In this document: positions 1-64,000 of the stretch, in pieces
Position numbering within the stretch: position 1 is the first letter of the stretch
Layout of the letters: every line of letters begins with the position of its first letter
Assembly: GCA_965223855.1 (NCBI GenBank)
Contig: CBDCXM010000009.1
Span: forward strand, 736,001 to 800,000
Direction of reading: 5' to 3'
Length of the DNA: 64,000 nucleotides
DNA from: Candidatus Multivoradales bacterium
Lineage (GTDB): Bacteria > Acidobacteriota > Thermoanaerobaculia > Multivoradales > JAHEKO01
The notes under the pieces: generated by a model
The model's database searches: none
What the model was told of the DNA's origin: nothing
Seen by the model: only the letters and a program-made list of their open reading frames with translations
Made by a program: the position numbers and the translations under genes

Positions 1-1
1 G

Positions 2-1243
2 ATCTTCCTCCTCGTTCACACCTATGAGGTGCACCACCCGTTCCGCCAGCGGGAGCCGTACTTCAGTCGCTTCAGCGACATCGACCTCGCGGACACCGCG
101 TCGCTCTCCTACCTGTCGAACGGCAAGACCGTCGGCCCGGACACCCTGCTGGCGAAATGGCCGACGATCCGGATGGAGGCGGGAGCCGCGAGAACCGACC
201 TCCCCCGGGATCTCGTGCCCGCCTGGATCGCCGCCTACGACAGCGGCATCGCCCACGCGGACGATCGGCTCGGGCCGCTCTTCTCGAAGCTCGACGACGA
301 CCTCTGGTCGGCCCGCACGGCCTCGGTGCTCATCTCGGACCACGGAGAGGCGCTCGGCGAGCACGGGCTCGCCAGCCACATGTACCTCGACGACTTCAAC
401 GCCCTCGTTCCGCTGGTCGTCAAGCCGCCAGGCGCATCGGGCCGCGGCCACCGGGTGCCGGACCAGGTGCGCCTGGTCGATCTATTCCCGACGCTGCTGG
501 AGCTCTCCGGTGCCGCGATACCCGACGGCCTCGACGGCGCGTCGCTGCTGCCGCTCGTTCGCGGCGAGCCGGACCCGGTCTCCGAACGACCCGCCTGGAC
601 CTACGCCGCCTTCTCGCGCCGCGGCATGGCGCTGCGCCTCGACAACCGGTGGAAGTACCGCTTCAACAACAGCGCAGCACAGGAGCTCCTCGGTCGGGAG
701 CAGCTCCACGATCTCGTCGCCGACCCGGACGAGACCGTCGATCTGGCTCCTTCGAGCGCCGAGACACCACGCCTGCGACGCCGCATGCTGCGCTATCTCA
801 TGGAGCACGGCACCGGGGTCCGGTTGCGGTTGAGCAACCCCACCGAAGAGCCGATCGCGCTCGTCTTCGTCGGCCCCGATCTCCAGTTCGTGACGCTCAA
901 GGCGGTACCGCAGGAGGGCGCCAGTCTCCATTGGTCCCATCACCTCCTGCGGGTCGATCTGGAGCCGGGGGGCCGACTCGCGCTGTTCGTCGAGCGCCTG
1001 CTGGAGGTCCGCCTCACCGCACGCATCCGTGGGGGGCCGGACGATCGCCGCCAGTGGGCGCTGGGGGACGACCAGCTGGGAGACGCGCTCGTCTGGGGCG
1101 GCGACGGCGTCGCCTGGTCATCCGATGTGGGATCGGGGGCGCCGATCCTCGAAATCGACCGCTTCGGCCCCAGCGCCGCCGCCGAGTCGGGAGATCAGAG
1201 CGTCCTTCAGCAACAGCTCGAAGCGCTGGGGTACCTCAATTGA
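2..1243 (+). CDS. Sulfatase-like / alkaline phosphatase superfamily protein, 5' truncated by the window edge
   Basis: Frame open from position 2 (FLLVHTYEVHHPF); ISDHGE, VPLVV, VRLVDLFPTLL and DPDE motifs; C-terminal LEALGY. Confidence 0.85.
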   Translation: MFLLVHTYEVHHPFRQREPYFSRFSDIDLADTASLSYLSNGKTVGPDTLLAKWPTIRMEAGAARTDLPRDLVPAWIAAYDSGIAHADDRLGPLFSKLDDDLWSARTASVLISDHGEALGEHGLASHMYLDDFNALVPLVVKPPGASGRGHRVPDQVRLVDLFPTLLELSGAAIPDGLDGASLLPLVRGEPDPVSERPAWTYAAFSRRGMALRLDNRWKYRFNNSAAQELLGREQLHDLVADPDETVDLAPSSAETPRLRRRMLRYLMEHGTGVRLRLSNPTEEPIALVFVGPDLQFVTLKAVPQEGASLHWSHHLLRVDLEPGGRLALFVERLLEVRLTARIRGGPDDRRQWALGDDQLGDALVWGGDGVAWSSDVGSGAPILEIDRFGPSAAAESGDQSVLQQQLEALGYLN

Positions 1244-1248
1244 GCGGC

Positions 1249-1710
1249 ATGCCCTCTTCGCTCCGGCAGCGGCTCCTCCTGGGCACGGTGGCTCTCGCGG
1301 TAGGGGTCGGCGGCTACCGCACGGTGCGCGGATTCGAGCCGCGTTCGAGCGAGCCGCCCCTGAGCGAGCCCAGGGAGCTGCACTGGATCGCCCGCTACGA
1401 GCGCGCCGCGCCGGCGCTGCGTCACGATGAGCGCGCCCTCTTCCTTCATTCGCGTGAGAGCAAGGGCAAGACCCGCTTCTTCCGAGCGCAGCTGATCCTC
1501 ACGCCGACGCGGCTCGTACCGCGGTCGGACGTCACGCGGGTGCTGAACGAGGAGTGGCCGGAGATGCCGATCCTTCTCGATTTCCGCCGTCAGGACGAGT
1601 TCCGCAACGTCGCCGCGCTGCTGCGCAGTCGCGCGAAGGCGCTGCGGCTCGAGGTCGAGGTCGAGCACCTCGATCGCGGCCTGCTGCTGATGCGACGAGC
1701 GGCGCCGTGA
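1249..1710 (+). CDS. Hypothetical protein with N-terminal membrane anchor
   Basis: ATG at 1249, GC3-rich codons, stop overlaps the next GTG start. Confidence 0.65.
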   Translation: MPSSLRQRLLLGTVALAVGVGGYRTVRGFEPRSSEPPLSEPRELHWIARYERAAPALRHDERALFLHSRESKGKTRFFRAQLILTPTRLVPRSDVTRVLNEEWPEMPILLDFRRQDEFRNVAALLRSRAKALRLEVEVEHLDRGLLLMRRAAP

Positions 1711-3077
1711 CGATCGTCCTGCCGCTCTTGATCGCCCTCTCGGGGGTTGCCGCGGTCGCCTGGTGCACGCGACCGCCGGATCGGGTGCCGCTCGCCGTAC
1801 TGTGGGGCCCGGCGATCGGCTTCGGCTGGATCTCTCTCCTCTTCTACAGCTGGCGACTCGCCGGTGGCGGCTCTTCGTTTTTTCCGTGGGTGCTGCTCGC
1901 CCTGACTCCCTTGCTCCTCTGGTGGTGTACCCGCCGGGCGCCTCTATCGCTACGGGAGCCGCGTCCCCCGACCGCGGCTCCGTCGCTTCTGAGCGGATGC
2001 GTGGCGTTGGTCGCCCTGGTCCTGGCGAGCCTCGAGCTCCACCAGGAGTACCTGCGACTGCCGCTCGGCACCTTCGACGCCAAAGCGATCTGGAACCCTC
2101 ACGCGCTCCTGCTCTACCGCGCGGAGGACGACCTCGCCGCGCGTTTCTCCACTCTCGTCTACGGCCACCCCAGCTACCCGCTGCTGCTGTGCGCCGGGTT
2201 GAGCGCACAGTTCGCCCTGCTCGGCGGCGACAATTTCCTGACTCCGGCGGTGCAGAGCTATCTGTTCACCGTCGTCACCGCCGGCGCGATCGTCGCCGCC
2301 CTCTACTGCCTCGGGGCCGGGCGCTGGGGAGCGTGGGCCGCGGCCCTCTATCTGTTGACGCCGGCGCTTCATCGCTGGGGGGTGTCGCAGTGCGCCGACA
2401 TCCCGCTGTCCTATCTGGTTGTCGTCGCCGCGACGAGTCTCGCCCTCTATCTGACCCGCGGCTCCCGCAGCGCCGGCGTCGGAGCGCTCGCCGGCCTCGC
2501 CACCGGCATGCTCCCGTGGACCAAGAACGAGGGCCTGCTCCTCGCCGGCATTCTCGCCCTCTCCTGGATGTTCGTGCGCTGGCGCTTCCTCGCCCCCGCC
2601 GATCGGCCGCGCCTTCGCCCGGTCGCCCTCGGGGTGATTCCCGGCCTCGCGAGCCTCGTTCTCTTCAAGGCTCTGTGGTCGCCGCGCGACGAGCTCGCCG
2701 ACTTCGCCGGCAGCGCGCTGCCGAACATCCTCGACCTCGAGCGCTGGAGAATCGTCACGGCAGCCTTCCGGCAGGAGCTCTCTCCCGTCGGCGGGCTGGC
2801 ACAATGGGGCATCGTCTGGATCATGCTCGTCGGCGTCGCGCTGGCGGTCCGGTCCGCCTGGCGGGGCAACGCCGCGGTTTCCTTCCTCGGGATCGTCAGC
2901 GCGCTCGTTCTCCTCACCTGGTTCGGCGTCTACCTCGGAACGCTCCACGACCCGCAATGGCACCTCGACACGTCCTTCCGCCGGCTGCTGTTGCAACTGC
3001 TCCCGGTTGCGCTCGTCGCCGTCTTCGCCGCAGCGGGCCGCTCCATCGGCTCGCCGACCACCGCCGGGCGCTCATGA
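1707..3077 (+). CDS. Multi-pass membrane glycosyltransferase (GT-C/PMT-like)
   Basis: Many TM segments; DAKAIW, HPSYPLL, ADIPL and WTKNEG motifs typical of GT39-like proteins. Confidence 0.7.
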   Translation: MTIVLPLLIALSGVAAVAWCTRPPDRVPLAVLWGPAIGFGWISLLFYSWRLAGGGSSFFPWVLLALTPLLLWWCTRRAPLSLREPRPPTAAPSLLSGCVALVALVLASLELHQEYLRLPLGTFDAKAIWNPHALLLYRAEDDLAARFSTLVYGHPSYPLLLCAGLSAQFALLGGDNFLTPAVQSYLFTVVTAGAIVAALYCLGAGRWGAWAAALYLLTPALHRWGVSQCADIPLSYLVVVAATSLALYLTRGSRSAGVGALAGLATGMLPWTKNEGLLLAGILALSWMFVRWRFLAPADRPRLRPVALGVIPGLASLVLFKALWSPRDELADFAGSALPNILDLERWRIVTAAFRQELSPVGGLAQWGIVWIMLVGVALAVRSAWRGNAAVSFLGIVSALVLLTWFGVYLGTLHDPQWHLDTSFRRLLLQLLPVALVAVFAAAGRSIGSPTTAGRS

Positions 3078-4539
3078 CGGCCGCGCCGGCAGCGCTCCTG
3101 GGGCTCGCGCTTTTCGTCGGCGCCGTGGCGCTCGAAGGCCAGGTTCCGGAGCCGGTAGACCCTCCTTCCGAAACCGCAAACGAGGCTCGCGTTGCCGGCG
3201 AGAGCGCCGCCGAGGGGGGCGCTGCCGAAGCGGCCACCGGCGAGGCTCCCGCCACCGAGGCTGCGAAGGGATTCCAGCCGGTCGAGGCTTCGCTGGCAAT
3301 CGTCGCGGAGGTGGGGGCCCCGCTCACCGGCGGCGATCCGAAGCGGATCGTGACCAATCTCGGCCTGCCGGTGACCGACGCGCTCGGCCGACTCTCCTTC
3401 ACCGGCACCTGGGCCCCGGTGGCGGAGGACGGCACCCCCACAGCCGTGGAGGAGGGCTTTGTGTGGCAGAACGGTGCCGTGACCTGGCGGCACGGCGACG
3501 CTCCCGAGGCAAAGCTGCTGGGAACCTCCCCGCAGATGGGCAGCTCCGAGCCGGGCCGCTTTCTGTTCCGCACTCAGATCGACGGTGAGGCGGGTCTGTG
3601 GTCACAGGAGGGGAGGGTGCTGCGCAACGGCGAGCCGGCCCCCGGCTTCGGACCCGACTCCAGGGTGCTCTTTCTTCGCCGGCCCAGGGTGATCCCCTCG
3701 GGCGACGCCTACTGGATCGCCGAGGTGCGCGACCGCAAGGGCCCCCGAGGAAAGGTGCGGGCGCTCTTTCGCCGCAGCGCCTCCGGCACGACCGCGGTCC
3801 TGCTGCGCTCGGACGACGCGCTCGGCGACGCCGTGGTCGATCGGCCCCGCGGGCTCGACCTCGCCTACGACGTCAGTCCGAGCGGCAGCCATTGGGCCCA
3901 GGTCGCCTACCTGACGAAGGAGGATGGCAAGTCGCGGCAGGTGGTGGTCGTCGACGGCGTGGCGGCGCTGTGGCAGGGCGACGCGACAGGAGACCTCGAC
4001 CGGCAGATCTGGGGGCGGTTCCACAGTGTGAGCATCGACGATGCCGGGCGCACCCTGGTGAGCGCTTCGACCTCCGGCTCGCCTGTCGACTCGGTCGTCG
4101 CGCTCGACGGCAGGGTGCTGATGAGGGAAGGAGAGCAGGTCGCCGGCCGCACCCTGCGCCCGCCCGCCAAGGGGTTGGCGATCTCCTCACGGACGGGCGG
4201 GCGAGCGACGATCGTCTGGTCGGTCGGCGGCATGGGTGAGGAGCTGGTTTCGACCTGTGCGATGTCGAGGACCCGGCGACCGCCACGCTGGTCCTCGAGT
4301 CGCGCACTCGCATCGACCTGGACGGCGACGGCGCGGTCGACGGCTCGATCGAGCGCCTCGCCGATCTGGGGCACGGCGACCCGTTGGCAGCGATCACCGA
4401 CACCCACCTCTTTCTCGCCGTGCAGCTCGATCGCGCCGACGCAGCCGGCATGCACGAGGCGATCGTCTCCTTACCGCTGCCTGCCTGCCCTCCCGAGGAG
4501 GACGGTGCAGCGCCACCGCAGAGCACGACACCGGGTTGA
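3074..4539 (+). CDS. Secreted beta-propeller-like repeat protein, frameshifted at about 4248-4250
   Basis: Signal peptide MTAAPAALLGLALFVGAVA; adding one T to TTT at 4248 continues the frame (FDLCDVEDP...DLDGDG...LPAC) to TGA 4537-4539; paralogous to the next gene. Confidence 0.7.
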
Positions 4540-5820
4540 GTGCACCTACGGCAAGACGTTGCGCACTCCTGATCGCGCTGGCGATCGCCGCGTTGCCGGC
4601 GACCGTCGGAGAGAACCGATGCCGGTCCGCCCGAGCGGGCTGGCAACGCGGCTCGATCCGATCACTTCCGAGTGCTCTTCCGTGCCGGACAACGTCTCCC
4701 CGGCGCCCAACTGCCGATCGCGAGTCTCGGACTGCCGACGAGCGACGGCGACGGCCGTTTCGCCTTCACCGGTCTGCTCGCGGACGGCGACGGCTTCGTC
4801 TGGCGCGACGGCTCGCTGCGATGGCTCAACAGCTCGGCCCCTCCGCCCGCACCGACGGGCGCCGCTCCATCGATGGGGCTCGGAGACGCGGACCAGTTCG
4901 TCTTCAGAACACAGCTGCAGGGAGCGGACACGCTGTGGTCGGGTTCGGGCCCGCTCCTCAGCGCCGGAGATCCGGCGCCCGGGATCGCCGGCGCCACCAT
5001 CGACTTCAACCGGCGCCCGACGATGGCCCCCGACGGCACGGCCTTCTGGCTCTCCGGTTATACCGCCACGGCCACCGGCGCCCTCGGGCGGGCGCTCTAC
5101 GCCAGCCCCGGCACCGACCCGGGCACGATCGTTCCGCTACTGCGCTCCGGAGATCTGGTCGACGGTGTTCCGATCGCCGGCAATCTCGGTCTGGCTCTCG
5201 GTTTCCGCGTGTCCCGCAATCTCGCCCATCTCATCCATGCCATCCGGCTCGCCACCGGCGGTGCAGGCGTCGAAGAGGCGATCTACGTCGACGGAACGAT
5301 CGCCGCGCGTGAGGGGGACAAGGCAGGCCCCGGCGAACACTGGACGCGATTCTTCGAGGTGACGATCAACAACAACGGCGACTACCTCTTCAGCGCCTCG
5401 ACCGATGCCGACGACGACAGCGATCAGGTTCTCGCCCACAACGGCGAGGTGGTCCTGCGAGAGGGCGATCGGGTCGACGGGTTCCTGCTGACTCCGGGCG
5501 CGCGCGTTCTGAGCGTCGATCTCGACGACGACGGGCGAGTCGCCCATCTGTGGCTGACCGACAACTTCGGCCCGGAGCATCTCTTCTTCGCCTGCTCCGT
5601 CGACGAGATTCACCAGTCGGTGCGCCTCTTCTCCGCCGCCCGCAACACCCTGAGCGTGCGCCCGTTCGTGCGCTTCGCCGACATCGCCTTCGGCCCCGCC
5701 CTGTGGCTCGCGACCGGTTCCGATCGGCTGTGGGTGCAGGTCGAGGTCGGCAAGCGCACACCGGACGGCTTCGTCCTGGTGGACGCGATCGTCGAGATCG
5801 ACCTGCCGAGCTGCGACTAG
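4536..5820 (+). CDS. Secreted beta-propeller-like repeat protein, paralog of the upstream gene; probable frameshift near 4610
   Basis: Main ORF 4672-5820 aligns with the upstream protein (LGLP..DG.GR.AFTG, GFVW, LLRSGD, VLREG); a signal peptide (ALLIALAIAALPA) starts at TTG 4536 in another frame. Confidence 0.7.
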
Positions 5821-5999
5821 CCTGCATGATTCATGAGATCCCGTCGCGAAAGGTCGAGGTGTCCGTCAGATCGGGCCACTCGCAGCGACGAGCCCCGCAG
5901 GCGTACTTGCAGCACGTCGAGGAGGCGAGGAGCGAGGACGGCCCGAGATGGCGGGCAAATCGACCTTGCAGCAGGGAACTCGTGAATTATGCAGGCTAG
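5817..5999. mobile_element. MITE-like non-autonomous element, about 180 bp
   Basis: Terminal inverted repeats TAGCCTGCATGATTCATGAG / CTCGTGAATTATGCAGGCTA (18/20), CTAG at both ends, long internal imperfect palindrome. Confidence 0.8.
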
Positions 6000-6008
6000 C
6001 TCGGCCCG

Positions 6009-6599
6009 CTACTCGGTTGCGGACGCCGGCTCGGCGGTGACACGGCGCGCCGTCTCGACGATGACCGGCTCGACCGGGACGTCCGACATCCGCCCGACCC
6101 GCTGTGTCGGCACGGCGGCGATCGCGTCGATCACCTCCATCCCTTCGACCACGTGGGCGAAGACCGTGTAGCCCCAACCGTCATAGCTCGGCGGATCGAG
6201 CTGTGTGTTGTCGACCACGTTGACGAAGAACTGCGAGGTCGCGCTGTGCGGCGCCTGGGTGCGAGCCAGCGCGACGCTGCCGCGCACGTTGCTCAGCCCG
6301 TTCGCCGCCTCGTTCTCGACCCCGGCGCCGGTCGCCTTCTTGTCCATCTTGGTGTCGAAGCCGCCCGTCTGGACCATGAAGTCGGCGATCACGCGATGAA
6401 AGACCGTGCCGTCGTAGAAGCCGTCGTCGACGTATCCGAGGATGTTGGCGACCGACTTCGGCGCCTTGTCGGCCTCGAGCTCGATCACGAAGCGGCCCAT
6501 CGACGTTTCGAAGGCGACACGCGGATTCGCATCCTTGGCGACCGCGGCCGCCGCGAAGAGCAGCAGGAAGACCATCGTCAGGGTGGGCTTTCGGTTCAT
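6009..6599 (-). CDS. ppiA: Periplasmic cyclophilin-type peptidyl-prolyl isomerase
   Basis: Signal peptide; FYDGTVFHRVI, MVQTGG, SATSQFFVN, GYTVF motifs. Confidence 0.93.
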   Translation of the reverse strand: MNRKPTLTMVFLLLFAAAAVAKDANPRVAFETSMGRFVIELEADKAPKSVANILGYVDDGFYDGTVFHRVIADFMVQTGGFDTKMDKKATGAGVENEAANGLSNVRGSVALARTQAPHSATSQFFVNVVDNTQLDPPSYDGWGYTVFAHVVEGMEVIDAIAAVPTQRVGRMSDVPVEPVIVETARRVTAEPASATE

Positions 6600-6931
6600 C
6601 ACGGCTTCTCCTCGGGTTCGTCGCCGGCCCGCTTCGCGAGCTGGCGCAGGAAGTCGAAACGGTAGATCCCCGTGGCATGACCGTCCGACCACTGGATCGA
6701 GATCGCGTAGTTGCCGACCGGAGTGATGGTCAGCGCTTCGACGCCCTGGCTCGGGGCGTGGAAGCTCACCTCTTCGGCCCAGTGGCCCTGACAGCCGGCG
6801 CACGGACAGTAGCCGCGCAGGGTCCGGTAATCGAGCTCGGCATCGAAGCCGTCCGCCCACCCCAGGTGGAGCGAAGATCGCTCGGGCTGCCGGCGCACTT
6901 CGGTGAGGACAGGTTCTGTGCTCATCGCCAT
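6599..6931 (-). CDS. DUF971 (GBBH N-terminal-like) protein
   Basis: LRGYCPCAGC, VGNYAI, WSDGHATGIY motifs. Confidence 0.9.
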   Translation of the reverse strand: MAMSTEPVLTEVRRQPERSSLHLGWADGFDAELDYRTLRGYCPCAGCQGHWAEEVSFHAPSQGVEALTITPVGNYAISIQWSDGHATGIYRFDFLRQLAKRAGDEPEEKP

Positions 6932-6968
6932 CGCTCTGCGTCCCGAGCCCGCGCCCGGGAGGCGAATG

Positions 6969-7313
6969 CTACCCCACGAGGGAAGTCGGAGGAGGAGGGT
7001 CGACCGTGCCGGCTGGCGTCCACGGTCCGCAACGCAGGATCCTCCACACCGCCCTCAGGCCGCCCCCGAGGGCGCCATGGCTTTCCAGCACGGCGAGCCC
7101 GTAGTGGCTGCAGGTCGGCTCGAAGCGGCACTCGACGCCACTCGACGCGAGCCACGGCGAAAGGGTCCGCTGATAGAGCCTGACACCGGCGACCAGGGTG
7201 CGGCCGCTCCACTGCCGTTCAGGAGCGGCCCCCAGGTCGAGGCCGGCGAGAAAGCCGGCGACCACGACCGCGATCGCCAGCCCTCTCCTGCGCGACCTCC
7301 CGGCGGGGCTCAA
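6969..7313 (-). CDS. YidD-family membrane protein insertion factor, second paralog
   Basis: YQRTLSP, CRFEPTCSHY, RILRCGPW, GTVDPP motifs. Confidence 0.85.
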   Translation of the reverse strand: MSPAGRSRRRGLAIAVVVAGFLAGLDLGAAPERQWSGRTLVAGVRLYQRTLSPWLASSGVECRFEPTCSHYGLAVLESHGALGGGLRAVWRILRCGPWTPAGTVDPPPPTSLVG

Positions 7314-7353
7314 GGCGCTCCCACCGGCAAGGCCGCGACGCGCGGAAGGCGCG

Positions 7354-7731
7354 TCAGAACTTGTCGGCGTACTGGCTGATGCCGGGAATCATGACGCGCT
7401 CGCCGTTGAGCGCCTTGACGATGCAGTAGATGTGCAGCGCCAGGCCGGCGAGAGGAATCAGGAGACCGAGGATCGCCACGGCGCATCCGAGCACCGGCAC
7501 CATCGAGACGATCGAGAAGACGATGCTCAATGCGATCCACATCACCAGCAGCACGATGCCGTGCTTGGCGTGCCACTGGACTTCGGCGTCGTCCTTCTCG
7601 ACCAGCAGCGGTACCAGGGCGAGGATGCCCAGGTACGACAGGATCAACATCAGGGTCCTGTTGGACGAGCCGCCTTCGGGGGCGGCGGGTGCCGGCTCGC
7701 TCGGCGGCGGCGGCGGGGTCGGTTCGCTCAT
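7354..7731 (-). CDS. DUF4870-like membrane protein
   Basis: LSYLG, VQWHAKHG, KALNGE and IPGI motifs; three TM segments. Confidence 0.8.
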   Translation of the reverse strand: MSEPTPPPPPSEPAPAAPEGGSSNRTLMLILSYLGILALVPLLVEKDDAEVQWHAKHGIVLLVMWIALSIVFSIVSMVPVLGCAVAILGLLIPLAGLALHIYCIVKALNGERVMIPGISQYADKF

Positions 7732-7839
7732 TCCACGCTCTCCTTGTCGAACAACGACCGCAGGGTGCTTCGCGGTATTGGGTTGATGGGGTCATGCTAG
7801 CAGCTTGCCCGGAAAGAGGCGCACGGCCGCGGGTGGCCG

Positions 7840-8430
7840 TTACAACAGCATCACGCCGAGAGCTCGCAGCCGCTCGCGAGTGGCCGGCAGTCGCGACGGT
7901 GCGACCCTCAGCACGCAGCGCACCCGCTCCTCGAAGATCGTCTCGCCGACTTCGATCGCAGGCGGGGTGACGAGTCGCTCGACCGCCCCCCAGGTGGCAT
8001 AGTCGACCGTCAGGCGAAGCTCCTCGTAGCGCCAGCGACGCGCGACCTCGAGCGCGGCCAACGCCTCGCGCACGGCACCGCCGTAGGCACGAACGAGACC
8101 GCCCCTGCCGAGCTTCGTGCCGCCGAACCAGCGCGCGACGACAGCGCTCACGTCCGACACTCCGGCCCCGACCAGCGCCTGGAGAATCGGCGCTCCGGCG
8201 GTGCCGCTCGGCTCCCCGTCGTCGCTCGAGCGCTCCCGTGGCGGGTCACCGAGCCGCCACGCCCAGCAATGATGGGTCGCCGCCGGGTGCTGCTCGCGCC
8301 GGCGATCGAGGTGGGCGCGAGCCTCCTCTTCGCTCCGCACCGGCTCCAGCCAGGCGACGAAGCGCGAGCCGCGATCGACGAGCCCACCCTCGGCCGCGCC
8401 GCCGGCGATCGGGTAGCTGTCGTCAGTCAC
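7840..8430 (-). CDS. yigZ: YigZ/IMPACT family protein
   Basis: SRF, ATHHCWAW, SDDGEPSGTAG, RWFGGTKLG.GGLVRAY. Confidence 0.92.
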   Translation of the reverse strand: MTDDSYPIAGGAAEGGLVDRGSRFVAWLEPVRSEEEARAHLDRRREQHPAATHHCWAWRLGDPPRERSSDDGEPSGTAGAPILQALVGAGVSDVSAVVARWFGGTKLGRGGLVRAYGGAVREALAALEVARRWRYEELRLTVDYATWGAVERLVTPPAIEVGETIFEERVRCVLRVAPSRLPATRERLRALGVMLL

Positions 8431-9547
8431 TCTCGAGGGTGCGGCGGTAGAGCTGCCGGTAGCGCTCGACGATCGCGTCCTCCGAGAATCGCTCGACGGC
8501 GGTCGTCCGCGCCGCCCGGCTGACCGTATCCCAGCGCTCGGCATCGCCGAGCAACGCGAGCGCCGCTTCGGCCATGCCGTCGACATCTCCCACCGGCCGC
8601 AGGAACCCGGTCACCCCCTCCTCGACCACCTCCGGCAGTCCGCCGACCCGGGTGGCGACGACCGGCACGGCGCAAGACATCGCCTCGAGCGCGGCGAGAC
8701 CGAACGACTCGGTCTCCGAAGGCAGCAGGAAGAGGTCGGCACCGACGAGCACCTCTTCGATCGCCTCGGTCGCGCCGACGAAGCTCACCCGGTCGCAGGT
8801 TTCGCTCTGGCGGCAGCGCTGCTCGACCAGCGCCCGGTCGGGGCCGTCACCGACCAGCAGCAGGCGGCAATCGACCTGCTCCACGACGCGCTCGAACACC
8901 CGCAGCACGTCGAGCACCCGCTTGACCGGACGGAAGTTGGAGACGTGCACCAGCAGCCGCTCGCCGTCGCGCGCCCAGCGCCTCGCGCCGGCGCCGACAC
9001 GTGCCGTCTCGTAGCGGTCGGGGTCGATGAAATTGGGGATCACGTCGATCTCCCGCATGGTGGCGAAGTGCTCGACGGTGTCGCGACGCAGCGACTCCGA
9101 CACGGTCGTCACCGTATCGCTCCTCTCGATGCCGTAACGGGTGGTGGCGAGGTAGTTCGGGTCGTTGCCGACGAGCGTGATGTCGGTCCCGTGAAGCGTC
9201 GTCACCACCTTGAGGTGGTTGCCGCCGACGATGTCGCGCGCCAGCACCGCCGACACCGCGTTGGGCACCGCGTAGTGCACGTGGAGCAGATCGAGCTCCT
9301 GGTAGCGCGCCACCTCGGCCATCTTGGTCGCCAGGGCGAGGCTGTAGGGCGGATACTCGAACAGCGGGTAGTGCGGCACCACCACCTCGTGAAAGGCGAG
9401 GTTCGGATCGACCAGCCGCAGGCGCGACGGCATGGCGTAGCTGATGACGTGTACCTCGTCGCCGAGGCGTGCCAGCGCCATCGCCAACTCGGTGGCGACG
9501 ACACCCGAGCCGCCGAGCGTCGGGTAGCAGCTGATGCCGATCTTCAC
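8423..9547 (-). CDS. bshA: N-acetyl-alpha-D-glucosaminyl L-malate synthase
   Basis: MKIGISCYPTLGGSGVVATEL, HVHYAVP, TTLHGTDIT, SNFRPVKR, ESFGLAALEAM. Confidence 0.95.
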   Translation of the reverse strand: MKIGISCYPTLGGSGVVATELAMALARLGDEVHVISYAMPSRLRLVDPNLAFHEVVVPHYPLFEYPPYSLALATKMAEVARYQELDLLHVHYAVPNAVSAVLARDIVGGNHLKVVTTLHGTDITLVGNDPNYLATTRYGIERSDTVTTVSESLRRDTVEHFATMREIDVIPNFIDPDRYETARVGAGARRWARDGERLLVHVSNFRPVKRVLDVLRVFERVVEQVDCRLLLVGDGPDRALVEQRCRQSETCDRVSFVGATEAIEEVLVGADLFLLPSETESFGLAALEAMSCAVPVVATRVGGLPEVVEEGVTGFLRPVGDVDGMAEAALALLGDAERWDTVSRAARTTAVERFSEDAIVERYRQLYRRTLESD

Positions 9548-10269
9548 CGCAGTCCTCGCGGCAACAGGTCGAGCGGGTCGGTCACGGCGAGCGGAAGAGG
9601 CGTCCAGAAGGGCTCTCCGAACTCGGCACCGATCGTCAGCCCGAAGTGGCGCGCGCGCCCCTCCACGGCGTGGCGAAACTCCTCCGAGGCGACCTTGGTC
9701 GCCGGCTCGTCGCGCGACTCTCCCGGCTGATGAAGCTGGCTTCGGTAGGCGCCGAGCGCGGCGAGCTTGCGCTCCCAGACCGGCGTCACGTCGACGACGA
9801 AGCGCGGCTCGAACGGGTCGTGCTGCATGTACGAATGGACCGCCGCCGGGCGATGCGGCTCGCCGGTACCGCGTCGCGCCAGGCCGGCATAGAAGGCCGC
9901 GTCGGCGACCAGCCGGTGAGCGCGCCCGTGGTCGGGGTGACGGTCCGCCGGTGAAGGCCCGAGGACGAGGTCGGGCCGCCAGCGGCGCAGCACCGCGATC
10001 AACGCATCCTCCTCGTCGCGACCGCGACGCAGCCCGCCGTCGCCGCAGTGCAGGAACTCGATCGCCTCGACACCGAGCTCGGCGGCGGCGGCGCGCGCCT
10101 CGAGCTCGCGCTCTTCAGGAGTCCCGCGAGTGCCCGCCTCGCCGCGGGTCAGGTGAACGATGCCGACCGCGCGGCCGCTACCGGTCAACCGGGCGACCGT
10201 GCCCCCGCAGCCGAGTTCGACATCGTCGGGGTGGGCACCGATCGCCACCACATCCAGTTTCTCGCTCAT
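9544..10269 (-). CDS. bshB1: Bacillithiol biosynthesis deacetylase
   Basis: GAHPDDVELGCGG, GEAGTRGT, DRHPDH; lies between bshC and bshA. Confidence 0.92.
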   Translation of the reverse strand: MSEKLDVVAIGAHPDDVELGCGGTVARLTGSGRAVGIVHLTRGEAGTRGTPEERELEARAAAAELGVEAIEFLHCGDGGLRRGRDEEDALIAVLRRWRPDLVLGPSPADRHPDHGRAHRLVADAAFYAGLARRGTGEPHRPAAVHSYMQHDPFEPRFVVDVTPVWERKLAALGAYRSQLHQPGESRDEPATKVASEEFRHAVEGRARHFGLTIGAEFGEPFWTPLPLAVTDPLDLLPRGLR

Positions 10270-10274
10270 CCGTC

Positions 10275-11897
10275 TCACCACTCCACGATCGTCATACGGC
10301 TGCCGTCGAGCTGCAGTTGCTCCCACAGCGCGTCGACACACGCCTCGCCGTAGCGCCCCGGCAGGTCGGCGGTCGAGAGCGCCCGCTCCTGGAGCCCGTC
10401 GGGGCGCACCCAGCGCGCGAGCGCCTCCAGGCGGTTGCGCCGCACCTCGTCGGCTCGCCCGAGGGCACCGGTGAGGCGGCCGCCGAACGCCTCGACGCCG
10501 CGGCGCGCCTGCTGGAGCGTCTTCTCGATGGCGCTCTTCATCTCCGCCGCGACCGGCTCCGCCGCCGTGGTCAGCGTCTCTTCGAGCCGGTCGAGCGCCG
10601 CCCGGGCAGGCTCGAGCCGCGCCACGCTGTCCTCGCCGGCGAGCAGCGCGTCGGGGTCGAAGTCGGCGGCGACCAGCGCTTCGATGTCGAGCCCGGTCTG
10701 TTCGAGCTTCTTCGCCTGAGCGGCAGGCAGCATCAGCGCCTGAGGCCGCAGCGCCGTGGCCGGTGCCGGCACGTCGAGGACCTCGTAGAGCGGCGCAAGC
10801 TGCGGCAGATAGGACATCTCGCCGGGACCCATCACCTGGAGCGTCGAACCGAGGATCGCGTCCTGGATGACCGGACGCACCAGAACTCCGGGCATCACCA
10901 CGGCGGGGTTCTCGGCGATCGCCTCCTCCAGCTCCGCGACCGGCCGGCAGAGCTCGTCGTCGCCTCGCAGGCTCCACTCGTCTGCGCTCTGCCAGCCGAT
11001 GCGGCGCCGCTCCCGGCCCTCGAGGAAAAACAGCGGGCTCATCCCCGGTTGCGGCGTCACCTGGAGCGGCAGCCCTCGCGCCTCGACCTTCGCCGAGGCG
11101 GCAGCGAGCGCGTCCTCGATCTCGGCCCGAAGCTCGACGGTACGGGCCAACCATCGCCGCTCGGCCGTCTTGACCGCCGGCAGCATCGCGTCGAGGATCA
11201 GCGGGCAGCGCTCGCCCAGCAGATGGGCGAGGAGTCTGGCGAACGCCTCGCCGAAGCGCGCCGTCGGGCGGTACCAGGTGGCGAGCGTGTCGCACCATCC
11301 GGCGAAGCGTTCGCCGGGCATCGACTCCCGGAGTTCCCCGAACGCCGTTTCGACGGCAGGCCCGAGGCTCCGCACGCCGAGCGGCATCAGGGGGTCGGGG
11401 TCGTCGCCGAGGCCGACCCGGCCGAAACGGTCGGGGAACTGAAAGCCCGCCCACGAGCTCTCGCGGAAGTCGTGATCCTCGGTCGCCATCCAGAACACCG
11501 CCACCGCAGGAGTGCCGGCCGCTTCGAGCGCCGCCGCCCAGCGGCCGGCAGCGACCGCCTTCGACAACGTGTAGAGGGGGCCGCCGAAGAGCCCCGGCTG
11601 CTGGCCGGTGACGACGACCGCGGTCCCGGGTTCGGCCAGCTTCGCGCCCAACTCCTCGGCACCCGGGTGACCGTAGGAGGCGTTGGCGGCCGCCAGACCG
11701 GCGGCGAGATCACGACGTTCCGGGGCCTCTCCGGCAGCGCGCGGCAGCTCCCCCGGCCGCAGCCAGGTGAGCGGTGCCAGCAGGTCGAGCTCCCGTCCTT
11801 CGACGAACGCGCCGGGCAGCGGCGGCAGCAGACCGGCGGCCGCCAGGTCGACGCTACGCCCGGCGGGCGACGAAGATGTGGCGTTCGCTGGTGCCAT
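10275..11897 (-). CDS. bshC: Bacillithiol biosynthesis cysteine-adding enzyme
   Basis: VVTGQQPGLFGGPLYT, FWMATEDHDF, RPVIQD, GPGEMSY, LQER. Confidence 0.93.
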   Translation of the reverse strand: MAPANATSSSPAGRSVDLAAAGLLPPLPGAFVEGRELDLLAPLTWLRPGELPRAAGEAPERRDLAAGLAAANASYGHPGAEELGAKLAEPGTAVVVTGQQPGLFGGPLYTLSKAVAAGRWAAALEAAGTPAVAVFWMATEDHDFRESSWAGFQFPDRFGRVGLGDDPDPLMPLGVRSLGPAVETAFGELRESMPGERFAGWCDTLATWYRPTARFGEAFARLLAHLLGERCPLILDAMLPAVKTAERRWLARTVELRAEIEDALAAASAKVEARGLPLQVTPQPGMSPLFFLEGRERRRIGWQSADEWSLRGDDELCRPVAELEEAIAENPAVVMPGVLVRPVIQDAILGSTLQVMGPGEMSYLPQLAPLYEVLDVPAPATALRPQALMLPAAQAKKLEQTGLDIEALVAADFDPDALLAGEDSVARLEPARAALDRLEETLTTAAEPVAAEMKSAIEKTLQQARRGVEAFGGRLTGALGRADEVRRNRLEALARWVRPDGLQERALSTADLPGRYGEACVDALWEQLQLDGSRMTIVEW

Positions 11898-12570
11898 CCC
11901 CTTCCCTCCCTTCGAAATCTCCGTAGACCGCCTCGACTTCGAGCCCGGCGGCCTCGAGTCCCGCTTCCACCTCGGTACGGTCGTAGGCACGCACGCTCTC
12001 GAGGTAGGTTCGTGTCGGTTCGCCTCGGCGCTCGAGGCAGATGCGCTTGTTGATGCGGCGGGTCGCGGTGTCGTACCAGCGACGGATCTCCACCGTCTGC
12101 CCCGGCGACTCCTGCCGATCACGCGGCGCGAGGGTCGCGATCACCCGCTCGCTGTTGAAGAGGTCGATCAGGAGCCGCCCCCCCGGGGCGAGCACCCGCG
12201 CCACCTCGTGGAGCACCCGCTCGTTCTCCCGCTCGCTCTCGAAATAGCCGAACGAGGTGAAGAAGTTGAGCACCCAGTCAAAGGTGCCGGCGGCGAACGG
12301 CAGGTCGCGCATGTCCGCTCCGACCCGCGGCAGGTCGGCCCCCTGCGCGAGCAGCGTCAGCGACAGGTCGGTGCCGAGCGCCCGGTAGCCGCGCGAGCGC
12401 AGTTCGCGGGTATGCCGGCCGGCGCCGCACGCGAGATCGAGCACCGCGCGCGGCCGGTTTCCCTCCAGAGCCTGCTCGACGAAGTCGATGTGGCCGCTGG
12501 CTTCGCCGGCGTCGCGGTGCGAATAGAGCTCGAGGTAGTCCTCGCCGAACCACTCCTTGTACCACGCCAC
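11854..12570 (-). CDS. Class I SAM methyltransferase, candidate N-methyl-bacillithiol synthase (NmbA-like)
   Basis: WF..YLELYSHRD, VLDLACGAGRH, FTSFGYF, ESVRAY; first gene of the bsh operon. Confidence 0.8.
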   Translation of the reverse strand: MAWYKEWFGEDYLELYSHRDAGEASGHIDFVEQALEGNRPRAVLDLACGAGRHTRELRSRGYRALGTDLSLTLLAQGADLPRVGADMRDLPFAAGTFDWVLNFFTSFGYFESERENERVLHEVARVLAPGGRLLIDLFNSERVIATLAPRDRQESPGQTVEIRRWYDTATRRINKRICLERRGEPTRTYLESVRAYDRTEVEAGLEAAGLEVEAVYGDFEGREGDGTSERHIFVARRA

Positions 12571-12659
12571 CGCGCGATGATACCCACCCTCGGGCTTCCG
12601 CCGGTCGGCATCGGACCGAACCGCTGTGCGACGAGGAACGGGGCGGCTAGAATCGGCTC

Positions 12660-13562
12660 ATGCGAACGTCACTGGCGTCATTCCTTCTCGTCGTCGCACT
12701 GTCGATCTGCAGCGCGGCGACGGCGCAGGACGGCGAGGGGGGCGCGCTCTTCGCCGACGGTTTCGAGAGCGGCAACACCCTCGCCTGGGACAACAGGGTG
12801 CCACCGCTACCCGCGCCGGACGCCTTTCGGATCGTTTCGCTCGAGCTGCGGGATCCGCACGTGTTCGTCGACCTGCCGGTGTTCGGCTGCGTCGACTTCA
12901 CCGACGACCCGCTGCCGGCGGGCCTCGGCCCGTCGTTCAACGACTCTCTGGCGACGGCGATCGACGGCGACGACGACGGCGACGGCTTCCTCGACCTCAG
13001 TCTGATCCTCGCCTTCCGTCCGTTCGACGCGACGGCGAGCGACGAGCGACTCGACGCCGGCTGCGGGCTGTGTACCGACCCCGCCGCGACGACCGTGTGT
13101 GACTGGGACCTCGAGGTCGCGATTCCCCGTACCTCGCCTTACGACGGTCTCGCCGCCGGGACCTGTCTCGAGCCGCTGGCGGGTACCACTTCGGGGTACT
13201 CACCACCGGTGCCGACCACCGTCGCTCCATGCGTCGTCAGCGAGATCTCGCCGGCGCCGCTGCTCGTGCTGGTGATCGACGGTGTGCCGATCGTGCTCGA
13301 GGAGAGCCAGCTCTCCGGCAGCCTCGTCGGCGCGCCGGTCTTCCGCCTCGAGGACGGCCTGGTGCGCGGCTTTCTCAGCGAGGCGGTCGCCGACACGATC
13401 CAGCTCCCCGGCCCTGCCGGGCCGATCACGCTCTCGTCGCTGCTGCCTGGAGGCACCGACAGCTGTGCTCCCGGAAACGACCGGGACCTGCTCGACGGCG
13501 TCTCCGGCTGGTGGTTCTACCTCGAGCAGGACGCCGAGGCGGTCCCCTTCATCGGCGACTGA
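12660..13562 (+). CDS. Secreted Cys-rich protein with an N-terminal FADGFESG motif
   Basis: Signal peptide; LFADGFESGNT; DGDDDGDGFLD Ca-binding-like loop. Confidence 0.8.
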   Translation: MRTSLASFLLVVALSICSAATAQDGEGGALFADGFESGNTLAWDNRVPPLPAPDAFRIVSLELRDPHVFVDLPVFGCVDFTDDPLPAGLGPSFNDSLATAIDGDDDGDGFLDLSLILAFRPFDATASDERLDAGCGLCTDPAATTVCDWDLEVAIPRTSPYDGLAAGTCLEPLAGTTSGYSPPVPTTVAPCVVSEISPAPLLVLVIDGVPIVLEESQLSGSLVGAPVFRLEDGLVRGFLSEAVADTIQLPGPAGPITLSSLLPGGTDSCAPGNDRDLLDGVSGWWFYLEQDAEAVPFIGD

Positions 13563-13585
13563 GTGGGTCGGGGTTGGATTCCGTC

Positions 13586-13993
13586 TTGACTCCGGCCGCG
13601 CTGAGCCCGACGGAACAAGGGGCGGTCGTCTTCGCCCTGGTGCACCTCGTCGTCATGGGGGTGTCTCACGTCCTCGCGCCGCGCGCCTGGATCGACTTCT
13701 TCGTCCGTCTGCGGGAGCGAGGCGAGAGCGGCGTCTTCAACGTCGGCCTCCTCAGCCTGGGGTTCGGCTCGGTGATCGTCGCCTTTCACAACGTCTGGTC
13801 GGGTTGGAGTCTCGTCCTGACGCTGCTGGGCTGGGCGCAGGTGACGAAGGCGGGGCTCTACTTCGCTTTCCCGCGCTTCGGCCTGCGGCAGCTCGCGCGG
13901 GTCTCCCCCGAGCGCCCGCGCGACTTCGTCGTCGCCGGTTGCGGGCTGATCGTCATCGCTTGCCTCGTCGCCCTCCCTCTGCTCGGCCTCTGA
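13586..13993 (+). CDS. Four-TM hypothetical membrane protein
   Basis: Hydrophobic ORF with FHNVW motif; TTG start inferred. Confidence 0.75.
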   Translation: MTPAALSPTEQGAVVFALVHLVVMGVSHVLAPRAWIDFFVRLRERGESGVFNVGLLSLGFGSVIVAFHNVWSGWSLVLTLLGWAQVTKAGLYFAFPRFGLRQLARVSPERPRDFVVAGCGLIVIACLVALPLLGL

Positions 13994-14006
13994 CCCGCCG
14001 GCAGCC

Positions 14007-14542
14007 TCAGGCGCGGCCGCCGAGGATCCGCATGTAGGCGCTCCACGGACCGACCTCGTCGCGCCACTGGTGGGCGATCACACGGTTGATCTGCGACAGG
14101 TGCGACAGGTCGTGGACCATCCAGGCGGCGATGAGCTGCCTTGCGGTAACGGGTCCGAGCTCCGGGTGGCGGGCGGTGCGGTCGAGTGCCGCCTCGTCGA
14201 GCGCCAGGTCACCGAGCCTCGCCAGGTTGGCGGTGCGCAGCTCCTCGAACTCGTCGAGCAGGTCGGCGAGCGACTTGCCGCGGCTCTCCTCGCGCTGGGC
14301 GAAGCGATCGTACGGCTCGAAGGTGACGTCCGGGCCGTGCTCGAGCAGCAGCTCGAGGCGCGGAATCCAGTCGGCCCGCTCGCCGTGCACCAGATGACCG
14401 ACGACCTCGAACGGAGAGAAGGTGTCGACGCCCTCGTCGGCGCCTTCCCAGTCCGGCGGCAGCCCGGCGAGCCGCGTCCTCAGCAGCTCCGGCGTGTGCG
14501 CGAGCAGAGCGCGGGCGCGCTCGAGGTCGAACGGCCGCGCCG

Positions 14543-14546
<4 letters not shown>
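14007..14546 (-). CDS. DinB/YfiT-family protein (possible thiol S-transferase)
   Basis: FSPFEVVGHL, DWIPR, HPELG, HDLSH. Confidence 0.88.
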
Positions 14547-16353
<1,807 letters not shown>

Positions 16354-16354
<1 letters not shown>

Positions 16355-17673
16355 CAGAGCAGCAGCCGCCGCAGGTCGGCGAGGACCTCACCGAGATAGC
16401 TCGTGAAGCGCACCCCCAGCGCGCCGTCGATCACCCGGTGGTCGTAGGAGAGCGACAGCGGCAGCATCAGGCGCGGCTCGAACTCGCTGCCGTTCCACAC
16501 CGGCTGCAGGACGTGGCGCGCGACGCCGAGGATCGCCACCTCCGGGGTGTTGACGATCGGCGTGAAGTGGCTGCCGCCGATGCCGCCGAGGCTCGAGATC
16601 GTGAAGCTGGCGCCGCGCAGCTGGTCGGGCTTGAGCTTGCCCTCGCGGGTCGCCACGCTCACCTCGCCGAGCTCGCGCGCCAGGTCGAAGAGCCCCTTGG
16701 TGTCGACGTCGCGGATCACCGGCACCATCAGCCCGTCGTCGGTATCGACGGCGATGCCGAGGTGGTAGTACCCCTTGAGCACCAGGTTCTCGCCGTCCGG
16801 GTCGAGCGACGAGTTGACCGTCGGGAACTTCCGCAGTGCCGCCACTGCCGCCTTCATCAGGAAGGCGAGCGGGGTGAGGCTGAACCCCTGCTGCTTCGCC
16901 TCGTCCTTGTGCGCCTGGCGGAACGCCTCGAGCTCGGTGATGTCGGCCCAGTCGTGCTGGGTGACGTGCGGCGCGTGGAGCCAGCTGCGCTGCAGGTTGG
17001 GGCCGGAGATCTTCTGGATCCGGGTGAGTTTGCGGCGCTCGATCGGACCGAACTTCGAGAAATCGATCACCGGCATCGGCGGCAGTGCGCCGCCGCCGCT
17101 CTCGCCGCCGCCTTCCGACAGCACCCTCTTGACGTAGCCCTGCACGTCCTCGCGCAGGATCCGCTCCTTGCGCCCGGTCCCCTTGACCCGCGTCAGATCG
17201 ACGCCGAGTTCACGGGCGTAGCGCCGCACGGCGGGGGATGCGTAGACGTTCGAGAAGTCCTCGTCGATGTGGGCGGGGCCGCCCGTTGCCGGAGCCGCCG
17301 GTGCGGGCCCGGCCTCCGGTTCCGCCTTTGCGGCCGGCTCCGGAGAAGGCGGCTCCGGAGAAGGCGGCTTTTCCTCCACGGCCGTCTCGGGCACGGACGG
17401 CTCCTCAGCCGCCTCCTTCTCTTCCTCGGCGGGCGCCGACGCTTCGAGCGTGAGGATGAGGTCACCCTCGCCGACGCTGTCCCCTGCCTTGACCTTGACG
17501 TCGTTCACCTTGCCGGCGGCGGGCGAAGGCACGTCCATCGACGCCTTCTCACTCTCGAGGGTAACGAGCGAGTCCTCGACCGCCACCGCGTCGCCGGGGT
17601 TGACGAGCACTTCGACGACGTCGGCGGCTTCGTCGCCGATGTCGGGAATCCGGACTTCGATCAGATCGGCCAT
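16354..17673 (-). CDS. aceF: Dihydrolipoyllysine acetyltransferase (PDH E2)
   Basis: ESEKASMD lipoyl domain, ASPAVRR binding domain, DHRVIDG. Confidence 0.95.
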
Positions 17674-17675
17674 CG

Positions 17676-20390
<2,715 letters not shown>

Positions 20391-20557
20391 GCGCGCTCCG
20401 TGCTGCCTGCCGCCCGCGGTCGCTGCTCGACGCAGTCGCTCCACCGCGGTGCCGGGGGTGAGCGGCGTATTGTACGCGCTCGTCGTGCACGCCGCCGGTC
20501 GACCGCGGACGCCTGCAACCCCGGTGGTAGGCTGACAGCGGCTTCCGGAGAGAGACG

Positions 20558-21262
20558 ATCGACGCTGAACGACTGCTGGGTTCGCTGGTCCGCAACGCCC
20601 TCGGGAGACGTGGCAGAAGGCGCGGACGAGGCCGCCGACGGGGCGGCCTCAGCGGGCGCCTCGGGTCCTTGGGCCTCGGCCGCGGAGCCCTCGGCATGGG
20701 AGCTCTCGGCGTCGCCATCGCCGCCTTCGAGCACCTGACCGGTCAGGAAAAGGCGGCCGCACGCCCTTCCGCTGCACCTGCGGCCGCACCTCCCGCCGGC
20801 GGGAACCCGGCCTCGCCGCCCCTGCCACCGTTGCCGGGAGCGCCACCAGCCGGTTCGCCCCCCCTGCCACCGTTGCCCTCGGAGAGCGCAGCGGCCGAGA
20901 CCCGGCCGGCCGAAGCGCTGCTGCTGGTGCGGGCGATGATCGCCGCCGCCTACGCCGACCACCAGCTCGACGAAGCCGAGCGCGGCCGCATCGCGGCGGC
21001 GATCAACGACGCTTCCGAGACCCCCGAGGAGCGCGAGACGCTGCTGGCGGAGCTCGAGCGGCCGCTCGATCTCGACGCCCTTGCCGCCGCGGTCACCGGC
21101 CCCGAGATCGCCGAGCAGGTCTATCTGGCGTCGAAGATGGCGATCGACGTCGATTCCCCCTCCGAGGAGCACTACCTGCGCCGACTGGCGACGAAGCTCG
21201 GGCTCGACGAGTCACGACTCCAGGAGTTGGACCGGGCCCTCGAAGCCGACGAGGAGCCGTGA
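20558..21262 (+). CDS. DUF533 / TerB-like protein (start uncertain; first canonical start at 20669)
   Basis: RAMIAAAYAD, QVYLAS, YLRRLA; frame open upstream to IDAERLLGSL behind GGAGAG. Confidence 0.8.
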   Translation: MDAERLLGSLVRNALGRRGRRRGRGRRRGGLSGRLGSLGLGRGALGMGALGVAIAAFEHLTGQEKAAARPSAAPAAAPPAGGNPASPPLPPLPGAPPAGSPPLPPLPSESAAAETRPAEALLLVRAMIAAAYADHQLDEAERGRIAAAINDASETPEERETLLAELERPLDLDALAAAVTGPEIAEQVYLASKMAIDVDSPSEEHYLRRLATKLGLDESRLQELDRALEADEEP

Positions 21263-22503
21263 CCTCGCGCCGACGGTCGGCTGCGGTGTTGGCATTCGCG
21301 GCTGTCGCACTCGTTGCCGCCGAGCTCGGCGGGCCGCCGCCCGAGGTCGTGCCACAGGGGCCTGAGTTCCCGCTCGTCGGCGGCGACACCAGCTTCAACC
21401 CGCGGGTTGCGGTGGATGAACAGGGGACATTTCTCGCTCTCTTCCACAACGTCTTCTCGGGGTTCGCCGACCTGCGAGGCGGGATCGGCGACCTCCTCAT
21501 GCCACCCTTCGCGATCGGTGGTGGAACTCGCGGCGTCGATCTCGACAGCTCCGGGCTCACTGAGTTCGTCGTCAGCTGGACCCAGACCACCTATCCGCTC
21601 GTCGGACCGCCGGAGTACGACGTGCAGCTGGCGCGCTATCTGGTGGACGGCACCAAGATCGTGGCTCCCACCGTCGTCAGCGACGTGCCGGCCTCCCACA
21701 TCACCGCCCTGACCGCCGTCGGGGCGCGCGACGACGACTTCCTCGTCGTCTGGGAGGCCGACCAGCTTCGCCTGAGGTCGATCCCGCGCTCGGGACCACC
21801 CGCAGCATCGGTTCCACTCAACAGCTGGACCACCGGCAGTTCGGGGTTTCCGCGCATCGCCGTCGCCGACGACGGCTCGGCGTTGGTCGCCTGGCGTACG
21901 ACCGACTGCGCGCCACTGGATGATTCCGGTGGCTGCATCCGCGGACGGAAGATCGATCCCGGCGGCGTCCCGACCGGCCCGGATTTTCAGATCAACACCA
22001 TCACCGCCGGCGTCCAGGGCGCCCCTGTGGTCGCCGCACGCGGATCGACGTTCGTCGTCGCCTGGAACAACACCGAGTGTCCCGGCGAGTGCATCCGCGC
22101 GCGGATGATCGACCCTGCTCCCCTCGGCGGCGGCGACGACTTCCGCGTCGATGAACCTGGAGCGGCCGCGGTCGGCGAACCCGGCATCGCAGCCAACGAG
22201 CACGGTTTCATCGTCAGCTGGCGGCGCTTCGGCGGCAGCGCGGCGCAAGACGGAATCAGCCGTGCCTTCGCACGCGCCTTCAACGCGAGCGGCGTTGCGT
22301 TCGGGGGCGAGTTCGAGGTCAACACTGCGGCGACCAGCGAGTCCTACCAGACCGATGCAGGCATCAACGCCGATGGCACGTTCGTCGTCGTCTGGAGCAA
22401 CGCCTACGACTTGTGGGGGCGGCGGTTCGTCTTCGATCCGTCAATCTTCGAAGACGGCTTCGAAAGCGGCGACACGGGCGCCTGGAGCGTCACCGTCGAC
22501 TGA
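21259..22503 (+). CDS. Secreted repeat protein with C-terminal IFEDGFESGD motif
   Basis: Signal peptide; repeats FQINT/FEVNT...FVVAW; terminal IFEDGFESGDTGAWS. Confidence 0.82.
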   Translation: MTSRRRSAAVLAFAAVALVAAELGGPPPEVVPQGPEFPLVGGDTSFNPRVAVDEQGTFLALFHNVFSGFADLRGGIGDLLMPPFAIGGGTRGVDLDSSGLTEFVVSWTQTTYPLVGPPEYDVQLARYLVDGTKIVAPTVVSDVPASHITALTAVGARDDDFLVVWEADQLRLRSIPRSGPPAASVPLNSWTTGSSGFPRIAVADDGSALVAWRTTDCAPLDDSGGCIRGRKIDPGGVPTGPDFQINTITAGVQGAPVVAARGSTFVVAWNNTECPGECIRARMIDPAPLGGGDDFRVDEPGAAAVGEPGIAANEHGFIVSWRRFGGSAAQDGISRAFARAFNASGVAFGGEFEVNTAATSESYQTDAGINADGTFVVVWSNAYDLWGRRFVFDPSIFEDGFESGDTGAWSVTVD

Positions 22504-22551
22504 CACCGGCAGTCGATTCGACCGACGCTGACAGTGCGCTACAGTCCCCGG

Positions 22552-24785
22552 ATGCCTCGACAAGCTGCGTTGATCCTGACGGCGGTGCTCCTCACGACCG
22601 CCGCCTTCGCCCAGGCCCCTTCGACCGATCTCTTCCTGCTGCCGATCGACGGCTCCTCCGTCGGCGAGCCGACGCGGCTGACGGATCGCGACGGCTACGA
22701 CAACCAGCCACAGTTCCTCGCCGACGGCAGCGCGATCGTCTACAGCTCGATCGAGGCGGACGGATCGACCGACATCGTCCTCCACGACCTCGCCTCGGGC
22801 GCGGCGCGGAAGTTCACCGACACCGCCGAAAGCGAGTACTCACCGACCCCGATGCCGGACGGCGAGGCGATCTCGGTGGTGCGCGACTACGGCGACCTGG
22901 TGCAGCAGCTGTGGCGCTTCCCGCTCGACGGCGGCGAGCCGGAGCTGCTGCTCGGCGAGGTCGGGCCGATCGGCTACCACGCGTGGATCGACGACGACGA
23001 GCTGATCCTCTTCATCCTCGGCGAGACGATGACCCTGCAGCGGGCGGCCGTCGGCGCCGCCGAGGGGACGGTGCTCGGCGAGTCGCCCGGCCGCGCGCTC
23101 GCCCGCATCCCCGACAGCACCGAGATGAGTTACGTCGACAAGAGCTCCGAGCGGTGGCGGCTGACCGCGATCGATGCCGCGAGCGGCGAGCGGCGGGCGC
23201 TGGTCGAGACCCGGCCGGGGCGCGAAGACTACGCCTGGGCGCCCGACGGCAGCGCCTGGATGGGGGACGGCAGCCGCCTCTACCGCTGGCAGCCGGGAGG
23301 CGAAGCGTTCACCGAGGTCGCCGATCTCGAAGCCCACGGCATCTACGGCATCACCCGACTCGCGTTCTCTCCGGGAGGCGACCGTCTCGTCGTCGTCGGC
23401 AACCGAGCGCCGGCCGATCTCGAGGCGGCCTACCGGCGCGATGCCGGCCGCATCCTCGGCGCCGCTCTCACCGATGCCGAAGGGTGGGAGAAGATCACTC
23501 ACCTCGCCACCGTCATCGGCCCGCGGCTCTCCGGCTCGGACGCCCTCGAAGAGGCGATCGACTGGGCCGCCGGCCGGATGGAGGCCGAAGGGCTCACCGT
23601 GCGCAAGCAGCCGGTGATGGTGCCGCACTGGGTGCGCGGCTCGGAGCGGGCCGCGGTCGTCTCGCCGATCGAGCGCGAGCTCGAGATCCTCGGTCTCGGC
23701 AACAGTGTCGGCACCCCGGAGGGGGCATCACCGCGCCGGTGGTCGTCGTCGAGAGCTTCGAGGAGCTCGAGGCGCTCGGGCGTGAAGGGGTCGAAGGCAA
23801 GATCGTCGTCTACGCCGTCCAGTGGGAAGGGTACGGGCGCACCGTGCAGTTCAGGAGCCGCGGGCCGTCGCGGGCGGCGGCGCTCGGCGCGGTCGCGGCG
23901 ATGACGCGTTCGGCGACCGGCCACAGCCTCTACACCCCACACACCGGGGCGCTGCGCTACGACGAGGAGCAGCCGCAGATCCCGGCGGCGGCGCTCACCG
24001 TCGAGGACTCCGAGTGGCTGCGCCGGATGGCCGAGCTCGGCCACGAGGTCACCGTGCACCTCGAGATGGGGGCCGAGATGCTCCCCGACCGCCGGTCCTA
24101 CAACCTGATCGCCGAGATCGAGGGGAGCGAGCGGCCCGAAGAAGTCGTCGTGATGGGGGGCCACTACGACTCGTGGGACGTCGGTCAGGGGGTGCACGAC
24201 GACGGTGCCGCCTGTATCGCCGCGTGGCAGGCGCTCAGACTGATCCACCAGCTCGGCCTCCAGCCGCGACGCACCCTGCGGGTCGTCCTGTGGACCAACG
24301 AGGAGAACGGCCTGCGAGGCGGGCGCGACTACCACGACCTGCTCAGCGCCGACGAGCTCGCCAATCACGTCGCCGCGATCGAGATGGACGGCGGCGCCGA
24401 GCGCCCGCTCGGCTTCGGTTTCGGCCTGCTGGGGACCGACCCCAACGCCGCGGAGCCGGACCCGGTCTACGAGCGCGCCTACGGCATGCTCTCGCAGGTC
24501 GCCCGGCTCACCAGCGCGATCGACGCCGACGAAACCTTCCGCGGCGGCGGCGGCGCCGACATCGGGCCGCTGATGCGCTCGGGCGTGCCCGGCCTCGGTC
24601 TGCGCACCGTCGGCGAGCACTACTTCGACTGGCATCACACCCACGCCGACACCCTCGACAAGCTCGATCTTCAGGAGTTCCGCAAGGCGATCGCGCTCCT
24701 GGGAATCACCGGCTACGTGCTGGCCGACATGCCTGAGAGGCTGGTGGAGGAGCGCGCCCATGTTCGCGAGCCCGAGGCTCCGTAG
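22552..24785 (+). CDS. TolB-like beta-propeller fused to an M28 peptidase (carboxypeptidase Q-like); frameshift at about 23721-23725
   Basis: GYDNQPQF and SEYSPTP propeller; IGPRLSGS, GHYDSWDVGQG.HDDG, EENGLRG, HHT.ADT; one extra G in GGGGG joins the two ORFs. Confidence 0.85.
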
Positions 24786-24809
24786 CGCTCCGGCCACGAG
24801 GTTCCTGTC

Positions 24810-25385
24810 GTGACGAGTTGGATCGACTCGGTCGACCCCGCCGACGCCGACGGCGAGCTCGCGCGGCTCTATGCCGAGGTGGTCGACCCGGTCAGCGGCG
24901 AGGTCGACAACGTGCTGCGGGTTCATTCCCTCCACCCGGAGGGGATGGCCGCCCACTGGCGGCTCTACCGTGCCGTCATGCGGCCGACCCGCACGCTGCG
25001 CAAGGCGGAGCGCGAGATGATCGCGCTGGTGGTGAGCACGCTCAACGGCTGCCACTACTGAATGCACCACCACCGTCGCGGTCTGCGGCGGCTGCTGGGT
25101 GACGACACGACGGGCGCGACGCTCGTCGCCGACTATCGCGAGGCGACGCTCGAGCCTCGCACTCGGGCGATGCTCGACTACGTCGCCCGTCTCACCCGCG
25201 AGCCCGCGAACCTCACCCGGCGCGATCTCGAGGCGCTTCGCCGGCACGGCTGGAGCGATCGCGACCTGCTCGAGATCGTCGAGGTCGCCGCCTACTACGC
25301 CTACGCCAACCGGATCGCCGACGGGCTCGGTGTCGAGTTGGAGGAGCACGCGACGGGCGAAGAGACGGAGCCGGGACGCGAGTAG
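24810..25385 (+). CDS. AhpD/peroxidase-related (CMD family) selenoprotein with a CxxU motif
   Basis: Two in-frame ORFs joined by TGA 25059-25061 in C-H-Y-U; VHSL, REMIA, VS..N.C, AYYAYANRIADGLGV; SECIS downstream. Confidence 0.88.
25073..25091 (+). promoter_or_regulatory. Bacterial SECIS element
   Basis: CCGTCGC-GGTCT-GCGGCGG, a 7-bp stem starting 11 nt after UGA; GGUCU loop as in the E. coli fdhF SECIS. Confidence 0.82.
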
Positions 25386-25434
25386 AATCGAAGCCGGAAC
25401 CTCGCCCGCTCCCAGGCGCAGGACCCGCCCGCAC

Positions 25435-25818
25435 ATGAGAAATCGAGTCTGGCCGTTCGCCGCCCTGCTGGGGGTGGCGAGCGTCAGCGCCGCCGCCACG
25501 CTGTGGCCGCGCAAGTTCCTGTGGGTCTACCGTCTTCCGGGCGCCGACAAGACCGGTCACTTCTTCCTCACCGGCCTCTTCTGTGTGGTGCTGGTGCTGT
25601 CGCTCGGCGGCACCGAATGGCTCGGCCGCCGCATCGGCGGTTGGGGGTGGGTCGGCATCGTGCTCGTCCTGGCGGCGCTCGAGGAGGCGATGCAGCGCTT
25701 CCTCCCCGGGCGTACTCTGTCGTGGCTCGATCTCCTGTGGAGCTGGGCGGGAGCGCTGAGTCTCGGCGGCCTGGCGGCCGAGTGGCGACGCAGGACGAGG
25801 CGCCGGGAGCCCGGGTGA
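25435..25818 (+). CDS. VanZ-family membrane protein
   Basis: DKTGHF, EE.MQ.FLPGRT.S..DL. Confidence 0.85.
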   Translation: MRNRVWPFAALLGVASVSAAATLWPRKFLWVYRLPGADKTGHFFLTGLFCVVLVLSLGGTEWLGRRIGGWGWVGIVLVLAALEEAMQRFLPGRTLSWLDLLWSWAGALSLGGLAAEWRRRTRRREPG

Positions 25819-26174
25819 TTCAGATCGACGTCAGGCACTGTCGCGAATGCCGCGGCGAGTTCGTCGCCACCGTCGAGACGTGTCCCGACTGCGGCGTGCC
25901 GCTGACCTGGGCACCGGCCGTCGACGAGCGCTTCGCGCCAACGGCCGACGACACTCCGGGCCCGGTCCTGGTAGCGACCGTCTTCGACGTCGTCGAGGTC
26001 GGCCTCCTGCGAGCCGCGCTGGAGGAGGCCGGTATCGAGTTCACGACGGTCGATCGCTTCTCGCCGCGGGCGATCTTCGGCTCGGTGGAGCGCGAGACCG
26101 ACATCCTCGTCGCGCCGGGCGATGCCGAGCACGCCCTCGAAGTCGTCGGCGCGCTCGATCTGGGGGAGCGGTGA
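25815..26174 (+). CDS. Zinc-ribbon plus DUF2007-like protein
   Basis: CRECRGEF...CPDCGVPL; LEEAGI; ILV...D...A. Confidence 0.78.
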   Translation: MIQIDVRHCRECRGEFVATVETCPDCGVPLTWAPAVDERFAPTADDTPGPVLVATVFDVVEVGLLRAALEEAGIEFTTVDRFSPRAIFGSVERETDILVAPGDAEHALEVVGALDLGER

Positions 26175-26686
26175 AGGTACGCAGCGAGAACCGCACCGAC
26201 TTCGAAGCGGTCGCTCAGGTCGTCACGGCAGCCTTCGGGGCTCGCGGCGAGGCCGACCTCGTCGCCGCATTGCGCGCCACGGTCGAGCCGTACGTCTCAC
26301 TGGTGGCCGAGCGCGACGGCGAGGTCGTCGGCCACGTCTTCGTCTCGCCGGTGACGCTCGAGAGATCGGACGAAGAGGTGGCATGGGGCGGCCTCGCACC
26401 GGTCGCCGTCACCCCCGCCTGTCAGAACTGCGGCATCGGCTCGGCGCTCATGCGCGCGGCTCTCGACGAGAGTCGCAAACTCGGGTGGCAGGCGGTTTTC
26501 CTGCTGGGAGACCCGCTCTACTACCGCCGCTTCGGCTTCGAGCTGGCGGCGCCGAAGGGCTTCCATTACGCGAGCTACGAGTTCGACTCGGCGTTTCAGT
26601 CGATCGAGCTCATGCCCGGGGCGCTCGAAGGCCGTTCCGGCTGGATCCTCTACCCGCCGGCCTTCGACGCGCTGGGCGAAGGGTGA
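26171..26686 (+). CDS. GNAT acetyltransferase (YhbS-like)
   Basis: EADLV..LR, VVGHV, LAPVAV, GIGSALM, LGDP.YY.RFGF. Confidence 0.9.
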   Translation: MKVRSENRTDFEAVAQVVTAAFGARGEADLVAALRATVEPYVSLVAERDGEVVGHVFVSPVTLERSDEEVAWGGLAPVAVTPACQNCGIGSALMRAALDESRKLGWQAVFLLGDPLYYRRFGFELAAPKGFHYASYEFDSAFQSIELMPGALEGRSGWILYPPAFDALGEG

Positions 26687-27165
26687 GCTCCGAGTCCTCG
26701 CTCGCCGAGAGTCTGGAACGCCGGGTCGATCACTGGCTGTGGGCCGATCGGCGCGTCGCCGACGCTCTCGGGTCGCTGCCGGCAGAGGAACGGCGCGAGG
26801 CGCTGCGGCTCTTCGCTCACGTCGTGACGACCGAGAGGATCTACTACGAGCGCCTCGGCGGCCTCGACCCGTGGCCGCAGGACTTCTGGCCGACACTCGA
26901 CATCGGTGACTGTCTCGAGATCGCCGAGAGGGCCGCCGCGAACTACCGCGGTTATCTGGCGGCAGCGACGGAGGACGCGCTGCAACGACCGGTGGCCTAC
27001 CGCGACAGCTCCGGTCGCGCCCACCGCACCGCACCGGCGCAGATGATCGAGCACGTCTCGCTTCACGGCTCCTATCACCGTGGGCAGATCGCCTCGCTGC
27101 TTCGAGTGCACGGTTCCTCGCCGGTGGCGACCGACTTCATCCTCTTCGTCCGCGGCGACGACTGA
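26683..27165 (+). CDS. DinB-family protein
   Basis: WAD, HVV..E, HVSLHGSYHRGQI, TDFI. Confidence 0.88.
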   Translation: MSSESSLAESLERRVDHWLWADRRVADALGSLPAEERREALRLFAHVVTTERIYYERLGGLDPWPQDFWPTLDIGDCLEIAERAAANYRGYLAAATEDALQRPVAYRDSSGRAHRTAPAQMIEHVSLHGSYHRGQIASLLRVHGSSPVATDFILFVRGDD

Positions 27166-27173
27166 GGCGACCG

Positions 27174-27503
27174 TCAGGAGGGGGCGTCTTTGCCGCCGTC
27201 CGCTTCGCGCGCCTCGAGCTCGCGCAGCCGCTGCCGATCGAAGGTCTCGACGAGCGCAATCCTGAAGTCGCCGAAGTCACGCCGCAGGACGCTCCTCATC
27301 GCCCACACGCCGGCGGCTCCGCCCAGGGCGATGCCGAGGACGGTACCCAGGACGCCCTCGAGCCAGGCGGACTCGGTGCGACCGATCGCCAGCAGGAACA
27401 CGGCGACCACCACGCCTGCCAGGAGGTAGGCGAGGAACGCCCGCCACGCCCAGGCGACGAACACCCGCCCGGCGCGCACCCAGGTCGCCTTGAGGGTCTC
27501 CAT
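27174..27503 (-). CDS. Small hypothetical membrane protein
   Basis: WAW.WR, two TM segments, RDFGDFRIAL. Confidence 0.65.
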   Translation of the reverse strand: METLKATWVRAGRVFVAWAWRAFLAYLLAGVVVAVFLLAIGRTESAWLEGVLGTVLGIALGGAAGVWAMRSVLRRDFGDFRIALVETFDRQRLRELEAREADGGKDAPS

Positions 27504-27513
27504 GCCCCCGAGC

Positions 27514-28188
27514 CTACCGCGCGGCAGCGAGCCGGCCGCCCTGAGCGAGCCATCCGGGCAGGTCGACAACGCTTTCGAGGATCGCCTCGTGGCGCACCTG
27601 CTCGAAATCCTCGCGCCCATGCGAACCGGTCAACACGCCGACGCCGGAGACTCCGGCGTTGCCGGCCATCTCGAGATCGTGGGTGGTATCGCCGATGACG
27701 AGCGTGCGGCCCGGCGTCACACCCAACTCGAAGACGAGGGACTCGACCATCCCCGGATGGGGCTTGGCCGGCGCCTCGTCGACGGTGCGGCTGTCGTGGA
27801 AGCACGGCCCGAGGCGGGTGCGCTCGAAGTCGGCCCGCAGTCCGCGGCGGCTCTTGGCGGTCGCTACCGCCAGCAGGTAGCCGTCCGACCGCAGCGCCGT
27901 CAGCAGTTCGGCCACCCCTTCGAACGGCCGATGGCGGGTGCCGAAGCCGCCGAACCAGCGCTCGCGGTAGGCCAGGCAGATGCGCTCGAAGAGGTCGTCG
28001 TCACAACCCGGGACGATGGTCTCCATCATCTCGCGAATGCCGAGGCCGATCGCTCCGCGGATCACCGCCCGGTCGCTCCCTTCGACACCGCAATCCTCGA
28101 GCGCCAGCGCGGTGCAATCGACGATCGAGCCGATCGAATCGACGATCGTGCCGTCCCAGTCGAAGATCAGCAGCTCGAAGCGCTTCAT
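27514..28188 (-). CDS. HAD-IA hydrolase (phosphoglycolate phosphatase-like)
   Basis: IFDWDGTIVDS, VATAKSR, KPHPGM, IGDTTHD. Confidence 0.92.
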   Translation of the reverse strand: MKRFELLIFDWDGTIVDSIGSIVDCTALALEDCGVEGSDRAVIRGAIGLGIREMMETIVPGCDDDLFERICLAYRERWFGGFGTRHRPFEGVAELLTALRSDGYLLAVATAKSRRGLRADFERTRLGPCFHDSRTVDEAPAKPHPGMVESLVFELGVTPGRTLVIGDTTHDLEMAGNAGVSGVGVLTGSHGREDFEQVRHEAILESVVDLPGWLAQGGRLAAAR

Positions 28189-29243
28189 CGCGAACCCTCG
28201 AGCCGGGAGACGACGAGCCCGCCGACGATCGAGTCACCGGCACGAAGCGCCACGCCGGCGCGCGCCGTCGTCACCATGCGATCCTGAATCCGCGACGCCG
28301 GCGGCACCTCGACGTGCGGGCCGACGAGCGCCCTTCGCAGCCGGCTGCCGGCGCCGATGCGAGCCCCCGGGAGGACGAGTGACTTGTGGACCTTGCACCC
28401 GGCCTCGACGGTTGCACCGCGCTCGATCACCGAACCGTGCACCGACGCCTCGCGGCTGACGTCGGTCCCCGGCGCCAGCCAGTTACTGCGCCAGAAGCGC
28501 CGCGGCCAACGACCGAGCCCCCAGTTGCGCGCTCCGGCCATGTAGCGCTTCGGGGTACCGAGATCGTGCCAGTGACGCCCGCTCTCGACCCCCTGGAGAT
28601 GGGCGCCCTCGGCGAGCAGCGGCTCGTAGAGATCGGTGACGAAGTCAGCGGCTTCGCCCTCCTCGCCCTGCCAGCGCTCCAGCAGACGCGGCGAGAACAC
28701 GTGCGCGCCGGCGAACACCCGTCGCCGGTCGCGCTCCCCGCGCCGTCTCTCACCCCCTCTGAGCGACAGAATGCGGCCGTCGCGCGCGACGATCACGCCG
28801 CCGCCGAACGCCTTCGGGTCGGGCCGCGTCGCCAGGAGCAGCGACGAGTGGGCGCCGGCCGACCGGTGTTTGCGCAGCAGCACACCGAGCGGCCAGCGAC
28901 TGAGGCTGTCGCCGTTGACGACCAGGAAGAGGTCGGCTCGCATGGCGAAGTCCTCGAGCGGGCCCAGGGCGCCGAGAGTGCCGAGCAGCGTCGGTTCCTG
29001 CGAGTAGACGAGGCGCATGCCGTGGTAGGCCCCGCCAAGGTGGCTCTCGATCGCCTCGCCGAGGTGGTGGAGGTTGAGCGCGACCGCCTCGCAGCCGACC
29101 GCCGCGAGCGCGTCGAGCGTGTGTTCCACCACCGGCCGGCCGAGCACCGGCAGCAACGGTTTGGGCACCGCATCGGTCAGCGGACGCAGCCGCATCCCGT
29201 GGCCGGCTGCGAGCACGAGGGCGCGCAACCGGGTGCGGGCCAC
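28185..29243 (-). CDS. Sugar-phosphate nucleotidyltransferase (mannose-1-phosphate guanylyltransferase-like)
   Basis: LAAGHG.RLRPLT..PKPL, NGDS, WHDLGTP, hexapeptide tail. Confidence 0.88.
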   Translation of the reverse strand: MARTRLRALVLAAGHGMRLRPLTDAVPKPLLPVLGRPVVEHTLDALAAVGCEAVALNLHHLGEAIESHLGGAYHGMRLVYSQEPTLLGTLGALGPLEDFAMRADLFLVVNGDSLSRWPLGVLLRKHRSAGAHSSLLLATRPDPKAFGGGVIVARDGRILSLRGGERRRGERDRRRVFAGAHVFSPRLLERWQGEEGEAADFVTDLYEPLLAEGAHLQGVESGRHWHDLGTPKRYMAGARNWGLGRWPRRFWRSNWLAPGTDVSREASVHGSVIERGATVEAGCKVHKSLVLPGARIGAGSRLRRALVGPHVEVPPASRIQDRMVTTARAGVALRAGDSIVGGLVVSRLEGSR

Positions 29244-29813
29244 TCAGGCCTCCTCTCGATCGTCGTGCACGCTTTCCTCGAACACCATGTCCCGTCCGCT
29301 TTCCGGCGATTGTGCGCGAAAGCTCCGCCACAGCGTTAGGTAGCTTTCCGCCAGCGCCTCGCAGGCCTCGAAGCCGCACGCCGCGGCGGCGTTCGCCGCG
29401 CCCTCGCCCTCGAACTCGACGAAGTCCCCCATCGGGGTGCGATCGAGCTCCACGCTCACCCCGTCGAGTTTCCAGCTCTCGCGGTACTTCTGGTACCGCA
29501 CCGCGACCCGGTAGCCGAGCGCGGTCAGGAGCTGAGCCGCGATCGTGGCGTCGCCGACGGAGGTCTCGAGTTCACGGCGCGACTTGACTCCCTCGTCGAA
29601 GGTCGCCACCCCCTTGTAGGTCAGGCGGCCGCCCCGCGCGTCGGTCCGCAGGCGCAGCAGCCGCCCGCCGGTTTCCAACTCGCCGGCGCGATCCCACACC
29701 GAGTTGTCCTCGAACGACTCCGGGTGAACGAGCTTCGCCCCGAGTTCGGCGAGCCGGTCGGTGAGCGCAGAGCGATCGGAAAGGTGGAACTTGAGCTCGC
29801 GCTCGATCGTCAC
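29244..29813 (-). CDS. CYTH-family (class IV adenylate cyclase-like) protein
   Basis: ExExK, LLRLR, LTYKG, KYRE, LD.TP.GDFVEFEG. Confidence 0.9.
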   Translation of the reverse strand: MTIERELKFHLSDRSALTDRLAELGAKLVHPESFEDNSVWDRAGELETGGRLLRLRTDARGGRLTYKGVATFDEGVKSRRELETSVGDATIAAQLLTALGYRVAVRYQKYRESWKLDGVSVELDRTPMGDFVEFEGEGAANAAAACGFEACEALAESYLTLWRSFRAQSPESGRDMVFEESVHDDREEA

Positions 29814-31192
29814 TCGCCGCCGGCTCGATCGAGCAGGCGCACGATGGTGCGGATGCCGTTGTAGAAGTGGCTGATGTTGAACTTCTCGTTCGGCGAGTGC
29901 AGCCGATCGTCGGGCAGGCCGAACCCGACCAGCAGGATCGGCTTCTCGAGCACCTCCGAGAAGGTGCCGACGATCGGGATCGAACCCCCCTCGCGCAGCT
30001 TGAAGGGGGGCTTCCCCCAGACGTCTTCCTGCGCCGCCATCGCCGCCTCGGCGAGCGGGCCGTCGATCGCCACGAGAACCGGCGGCGCACCATGGATTGC
30101 CTGGACATCGACCGTCACGCCGCGCGGGGCGATCGACTCGACGAACTCCTTGAAGAGCGCGGCGATCTCCTCCGGGTCCTGATCGGGGACGAGCCGCATC
30201 GACACCTTCGCGCCGGCGGTTCCCGGCAGCACAGTCTTCGCACCCTCGCCCTGGTAGCCGCTCCACATGCCGTTGACGTCGCACGTCGGCCGCGCCCAGG
30301 CGCGCTCGAGCGTCGTGAACCCCTCTTCGCCGAACACGTCGTCGATGCCGAGCTCGCGCTTGTAAGCCTCTTCATCGAACGGCAGGTTGCCGAACTCCTC
30401 GCGCTCCCACGCCGCGAGCTCTTTCACCCTGTCGTAGAAGCCGGGGATCTGGATCCTGCCGGTCTCGCTGTCGCGCAGTCGACCGAGGATGTAGCCGAGC
30501 GCGTTGGCGGGGTTGGCGACCGCACCGCCGAACACCCCCGAGTGAAGGTCGCGGTTGGGGCCGGTGACCTCGATCTGCATGTACTGCAGACCCTTGAGCC
30601 CGTAGAGAAGCGACGGCTGCCCGGGGCCGAACATCGAGGTGTCGGACACCACGACGGCGTCGCAAGCCAGGCGCTCGCCGCCGTCGGCGCGAACATAGGC
30701 ATCGATCGCCTCGCCACCCGACTCCTCTTCCCCTTCGACGAGGAACTTGACGTTCACCGGCAGCGAGCCGCGCTCAGCGAGCATCGCCGCCACCCCCTTG
30801 AGCTGGGCGTAGGACTGACCCTTGTCGTCGGTGGCACCGCGCGCGACCAGCTCGTCCCCCTCCTCGGTCGGCTCAAACGGATCGTTGCGCCACAGCTCGA
30901 TCGGATCGACCGGCTGAACGTCGTAGTGGCCGTAGAAGAGCAGCGTCGGCTTGCCAGGTGCTCCGAGCCACTCGCCGTAGACGAGCGGGTAGCCGTCGCT
31001 CTCGATCAGCTCCGCCTCGAGGCCGGCGTCGGCCATCCGCTCGCGCACGAAGTCCGCGCACCTGAGGACGTCGTCCCGATACTGCGGGTCGGTCGAGATC
31101 GACGGGATCCGGATGTAGTCCTTGAGCTCCTCGAGGTAACTCTCTTTGTCGCGATCGACTCGCGCCAGGACGTCGCTGCTGTCAGGTGCCAT
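29810..31192 (-). CDS. M20 family dipeptidase
   Basis: YGHYDVQP, RGATDDKGQ, EGEEE, DLHSG, GGSIP, HSPNE. Confidence 0.93.
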   Translation of the reverse strand: MAPDSSDVLARVDRDKESYLEELKDYIRIPSISTDPQYRDDVLRCADFVRERMADAGLEAELIESDGYPLVYGEWLGAPGKPTLLFYGHYDVQPVDPIELWRNDPFEPTEEGDELVARGATDDKGQSYAQLKGVAAMLAERGSLPVNVKFLVEGEEESGGEAIDAYVRADGGERLACDAVVVSDTSMFGPGQPSLLYGLKGLQYMQIEVTGPNRDLHSGVFGGAVANPANALGYILGRLRDSETGRIQIPGFYDRVKELAAWEREEFGNLPFDEEAYKRELGIDDVFGEEGFTTLERAWARPTCDVNGMWSGYQGEGAKTVLPGTAGAKVSMRLVPDQDPEEIAALFKEFVESIAPRGVTVDVQAIHGAPPVLVAIDGPLAEAAMAAQEDVWGKPPFKLREGGSIPIVGTFSEVLEKPILLVGFGLPDDRLHSPNEKFNISHFYNGIRTIVRLLDRAGGE

Positions 31193-33333
31193 CGCTGCCG
31201 TTCCTTCCGCTCTTGAATCTCAGATTGGCGCAGCAGTTTAGCTTGTCCTCTCCCGACATTCCCGCTGCGAGCGCGACCTCCTCGCCCGAGTACCTCCATC
31301 CATGGCTCCGAGCAAAGGCCGTGAGAATCAAAGACCCCCCAGACCCCCGCCTTGTGTTCCCCGTCGGGCGCATTCTCGCGGGCGCTACGTCGCTGCACGG
31401 CAAGCCGTGGCCCGAGGTGCGGTTCGAAGAGGTTCTCTGTGCACCGAGGGAACGTTCGACGTTGAAGACTCAGCCAGCACTGCGGGTCGCGTCGTTGCTC
31501 CAGCTAGATGGGACCACGCACAACGCCGTGCACGAGCCGCTGCGTGGCCAGCCACGAACCGGTGTTGGCCAGATCGACAACTGCAGCGGCTACCTTGTGG
31601 GCCCCGACCGCGTCATGACTGCCGGGCACTGTGTGGATGACGACGGTGACGCAGAGTCCATTGAGTACAGTTGCGTCGAACTCTACTCGGTGATCTTCGA
31701 CTGGGCGGACCAGGGACCGATCACCGAGTCCGGGACTCTCACGATCGATGCGGACGACGTCTATCACTGCGAGTACGTCGAGTTCGACGGTTACAACGAT
31801 CCCTCGATCACGCTGCCTACGTTCAATCCACAGGGCGCTGGAGACTATGCTGTTCTCAGGCTCGCAGTACCGGTACAGGGGCGTCTCCCCCTTATCACCG
31901 AACGTGTCGCTCGGACGGACGGAGATGACGAAGTACTGGTCCTGGGCCACCCGCTCGGACTGCCCCTAAAAGCGGAGTTCACGGTGCGAGAGCCCGGAAC
32001 GACCACGACGAGAATCCAGGCCCACGCCCTGGGCGGCAGCTCTGGTTCCGGCGTAGTCGGAATGGAGACTGGCAAGATCGCCCAGAACCTCACGAGCGCC
32101 CCCGCGGAGTGGCCGTCTGACGACACTGACCCCGGCGGAGCCTGCAAAGTCATCGACTTCACAACTGGCACACAATGGGCCTCCGGAGCACGTGCCGAGG
32201 TCTGGAACGCTCACGTCCCGCCTCTCGGCTTGCAAGTGGAGGCCTCTAATGCCGCGACGGAGGCAGTCTTCTACGGGCCCATAACCACCCAGGCCGACTA
32301 CCAGCCTTTCGAGTTCAAACTCAGCGTGCCCGTGAACGGACTGCCGGCAGGTGCGACCGATCTCAGCTGGAGCATCGGCGCGGTCTCAGATTTTGAAGTC
32401 ATCACGGGCGGTACCTCCGGCAGTCTCGAGGAAGGCGAGCATGTCTACGTCCAGACAAAGCCATCTGCTGCGGCTATGGCCTCGCCCGGGCTCAAGCAAG
32501 CGGTGATTCCCTTCGTTGACCACACCTACCAGACGCATGAGCCGGTTCTTTACTCGGCCTATGTCGGGATCGAGGGGTTCACGCTCACCGACTACAAGGA
32601 CATTCTCGGTGAAGGAGAACTCGGCGTCCCTCACGGCACCGCTGAGACGCTGATGCCGCGCAACCGCTGGATCGTCACGCAGTCCGTGACCATCTCGGCG
32701 ACGGAGGACTGGGTGGTAGTCGATGGCTTCGGAGGCACAACACCTCAGAGCTACCTGTTACCGGGGATCTTCGGATTCCCGGGCGAGCACAACATTCCGA
32801 TGGAGATCGACGGGACCAATCTGAGTCCTGGCGTTCGGGAAGCGACGCTCACGGTATCGTCGGACGACTCTGGGTCGCCGAGCTTCGCCTACGAACGCCA
32901 GGTTCGCTTTGACCACTGTCGGCAGGTGAACGCCCTCCAGGGGAGCTGGCAAGAGACGATTCCACCAGGCGAGGACGACTTCGCCGAGTTCACCGCCACC
33001 GCAGACCCGCCGCTGGGGGTGGTAGACGATGTCGATGTCATCGTCGTGGCGACCACTGGGGTCAAGCCGACTCCGGCGCAAGCGTTCTCGGTGGTCCTGG
33101 TTGGCCCCGACGGCACCGAAGTTGTGCTCAAAGGAGACAACGATCCTCTGCTGAAGTACTACGACGACGACAACGTCACCCTGCTCGTCCCTCTCGGAGA
33201 CTTCGACGGTAAACAGGCTGCGGGTCAGTGGAAACTTCGGTTCGAGAACAACTCGGCATCGGACGACCTCGAGGTCGATCTGAGCCGCTGGGAAGTCCGA
33301 CTGCACGTCGATCAAGCACCCAACTGCGAGTAG
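31186..33333 (+). CDS. Trypsin-like serine protease with C-terminal proprotein-convertase P-domain (start uncertain)
   Basis: CSG..VG..VMTAGHC (His), DYAVLRL (Asp), GGSSGSG (Ser); tail LVGPDGT...FDG..AAGQWKL. Confidence 0.78.
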   Translation: MPSLPFLPLLNLRLAQQFSLSSPDIPAASATSSPEYLHPWLRAKAVRIKDPPDPRLVFPVGRILAGATSLHGKPWPEVRFEEVLCAPRERSTLKTQPALRVASLLQLDGTTHNAVHEPLRGQPRTGVGQIDNCSGYLVGPDRVMTAGHCVDDDGDAESIEYSCVELYSVIFDWADQGPITESGTLTIDADDVYHCEYVEFDGYNDPSITLPTFNPQGAGDYAVLRLAVPVQGRLPLITERVARTDGDDEVLVLGHPLGLPLKAEFTVREPGTTTTRIQAHALGGSSGSGVVGMETGKIAQNLTSAPAEWPSDDTDPGGACKVIDFTTGTQWASGARAEVWNAHVPPLGLQVEASNAATEAVFYGPITTQADYQPFEFKLSVPVNGLPAGATDLSWSIGAVSDFEVITGGTSGSLEEGEHVYVQTKPSAAAMASPGLKQAVIPFVDHTYQTHEPVLYSAYVGIEGFTLTDYKDILGEGELGVPHGTAETLMPRNRWIVTQSVTISATEDWVVVDGFGGTTPQSYLLPGIFGFPGEHNIPMEIDGTNLSPGVREATLTVSSDDSGSPSFAYERQVRFDHCRQVNALQGSWQETIPPGEDDFAEFTATADPPLGVVDDVDVIVVATTGVKPTPAQAFSVVLVGPDGTEVVLKGDNDPLLKYYDDDNVTLLVPLGDFDGKQAAGQWKLRFENNSASDDLEVDLSRWEVRLHVDQAPNCE

Positions 33334-33351
33334 CTCCTGCGGCGGTTCGAG

Positions 33352-34692
33352 ATGGTCAAGCATGAGACGCAACATCACCCTCCTCCCGGCGGGGGGCTTG
33401 TGCTGGCTTTCCTCGGATGCTGCAGCGCGGTGTCGCTCAGTGCCTCGGAGCTACCTTCGCAACCCGACTTGCCTTGGCAGGAAGACGCTCAGCTTGCCGG
33501 TTCGCAGCAACAGTCCATGTGGAGCTTCGGGCAGGCCGTCGACCTTGACGAAGACGTGGCTGTCGTGGGCGCGCCAACGGCGACGATCGGTGGCGAGCAG
33601 TTTCAGGGAGCCGTCTTCGTATATCGGAGGATCGGTGATAAGTGGGAGGAAGAGGCCTACCTGACCGCATCCAACGGCTCCGAGGACGATTTTCTTGGCT
33701 GGTCGGTTGCGGTTGAGGACGACCGGCTCCTCGTAGGGGCACCCGGCTCTGGAGAGGGGCCATTGTTTGGACGCGGCTCGGTGTACCAGTTCGAGTACGA
33801 CGGCCTCGGCTGGAACGAAGTGCAGGAGTTCACCGGCTCCGACAGCGGCCGCAATGACCTGTTCGGTTTCTCTATGTCGCTTGAGGGTCCTCGCCTCGTC
33901 GTCGGAGCGGAGGGAGCCGGCCCCGGAACAGACGGAATCGGAGCGGCCTACTACTTCGAACTCGGGGAGTCGCTGTGGTCCGAGGTACAGAAACTGAACG
34001 ACCCCAGCCTCGGCACCGGCAACAACTTCGGATTCAGTGTCGATCTCGATGGCGACACACTCGCTATCGGCAACAACAGTCACGACACCAAGACCGCAGG
34101 GAACGCCGGCTCCGTGTATGTCTACACTTTCGACGGTTCCAGTTGGACGGAACAGCAGATGCTCGTGGCCTCGGACGCCGGCAATCACACGTTCCTGGGC
34201 TCAGACGTGGCACTCGATGGCGACACGCTTCTGGCTGGAGCCGAGCAGCACGATGTCGGGGCGAACATCCGGCAGGGCGCGGCCTACGTCTTTACCCGCT
34301 CCGGTAGCACCTGGACCGAGCAGCAACAGTTGCTCGCCTCCGACGGGCAGGAGGACTCCTCCTTCGGCACCGCCGTCGCACTCGCTGGTCCGCTCGCCCT
34401 CGTCGGTGCGGAACTCGACCTGGACGACCAGAACATGCAGGGCGTCGTCTACGAGTATCGACTTCAGGGCGGAATCTGGACCGAGCAGGGCTGGTTCAAG
34501 GCCCCGATCGGGCAGGGACTCGACACCTTCGGAGAGGACATCGAGATCGACGGTCGCCGGGTCATCGTGGGCAACTCCAACAACGGTGCTGTCAACCCAC
34601 CAGGCGCCGCCTGGATCTTCCTGCCACCGGTGTTCTTCGGTGACGGCTTCGAGTCCGGCGACACCTCCGCATGGTCCATCACGGTTCCGTAG
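33352..34692 (+). CDS. Secreted FG-GAP repeat beta-propeller with C-terminal FGDGFESGD motif
   Basis: Repeats FG.SV.LDGD.L.VGA...GAxY; terminal FFGDGFESGDTSAWS. Confidence 0.9.
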   Translation: MVKHETQHHPPPGGGLVLAFLGCCSAVSLSASELPSQPDLPWQEDAQLAGSQQQSMWSFGQAVDLDEDVAVVGAPTATIGGEQFQGAVFVYRRIGDKWEEEAYLTASNGSEDDFLGWSVAVEDDRLLVGAPGSGEGPLFGRGSVYQFEYDGLGWNEVQEFTGSDSGRNDLFGFSMSLEGPRLVVGAEGAGPGTDGIGAAYYFELGESLWSEVQKLNDPSLGTGNNFGFSVDLDGDTLAIGNNSHDTKTAGNAGSVYVYTFDGSSWTEQQMLVASDAGNHTFLGSDVALDGDTLLAGAEQHDVGANIRQGAAYVFTRSGSTWTEQQQLLASDGQEDSSFGTAVALAGPLALVGAELDLDDQNMQGVVYEYRLQGGIWTEQGWFKAPIGQGLDTFGEDIEIDGRRVIVGNSNNGAVNPPGAAWIFLPPVFFGDGFESGDTSAWSITVP

Positions 34693-34882
34693 TCTTTAGG
34701 GTGCTGCGGGTGTCCCTCGAGCAGGTGTGCGCAGTAGGGACCACCGAAGATCGCCATGAGCCGCAGGATCTTGACCCGGCCCGCGAGTTCTCTTGCGTCT
34801 TGCGGCGGATCAGAGTCTCGATTGCGAATTCAGCTCTGATGGACTCGGTCGGTGCGGCGGGCAAGCCCCCCGCACCCGATGC

Positions 34883-36256
34883 TCAGTCGATGTAGCCGAG
34901 ATCGCGCAGGCCCTCGGTCGTCTCTTCCCCGACCGCGGCTTCGCGGGTCGCGATCGGTGCCAGGGAGCGACGCCACGAGCGCAGGCGTGCCGCCAGCTCG
35001 GCGGCGACCTGAGGCTGCTCCGTCAACCGGTCCGAGAGCTCTCCGGGGTCGGCAGCGAGGTCGAACAGCTCTCTGCGCCCTCCCTCGCGCCACACCACCA
35101 GCTTGTGGGAGTCGGTGCGAGCGGCGACCATGGTGCTGTTCTCGGCAAACACGGTCGCGACGTCGTCACTTGAAGCTGTGCCCCTCAGTCGGGCGATGAG
35201 ATCGGGCGCGCCGCGCCCCGGCTCGAGGCCCACCGCCACCCGCAGCGTCGGCGCCACCGCCCGCAGCTCGACCAGACCGTCGTCGCGCCCTCCCCCCTCG
35301 ATCCCCCAGGAGAGCGGCGGCTTGACGATCAACGGCACGTGGAGGAGCCGATCGACCAATCCCTCCTGATGGCCGAGGAGGCCGCGCTCCATGAACTCCT
35401 CACCGTGGTCCGAGGTCACCACCACCAGCATCTCGTCCCAACGCCCCGTCTCACGCAAGCGATCGAACAGCTGGCCGACGAACTCGTCGGTCTGCACCAG
35501 CTCCTCGTCGTAGTTCGACACCAGCTGGGCCACTTCCTGGGGCGACAGCTGCCGGCTGCCGTCGCGCACCTCGCGGCGCAGACGGCGCCAGTCGTGGCAG
35601 GGGTCGAAGTCGTTGTCACCGGACGAGAACATCCCCTTGGCCCAGTCGCGCGGGCAGTAGGGCCAGTGGAGGTCGAGGTAGTGGAGGTAGACGAAGGTCG
35701 GTCGGCCCTCCTCCTGGGCGCCGAGCCAGCGCAGGTAGTTGCGGTTGACGTTGGCGGCGCCGTCGGTCTGGTTGAGGTAGAAGTCGAATCCCTGGTTGAA
35801 GTTGAAGTTGCGCGACAGCTGGTACTGCTCGCCGATGAGTGCGGTGGCGAAGCCGGCCGCCTGAAGCGGTTCGGAGACCAGCTCGACACCGTCCGACAGC
35901 GCCGGCCCGATCACCTCGCCGCGCCGGTTGCGATCGACCGTCAGGAGGCCGTGCTCACTGGGATAGAGACCCGACAGCAGGCTCGGGACCGAGCCCCGGG
36001 TCCAGTGCGACTGGGAGAAGGCGCGGGTGAAGGTCACCCCTTCCGCCGCCAATCGGTCGAGGTGCGGCGTCGTGGCGCGCTCGTAGCCGTAGGTGCCGAC
36101 GTGATCGGCTCGCAGGCAGTCGATCACCACCAGCAGCAGGTCGGACGGGCGGGGCAGCGGCGGCGCCTTGCCGCAGCCGCTCATTCCGACCAGCGCCGCT
36201 GCTGTCAGCGCGGCGGCGGCAGCGAGACCTCTCGAGGCCGTTGTGAGGTTCATCAT
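34883..36256 (-). CDS. Sulfatase-like lipoprotein
   Basis: Lipobox MSGC; IDCLRADH, YLHYLDLH.PY, TSDHGEE, DPGE, LRDLGY. Confidence 0.88.
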   Translation of the reverse strand: MMNLTTASRGLAAAAALTAAALVGMSGCGKAPPLPRPSDLLLVVIDCLRADHVGTYGYERATTPHLDRLAAEGVTFTRAFSQSHWTRGSVPSLLSGLYPSEHGLLTVDRNRRGEVIGPALSDGVELVSEPLQAAGFATALIGEQYQLSRNFNFNQGFDFYLNQTDGAANVNRNYLRWLGAQEEGRPTFVYLHYLDLHWPYCPRDWAKGMFSSGDNDFDPCHDWRRLRREVRDGSRQLSPQEVAQLVSNYDEELVQTDEFVGQLFDRLRETGRWDEMLVVVTSDHGEEFMERGLLGHQEGLVDRLLHVPLIVKPPLSWGIEGGGRDDGLVELRAVAPTLRVAVGLEPGRGAPDLIARLRGTASSDDVATVFAENSTMVAARTDSHKLVVWREGGRRELFDLAADPGELSDRLTEQPQVAAELAARLRSWRRSLAPIATREAAVGEETTEGLRDLGYID

Positions 36257-36284
36257 CCGTGACGACCGATTCTATGGACGCTCG

Positions 36285-36848
36285 TCACTCTCCGGAGCGC
36301 CGGACGAGCCACAACCTGAGATTGACCGCATTGACGAGGATGTGGGCGACGATCGGCGCCAGCAGCGCTCCGCTCCACTCCCGCAGGAAGGCGAAGAGGC
36401 ACCCGGCGACGGCGGCGAAGAGCGTCCACCAGCGATGCTCACGGCCCGGCCCGGTATGAAGCAGGGCGAAGAGCGCTGTCGCCCACACCCAGCCCCATGC
36501 CCCCTGGATCGCGCCGCGGAAGAGCAGCTCCTCGGCGATACCCGAAAGGACCGCGAGAGCGAGGATCTCGTCGGCTTTCGGCTGCCCGAGGACCGCTGCC
36601 AGACTGTCCTCGAGACGGCGCGCCGCGGCGAAGAAGATCCGCACCACCGCCCACAGGCCGATCAGGAGCGCGGCGGCGCCGGCGGCCCCCGCCAGATCGA
36701 GCCACCAGCGCTCGCCCGACCAGAAGAGCTCGAGCCTCAGCTCGCCCCGGACGCCGAGCCAGATGACTCCGGCCAGAGCGACGACCAGGTAGAAGGCCCA
36801 GGCGATCCGATAGAGCTGTGACGGCTGAGCCGATTCGCCCGGGGTCAC
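36285..36848 (-). CDS. CPBP/Abi intramembrane metalloprotease
   Basis: EELLFRG, FALLH, AH...N. Confidence 0.9.
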   Translation of the reverse strand: MTPGESAQPSQLYRIAWAFYLVVALAGVIWLGVRGELRLELFWSGERWWLDLAGAAGAAALLIGLWAVVRIFFAAARRLEDSLAAVLGQPKADEILALAVLSGIAEELLFRGAIQGAWGWVWATALFALLHTGPGREHRWWTLFAAVAGCLFAFLREWSGALLAPIVAHILVNAVNLRLWLVRRSGE

Positions 36849-36890
36849 GAGGTCGCTGGTCGCGTCAGCCGGTCGCGACGGTCAGCGCGG

Positions 36891-39380
36891 TCAATGGATC
36901 GTCTCCTGACCGTCGTCTTCGCCGTCATCGTCGTCCGAGCGCTCGGCGAGCTTGGCGATCGCCACCAGCCGATCGCCGCCCTCGAGGTCCATCAGCTTGA
37001 CCCCCATGGTGGCGCGGCCCGACACCCGCACGCCGTCGACGTTGATGCGGATGATCTTGCCCTCCTGGGTGATCAGCATCATGCCGTCTTCGGGGGTCAC
37101 CTGCTTGGCGCCGAGCACCTGGCCGGTCTTGTCCGACACCTTGAGGTTGATGATCCCCTTGCCGCCGCGGCTCTGGCGCCGGTACTCGTCCACGAGGGTG
37201 CGCTTGCCGATCGCGTTGGCGGCGATCGACAGGATCTCTCCCTCGCCCGAGAGGCTCTCCATCGACACGACACGGTCGCCCTTACGCAGCGAGATGCCGC
37301 GCACGCCGCGCGTCGCACGCCCCATCGGCCGAGCATCCGCTTCCGGGAAGCGGATCGAGTAGCCGAGGGCGGTCGAGAGCATGATGTCGTTGCCGCCGTC
37401 CGTGGTCCGCACGTCGAGCAGCCGGTCGTCGTCGTCGATGTTGATGCCGATGATGCCGCCGGCACGGACGTTCGAGTAGGCCGACAGCTCCGTCTTCTTG
37501 ACCGTGCCGTTCTCGGTCGCGAAGACGAGGAACTCGTCGTCGCTGAACTCGCGCACCGCTACCGTCGTGGCGAGCCTCTCTTCCTTCTCGAGGTGCAGCA
37601 GGTTGACGATCGCCTTGCCGCGCGACGCCGGCCCCATCTGCGGGATCTCGTGCACCTTGAGCCAGTAGAGGCGGCCGCGCTCGGTGAAGACCAGCACGTA
37701 GGAGTGCGCCGTGGCGACGTAGAGGTGCTCGACGAAGTCGCCCTCCTTGGTCACCATCCCCATCCGCCCCTTGCCGCCGCGATTCTGCGAGCGGTAGAGC
37801 GACAACGGCGAGCGCTTGATGTAGCCCGAGTTGGTGACGGTGATCACCATCTCCTCGTCGGCGATCATGTCCTCGATCGTGATGTCGCTCGCCTCGTCGA
37901 TGATCTCGGTGCGGCGCTCGTCGCCGTAGGTTTCGACGATCTCGGCCAGCTCGCCGCGGATCACCTCGAGCACCAGCTCGTCCGAGCCGAGGATGGCGCG
38001 CAGCCGCTCGATCAGCTCCATCAGCTCCTTGTACTCGGCGACCACCTTGTCGCGCTCGAGGCCGGTGAGCTTCTGGAGCCGCATCTCGAGGATCGCCTGC
38101 GCCTGCGGCTCGGTGAACGAGAAGTTCGCGATCAGGTTCTCGCGCGCCTCGGCCGGCGTGGCGCTGGCGCGGATGGTGGCGATCACCTCGTCGAGGTGGT
38201 CGAGCGCCTTGAGGATGCCCTCGAGGATGTGGGCGCGCTCCTCGGCCTTGCGCAGGTCGAACCGGGTGCGCCGGATGACGACCGTCTTGCGGTGGTCGAG
38301 GAAGTGCTCGAGGATCTCTTTGAGCGAGAGCACCCGCGGCTGGTTGTCGACGATCGCCAGCAGGATCATGCCGAACGTCGACTGCATCGCCGTCATCTTG
38401 TAGAGCTGGTTGAGAAGAATCTCCGGCACGGTGCCGCGCTTGACGTCGATGACGACCCGGATGCCGTCGCGATCCGACTCGTCGCGCAGGTCGGAGATGC
38501 CCTCGATCTTCTTGTCGCGCACCAGGGTCGCGATGCGCTCGAGCAGCCGCGCCTTGTTGACCTGGTAGGGGACCTCGGTGATGACGATCGACTGCTTGTC
38601 GCCGCGGCGCTGGGTTTCGATGTTGGCGCGCGCCCGCATCTGGATCGTGCCGCGACCGGTCTCGTAGGCGGCCCGGATCCCGGCGCGACCGTGGATGAAG
38701 CCCGCGGTCGGGAAATCGGGGCCGGGGAGCTTCGCCATAAGCTCCTTGAGCGACGCGTCGGGATTGTCGATCAGCACGTTGAGCGCGCCGATCACCTCGG
38801 TCAGGTTGTGGGGCGGGATGTTGGTCGCCATGCCGACGGCGATGCCGCCGGAACCGTTGATCAGGAGCGACGGGATGCGGGCCGGCAGCACCACCGGCTC
38901 GGCGAGCGAGCCGTCGTAGTTGGGCGCCCAGTCGACGGTCTCCTTGTCGATGTCCTCCTTGAGCATCTCCTCGGCGAGCTTGGTAAGCCGCACCTCGGTG
39001 TAGCGCATCGCCGCCGCGCTGTCGCCGTCGAGTGAACCGAAATTGCCCTGGCCGTCGACCATCGGGTAGCGCAGCGAGAAGTCCTGCGCCATCCGCACCA
39101 CGGTGTCGTAGATCGCCGAGTCGCCGTGCGGGTGGTACTTACCCATGACGTCACCGACGATGCGGGCCGATTTCTTGTAGGGCTTGCGCGAGGTGTTGCC
39201 GCTCTCCCACATGCCGTAGAGGACGCGCCGGTGGACCGGCTTCAGGCCGTCGCGAACGTCGGGCAGCGCGCGCCCGACGATGACGCTCATCGCGTAGTCG
39301 ATGTAGCTGGACTTCAGTTCCTCTTCGATGTCGATCGTCGCCGACGCGTCGAAGGGCAGAACCCGATCGTGTTCACTCAT
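36891..39380 (-). CDS. gyrA: DNA gyrase subunit A
   Basis: [23 protein letters not shown], GyrA-box QNRGGKG. Confidence 0.98.
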
Positions 39381-39428
39381 GATTCACAGAGCCTTCCGGG
39401 AAGGATCGGAAGCGAGGAGATCCCCGCG

Positions 39429-42002
<2,574 letters not shown>

Positions 42003-42072
42003 TCATGGACAGTTAGAGAGGCCTACCGTGCCGGGAGCCAGGTTTCTGCCGGACCCGCATCGAAGAGACGCA

Positions 42073-42109
42073 AAAAGGGCGTAAATCGAACTCGTATCGA
42101 CGCCCTTTT
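42073..42109 (-). terminator. Putative intrinsic terminator after dnaN
   Basis: 10-bp inverted repeat AAAAGGGCGT / ACGCCCTTTT ending in a T-run on the minus strand; long loop. Confidence 0.45.
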
Positions 42110-42195
42110 CCACAGCTCTCGCGGCCACCGGTTCTCACGCCGGCGGCTCTTGTGGGGAAGAGCCGGAAGGGCCGCTCAGGTGGCCGGGAGCGGCC

Positions 42196-43293
42196 TCAGA
42201 CCCGCATCGGCATGATCACGCACAGGTAGCGCCGATCGTCGCCCTCGACCGGCAGGCCGATGCACTGAGAGTTCTCGTCCTTGAGCTGGAAGGTCACCCG
42301 CTCGGTGCCGACCGCGGAGAGGAAGTTCCCCATGTAGTCGGGGTTGATGCCGAGGGCGAACTTGTCGCCGGAGTAGTCGCACGGCAGCTCCTCGCGTGCT
42401 TCCCCCAGATCGGGGTTGGCCGCCGAGATGCTCAGCGTCGAGTCGTCGAACTCAAGCCGCACGGCGCGGGTGCGATCGCCTGTCAGCAGGGCCACGCGCT
42501 GAACCGCCGCGGCGAGCGTCTGGCGCTCGAAGGCGACGTTCTTGTCGTTGTCCTTGGCGATCACCCGCTCGTAGTCCGGGAAGGTTCCTTCGAGGATGCG
42601 ACAGATCAGCTCGCGGCGGCCGAGCCGGAAGGAGAGATGGTGTTCGCTGCGCAGCAGTCCGAGTTCACCGTCGCCTTCGAAGCGCTGCAGCTCCTGGAGC
42701 GCCTTGCGCGGCACCAGCACCCCTTCCTCCGCACGGCCGCCGTCGAGAGCGTTCTCGACCAGCGCCAGGCGATGACCGTCGGTCGCCACCAGCTCGATGC
42801 CGCCCTCCTTGAGCTTGAACAGCGCGCCGTTGAGCTGAAATCGCGACTCCTCCGTCGACACCGCGAAGAGGATCTTGGCGATCATGCTCTTGACCTGCGC
42901 GAAGGGCACGCTCTGAGTGCCCTCCTCGGGCACCTGAGGCAGGGTCGGGAAGTCTTCCGGCGAGAGGCCGTTGATCTTGAATCGCGAACGGCCAGCCTCG
43001 ATCACGAGCTGCCGATCGTCCTCGAGCCGCAACGTCACTTCCTCGTCCACCAGCGAGCGGATGATCTCGAGGAACTTCTTCGCCTGAACCGCCACGCCCC
43101 CGGGCTGCGCCACCTCCGCCTCGCACCACGAGGTCAGCGAGACGTCGAGATCGGTCGCCGCAAGCGCGACGCGGTCGCCGTCCGCACGCAGCAGGATGTG
43201 GGACAGCACCGGAATCGTCGTCCGGCGCTCGACGACGCCCTGCATGGGCGTCAATTCAGTCAGAAAGTCGGCGCGATTGAGGCGGATTTCCAT
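42196..43293 (-). CDS. dnaN: DNA polymerase III beta sliding clamp
   Basis: TIPVLS, ATDL, VATDGHRLA, FPDYERVI, VIMPMR. Confidence 0.97.
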   Translation of the reverse strand: MEIRLNRADFLTELTPMQGVVERRTTIPVLSHILLRADGDRVALAATDLDVSLTSWCEAEVAQPGGVAVQAKKFLEIIRSLVDEEVTLRLEDDRQLVIEAGRSRFKINGLSPEDFPTLPQVPEEGTQSVPFAQVKSMIAKILFAVSTEESRFQLNGALFKLKEGGIELVATDGHRLALVENALDGGRAEEGVLVPRKALQELQRFEGDGELGLLRSEHHLSFRLGRRELICRILEGTFPDYERVIAKDNDKNVAFERQTLAAAVQRVALLTGDRTRAVRLEFDDSTLSISAANPDLGEAREELPCDYSGDKFALGINPDYMGNFLSAVGTERVTFQLKDENSQCIGLPVEGDDRRYLCVIMPMRV

Positions 43294-43633
43294 GCGGAAG
43301 ACTCCTTCGGAAAGAACGGGGAATATAGCATAGCCGTCGTCGTAGAAGGTGCTGTTGAAGCCGAGGATGAATCGTCGCGAAGCCTGCTGAGAACTGGGTT
43401 TTCGAGCGGGTCCGGTCGGCGGGTGAGGCTGTGGGAAGGTTGTGGAGCGGCTCCCGGCGGGCGGTGGAAATCTGCCGCCGTCCGAGGCTTCCGAAGAACG
43501 TCCACAGGCTCGTCCGCAGGCGGCTCGACAGCCTTTCCACAAGGGTTGTCGAGAACGCTCCTTCGAAGGGAGCCGTGTGGCTCCGGTAGGTGCGTCGGCA
43601 CCGACTCGGATCGGACCGGGACGTCCGGGAAGG
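43294..43633. other. oriC: Putative oriC (dnaA-dnaN intergenic region)
   Basis: Degenerate DnaA boxes at 43430, 43441, 43498 and 43533; trio-like run CTT CTA CGA CGA CGG CTA (minus strand, about 43331-43348) next to an AT-richer stretch. Confidence 0.75.
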
Positions 43634-44932
43634 TCAGGAAAGCTGCTCGAGCCAGCGCTTGATCGCCCGATTGAGGTCGGGGTCCTCGGCGCGCAACTTC
43701 TCGATCTTCTCGACCGAGTACATGACGGTCGAGTGGTGCTTGTCGTTGAAGTGCTTCCCGATCTCCGGGTAGGAGAGCTCGGTCAACTGCTTACACAGAT
43801 ACATCGCGACCTGGCGCGGGAAAGCGACCTGCCGGGAGTTGTTGCGGCTCTTGATCTCGGTGACCTTGAGGCCGTAGTGGCGTGCCACCATCTTGGTGAT
43901 CTCCGACGGCAGCACCCGCCGGTTGCCGTCCGGCAGGATGTCCTTGAGCGTCTCCTGGGCGAGATCGAGACTGACCGGCTTTCCTGTCAGCGAGGCGAAG
44001 GCGATGACGCGGTTGAGGCGCCCTTCGAGCTCGCGAATGTTCGACTTCACCTGGGAGGCGATGAAGAGCGCCACGTCGTCCGGCACCTCGACTCGCTCGA
44101 GATCCGCCTTGCGACGCAGGATGGCGATCTTCGTCTCGAGGTCGGGAGGCTGGATGTCGGCGATGAGCCCCCACTCGAAGCGGCTCCGCAGCCGCTCTTC
44201 GAGATCCTGTATGTCGCGGGGTGAAGAGTCGGAGGAAAGGATAATCTGCTTCTGTCTCGTATAAAGAGTATTGAAGGTGTGGAAAAACTCTTCCTGGGTA
44301 CGCTCTTTATTTGCCAGAAACTGAATATCGTCGACCATCAGCACGTCGATCGACCGGTAACGCTCACGGAACTCCGGCATGCGATTGAAGCGCAGCGAGC
44401 TGATGAGCTCGTTGACGAACTGCTCGGCTGCCAGGTACATCACCTTGAGGTCGGGATGCCGACGGACGATCTCGTGACCGATGGCGTGCAGGAGGTGGGT
44501 CTTGCCCAGTCCTACGCCGCCGTAGAGGAACAACGGGTTGTAGCTCTCCGCCGGTCGGTGCGAGATCGACTGTGCCGCCGCATGAGCGAACTGATTCGAG
44601 CTGCCGACGACGAAACTGTCGAAGGAGTAGCGGGGATTGAAGGCATCTCCGACCACGCTGCCGGTCGCCCGGTCGGTGCCGGCCTGCGGCTCGTCCTCGA
44701 CGGCGAAGAGCACCTTGAACGCGGAGCCGCGCAGCTCGCTGATGGCGCGATCGACCGCCGGCCGGTAGCTCTGCTCGAGGGTGTGGAGAAAACGCTCGCT
44801 GGGTGCCGAAAGAGTGAGTGAATCGCCGCTCTCGGAACGTACCTTCAGCGGCCGGAACCAGGTCGTAAACTCCTCTGGATCCAGCTCCTTACGGAGATGG
44901 TCCTGGAGGCTTTGCCAGAGGGCGCGTTCCAT
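43634..44932 (-). CDS. dnaA: Chromosomal replication initiator
   Basis: YNPLFLYGGVGLGKTHL, DDIQF, QEEFFHTFN, SNIRELEG, RQVAMYL, HSTV. Confidence 0.98.
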   Translation of the reverse strand: MERALWQSLQDHLRKELDPEEFTTWFRPLKVRSESGDSLTLSAPSERFLHTLEQSYRPAVDRAISELRGSAFKVLFAVEDEPQAGTDRATGSVVGDAFNPRYSFDSFVVGSSNQFAHAAAQSISHRPAESYNPLFLYGGVGLGKTHLLHAIGHEIVRRHPDLKVMYLAAEQFVNELISSLRFNRMPEFRERYRSIDVLMVDDIQFLANKERTQEEFFHTFNTLYTRQKQIILSSDSSPRDIQDLEERLRSRFEWGLIADIQPPDLETKIAILRRKADLERVEVPDDVALFIASQVKSNIRELEGRLNRVIAFASLTGKPVSLDLAQETLKDILPDGNRRVLPSEITKMVARHYGLKVTEIKSRNNSRQVAFPRQVAMYLCKQLTELSYPEIGKHFNDKHHSTVMYSVEKIEKLRAEDPDLNRAIKRWLEQLS

Positions 44933-44942
44933 AATGGAGGGG

Positions 44943-44962
44943 TTTTCCACAGTTGTGGAAAA
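44943..44962. promoter_or_regulatory. Inverted pair of DnaA boxes just upstream of dnaA (autoregulation)
   Basis: TTTTCCACA-GT-TGTGGAAAA. Confidence 0.8.
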
Positions 44963-45033
44963 CTTGTTGATCGCAGTCCCGGAGGCTGCCGGAAGCGAAA
45001 AAGCCCTGCGATTCCTTCCCTTGCGGGCGAGCG

Positions 45034-45042
45034 ATAGTAGCA
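45034..45042 (-). promoter_or_regulatory. Candidate extended -10 element of the dnaA promoter
   Basis: TGcTACTAT on the minus strand about 100 nt upstream of the dnaA ATG. Confidence 0.45.
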
Positions 45043-45100
45043 CAGCACCGGGGGCGCGCAAGACGGCCGGCGGCCCCTCTGCGGAGGGTCCGCGGAGGGG

Positions 45101-46813
45101 CTATTCGGGTCGCGCCGCGGCGGCGAGGTGAGGTGCGATCTCGAGCGAGTAGAGGGGACTGCGCAGGGGAACCAGAGCTTCGAGGAGCGCGGCGAGAGAG
45201 AAGCCGGGACCGGGAGCTCCGGAGAGGAGGTCGAGGAGCGTCGGCGGTTTCGGATAGAGGGCGAGACGGACCTCTTCGGGCTCGATCCCGGCAGCCGCGG
45301 CGGCGGCGTCGATGGCCGCGTCGAACCCTCCGAGCTGATCGACCAGCCCGAGGTCGCGAGCGGTGGTTCCGGTCCACACCCGACCCTGAGCGACGTCTTC
45401 GGCGGCCTCCGGCGTCAGCTCGCGCCCCTCGGCGACATGACCGACGAAGGTGTCGTAGACCCCCTGGATGAGCTCCTGGAAGCGTTCTCGCTGCGCCGGG
45501 CGCCAGCCGTCGAGCGACGAGAAGAAGTCGGCGTTGGCGCCGCGCCGCAGGACGTCGTGGGAGATACCGAGAAGCTCCTGCTGGAACTGACGGGTGAGGA
45601 GGCGGCCGGCGACCACACCGATCGAACCGGTGATGGTGGTCGCCTCGGCGACGATGTGCTCCGCCTTCGCGGAGATGTAGTAGCCACCCGAAGCGGCGAC
45701 GCTCGACATCGAGACGATGACCGGCTTGACCGCGGCGAGCTGTTCCACCTCGCGCAGCAGCAGGTCGGAGGCGAGCGCCGAACCGCCCGGGCTGTCGACC
45801 CTGAGGACGACGGCGGCGATCGAATCGTCGCCCGCCAGCTCGCGCAGCACGGCGCCGAAGTCGGTCGAACCGATCAGCATCTGCTGGCTCCAGGCGTCGA
45901 TGCCGCCGTAGCCGCGGACGATCGTTCCCTGGGCGAAGGCGATCGCGACACGGCGCCCGCCCAGGCCCGGGCCGCGAGGGGTGTACAGCGGCAGGTCGAG
46001 CCAGCTGTCGGCGGTGCCCAGCGTGTCGGCGAGGGCCGACTCGAACTCGTCGGGATAGCCGAGCGCATCGACGAGCCCGAGATCGAGCGCCTCGGCCGCG
46101 GTATACGGGGCTGCGTCGATCAACTGCCGCACGCGGGAGGGGTCGAGATCGCGGCCGGTGGCGATCGCGCCGATGATCTCGAGGAAGAGATCGTCCAGAA
46201 CCGAGGACAGCGCTTCGCGGGCGGCTGCCGAGTGCTCGGTGAGGGTGTAGCTCTCGGAGAAGCTCTTGTAGTCGCCTGCGGAGATGAACTCCGGCTCGAT
46301 CTTGAGCTTGTCGAGGCTGCCGCGGAAGAAGGCGCTGTCGGCGTAGAGGCCGACGACGTTGAGCTCACCCTGAGGGGCGAGCGTCAGCCGCGGGCAAGCG
46401 GAGGCGACGAAGTAGGCGAGCGTCCCGTTGGTCCCTTCGCCGGCGGTCTCGAGGTAGCACTCGACCGTCTTGCCCGCCTCGGCTACCGCGAGGATCTGGC
46501 GTCGCAACTCCTCGGCCTGCGCGAGACTGAAGGAGGCGTGATGGATCTCGACGACCAGGGCGTCGACGTCGTCGTCGGTGCGGGCACGCCGCAACGAGCG
46601 GTAGATGTCGATCAGGCTCTGCGACTCGCTCTGGCGCAGAAACGGCACGTCCGGAGCGGGAAGGTAGTCGAGCAGCGGCGTGGAGAGTCGAAGCCGGAGG
46701 ACGGTGTCCTCGGCAATGGACGGCCCGGCCCCGCCTCCGGCCTTCACCGCGACGAGAGCGATCACCACCGCCAACGCGATCAGCGCGAAGATCAGCAAGA
46801 TGAGTTTTTTCAA
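45101..46813 (-). CDS. sppA: Signal peptide peptidase SppA (67K type)
   Basis: TTG start MKKLILL; GDYKS, RVDSPGGS, AASGGYY, TGSIGV, QGRVWTG, GLVD.LG. Confidence 0.93.
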   Translation of the reverse strand: MKKLILLIFALIALAVVIALVAVKAGGGAGPSIAEDTVLRLRLSTPLLDYLPAPDVPFLRQSESQSLIDIYRSLRRARTDDDVDALVVEIHHASFSLAQAEELRRQILAVAEAGKTVECYLETAGEGTNGTLAYFVASACPRLTLAPQGELNVVGLYADSAFFRGSLDKLKIEPEFISAGDYKSFSESYTLTEHSAAAREALSSVLDDLFLEIIGAIATGRDLDPSRVRQLIDAAPYTAAEALDLGLVDALGYPDEFESALADTLGTADSWLDLPLYTPRGPGLGGRRVAIAFAQGTIVRGYGGIDAWSQQMLIGSTDFGAVLRELAGDDSIAAVVLRVDSPGGSALASDLLLREVEQLAAVKPVIVSMSSVAASGGYYISAKAEHIVAEATTITGSIGVVAGRLLTRQFQQELLGISHDVLRRGANADFFSSLDGWRPAQRERFQELIQGVYDTFVGHVAEGRELTPEAAEDVAQGRVWTGTTARDLGLVDQLGGFDAAIDAAAAAAGIEPEEVRLALYPKPPTLLDLLSGAPGPGFSLAALLEALVPLRSPLYSLEIAPHLAAAARPE

Positions 46814-46896
46814 CGGTTTGCCTCGGTTGCCGGCCGGTTGAACGCGACCGGTGAAGTGCGATTCCCGAGCGTCGCCAAGGACCAACGGGGAAGTTC

Positions 46897-46912
46897 TGGC
46901 ACGACCCTTGCT
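46897..46912 (+). promoter_or_regulatory. Sigma-54 (-24/-12) promoter
   Basis: TGGCACG-ACCC-TTGCT, an exact match to the TGGCACG-N4-TTGCW consensus. Confidence 0.8.
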
Positions 46913-46923
46913 ACAGAGAGTGC

Positions 46924-47080
46924 CGTAAGGATTCCGCGGGGAGGTTCCTCTACTGCAAGCCTAGAACAGCGAGACAACCCAAGCAGTATGTCTCGTCCCG
47001 TCTCTACCCGCAACAGAACTCCTGCTTCGCAGGATCCCACCCCAATCCGCATCACCGGGACCTCCCCCTCCTTACCTCTC
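46924..47080 (+). ncRNA. Candidate structured sRNA or leader RNA
   Basis: Starts at the predicted sigma-54 TSS; 5' and 3' ends pair (GTAAGGA/TCCTTAC, GGGGAGGTTCC/GGGACCTCCCC); two internal hairpins. Confidence 0.5.
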
Positions 47081-47134
47081 TGATCAGCGCTCTTCTCGTC
47101 CGCTCCCATCGGCTTCGATAACGTCGCGCCCGCG

Positions 47135-48223
47135 ATGGGCCTTCCGGACGACGAATTCGATGCGCCGCCCGCGGTCGGCACAGGCACCACCGGGCCGGCG
47201 CTCCTCGACTGGTACCGCCGTCGGCGGCGAGACCTGCCGTGGCGCCGGCGCTCGGACCCGTACGCCATCCTCGTCTCCGAGCTGATGCTCCAGCAGACGA
47301 GGGTAGAGACGGTGCTCCGCTACTACGAGCCGTTCCTCGAACGCTTCCCGCAGGTCGAGGATCTCGCCGCGGCCGAAGTCGAAGAGGTGCTGGCCGAGTG
47401 GTCCGGCCTCGGGTACTACCAGCGCGCGCGGCGCCTTCACGCGGCGGCGCGCGAGGTCGTCGAAGAGGGTCGCTGGCCGCACGGCGCCACGGCCTGGCGC
47501 GAACTCCCGGGCGTCGGCGAGTACACCGCCGCCGCGCTGGCGAGCATCGTCGACGGCGAAGCCGTTCTGGTGCTCGACGGCAATGTCGAGCGGGTGCTGG
47601 CGCGCTACCTCGCGCGCCCAGGCGACCTGCGCCGCCGCGCGGCCCGCGAGGCGCTGCGAGCGGTGGCGACCCCATGGCTCGACGAGCGCGTCCCCGGCGA
47701 CTCCAACCAGGCGTTGATGGAGCTCGGAGCGACCGTCTGCCGGCCGCTCCATCCGCTCTGTCACGAATGCCCTCTGGCGGCGGGGTGTCGCGCCCGGCTG
47801 GCGGGCGAGCCGGAGCGCTACCCGACGCCGCGTCGGCGCCGCGCCGTCGAGGAAGTCGAGCGACGGGTCTTCGTCGCCACTTCGAAGCAGGGCGCCGTGT
47901 GGATGGTTCGCCGCGCGAGCGACGACTCGCTCCTCGCCGGCTTCTGGGAGCTGCCGACGGTCGACGGCGTGCCGCCGGTCGCCGCTCGCCGCCGCCTCGA
48001 GGAGCGCCACGGAGGTGCTTGGCAGCCGGCCGGCGAGGCGGGCAGGGTCACCCACGCAATCACCCATCGGCGCTTCCGGGTCACGGTCGAGGTCGGCTCG
48101 TGGCTGCCGGCCGAGGTGGCGGAGACGTCGCGCTACGGCTGGTTCCGGCCGTCGGAGATCGACGCCTTGCCGACCTCGTCGCTGACCCGCAAGGCGCTGT
48201 CGGTCGCGGGCGTCCTGTCCTGA
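47135..48223 (+). CDS. mutY: A/G-specific adenine glycosylase
   Basis: LPWR, VSELMLQQT, WSGLGYY.RAR, LPGVGEYTA, DGNV.RV, 4Fe-4S Cys cluster. Confidence 0.95.
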   Translation: MGLPDDEFDAPPAVGTGTTGPALLDWYRRRRRDLPWRRRSDPYAILVSELMLQQTRVETVLRYYEPFLERFPQVEDLAAAEVEEVLAEWSGLGYYQRARRLHAAAREVVEEGRWPHGATAWRELPGVGEYTAAALASIVDGEAVLVLDGNVERVLARYLARPGDLRRRAAREALRAVATPWLDERVPGDSNQALMELGATVCRPLHPLCHECPLAAGCRARLAGEPERYPTPRRRRAVEEVERRVFVATSKQGAVWMVRRASDDSLLAGFWELPTVDGVPPVAARRRLEERHGGAWQPAGEAGRVTHAITHRRFRVTVEVGSWLPAEVAETSRYGWFRPSEIDALPTSSLTRKALSVAGVLS

Positions 48224-48238
48224 GCGACCGCCGGCGGC

Positions 48239-49234
48239 TCAGACGGTGATGTCGAGAGCCGGAAGATCCTCCGGCTGCGCCAGCATGTGCCAGCCGATGA
48301 TCTTCTGATCGATCGCCCGCAACCTGCTGGCACCGAGCGCGCAGAGGATCGTCAGCAGTCGGGTCGAAGCGACGCTGTCGATGTTGAGCAGCCCCTCCAC
48401 CACCTCGCTGGCGATCGAAAGCACGACCGCGCCGCCGTCGTGAGCCTTGGCCGAGGCGGACCGGGTGTCCTTGTCGATCAGAGCCATCTCGCCGAAGTAC
48501 TCACCCCTCTCGACGAAGGCGAGCGCCTCCTCGCCGGCTCCGGGAACCGACTTCGAGATCATCACTTTGCCCTCGAGGACGACGTACATCTTCTCGCCGT
48601 GGTCCCCTTCGCGGAAGATCACCTCCCCTTCGCCGAAGCGCTCTTCGCGCGACAGCGATGCCAGGAAGTGGATCTCCATCGGCGACAGGCGCTGCTCGAC
48701 GAAGACGGAGCGTCGCGCGGCGAGGTCGAGCCTCTCGGTCGGCTGCGGTACGGCCGGGACATCGAGCGGCGGCCGGCCACCCGGGCGGTCGGCGAAGAAG
48801 TTGTCGAGATGGGCGTTGGCGCGCCTCAGCTTGTGGGACAGGCTGTGCCAGAAGGCCCACAGCAGTGCGAGCTCGAAGGCGGCATCGTTCTCTGCCATCG
48901 CCGCCAGCCGATCGGCGTCGAAGAGCAACAGCTCGCACGACTCACGAGCGACCGCGTCGCCGCTGCGGCCGAGCTGATCGATGTAGTTGGCCTCGCCGAA
49001 GATCTGCCCGGGCCCGAGGACGCTGAGGACGAACGGCGAGTGCGGACCCTCGACGAAGAGCTCGATCGACCCGCTCAGGAGCGCGAACGGCTCGCGGGAC
49101 GGATCGCCCTGACGGAAGACGTAGGCGCCGTCATCGAAGGTCTGCCGCCAGGCGCAGGCCGCCAGCTGATCTCGCAGCGGGTCGGTGAAGTGCGCCAGGG
49201 CCTCGAACGGCTGCAGGCGATCGGCGAGCTCCAT
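48239..49234 (-). CDS. Tandem cyclic-nucleotide-binding domain protein
   Basis: Two cNMP domains (FRQGD..FGEA..RS; FREGD..FGEMAL..RSAS). Confidence 0.88.
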   Translation of the reverse strand: MELADRLQPFEALAHFTDPLRDQLAACAWRQTFDDGAYVFRQGDPSREPFALLSGSIELFVEGPHSPFVLSVLGPGQIFGEANYIDQLGRSGDAVARESCELLLFDADRLAAMAENDAAFELALLWAFWHSLSHKLRRANAHLDNFFADRPGGRPPLDVPAVPQPTERLDLAARRSVFVEQRLSPMEIHFLASLSREERFGEGEVIFREGDHGEKMYVVLEGKVMISKSVPGAGEEALAFVERGEYFGEMALIDKDTRSASAKAHDGGAVVLSIASEVVEGLLNIDSVASTRLLTILCALGASRLRAIDQKIIGWHMLAQPEDLPALDITV

Positions 49235-49311
49235 AACCGTGCAATTGTGAGCGGCCGATCGGCCCGCACCTATGGCCTAGGTCACTGAAACGGTCGGGGT
49301 AAAGGCCCCGC

Positions 49312-50646
49312 TCATGGCACAGGCTCGGTCGTCGACTCCTCGCCGGCGACGAGCGCCGCCTCCTCCAGCAGCGAGAGTGCGATCTCGTACTGCCGGTCGG
49401 TGATCACGAGTGGCGGCGCCAGCTCCGCCACCCTCCCCTCGGGCCCGCCGACCAGCAACAGGACTCCGCGCCGGCGCGCCTCGCGGGCGAAGCGTCGGCC
49501 GGAGGCCGCCGAGGAGAGCTCCACGCCCCACAACGCTCCCCGCCCGCGTACCGCCGTGACCGCCGCGAAGCGATCGGGCCAGGTCGAAAGCCGGGGTTCG
49601 AGGCGGGTCGCCAGCTCGGCGGCGCGCTCGACGAGCCTTTCACCGTCGAGCACCTCGAGACTCGCCAGGGCCGCGGCGCAGGCGAGCGGATGGGCGACGA
49701 AGGTGCCGGTGTGGCGCGCCTCCCCCGGCTCGTTCCACGCCGCCATCACCTCCGGGCGGCCGGCGACGGCGGCGATCGGCAGGCCGCCACCCAGAGCCTT
49801 GCCGCAACAGACGAGGTCGGGCTCGACCCCTTCGTGCTCGGTCGCGAACCAGCGCCCGGTGCGGCCGCAACCGGTGAGGATCTCGTCGGCTATCAGCAAG
49901 GCTCCGTGGCGGCGGCACGACTCGCCGAGCTCGGCCAGCCACCCGGCCGGCGGCACCAGAACCCCCTCGCGGCCGACGATCGGCTCGACGATCGCCGCGG
50001 CGACGTCGTCGGAACCGAGCGCCTTCTCGAGTTCGGCGCCGTCGGCTCCGAACGGCACGCGCACGAGATGCGAATGAAGATGCGAGTCGGCGACCCGGCG
50101 GAACGCGGGCCGTGACGTCGCGGCGAGCGCCCCCAACGTCATGCCGTGGTAGGAGGGCTCGAAGACCAGCAGCCTGCCGCGCCCGGTGGCGAGCAGCGCG
50201 GTCTTGATGGCGAGTTCCACTGCATCGGCTCCCGAGACGGCGAAGGCGATGCGCGGCTCGGCGAACGGCAGGCGCGCGGCGAGCCGCGCGGCGAGCCGGG
50301 CTCTGAGGTCGTGCCCCTGGGCGTCGCCGAGACCGTGGACGAGCCTCGAGCTTTGCGAGGTCAGCGCCGCGACGACGCGAGGGTGGCGATGGCCGATCGC
50401 GGCGACGCCGAAGCCCGACAACAGGTCGACGTAGCGGTTGCCCTCGACATCGAGCACGTTGGCGCCGAGCGCCTCGGCCCACACCAGCGGCGCATCGTCG
50501 AAGAACGGCGAGAGCCCTGCGACCTCGTGGCGCCGCGCCATGTCGAGGAGCGGCTGCGTCGCTGCCCCGGGACCGTCGTCGAGCGACGAGACCATCTGCG
50601 GCGGCAGGTCGCCGCGCTCGAGCTGCGACGGTGCCGGGCGCGACAC
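49312..50646 (-). CDS. Class III PLP aminotransferase
   Basis: DVEGNRYVD, SGADAVE, YHG, EPI.G..G, DEILTG.GRTG, GKALGGG. Confidence 0.9.
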   Translation of the reverse strand: MSRPAPSQLERGDLPPQMVSSLDDGPGAATQPLLDMARRHEVAGLSPFFDDAPLVWAEALGANVLDVEGNRYVDLLSGFGVAAIGHRHPRVVAALTSQSSRLVHGLGDAQGHDLRARLAARLAARLPFAEPRIAFAVSGADAVELAIKTALLATGRGRLLVFEPSYHGMTLGALAATSRPAFRRVADSHLHSHLVRVPFGADGAELEKALGSDDVAAAIVEPIVGREGVLVPPAGWLAELGESCRRHGALLIADEILTGCGRTGRWFATEHEGVEPDLVCCGKALGGGLPIAAVAGRPEVMAAWNEPGEARHTGTFVAHPLACAAALASLEVLDGERLVERAAELATRLEPRLSTWPDRFAAVTAVRGRGALWGVELSSAASGRRFAREARRRGVLLLVGGPEGRVAELAPPLVITDRQYEIALSLLEEAALVAGEESTTEPVP

Positions 50647-50650
50647 CGGA

Positions 50651-51244
50651 TCAGAGTTCCTGGCGACCGGCGAGCGAGCGCGCCAGCGTCACCTCGTCGG
50701 TGTACTCGATGTCGCCGCCGACCGGCATGCCGAAGGCGAGACGGGTGACGGCGATGCCGCGCGGCTTGATCAGCCGCGCGAGATAGAGGGCGGTCGCCTC
50801 GCCGTCGACGTTGGGGTTGGTCGCCAGCACCACCTCGCGTACGCCTTCGAGACGCTCGAGCAGGGGGTCGATTTCGAGATCGGACGGACCGACGCCGCGC
50901 TGCGGTGACAGCGCCCCCATCAGTACGTGGTAGAGGCCGTCGAATTCACCGGTGCGCTCCAGCGGCTCGATGTTGAACGGCTCCTCGACCACGCACAGAC
51001 GGCCGCCGTCGCGCGTCGGATCGCTGCAGTACTTGCACGGATCGGTGTCGGTGATGGCGCCGCAGGTCGAGCAGTGGAAGAGCTTCTCGCGCACCGCGAG
51101 GATGGCGTCGGCGAGCGCCTTCGACTCCTCCTGCGGCGTCTTCAGCAGATGGTGCGCCAGCCGCGCCGCGGTCTTCGAGCCGATCCCGGGCAGGCGGGAA
51201 AGCTCGCCGACCAGGCGGCGCATCGGTTCAGGGGTCGAGCTCAC
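50651..51244 (-). CDS. recR: Recombination mediator RecR
   Basis: LPGIG.KTA.RL, C4 zinc finger, ATNPNVDGEATA. Confidence 0.97.
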   Translation of the reverse strand: MSSTPEPMRRLVGELSRLPGIGSKTAARLAHHLLKTPQEESKALADAILAVREKLFHCSTCGAITDTDPCKYCSDPTRDGGRLCVVEEPFNIEPLERTGEFDGLYHVLMGALSPQRGVGPSDLEIDPLLERLEGVREVVLATNPNVDGEATALYLARLIKPRGIAVTRLAFGMPVGGDIEYTDEVTLARSLAGRQEL

Positions 51245-51250
51245 CGGGGA

Positions 51251-51556
51251 TCAGAAGCCCGGAGGCAGTCCGCCGCCGAGGGCGCCGGCGAGGTTGCCCA
51301 TCTTCGACTGCATCTCGCTGTCGACCTGACGCGTCGCCTCGTTGACCGCCGCCAGCACCAGGTCCTCGAGCATGCTGGTGTCGTCGCTGTCGACCGCCTC
51401 GGGGTCGATCTTCACCGACTGCAGCACCTTGTGGCCGTCCATGGTGACCTCCACCATGCCGCCGCCGACGCTCGCCGAAACCTCGAGCTCGGCGAGCTCG
51501 CGCTCCATCTTCTGCTGCATCTGCTGCGCCTGCTGCATGATCTTCTTCATGTTCAT
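51251..51556 (-). CDS. ybaB: YbaB/EbfC nucleoid-associated protein
   Basis: QAQQMQ, GGGMV, LEDLVLAAVN. Confidence 0.95.
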   Translation of the reverse strand: MNMKKIMQQAQQMQQKMERELAELEVSASVGGGMVEVTMDGHKVLQSVKIDPEAVDSDDTSMLEDLVLAAVNEATRQVDSEMQSKMGNLAGALGGGLPPGF

Positions 51557-51571
51557 GGCATGAGCTCTCTG

Positions 51572-53467
51572 TCAGTTGGTCTCTTCGATCGGTTCGGCCG
51601 TGCCGCCGAAAACATCGAGCGCGGCCTGGACGGTGGGGTGGTCGAGGGAGTCGGCGGCGGTGGGCGCCTGCGACTCGCTGTCGGTGGTCGGGGACTCGCT
51701 CTCTGAAGACGGGGCCCGACTGTCGGAAGACGGTGGCCGGCTTGCGGTCTCGCCGTTGGCGGCCGGAGCGGTCTCGATCCGCCACGTCGCATCGTCGCCG
51801 AACGCCTCGTGCAGACACGCCTCGAACGCCTTGCGGTTGGCGTCGCGCCGAAGCGCGGTGGCGAGCCAGCCGTCGCCCTCGCCGGTGGTCAGCACCAGCG
51901 CCCGGTCGACGAAGTCGATCTTCTCGACCTCGTCGAGATGAGCGGCGATCACCTGTCGGCGGGTGCGGATCAGCTCGACGAAGCGTCCGAGATCGCCGGT
52001 CGCGTTGGCGGTGGCTCCGGTCGTCGCCGGTTCGGGCTGCGACGAAACGTCGGCGTGCCGCTCGCTCTCGAGCACCTCGGACTCAGACGCCGCGGGCTCG
52101 GGCACCACAGGTTCAGGCGCCTCAGGTTCAGGTGGCGCGCTCAGGGGCGGCTCGGCCACCGTCGGTCGGTCGTCGGCCGACCGTGCGGGCGCGCTGACGG
52201 CGGCAGGACGCTCGTCCTTCGCGGGCACGGCATCCGCTCCCGATGCCGCTCCAAGTGCCGCTGCCGCCTCGCGGCCGCCGCCGGGCGAGCTCTTCCCGCC
52301 GGCTTGTCCCTCCCCTTGCGGCGCGGCGGGCCCGACTCCACCGGACGACTCTCCCCCGAGCAGCGCTTCGAGGCTCGTCAGCCGCGGGAGCTCGGCGGCC
52401 CGCAGCCAGGCGATCTCGACCGCGAGCGCTGCCGACTCACTGCGCCGCACCGCCTCCTCGCCGGCGAGCAGCAGGTGCAGCAACCGCAGCACGGTCTCGT
52501 AGCCGGTGGACGTGCCGAGGGCGCGCGCCGCCTCGGCCTCTTCGTTCGGCAGCTCGACGGTCGCCGGATCGCCTCCGAGCGCGAGGTGGAGGACGTCGCG
52601 ACAGTAGCCGAGGAAGTCGCCGTAGACGTGTCGCGGGTCGCGCCCGCGTCCCTCGACGTCGGCGACGATCTCGACGACGCCGCTGCGGTCGCCGCGCACG
52701 ATGGCGTCGAGCAGGGTGTGGTGAAGCGAGGTGTCGGCGCCGCCGAGCACCCGGATCGCGTCCTCGTCGCGGATCGCTCCCGAGCCGTAGGTCGCGAGCT
52801 GATCGAGGAGCGCCACCGAGTCGCGCACGCTGCCTTCGCCGGCGCGGGCGATCATCATCAGCGCCTTGTCGCCGACCTCGATCTCCTCGGCGTCGGCGAG
52901 TCGCCGCAGGTGGGCGACGAGCTGCGGATGCGGGACGCGCCGGAAGTTGAACTCCTGGCAACGCGACAGGATCGTCGCCGGCACCGCCTCGAGTTCGGTG
53001 GTGGCGAAGATGAAGACCAGGTGCGGCGGCGGCTCTTCGACGATCTTGAGCAGCGCGTCGAAAGCGTTGCGCGACAAGCGATGGACCTCGTCGAGCACCA
53101 CCACCTTGTAGCGCCCCGACACCGGCTTGTACTTGAGGTTCTCGGTCAGCTCGCGCACCTGCTCGACCTTCGAGTGGGTCGCGGCGTCGATCTCGAGGAT
53201 GTCGAGGTTGGCGCCGGAGCCGAACTCGCGGCAGGTCTCGCACTCGTTGCACGGCCCGTCGGCCATGCCGCGCTCGCAGTTGAGCGCCTTGGCGAGGATC
53301 CGCGCGACGCTCGTCTTGCCGACCCCGCGGATGCCGGAGAAGAGATACGCCGAGGCGATCCGTCCTTCGGCGAGCGCGTTGCGCAGCGCCGTCACCACCG
53401 GCTCCTGGCCGACCACCGCCTCGAAGTCGTGCGGCCGCCACTTGCGGGCTAGGACTTGGTAGGCCAT
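51572..53467 (-). CDS. dnaX: DNA polymerase III gamma/tau
   Basis: LARKWRP, GIRGVGKTS, DEVH, TILSRC, GSVRD. Confidence 0.97.
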   Translation of the reverse strand: MAYQVLARKWRPHDFEAVVGQEPVVTALRNALAEGRIASAYLFSGIRGVGKTSVARILAKALNCERGMADGPCNECETCREFGSGANLDILEIDAATHSKVEQVRELTENLKYKPVSGRYKVVVLDEVHRLSRNAFDALLKIVEEPPPHLVFIFATTELEAVPATILSRCQEFNFRRVPHPQLVAHLRRLADAEEIEVGDKALMMIARAGEGSVRDSVALLDQLATYGSGAIRDEDAIRVLGGADTSLHHTLLDAIVRGDRSGVVEIVADVEGRGRDPRHVYGDFLGYCRDVLHLALGGDPATVELPNEEAEAARALGTSTGYETVLRLLHLLLAGEEAVRRSESAALAVEIAWLRAAELPRLTSLEALLGGESSGGVGPAAPQGEGQAGGKSSPGGGREAAAALGAASGADAVPAKDERPAAVSAPARSADDRPTVAEPPLSAPPEPEAPEPVVPEPAASESEVLESERHADVSSQPEPATTGATANATGDLGRFVELIRTRRQVIAAHLDEVEKIDFVDRALVLTTGEGDGWLATALRRDANRKAFEACLHEAFGDDATWRIETAPAANGETASRPPSSDSRAPSSESESPTTDSESQAPTAADSLDHPTVQAALDVFGGTAEPIEETN

Positions 53468-53498
53468 CGAGCGGGAGGGGAGGCGAGCGGCCCCAGCT

Positions 53499-53616
53499 GC
53501 CGACGAAGGGCTCCGACGATCTGCGGCACTCGGCCGGAGCGCCTTATCGCTGCTCCCTTCCGGGCCTGACGAGGTTCAGCGACCGCCGATGCACAGGGCC
53601 CGAGCCCTTCGTCGGC
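53499..53616 (-). ncRNA. ffs: SRP RNA (4.5S)
   Basis: Core GTCAGGCCCGGAAGGGAGCAGC; closed by a 15-bp inverted repeat; upstream of dnaX. Confidence 0.93.
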
Positions 53617-53630
53617 TCCTGGGGAGGTAG

Positions 53631-53659
53631 ATGGTACGTCGGTGGGGGGTGGGGTGCAA
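53631..53659 (-). promoter_or_regulatory. Sigma-70 promoter for ffs
   Basis: TTGCAC-N17-TACCAT. Confidence 0.65.
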
Positions 53660-53701
53660 TGGGGAGGGGAGGCCCGGTGAGTCTCAGGCCCCCATTGCGA
53701 C

Positions 53702-53872
53702 GCGAGAAGGCGGGGATTCGGTCCTGCGTTCGCAGGACCGCTGCGAGCTGTGTTTCTGCGCGCGCCTCCGGCGGCCTTCGGCCGGCAGGGCCAGCTTCGC
53801 TGCCCCTGGGCGCCCGGTGTCTTCATTCTCGCCGGGCTCATCGCCCGGCGAAGCCAGGGTTCGAACCCCTGG
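53702..53872. repeat. tRNA-linked structured element, long form (host tRNA-Ser CGA)
   Basis: Degenerate tRNA 3' copy, GCGTTCGC hairpin, GCGAGCTGTGTTTCTG, insert, inverted T-arm CCAGGGTTCGAACCCCTGG. Confidence 0.8.
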
Positions 53873-53913
53873 TGTGCTGCTCATGAGCTGAGCTAGCGGG
53901 ATCAGGTTGGAAA

Positions 53914-54011
53914 TGGCGGAGAGGCAGGGATTCGGTCCTGCGTTCGCAGGACCGCTGCGAACTGTGTTTCTGGCACGCCTTCGGCGTGCAAACCAGGGTT
54001 CGAGTCCCTGG
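53914..54011. repeat. tRNA-linked structured element, short form (host tRNA-Ser CGA)
   Basis: 53914-53934 identical to 54053-54073; same core; inverted T-arm at 53993-54011. Confidence 0.85.
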
Positions 54012-54052
54012 TGAGCCACCGACAAGCCGAGTCGGTGGCGTCAGAAAGAAAT

Positions 54053-54142
54053 TGGCGGAGAGGCAGGGATTCGAACCCTGGGACCGCTTGCACGGTCAAC
54101 GGTTTTCGAGACCGCCCCGTTCGACCACTCCGGCACCTCTCC
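54053..54142 (-). tRNA. tRNA-Ser (CGA)
   Basis: GGAGAGG acceptor stem, anticodon loop CT-CGA-AA, long variable arm, TTCGAAT, encoded CCA. Confidence 0.96.
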
Positions 54143-54211
54143 TGCTGGTCGAAAGTCGCGGCTGGGCCGCGAGGAGGGGGATTGTATACGGAGGCGAACG
54201 CGAGGGCACGC

Positions 54212-54706
54212 TCAGTCCGGTTCGCTCTGCTCGGACCTCATTGGGCGCTCCGAGTGAAGCAGGTACGGACCACCCTCTGCACACACGATCGTGTTGATCT
54301 CTCCGTCTTCTTCTCCGAGCAGGGGTTGAAAGGCCGGGCCGGAATAATTGCCTCTTCCTGGCTCAGCCGTTCGTATCGAGAGAAAGAAGTCCAGCGGGAG
54401 GTCGACCAGCTCGACGATTCTCAACTCGCCGAGCTCGTAGGGCCATCCCATGAGGGTCGTGCACTCGGTGTCGTCGCCCGAGTTCCAGATGCCGAGCATA
54501 GGGCTCTGGCCCGTCCAGCACCAGAACACGGCGCTCACTCTGGAAGCGTCTTCGTGCCAGATGAGGTTGTCGACTCGATCGCATTGTCGGAGGGCGTCCA
54601 GGAGGCTGTGGGTAGCGCCTTCACCGGCCGCCGGGCTCTGGCGCGTGGAAGCCGATGCGCAAAGCGGGAGCGATAGCGAGAGAAGGAGTGCCAGGGCGGT
54701 CTTCAT
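54212..54706 (-). CDS. Hypothetical secreted protein
   Basis: Signal peptide MKTALALLLSLSLPLCASA; atypical codon usage. Confidence 0.5.
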   Translation of the reverse strand: MKTALALLLSLSLPLCASASTRQSPAAGEGATHSLLDALRQCDRVDNLIWHEDASRVSAVFWCWTGQSPMLGIWNSGDDTECTTLMGWPYELGELRIVELVDLPLDFFLSIRTAEPGRGNYSGPAFQPLLGEEDGEINTIVCAEGGPYLLHSERPMRSEQSEPD

Positions 54707-54862
54707 CTGGATTGAGGGCCAAGCGCGTTGTCTTCGCGCCGGAGTTTTTCTCGCTGGATTCATGGCCCGATGGGGGGGTCGACTCCCTCCTTCGGGTACC
54801 GTCGCTCATCCTGGGTGCCAGGGTTGCCGCTTTGCCGGTCGTCACCGGAGGACCAGTGCTTC

Positions 54863-55027
54863 GGCGAAGAGGGAGGGATCCGTTTGGCGTTCGCCAAACG
54901 GAAGGCGAACTGTATTTCTGGCGCGCCTTCGGCGGCCTTCGGCCGACTGTCCAGCAAAGCTGACCAGAGTGCCGGTGCTTTCATTCGCCGGGCTCACCGC
55001 CCGGCGAAGGAGGGTTCGAATCCCTCC
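54863..55027. repeat. tRNA-linked structured element, long form (host tRNA-Ser GGA)
   Basis: tRNA 3' copy 18/20, shared core and insert, inverted T-arm GGAGGGTTCGAATCCCTCC. Confidence 0.82.
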
Positions 55028-55100
55028 CTTCGGGCATCGTCGCTCATCTTGAGCGCTGGTGTTGCCGCTCAGCTGGTCTTCACCGGAGGACCAGGACGTA

Positions 55101-55197
55101 CGGAGAGGGAGGGATCCGTTTGGGCGTTCGCCCAAACGGAAGGCGAACTGTCTTTCTGGCGCACCTCCGGTGCGCAACCGAGGGTTCGAATCCCTCC
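55101..55197. repeat. tRNA-linked structured element, short form (host tRNA-Ser GGA)
   Basis: tRNA 3' copy; 55177-55197 is a 21/21 inverted copy of the host T-arm region. Confidence 0.85.
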
Positions 55198-55258
55198 GGG
55201 CGCGCTGCAGGCCATCCAAGGAACTTGGCGCTGCAGCCGTGGCAGGGTCAAGAACTCT

Positions 55259-55348
<90 letters not shown>

Positions 55349-55366
55349 GGGGATCTGGCAAGGAGC

Positions 55367-55834
55367 TCAGCCCGTGTCGGGCTGACGACCTCTGAGGTCG
55401 CAGAAGAAGGAGCGTAGCAAGTCGCCGCACTCTTCGGCCAGTACCCCGGCGGTCACTTCGAGGCGGTGGTTGAGGCGCGGGTCGCGCACCAGATCGCCGA
55501 GGCTGCCGCAAAAGCCCGCCTTGGGGTCGGCGGCGCCGTAGACGAGTCTCGCCACTCGCGCGTTGACGAGCGCGCCGGCGCACATGGCGCACGGCTCGAG
55601 GGTGACGTAGAGGGTGGTGTCGAGGAGCCGCCACCCCTCGGTCGCGGCGGCCGCCTGCTCGAGCGCCAGCAGCTCGGCGTGGCCGAGCGGGTCGCCGGCG
55701 GTCTCGCGCCGGTTGTGGGCCTCGCCGATGACGATGCCGTCGCGCACGACGACGGCTCCGATCGGCACCTCACCGATTGCCGCGGCGCGGCGCGCAAGGC
55801 CGAGACAACGCCGCATTGCGGCAATATCGTCCAT
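55367..55834 (-). CDS. tadA: tRNA adenosine(34) deaminase
   Basis: EVPIGAVVV, HAE, TLEPC.MC, DPKAG, LNH. Confidence 0.95.
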   Translation of the reverse strand: MDDIAAMRRCLGLARRAAAIGEVPIGAVVVRDGIVIGEAHNRRETAGDPLGHAELLALEQAAAATEGWRLLDTTLYVTLEPCAMCAGALVNARVARLVYGAADPKAGFCGSLGDLVRDPRLNHRLEVTAGVLAEECGDLLRSFFCDLRGRQPDTG

Positions 55835-55887
55835 TCCGGGAGCTTGTCACGGCGGGCCGACCGCGGGCGGATCGGCCCGCTTGCAAC

Positions 55888-55917
55888 TTGACCCAACTGC
55901 GATCGGCACGGTACTTT
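55888..55917 (+). promoter_or_regulatory. Candidate sigma-70 promoter of the rpmH operon
   Basis: TTGACC-N18-TACTTT. Confidence 0.5.
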
Positions 55918-56002
55918 TCGGCGTTCGCGCGTCCGGCTCCGGGCGCGCTCCCCAACACAGCGTTTCCGTTAGCAGAAGCTGACTTTCAGATAGGACAGTG
56001 TC

Positions 56003-56137
56003 GTGAAGCGTACGTTTCAGCCCAACAACCGCCGTCGTAAGAAGAAGCACGGTTTCCGGGCCCGGATGCGCACCCGCGCGGGCCAGGCGATCCTCAAGCG
56101 GCGGCGCCGGAAAGGTCGCAAGAGCCTCTCGGCCTGA
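56003..56137 (+). CDS. rpmH: 50S ribosomal protein L34 (absent from the ORF track)
   Basis: GTG start; [44 protein letters not shown]. Confidence 0.97.
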
Positions 56138-56142
56138 CGGCG

Positions 56143-56544
56143 ATGAGCGGCCGACCGGCCGACCGGCGGCCCGACGAGTCGTTCCCGCGCCGGGAGAGGC
56201 TCAGAAAGCGCAGTGAGTTCCTGCGTTGCTACCGCGAGGGGCGTCGCCGCCACGGCGACCTCCTGATTCTCTACGCGGTCGCCAACGAGTGCGGTCATCC
56301 GCGGCTCGGCATCACGGTGAGTCGCAAGGTCGGGAACTCGGTCGTTCGCCATCGCGTCAAGCGCCGGGTCCGCGAGATCTACCGCCGATGGAACGAGCGC
56401 GCGCGACTGCCAGCGATGGACTTCATGGTGCACGCCAGACCGACGATCGCGACAGCGACGTTCCAGGCGCTCGAGAAAGAGATCGAGCGGCTGCTCGCGA
56501 CCTGGCTGCCGCGGGAGAACGCGGCTTCGTCGTCCGTGCGCTGA
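56143..56544 (+). CDS. rnpA: RNase P protein component
   Basis: RL...EF, RLGITVSRKVGNSVVRHRVKRR.RE. Confidence 0.95.
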   Translation: MSGRPADRRPDESFPRRERLRKRSEFLRCYREGRRRHGDLLILYAVANECGHPRLGITVSRKVGNSVVRHRVKRRVREIYRRWNERARLPAMDFMVHARPTIATATFQALEKEIERLLATWLPRENAASSSVR

Positions 56545-56735
56545 TCCGAGCGCTGGTCCTCTACAAGAGATGGTTGTCCCCGCTGCTTCCCGAGTCGTGC
56601 CGCTTCACTCCGAGTTGCTCGGAGTACATGAGGCTGGCGATTCTCAAGCACGGGGTGGTGCGCGGGGTGTTGAAGGGGTCGTGGCGGGTGATGCGCTGCA
56701 ACCCGTTCGTCCGTGGCGGGGTCGACCTGCCGTGA
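56502..56735 (+). CDS. yidD: Membrane protein insertion efficiency factor (start uncertain)
   Basis: Y...LSP, CRFTPSCSEY, RVMRCNPF..GG.D; between rnpA and yidC. Confidence 0.9.
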   Translation: MAAAGERGFVVRALIRALVLYKRWLSPLLPESCRFTPSCSEYMRLAILKHGVVRGVLKGSWRVMRCNPFVRGGVDLP

Positions 56736-56774
56736 GCGCCTCCGAACCGAGAACGGCGTAGCCGAGGGAGAGTG

Positions 56775-58529
56775 ATGGAGACCCGTCGATTACTGCTGGC
56801 CGCCCTGCTGTCGATGGGGGTCCTGCTGGTGTGGCAGAAGCTCTTCCCGGTGGAGCCGGTGAGCACCCCTGACAGCGCGCCTCTGGCGGCGCCCTCGGAG
56901 CAGGTGTCCGAGCCTGCCGCCATCGATCCTCCGCCTGGTTCGGCCGCCGTTGAAGGCGCGCCGACCGAGCCGGCGACGCCTGCGGCCTCTGTTTCCGACT
57001 CCGGGGACTCTGACTCCGGGGACAGCGCCGAGCTCGAACCGGTGAGCGAAGTCGCCGCCGCGGGTGAAGAGACCGTCGTCCTCGAGGACGATCGGGTGCG
57101 AGCCGAGTGGAGCAATCGCGGCGCGCGTCTGGTGCATCTGGAGCTCAAGAACCACCCGGCCAATGACGGCGAAGGGGTGGTCGATCTGGTGCGACGCCGC
57201 TCGGCTTCGCTGGCCCCCTTCAGCCTGGTCGATGCCGAGGGGCAGCCGCTCCCGGTCGACGGAGCGCTGTTCCAGGTCGAGCGGCGCACCGGAGGCGCGA
57301 CCTTCACCTACCGCGGCCCTCTCGGCAGTGCCACCAAGTCGATCGACCTGACCCCGGAGGGCCTCTTCGCGGTCGATGTCGAAGCCGAAGGCGGCTGGCG
57401 TCTGCTGCTCGGCCCCGGGCTGCGCAACCCGACCCCCGAGGAGGCGAAGAACCGCTTCGCCCGTCGGGCGGCGGTCTATCGCCAGGGTGGTTCGACCGAG
57501 CGGGTCGATGCCGCCGGGGCCAAGGAGGCGACGGTCATCAGCGGCACCGGGCTCTCCTGGGTCGGCCTGCAGGATCAGTACTTCCTGGCGGCGGTGCTGC
57601 CGCGCAGCGGTCTGCGCGAGGCGGTCGCCGAGCCGATGCTGTTCGAGGTCGACGAAGGGGGTGTCTATACGTTCCGTCCGCGGCCGCTCGAGCTGACCGA
57701 CGCCGAGAAGGAGCTCGGCTCGGAGCTGCGGGTGCTGCTCGCCCCCGAGGACGGGGCTCTCTCGTTCGACGCCTATCTCGGGTCGAAGCAGTACAGCCTG
57801 CTGTCGACCTTGCCGGGCGGTCTCGAGGGCGCCGTCGACCTCGGCTTCTTCGCCTTCCTCGGACGGCCGCTCCTGATCGCCCTGCACTGGATCTACGACA
57901 ACGTGGTCGCCAACTACGGCTGGGCGATCGTGCTGCTGACGGTGCTGCTGCGCATCGTGCTCTTCCCCCTCAATCACAAGGCGATTGTGTCGATGGAGAA
58001 GATGCAGAAGCTCAACCCGAAGATGCAGGCGATCCGCAACAAGTACCGCAGCAAGCTCAAGGACAAGAAGGGGCGGCCCAACCCCGAGGCGTCCGCCAAG
58101 ATGAACCAGGAGATCATGGATCTCTACAAGCAGGAGGGGGTCAACCCGGCCGGTGGCTGCCTTCCGATGCTCCTCCAGATGCCGGTGCTGTTCGCCTTCT
58201 ACGGCCTTCTGTCGGCCGCGGTGGAGCTGCGCCACGCTCCCTGGATCGGCTGGGTCAATGACCTGTCGGCCCCCGACCCCTTCTACGCGCTGCCGATCGT
58301 CATGGGTGGCAGCATGCTGCTGCAGCAGAAGATGACGCCGACCCAGGCCGATCCGATGCAGCGCCGCATGTTCATGTTCATGCCGATCATCTTCACGGTG
58401 CTGTTCCTCGGCTTTCCGGCCGGCATGGTGCTCTACTGGTTGACCAACAACGTCCTCGCCATCGCTCAGCAGGCGGGCTACAAGCGCTTCCGCAAGGACA
58501 AGGCGGAAGAGGGAGGTAAGAAGTCATGA
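56775..58529 (+). CDS. yidC: Membrane protein insertase YidC
   Basis: NYGWAIVLLT, GVNPAGGCLP, ELRHAPW..W..DLS.PDP, LYW..NN. Confidence 0.97.
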   Translation: METRRLLLAALLSMGVLLVWQKLFPVEPVSTPDSAPLAAPSEQVSEPAAIDPPPGSAAVEGAPTEPATPAASVSDSGDSDSGDSAELEPVSEVAAAGEETVVLEDDRVRAEWSNRGARLVHLELKNHPANDGEGVVDLVRRRSASLAPFSLVDAEGQPLPVDGALFQVERRTGGATFTYRGPLGSATKSIDLTPEGLFAVDVEAEGGWRLLLGPGLRNPTPEEAKNRFARRAAVYRQGGSTERVDAAGAKEATVISGTGLSWVGLQDQYFLAAVLPRSGLREAVAEPMLFEVDEGGVYTFRPRPLELTDAEKELGSELRVLLAPEDGALSFDAYLGSKQYSLLSTLPGGLEGAVDLGFFAFLGRPLLIALHWIYDNVVANYGWAIVLLTVLLRIVLFPLNHKAIVSMEKMQKLNPKMQAIRNKYRSKLKDKKGRPNPEASAKMNQEIMDLYKQEGVNPAGGCLPMLLQMPVLFAFYGLLSAAVELRHAPWIGWVNDLSAPDPFYALPIVMGGSMLLQQKMTPTQADPMQRRMFMFMPIIFTVLFLGFPAGMVLYWLTNNVLAIAQQAGYKRFRKDKAEEGGKKS

Positions 58530-59642
58530 CCCTTTCGCGCAAGTTCTTCTCCGCGCCGACCCCTGACGCGCGCACTTCTCGATGCGGCGCGCCACCACGG
58601 GGTCGAGCCCGATGCGATCGTCTACGAGGTGGTCGACAAGAAGACCGGCTTCGTCAAAGCGCCGCGCGGCGTGTTGATCGAGGTCGACCCCGACGCCCCG
58701 ACCGGCAGCGGCGCCACGGCCGAAGTCTCGACCGAGCGGGCTGAAGCCGCGACGCCGGAGCCGGCCCCGACCGAGCCGGCGCCACCCGCGCCGACACTGA
58801 CCGAGCCGGCTCCCACCAGGGCAGAGCCCGCGGAGCCGATCGAGTCGGCGCCCGATAGCGCCGAAACCCCGACGGCGTCCACACCCTCGCCCTCCGAGCT
58901 GCTGGCGGACGTCGATACTCCCAGCGGCGGGGAGCGCCACGATGTCGACGTCGCCGCTCCGCCCGAGGAGATCGACGAGGCGCCGGCGTCGCCGGCTCTC
59001 GCGGCGGCGACCGAGGAGGCTTCGGCGACACCGGAGGACGCAGCGTTTGCGCCCGGCGACGAGGCAGCCGCGGAGGAACCCGCTGGAGATGTTCCGGAGG
59101 GCGACGAAGAGGAACTGGAGCAGTCGGCGGCAGTTGCCTCGCCGGACGAGGCGAAGGGTGCCGACCCGAGATCGGAGGACGGGCCCAGCCGGGAGAAGGT
59201 AGCTGAGGCGGTGGCGCGCGCGATCGACGATCTCGCCTGCCTCGCCAGTCTCCGCGTCCAGGTGGCGAAGGTCGAGCGCACCGAGGACGGGCTCGAGGTC
59301 GAACTCGAAGGGCCGGACGGTGATCGCCTGGCGGCGCGCGGCGGCCGCGCCCTGCTGGCGATGCAGCACCTGCTGCCGAGGCTGCTGTTTCACGATCTCG
59401 GCGGCGCGTTCCACTGCCGCCTCGACTGCGAAGGGTTTCAGCAGGCTCGCGAGGAGCACTTCGAGGATCTCGCGCGCCGCGCCGCCGACAAGGTGCGCGA
59501 CGGTGGCCGCCCGTGGATGCTCGATCCGATGGCGCCCGACGAGCGGCGACTGGTGCATCTGGCGCTCGCCGGGGACGACAGCGTCGAGACCAACAGCGTC
59601 GGCGAGGGGTTCCTCAAGCGGGTGCGGGTCTCCCCCGCCTGA
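58526..59642 (+). CDS. jag: Jag/KhpB RNA-binding protein; frameshift at about 58560-58563
   Basis: Removing one C gives KFFSAPTLTRALLDAA...YEVVDKKTGF (Jag_N); KH domain and R3H (ERRLVHLAL, SVGEG). Confidence 0.85.
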
Positions 59643-59658
59643 TTGCCGAGCCGGACAG

Positions 59659-59994
59659 CTAGAGGTTGTAGGTCTCGCGCATCGCGAGATAGCGCCTCCA
59701 GGCGCGCTCGTCGAGCCTGGGGTCAAGGTGCGCCTCGAGCAGCGGCAGGAGGTCTTCGCGCAGGGCCACTCCGCGGACCATCCACTGGTAGTAGGACCGG
59801 CCGCCATGGTGGTACGGCCCGTAGAGCTTGCTGCGCGGCAGGCGTGACTGCAGCCAATGGAAGAGCGCCTCGTGGTCGGTGTGCATTCGCAAGGTGACCT
59901 GCGGCTGCTTACCGTCGCCGCCGAAGTGCCCTTCACCGACGAGAATGCCCAACAGGAAGCCGATTTCGAAGTCCGAGAGTTGTTTCACCGTCAA
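59659..59994 (-). CDS. Stand-alone single-motif LAGLIDADG-fold protein
   Basis: FLLGILVGEGHF motif followed by a beta-rich segment (QVTLRM...YYQWMVRG). Confidence 0.75.
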   Translation of the reverse strand: MTVKQLSDFEIGFLLGILVGEGHFGGDGKQPQVTLRMHTDHEALFHWLQSRLPRSKLYGPYHHGGRSYYQWMVRGVALREDLLPLLEAHLDPRLDERAWRRYLAMRETYNL

Positions 59995-60055
59995 GTTTCC
60001 CGTGAAACACCAGCCTGCCCGCTTCTTGTTTCACCGTCAAGTTTCCCGTGAAACA
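59980..60055. repeat. parS: Two identical 30-bp repeats, each containing a parS-like site
   Basis: TTGTTTCACCGTCAAGTTTCCCGTGAAACA at 59980 and 60026; AGTTTCCCGTGAAACA versus the TGTTTCACGTGAAACA consensus; upstream of rsmG-parAB. Confidence 0.85.
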
Positions 60056-60104
60056 TGTGGCGTCCGGGCGAGCGCATCGCTACCATCCTGGCGAAGAGAC
60101 TGCC

Positions 60105-60800
60105 GTGGGTGCCTTGCTGCCAGAGTTGTCGAGAGCGGACTTCGAGTCCCGGCTGTCCCTGGTGGCGCCGAGACCCCTCCAGCCGGAGCCGATCGAGCGG
60201 ATGTGGGCCCATTACCGCGAGCTGGCGCGGTGGAATCGGCGGCTGTCGCTGGTCGGACCGGGAACGGCGGATGAGGTGGTCGAGCGGCACTTCGGCGAGG
60301 CGCTGGCCGCGCTTCCCTGGCTCGAGGGTGGGGAAAAGCTGCTGGACGTCGGCTCGGGCGGAGGGTTTCCCGGTCTGGTGCTGGCGGCTGCCGGGCCCGC
60401 CCTCGAGGTCACCGTCGTCGAGGCACGGGAGCGGAAGTGGTCGTTCCTCTCCGGGGTCGTGCGTCGGGCTCGATTGGAGGCTCGGTGCCTGAATGCTAGA
60501 GTTTCGCCCGCCCCGGGGGACGTGCCGGCGTCGGTCGAGAGTCCGGAGCGCTTCGACATCGTCGCCTGGCGGGCGGTCCGTCTGCCGGTGGCGACGGTCG
60601 AGGATCTGGCCCGCCGGTGCTACAGCATGTGGGTCTGGTGCGGCCGCGAGGAACCCGTGCTCCCGGCGGGTTGGCGCTTCGGGCGGGAGCAGGCGCTGGC
60701 CGGGGCTGCGGGCGGGGAAACAGGACGAAGAATCGTCGAGATGACAGCAGCGAACGACAGCCGGCCTGCCGCCGTGGACTCCAGGAGGTCGAGTCTATGA
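60105..60800 (+). CDS. rsmG: 16S rRNA m7G527 methyltransferase
   Basis: WN..LSL, RHF.E, DVGSGGGFPG, RK..FL, RA; upstream of parA. Confidence 0.88.
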   Translation: MGALLPELSRADFESRLSLVAPRPLQPEPIERMWAHYRELARWNRRLSLVGPGTADEVVERHFGEALAALPWLEGGEKLLDVGSGGGFPGLVLAAAGPALEVTVVEARERKWSFLSGVVRRARLEARCLNARVSPAPGDVPASVESPERFDIVAWRAVRLPVATVEDLARRCYSMWVWCGREEPVLPAGWRFGREQALAGAAGGETGRRIVEMTAANDSRPAAVDSRRSSL

Positions 60801-60855
60801 AGGCTGAGTCCACGAATCCCGAGCCCGGCGGGAACGGGCAAGGCGGGCTGCAAGC

Positions 60856-61611
60856 ATGACGGTGCTGGCGATCGCCAACCAGAAGGGCGGAGTCGGCAAG
60901 ACCACCACCGCGATCAACCTGGCGGCCGCGCTGGCGGCGTTGGAGCACAGGGTGCTGCTGGTCGACAGCGATCCGCAGGGCAACGCGACGCGTGGTCTCG
61001 GGGCGCGCGCCGAGCGGCCGCATCTCTACCACGTGCTGGCCGACGGCGTGGCGATCACCGAAGCGGCGGTGGCGACCTCGCTTCCGCGCCTCGACCTGCT
61101 GGCGAGCGATCGCGATCTGGTGGGGGTGGAGGTCGAGTTCGTCGGCCGGCCCGGCTGGCGACACGTGCTGGAGCGCCGCCTCGCCGCCGTGCGGGAGCGC
61201 TACGACGTGGTGCTGATCGACTGCCCGCCGTCGCTCGGTCACCTCACGGTCGGCGCGCTCACGGCGGCCGACGGCGTTCTGGTACCGCTCCAGTGTGAGT
61301 ACTTCGCCCTCGAGGGGATCAGCGAGCTGGTGCAGACGGTCGGTCGGGTCCGCAACTCCGGCAACCCGCGGCTGGCGATCGCCGGTATCCTGCTGACGAT
61401 GTACGACGACCGCACCAACCTGGCCCGCGACGTGGCGGCGGAGATCCGCGCCCATTTCGGCGGCAAGGTGTTCGAGACGGTGGTGCCGCGCAACGTCCGC
61501 CTCGCCGAGGCGCCGAGCCACGGGTTGCCGATTCTGCAGTACGACATCAAGAGTCGCGGCGCCGAAGCGTATCTGGCGCTGGCCCGCGAGTATCTGTCGA
61601 GGGCGGCCTGA
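60856..61611 (+). CDS. parA: Chromosome partitioning ATPase
   Basis: NQKGGVGKTT, DPQGN, DCPPSLG, QCEYFALEG, LAEAPSHG. Confidence 0.97.
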   Translation: MTVLAIANQKGGVGKTTTAINLAAALAALEHRVLLVDSDPQGNATRGLGARAERPHLYHVLADGVAITEAAVATSLPRLDLLASDRDLVGVEVEFVGRPGWRHVLERRLAAVRERYDVVLIDCPPSLGHLTVGALTAADGVLVPLQCEYFALEGISELVQTVGRVRNSGNPRLAIAGILLTMYDDRTNLARDVAAEIRAHFGGKVFETVVPRNVRLAEAPSHGLPILQYDIKSRGAEAYLALAREYLSRAA

Positions 61612-62429
61612 TGGCGCGGCGCCGGGGTCTCGGCCGGGGGCTCGACGCGCTCCTCGAGGCCGAGGAGTCGGGCCTTCGCACGGTAGCGGTCGAGGCGCTC
61701 GAGCCGAACCGCCTGCAGCCACGTCAGAGTTTCGACGACGACAAGCTGGAGGCGCTGGCGGAATCGATTCGCGCCCAGGGTGTGGTGCAGCCGTTGATCG
61801 TGACGGCCGCCGAGGGTGGCTATCGGATCGTCGCCGGCGAGCGTCGCTGGCGCGCCGCGCAGCGCGCCGGGTTGACAGAGGTACCGGTGGTTGTGCGCGA
61901 GGTGCGTGGCGACCAGGAGCTTCTCGAGCTGGCGCTGGTCGAGAACCTGCAGCGCGCCGACCTCGACCCGATCGAGGAGGCGGAGGCGTTCGCCGCGCTG
62001 GCGAGGAGCTTCGGCCTCACCCAGGAGGAGATCGGGCGTCGAGTCGGTCGCAGCCGCGCTGCCGTCGCCAACAGCCTGCGCCTGTTGCGGCTCGCTCCCG
62101 AGATTCAGGACCTGTTGCGAGACGGTGCCTTGACCGCTGGGCAGGCTCGTCCGCTGGTCGGGCTCGACATCGAGCGGGCCCAGGCGCTGGCCGAGCGCGC
62201 CGCGCGCGAGGGGTGGAGCGCCCGCAAGATCGAGGAGCTCGTCGCTCCCCGGCCGCGACAGCGGCCATCGGCGCAGCCCGACGCGGTGACCGCCGACGCC
62301 GCCGAGCGGCTGACGCGCAAGCTGCAGACCAGGGTCGAGATTCGTCGCCGTGGCAAGGGTGGCGCGATCGTCGTCCACTTTCACGACGAGGAAGAGCTGA
62401 TGAGGCTCTTCGACCGATTCAACCGATAG
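61611..62429 (+). CDS. parB: Chromosome partitioning protein
   Basis: LGRGL, QPR, AGERR.RA, ENLQR.DL, HTH SR.AVAN.LRLL. Confidence 0.97.
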   Translation: MARRRGLGRGLDALLEAEESGLRTVAVEALEPNRLQPRQSFDDDKLEALAESIRAQGVVQPLIVTAAEGGYRIVAGERRWRAAQRAGLTEVPVVVREVRGDQELLELALVENLQRADLDPIEEAEAFAALARSFGLTQEEIGRRVGRSRAAVANSLRLLRLAPEIQDLLRDGALTAGQARPLVGLDIERAQALAERAAREGWSARKIEELVAPRPRQRPSAQPDAVTADAAERLTRKLQTRVEIRRRGKGGAIVVHFHDEEELMRLFDRFNR

Positions 62430-62435
62430 GAGTAT

Positions 62436-62822
62436 ATGGCCATGCCCAAACCGAACGTCCGCGGCGACCTCAACGGCTTCCTCGATGCCGGCAGCCACAT
62501 CGACGGCGAGCTGCACTTCGAGGATACCTTCCGCGTGGATGGCCGCCTGACCGGGAAAGTGGTCTCAAAGGGTGATTTGGTGATCGGAGAAGAGGGTGAA
62601 GTGGACGGAGAGGTTGAAGTAGGGAGGGTTTTTGTCTCTGGTGTGGCCAGAGGTTCGATTGTGGCCCGCGAGCGTGCGGAGCTGACCGCCGGCAGCAAGG
62701 TGTACGCCGACCTTCAGACGCCGACCCTGATCGTCGAGGAGGGTGCCTGGTTCGAGGGTCGCTGCCGGATGCAGCCGCAGGGCGGGAAGGTGCGCCGCCT
62801 GCCGGTCGGCGGTGAGAGCTAG
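62436..62822 (+). CDS. Bactofilin (polymer-forming cytoskeletal protein)
   Basis: I.GEL.F...RVDG..G.V, EEGA.FEG.C.M. Confidence 0.92.
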   Translation: MAMPKPNVRGDLNGFLDAGSHIDGELHFEDTFRVDGRLTGKVVSKGDLVIGEEGEVDGEVEVGRVFVSGVARGSIVARERAELTAGSKVYADLQTPTLIVEEGAWFEGRCRMQPQGGKVRRLPVGGES

Positions 62823-62834
62823 GCAGCGACAGAA

Positions 62835-64000
62835 CTAGTTGAGCGGGGCGGCATCCGGTGCCGCGCGCTCGGTGCCCAGCAGCTCCGGTCCCGGTGGGGC
62901 CGCCTGCTCCAGAGTGAGCGTCTGGTAGGAGGGGACGAAGGTCAGCGGTCGGCGCCCCAGGAAGGCCGGTTCGAACAGGTTGGTCAGCACCCGGCCGTCG
63001 AGGTCGCGCGCGATCGGCAGACCGAGGGCGTAGAGCACCGACGGGAGCAGATCGACCGCCCGCGCCTCCGGCAGACGCTCGCCGCTGCGAATCCCGGGAC
63101 CGCTGATGATGAGGGCGCCATCAGGCTGGCCTGAGCGCGTGCCTTCGAGCGCGGCGTCGCCGGCGAGCGCGAACATCCGCCCGAGCCCGCTGGGGGCGTC
63201 GAAGCCGTAGGGCGAGACGACGACCAGCAGCCGATTGGGGTTCGGGTGCTGTTCATCGAGAGCGGCGAGGAAGCGATCGACCTGACGGTAGTAGGCGCTC
63301 AGCAGCCGGGCCGCCTCCTGGCGAGCCGGGTCCTGGGCGCCCTCGAAGTGCACGCGCGCGAAGGCGCCGTAGTAGCGCTGCGACGCTTCGGCGATGCCCT
63401 CGAGTCGCAGGAACAGGGCGTCGACCTCCGAGCGCTGCTCGAGCAGGAACTCCAGCAGCGACTGGCGCCACAGGTCTTCCGCCAGCGCCTGCAGCAGCGG
63501 GAACGGCAGCGGCTCACCGGAGGCGACGAGCCGCTCGGGCGAGATCTCCTCGGGCGCGACGCGGAACAGCTGACCGCGCTCCGCGAGATCGTGAGGTCGG
63601 GCGTCCGCCGCGCCGCGATCGCCGGCGAAGTAGCGCTCCGAGAAGCCGAACGAGAGCGCCTCGTGCGGCGGGTGCGAGGCCGGCCAGCCGACGACCCCGG
63701 CCGGGATGTCGAGACGGCCGAGCATTTCCCACAGCGTCAGGTGCCGCCGATGACGGGCATCCGTCGGCTCCGGCTCGCCGCCGAAGAAGCCCCACCAGCG
63801 ATAGCCGAACGGCACCAGCCGCAGCGGGCCGGGGATGCCGAGAGCGGTGCGCGGGTAGACGCGCTCCCCCACCACCCGATGCCGGTAGGGGAAGTGGCCG
63901 GTAGCCACGGTCGTCCAGAGCGTGGCGTCGGTGATCGTCGGTGCGGTCCGCAGGCGGGCCGAAACGCCACGCTCCAGCAGACGGGAAAAGAACGGCAGCT
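62835..64000 (-). CDS. Alkaline phosphatase / NPP superfamily protein, 5' end outside the window
   Basis: LPFF..L...G, WTTVATG, VGWP, VDLLPSVLYALGLP...DLDG. Confidence 0.8.
   Translation of the reverse strand, partial: LPFFSRLLERGVSARLRTAPTITDATLWTTVATGHFPYRHRVVGERVYPRTALGIPGPLRLVPFGYRWWGFFGGEPEPTDARHRRHLTLWEMLGRLDIPAGVVGWPASHPPHEALSFGFSERYFAGDRGAADARPHDLAERGQLFRVAPEEISPERLVASGEPLPFPLLQALAEDLWRQSLLEFLLEQRSEVDALFLRLEGIAEASQRYYGAFARVHFEGAQDPARQEAARLLSAYYRQVDRFLAALDEQHPNPNRLLVVVSPYGFDAPSGLGRMFALAGDAALEGTRSGQPDGALIISGPGIRSGERLPEARAVDLLPSVLYALGLPIARDLDGRVLTNLFEPAFLGRRPLTFVPSYQTLTLEQAAPPGPELLGTERAAPDAAPLN

Follow-up and report, generated by a model that had tools for sequence, protein, structure and literature searches.

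Structured repeat units behind tRNA genes of an acidobacterial lineage share the layout of the RtT repeats of Escherichia coli

Introduction

RtT repeats behind tRNA genes of Escherichia coli were first described around 1978 and, to our knowledge, have gone for decades without an accepted origin or function. Another known class for comparison is that of the cis-mobilisable remnants (CIME) at the ends of islands that integrate into tRNA genes. The RtT family itself (RF00391) comprises 178-bp repeats at the tyrT/tyrV locus of E. coli (gene rttR). RtT RNAs have been detected on Northern blots in A. pleuropneumoniae, and for E. coli a release of rtT RNA from tRNA transcripts and a link to the stringent response are reported (PMC4986893).

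Here we analyse a window of 64,000 nucleotides from Candidatus Multivoradales bacterium (contig CBDCXM010000009.1, positions 736,001 to 800,000), in which an earlier sequence-only reading had pointed to structured elements behind two tRNA-Ser genes.

Two arrays behind tRNA-Ser genes

In the window, tRNA-Ser(CGA) and tRNA-Ser(GGA) are each followed by one short and one long non-coding module, four in all. Both tRNA genes are on the minus strand, so all four elements lie downstream of the tRNAs and in tRNA orientation. The parts of a module are a spacer, an arm antisense to the T-arm, a conserved motif flanked by two co-varying hairpins (hp1 and hp2), and a duplicate of the tRNA 3' end spanning mid T-loop to CCA. 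Scores marked R1 refer to our covariance model of the core.

53507 to 53605, minus strand: SRP RNA gene (ffs), conserved neighbour downstream of the CGA array (Rfam RF00169, 66.9 bits)
53699 to 53874, minus strand: module CGA-2, long form with an insert of about 70 nt (R1 69.5 bits; alignment)
53913 to 54013, minus strand: module CGA-1, short (R1 113.1 bits; two alignments)
53914 to 53933, minus strand: direct repeat of the tRNA 3' end in CGA-1
53934 to 53953, minus strand: hairpin hp1 of CGA-1
53957 to 53972, minus strand: motif CAGAAACACAGTTCGC of CGA-1
53973 to 53989, minus strand: hairpin hp2 of CGA-1
53993 to 54011, minus strand: left arm, or inverted T-arm, of CGA-1
54014 to 54052, minus strand: spacer of CGA-1, with the hairpin GCCACCGAC/GTCGGTGGC (read from the sequence)
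54053 to 54142, minus strand: tRNA-Ser(CGA), host of the first array (ARAGORN; Rfam tRNA 55.1 bits)
54776 to 54860, minus strand: truncated third unit of the GGA array (read from the sequence, outside R1 scoring)
54861 to 55029, minus strand: module GGA-2, long form (R1 89.4 bits; alignment)
55097 to 55199, minus strand: module GGA-1, short (R1 111.6 bits), with a 21/21 inverted T-arm copy at 55177-55197
55259 to 55348, minus strand: tRNA-Ser(GGA), host of the second array (ARAGORN; Rfam tRNA 58.1 bits)

Module CGA-1 starts 40 nt past the end of tRNA-Ser(CGA), the direct repeat of CGA-2 is degenerate, and the truncated third unit consists of a spacer resembling the other inter-module spacers and a degenerate left arm (GAGGGAGTCGACCCC). 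The succession of a short and a long element behind both genes, as described in the sequence-only reading, is borne out by the ARAGORN and Rfam gene calls and by an alignment of the four copies, which also reproduces the order of parts given there and the co-varying stems GGTCCTGC/GCAGGACC and CGTTTGG(G)C/GCC(C)AAACG. Its 21/21 inverted match is correct as read from the sequence. The CCTYCGG cap that it assigned to one hairpin exists, but closes a loop of 3 nt, and a UUCG tetraloop was accordingly rejected.

The 16-mer GCGARCTGTNTTTCTG occurs exactly four times in the 4.52-Mb genome, every time within these elements, and a fifth match with one mismatch falls in coding-looking sequence. The only ORFs across the units are overlapping six-frame ORFs in GC-rich DNA. 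A plus-strand terminator (a hairpin plus TGTGTTTCTG) was flagged in three of the four elements by a loose scan and is treated as an alternative pairing. ARAGORN also calls a 'tRNA-Val(aac)' at 55116-55205 on the plus strand, inside the short GGA element except for its last 6 nt. This call rests on the inverted T-arm; the Rfam tRNA model RF00005 has no plus-strand match at 55116-55205, and a plus-strand tRNA-like gene or tmRNA piece was rejected, acceptor pairing and Rfam support both being absent. Public contigs aligned to the stretch are fragmentary and match parts of the arrays without any difference; their joints have short sides and probably derive from other organisms of the metagenome.

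Distribution in the source genome and the family

In the source genome (G000), arrays are found behind all four tRNA-Ser genes, and simpler forms lie behind six further tRNAs for Glu, Gly, Tyr, Leu and Gln. Within 130 nt downstream, 10 of the 46 tRNA genes have an inverted copy of at least 12 nt (at most one mismatch) of their own last 24 nt. As controls, the upstream flanks of the 46 genes contain no inverted copy of at least 10 nt, and mismatched pairs of tRNA and flank yield 2 of 230 at 12 nt or more. Inverted tRNA-end copies downstream of tRNA genes exceed chance.

R1 located the core in 17 of the 45 family genomes. A same-strand tRNA lies upstream of 36 of the 38 matches (Ser cga 11, gga 8, gct 9, Gln 5, SeC 2, Arg 1), and one of the other two adjoins a decayed tRNA-Ser fragment. 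First units among these matches mostly begin 56-63 nt past the tRNA. An exact 16-mer search of 40 relatives returned a true copy only in the congeneric genome G003, and a pattern scan of one genome per species gave five loci, two of them true (in a Thermoanaerobaculia MAG and a 'Ca. Multivoradales' MAG) and three, in Deinococcota, Dehalococcoidia and Methylobacter, rejected as chance matches.

Covariation and predicted fold

In an alignment that was itself fitted to the R1 model, hp1 is paired in 96.8% of cells, with 8 of 9 pairs changed on both sides, and hp2 in 82.8%, with 5 of 5 pairs changed on both sides. None of 500 shuffles reached the observed values, and sliding the partners by 1-3 columns left 29-42% paired. 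The covariation extends beyond the locus in the window.

About 60 nt past the preceding CCA, a unit opens with an arm complementary to the duplicate at its end, so that a closing helix of 10-13 bp is possible, which would enclose the two co-varying hairpins and the conserved single-stranded motif. At least 10 pairs join the left arm to the direct repeat in 26 of 32 unique copies. The inverted T-arm hairpin, with all positions paired in 14 of these 32, is less well conserved. Inverted copies in the source genome are free of mismatches over 20-21 nt, and this stretch takes in the T-stem 5' strand. The match to this strand is superfluous for the closing helix and would fit fresh templating better than selection. 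The constant spacing of about 60 nt and the conservation of the motif are suggestive of recognition by some factor.

Evidence on the strand is mixed. On the tRNA strand, hp1 mismatches comprise seven T.G versus no A.C in 30 copies evaluated, the mismatches stemming from a few related lineages. Variation of the motif between GTTCG and GCTCG favours the strand opposite the tRNA, and the folding energy is lower on that opposite strand in 27 of 32 copies.

Host matching, turnover and exchange

The proposal that both arms track the host tRNA stands for most of the material. Behind Ser, Gln, SeC and Arg tRNAs alike, the direct repeat has the sequence of the host 3' end; it invariably begins in the T-loop, at (TT)CGAATCC, measures 21 to 52 nt and can extend past CCA. 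There are exceptions, however: in G002, G023 and G055 the left arm corresponds to a tRNA other than the host, and in G004 one direct repeat deviates from its host.

Comparison of empty and filled sites reveals turnover between relatives. In G003, both tRNA-Ser genes of the orthologous tRNA-tRNA-ffs-dnaX locus lack a unit, and in G002 each of them is followed by one unit, the CGA unit having a different core. Copy number lies between 0 and 4, and decayed copies occur within arrays; G047 has four identical 159-nt units and a 28-nt partial repeat. Arrays of the source genome are mosaics of core variants. A near-identical hp1 and motif occur behind tRNA-Gln in G045 and behind tRNA-Ser(GCT) in G003, and the units of G002 and G023 combine a donor-type interior with host-type repeats. 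The inverted T-arm behind Gln(ctg) in the source genome is a hybrid, and G001 shows an inversion junction, GAGGG-TTCGAAT-CCTGC, in a fragmented metagenome assembly.

The constant scaffold and the turnover agree with the suggestion of a non-autonomous mobile element moved in trans, but the search for an enzyme identified none. The Y1 transposase (PF01797) shows no association across the 45 family genomes, and none of the five tyrosine recombinase matches in the source genome adjoins the arrays. No longer autonomous copy enclosing an ORF was found, and for the guide-like RNA proposed alongside there was neither a pointer to guide function nor an associated gene. The one true island in the source genome, behind tRNA-Arg(ccg), has a 440-aa ORF with a Phage_integrase-domain match beside the tRNA and is of a different design.

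Comparison with RtT and other known systems

RtT is the closest known family in layout and closing helix, and the comparison with tyrT drawn from the sequence has held up. In both, tandem units occupy the tRNA trailer in tRNA orientation and end in the tRNA 3' end from T-loop to CCA, a hairpin with a G-N-A-type loop directly precedes the repeat, and copy number differs between strains. The antisense arm at E. coli tyrT lies about 59 nt past the previous CCA by our count, and the closing helix of arm and copy is drawn in the Rfam consensus. In K-12, 13 RtT copies score above the cut-off (the gathering score of RF00391 is 45 bits). The direct repeat is the host tRNA 3' end in the 11 copies examined (Ser, Lys, Pro, Tyr); for Lys and Pro, the left arm is an imperfect match to it. 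The serX array varies in size, with at least 80% of the K-12 arrangement in one place in only 2165 of 5426 complete E. coli genomes.

In contrast to RtT, the antisense arm of the acidobacterial units can extend to a complete inverted T-arm of 20-21 nt, and the long forms carry the insert of about 70 nt. RF00391 scores E. coli units at 133-137 bits and finds no match in the source genome at E up to 1, R1 gives E. coli units just 13.5-14.3 bits, and a profile of the cores alone is not significant against the E. coli tyrT locus (E = 1.2). Given these results, common descent with RtT is not established. The acidobacterial units have the same-strand position downstream of a tRNA, the 3'-end copy and the closing helix, and stay below the gathering score. 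Scanning the region with Rfam at E up to 10 returned tRNA, SRP RNA and sub-threshold noise and no family that explains the elements, with no RtT among 25 matches in window positions 53000-56000. In the freely accessible articles on RtT-like units, we found no description of tRNA-matched arms, mobility or phylum-wide spread.

The Xanthomonas sRNA sX4 (RF02223), whose model comprises tRNA-Ser and a downstream stretch pairing with the T-stem 3' strand, matches at both tRNA-Ser loci with 30.8 and 19.9 bits, below its cut-off of 70 and driven by the tRNA itself. With CIME, the units share a direct tRNA 3'-end repeat from the T-loop, tandem accretion and freedom from genes, but differ in their co-varying structured interior, antisense arm, uniform small size and lack of a linked integrase gene; nor do they fit an integrase att scar, since the repeat is present but the 140-240-nt units hold no gene fragment. 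A MITE was ruled out because the inverted arms copy the host tRNA and the duplication (21-52 nt) is the tRNA end itself, and REP/REPIN elements with RAYT because PF01797 occurs in 12 of 17 genomes with the core versus 25 of 28 without. Folded single-strand sites of the integron attC or CTX type resemble the units in idea alone.

Discussion

We give about an even chance to the reading that the elements are tRNA-linked repeat modules of the RtT type. On this reading, recombination between the copies of the tRNA end multiplies, removes and relocates the units, and they are probably transcribed together with the tRNA. The units are non-coding segments of about 140-240 nt and stand in tandem in the 3' trailer. 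Because the tRNA end and its copy bracket each unit, recombination could delete, amplify or circularise units and leave the tRNA unharmed. Circles or ectopic conversion might go on to seed units at further tRNAs whose 3' ends are similar, or to replace units already there, in which case host recombination would suffice and no element-encoded enzyme would be needed. The left arm may stay complementary to the duplicate through selection for the closed fold, or through template switching between nearby inverted repeats. By analogy with E. coli RtT, transcription would run from the tRNA through the array, and cleavage at each CCA would release a structured small RNA; the co-transcribed RNA that the sequence-only reading had offered as its alternative fits this precedent. 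If a single crossover brought a unit of the Ser type into a tRNA gene for Gln, SeC or Arg, a chimeric tRNA would result, and simple homologous recombination therefore does not easily explain new hosts with both arms already matched.

A competing explanation is a dedicated site-specific enzyme acting in trans on a non-autonomous element. It would be either a tyrosine recombinase with its crossover in the T-loop or, as for integron attC and the CTX phage, a recombinase that uses folded single-stranded DNA, with the closing helix mimicking the tRNA-gene duplex. The start of the direct repeat coincides with the T-loop sublocation that T-loop integrases reportedly use, as Williams is said to have described in 2002. 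The hybrid inverted T-arms suggest crossing-over within the loop, although the G001 junction comes from its fragmented assembly; hp1 is frequently capped by a sequence of the GCGAAGC type and accepts T.G on just one strand, and motif and spacing are conserved. We nevertheless regard this explanation as rather unlikely, with no ORF in or adjoining the units, no long gene-bearing copy, few tyrosine recombinase matches in the genome, a lone true island of another design, and a variable repeat length with extension past CCA, as expected under homology-driven exchange. Unlikely to a similar degree is a host-beneficial cis-acting RNA of the tRNA trailer, serving processing, termination, insulation or stress signalling and passed on by vertical inheritance with gene conversion between loci. 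The unvarying tRNA orientation, fixed distance and co-varying stems would suit it, as would the simple forms behind six further tRNAs and what PMC4986893 reports of rtT RNA in E. coli. The empty congener sites, the varying and decaying copies and the presence of the core in a minority of family genomes argue against it, and an arm antisense to the 3' end of its own tRNA seems more harmful than helpful for tRNA folding.

It is decidedly unlikely, in our estimate, that RtT-type modules form one ancient and widespread class of non-autonomous mobile elements in Gammaproteobacteria and Acidobacteriota, which would land at the T-loop with both arms templated from the tRNA by an undescribed mechanism on the near-palindromic T-arm (a recombinase on folded single strands or programmed template switching). 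Scars (attL/attR) of decayed islands integrated successively into tRNA genes would leave tandem direct repeats of the tRNA 3' end, and an ordinary integrase island does lie behind tRNA-Arg(ccg); they are very unlikely all the same, since random deletion remnants would not yield units of uniform size with one co-varying core across many loci and genomes, and gene fragments are absent inside the units. The scaffold with two target-matching arms also recalls a guide RNA that would make the tRNA gene the target of an RNA-guided transposase or nuclease. We consider this extremely unlikely, given that no gene is associated, that Y1 transposase genes show no association with the core, and that the right arm is a literal whole tRNA end with CCA and not a short guide.

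For annotation, RtT-like elements produce false tRNA calls, such as the 'tRNA-Val' here, and their arrays can mislead island and att-site calling. The RtT design is now found in a distant phylum, in an acidobacterial lineage where congeners differ by units gained or lost, different tRNA species have exchanged cores and the arms follow the host. With this occurrence, turnover, exchange and host matching, RtT looks like one case of a general class and not an enterobacterial oddity, and the question of mechanism becomes testable in E. coli, with its thousands of genomes and full genetics.

Repeat units behind the two tRNA-Ser genes

Alignment of the four elements located downstream of both tRNA-Ser genes, in the orientation of the tRNAs, confirms the common design proposed by the sequence-only reading and fits the order of parts that it described, including an insert of about 70 nt in the long forms. 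In genome coordinates, the window corresponds to G000:C9:736001-800000.

Features of the tRNA-Ser loci in the window
53507-53605, minus strand: SRP RNA gene (Rfam)
54053-54142, minus strand: tRNA-Ser(CGA) (ARAGORN and Rfam)
about 54776-54860, minus strand: truncated third unit, behind the long GGA element
55259-55348, minus strand: tRNA-Ser(GGA) (ARAGORN and Rfam)

Read on the tRNA strand, each unit starts with a 37-67-nt spacer that harbours a GC-rich hairpin. The spacers next to the two tRNAs are 40 and 60 nt long; those between modules measure 37 and 67 nt by the part coordinates. Next come the left arm, a reverse-complemented T-arm, then a hairpin (hp2), the motif CAGAAA-N-ACAGTTCGC, and a second hairpin (hp1). 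The unit closes with a duplicate of the tRNA 3' end, from mid T-loop along the acceptor strand up to CCA. The inverted match of 21/21 positions at 55177-55197 is correct. The 16-mer motif is found at four places in the 4.52-Mb genome, all of them these elements, with one extra match (one mismatch) in coding-looking sequence.

An open reading frame unrelated to the units (54212-54763, minus strand; 183 aa, or about 164 aa from an internal ATG) has a signal-peptide-like start and sits after the truncated third unit, between the GGA array and tRNA-Ser(CGA). It is missing at that position in the related genome G003, whose two tRNAs stand 50 nt apart. The 90-nt 'tRNA-Val(aac)' called by ARAGORN at 55116-55205 (plus strand) is unsupported by the Rfam tRNA model and lies, except for its last 6 nt, inside the short GGA element; elements of this kind can inflate tRNA counts. 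The Rfam family sX4 from Xanthomonas gave weak matches at 53969-54153 and 55207-55362 (minus strand; 30.8 and 19.9 bits). Since the sX4 model comprises a tRNA-Ser and a downstream stretch that pairs with the 3' strand of the T-stem, Xanthomonas may have related trailers.

Units behind other tRNA genes

The family extends beyond these two loci to all four tRNA-Ser genes of the genome under study (G000), and simpler modules stand behind other tRNAs. The tRNA-Ser(GCT) gene is followed by three units with the same core as the window elements, and tRNA-Ser(TGA) by at least three units of about 172 nt with a different core, whose arms match their own tRNA (GCGGG/CCCGC stem, CCCCTCC acceptor strand). 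The simpler modules, consisting of an inverted copy of the last ~20 nt of the tRNA including CCA, one hairpin, and a short CGAATCCC, are present behind Glu(ttc) (four 100-nt units), Gly(tcc) (two), Tyr (two), Glu(ctc), and Leu(caa), while a truncated long-form unit lies behind Gln(ctg).

Within the 130 nt that follow the gene, 10 of 46 tRNA genes repeat at least 12 nt of their own last 24 nt in inverted form, with no more than one mismatch; the 46 are the 50 ARAGORN calls less the false Val(aac), a 'Pro' call of 86 nt, and two calls whose anticodon was undetermined. As controls, the upstream flanks contain an inverted copy of at least 10 nt in 0/46 genes, and mismatched tRNA/flank pairs give one of at least 12 nt in 2/230. 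No tmRNA gene was called by ARAGORN in the assembly, which is 92% complete.

The tRNA-Arg(ccg) locus (L062, G000:C9:528300-533741) contains an ordinary 5.2-kb island, in which a 440-aa ORF with an internal Phage_integrase-domain match adjoins the tRNA; behind the displaced original tRNA 3' end, whole T-arm included, comes a module of the simple inverted-copy kind. At tRNA-Leu(taa) (L063, G000:C9:3055281-3057953), two genes with identical ends lie 2.6 kb apart.

Structure and covariation

Covariation was assessed on 33 matches (30 distinct) to R1, a covariance model of the unit core trained on eight tRNA-strand copies; the alignment is fitted to the model and so biased towards structure. In this model-fitted alignment, standard pairs fill 87.5% of cells compared to 65.3% in shuffles, both sides change in 17/21 pairs, and 0/500 shuffles equal the observed values. 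The covariation of the stems extends outside this locus. Sliding the partners along leaves 29-42% paired. For hp1, 96.8% of cells are paired and both sides change in 8/9 pairs; the corresponding values for hp2 are 82.8% and 5/5. The left arm and the direct repeat form at least 10 pairs in 26/32 unique copies; the local hairpin resembling a T-arm, the less well conserved of the two pairings, is fully paired in 14/32.

The signs as to which strand folds are mixed. In favour of the tRNA strand, mismatches of hp1 on it comprise seven T.G, coming from a few related lineages, and no A.C among the 30 copies evaluated. In favour of the opposite strand, that strand folds more stably in 27/32 copies, which may be an effect of base composition only, and the frequent motif change GTTCG/GCTCG would be a wobble on that strand only.

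Distribution among related genomes

At E values up to 0.01, R1 matches 17 of the 45 family genomes and 8/20 genera; G005, an unpublished genome among the 45, has no match. The loci concerned gave 52 matches, of which the best 38 were examined; of the 14 set aside, one of 33 bits spans a tRNA and 13 score no more than 25 bits, almost all of them antisense to tRNA genes. In this search of relatives, suggested by the sequence-only reading, a same-strand tRNA lies upstream in 36/38 examined matches: Ser(cga) in 11, Ser(gct) in 9, Ser(gga) in 8, Gln(ctg) in 5, SeC in 2, and Arg(tcg) in 1. The distance from the tRNA to the first unit is mostly 56-63 nt. One of the two orphans (L045, G019:C74, minus strand) adjoins the fragment of a decayed TGA-like tRNA-Ser, ~100 nt upstream of position 1605 in the locus. 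Fragment and unit are joined inside the inverted T-arm; the fusion sequence, GTGGG-ATTCGGA-CCCAG, looks like a deletion between T-stem and left arm.

The idea of a constant scaffold with host-matched arms proved right, the direct repeat being the host tRNA 3' end in nearly all examined matches. For tRNA-SeC, even the unusual T-loop is reproduced in the direct repeat, and the left arm bears the matching variant. The exceptions are a direct repeat of another tRNA's type in G004 (L051) and left arms of another tRNA's type in G002 (L023), G023 (L058), and G055 (L043). One genome per species was also scanned with a pattern, which returned, besides three chance matches, two true named ones, in a Thermoanaerobaculia MAG and a 'Candidatus Multivoradales' MAG, from which the type-1 core (that modelled by R1) appears confined to this acidobacterial lineage.

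Gain, loss, and exchange of units

The order tRNA-Ser(GGA), tRNA-Ser(CGA), ffs, dnaX is conserved across the genus, and the orthologous locus is found both empty and filled. G003 has no unit behind either tRNA-Ser gene. G002 has one unit per tRNA, that of CGA combining a 'TGA-type' core, a left arm mismatched to its host, and a 52-nt repeat extending 31 nt beyond CCA. G001 has one unit, behind GGA, and G047 has four identical 159-nt units followed by a partial repeat of 28 nt. The GCT array of G000 mixes a CGA-unit-like hp1 variant with a GGA-unit-like one, and near-identical hp1 and motif occur at tRNA-Gln of G045 and tRNA-Ser(GCT) of G003. To judge from these empty sites, tandem copies, mixed arrays, and common cores, units disappear and multiply, and they are exchanged among loci and also among tRNA species.

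On contig C287 of G001 (L028/L035; ~1400-1500 of L028), the tRNA-Ser(CGA) gene is inverted with respect to tRNA-Ser(GGA), and a different contig holds ffs. At the junction lies a hybrid T-arm (GAGGG-TTCGAAT-CCTGC) that resembles the product of recombination inside the loop between two inverted T-arm copies. As the inversion could be an assembly artefact of this fragmented 740-contig MAG, we take the junction only as a lead.

Possible mechanisms of unit turnover

Recombination between the repeats bracketing a unit would delete, amplify, or circularize units and leave the tRNA intact. We infer that such recombination accounts for the empty sites, the identical tandem copies, the repeats of variable length with a fixed T-loop start, and the donor-type interiors between host-type repeats. 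By analogy with the RtT repeats of E. coli, the tRNA and the array are probably transcribed together, and the array is probably cleaved at every CCA.

Recombination less readily explains how new tRNA species are colonized without a chimeric tRNA, or why fresh copies bear a perfect 20-21-nt inverted T-arm, and the fixed ~60-nt spacing and conserved motif hint at a recognizing factor. A dedicated recombinase that moves the units therefore remains a live rival. Its gene was not found: Y1 transposase genes are present in 12/17 genomes with the core versus 25/28 without it, and none of the five tyrosine recombinase matches in G000 adjoins an array. Of the mobile element put forward by the sequence-only reading, turnover and spread are supported but the dedicated enzyme is not; its guide function also found no support. 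The Y1 transposase domain (PF01797) has 16 matches in G000, mostly in open frames of ~300-340 aa (range 246-840), and may belong to a multi-copy element; two matches (C9:526261 and C9:3053612) are no more than about 2 kb away from tRNA loci.

Comparison with the RtT repeats of E. coli

The design of the units is that of RtT (RF00391). In the E. coli tyrT/tyrV trailer, where Rfam calls four units (133-137 bits), each unit ends with AATCCTTCCCCCACCACCA, the tRNA-Tyr 3' end, and contains GGGGAAGGAT, the antisense of that end, 59 nt (our count) past the preceding CCA. The antisense arm pairs with the tRNA-end copy in the RF00391 consensus structure, and a short hairpin with a G-N-A-type loop directly precedes the repeat in RtT as in many copies here. 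E. coli K-12 has 13 RF00391 copies above cut-off, hosted by tRNA-Tyr, tRNA-Ser (serX, three units), Lys/Val clusters, and tRNA-Pro. The direct repeat is the host tRNA 3' end in the 11 copies examined (nine at Ser, Lys, and Pro loci plus tyrT/tyrV units); the match of the left arm to the repeat is exact at Tyr and Ser but imperfect at Lys and Pro. Host-matched arms on a constant scaffold are thus already a property of a catalogued family. The serX array also differs in size among strains, with at least 80% of the K-12 arrangement in one place in only 2165/5426 genomes.

RtT members near tRNA-Asn and tRNA-Lys genes of A. pleuropneumoniae, with Northern signals, are described in PMC4986893, which cites Bosl and Kersten 1991 for the release of RtT from tRNA transcripts. 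A preprint (10.1101/2024.07.17.603846) reports, without explaining it, that 'mobilome' coverage of the tyrT-rttR region rises under stress.

Membership of RtT by sequence fails: RF00391 has no match in G000, R1 scores 13.5-14.3 bits on the E. coli units, and a core-only profile reaches E = 1.2 against the E. coli locus. The likeness is one of layout, and common descent is without sequence support. In this sense of a common design, the units are a variant of RtT, a family already known but unexplained, and the acidobacterial variant is new.
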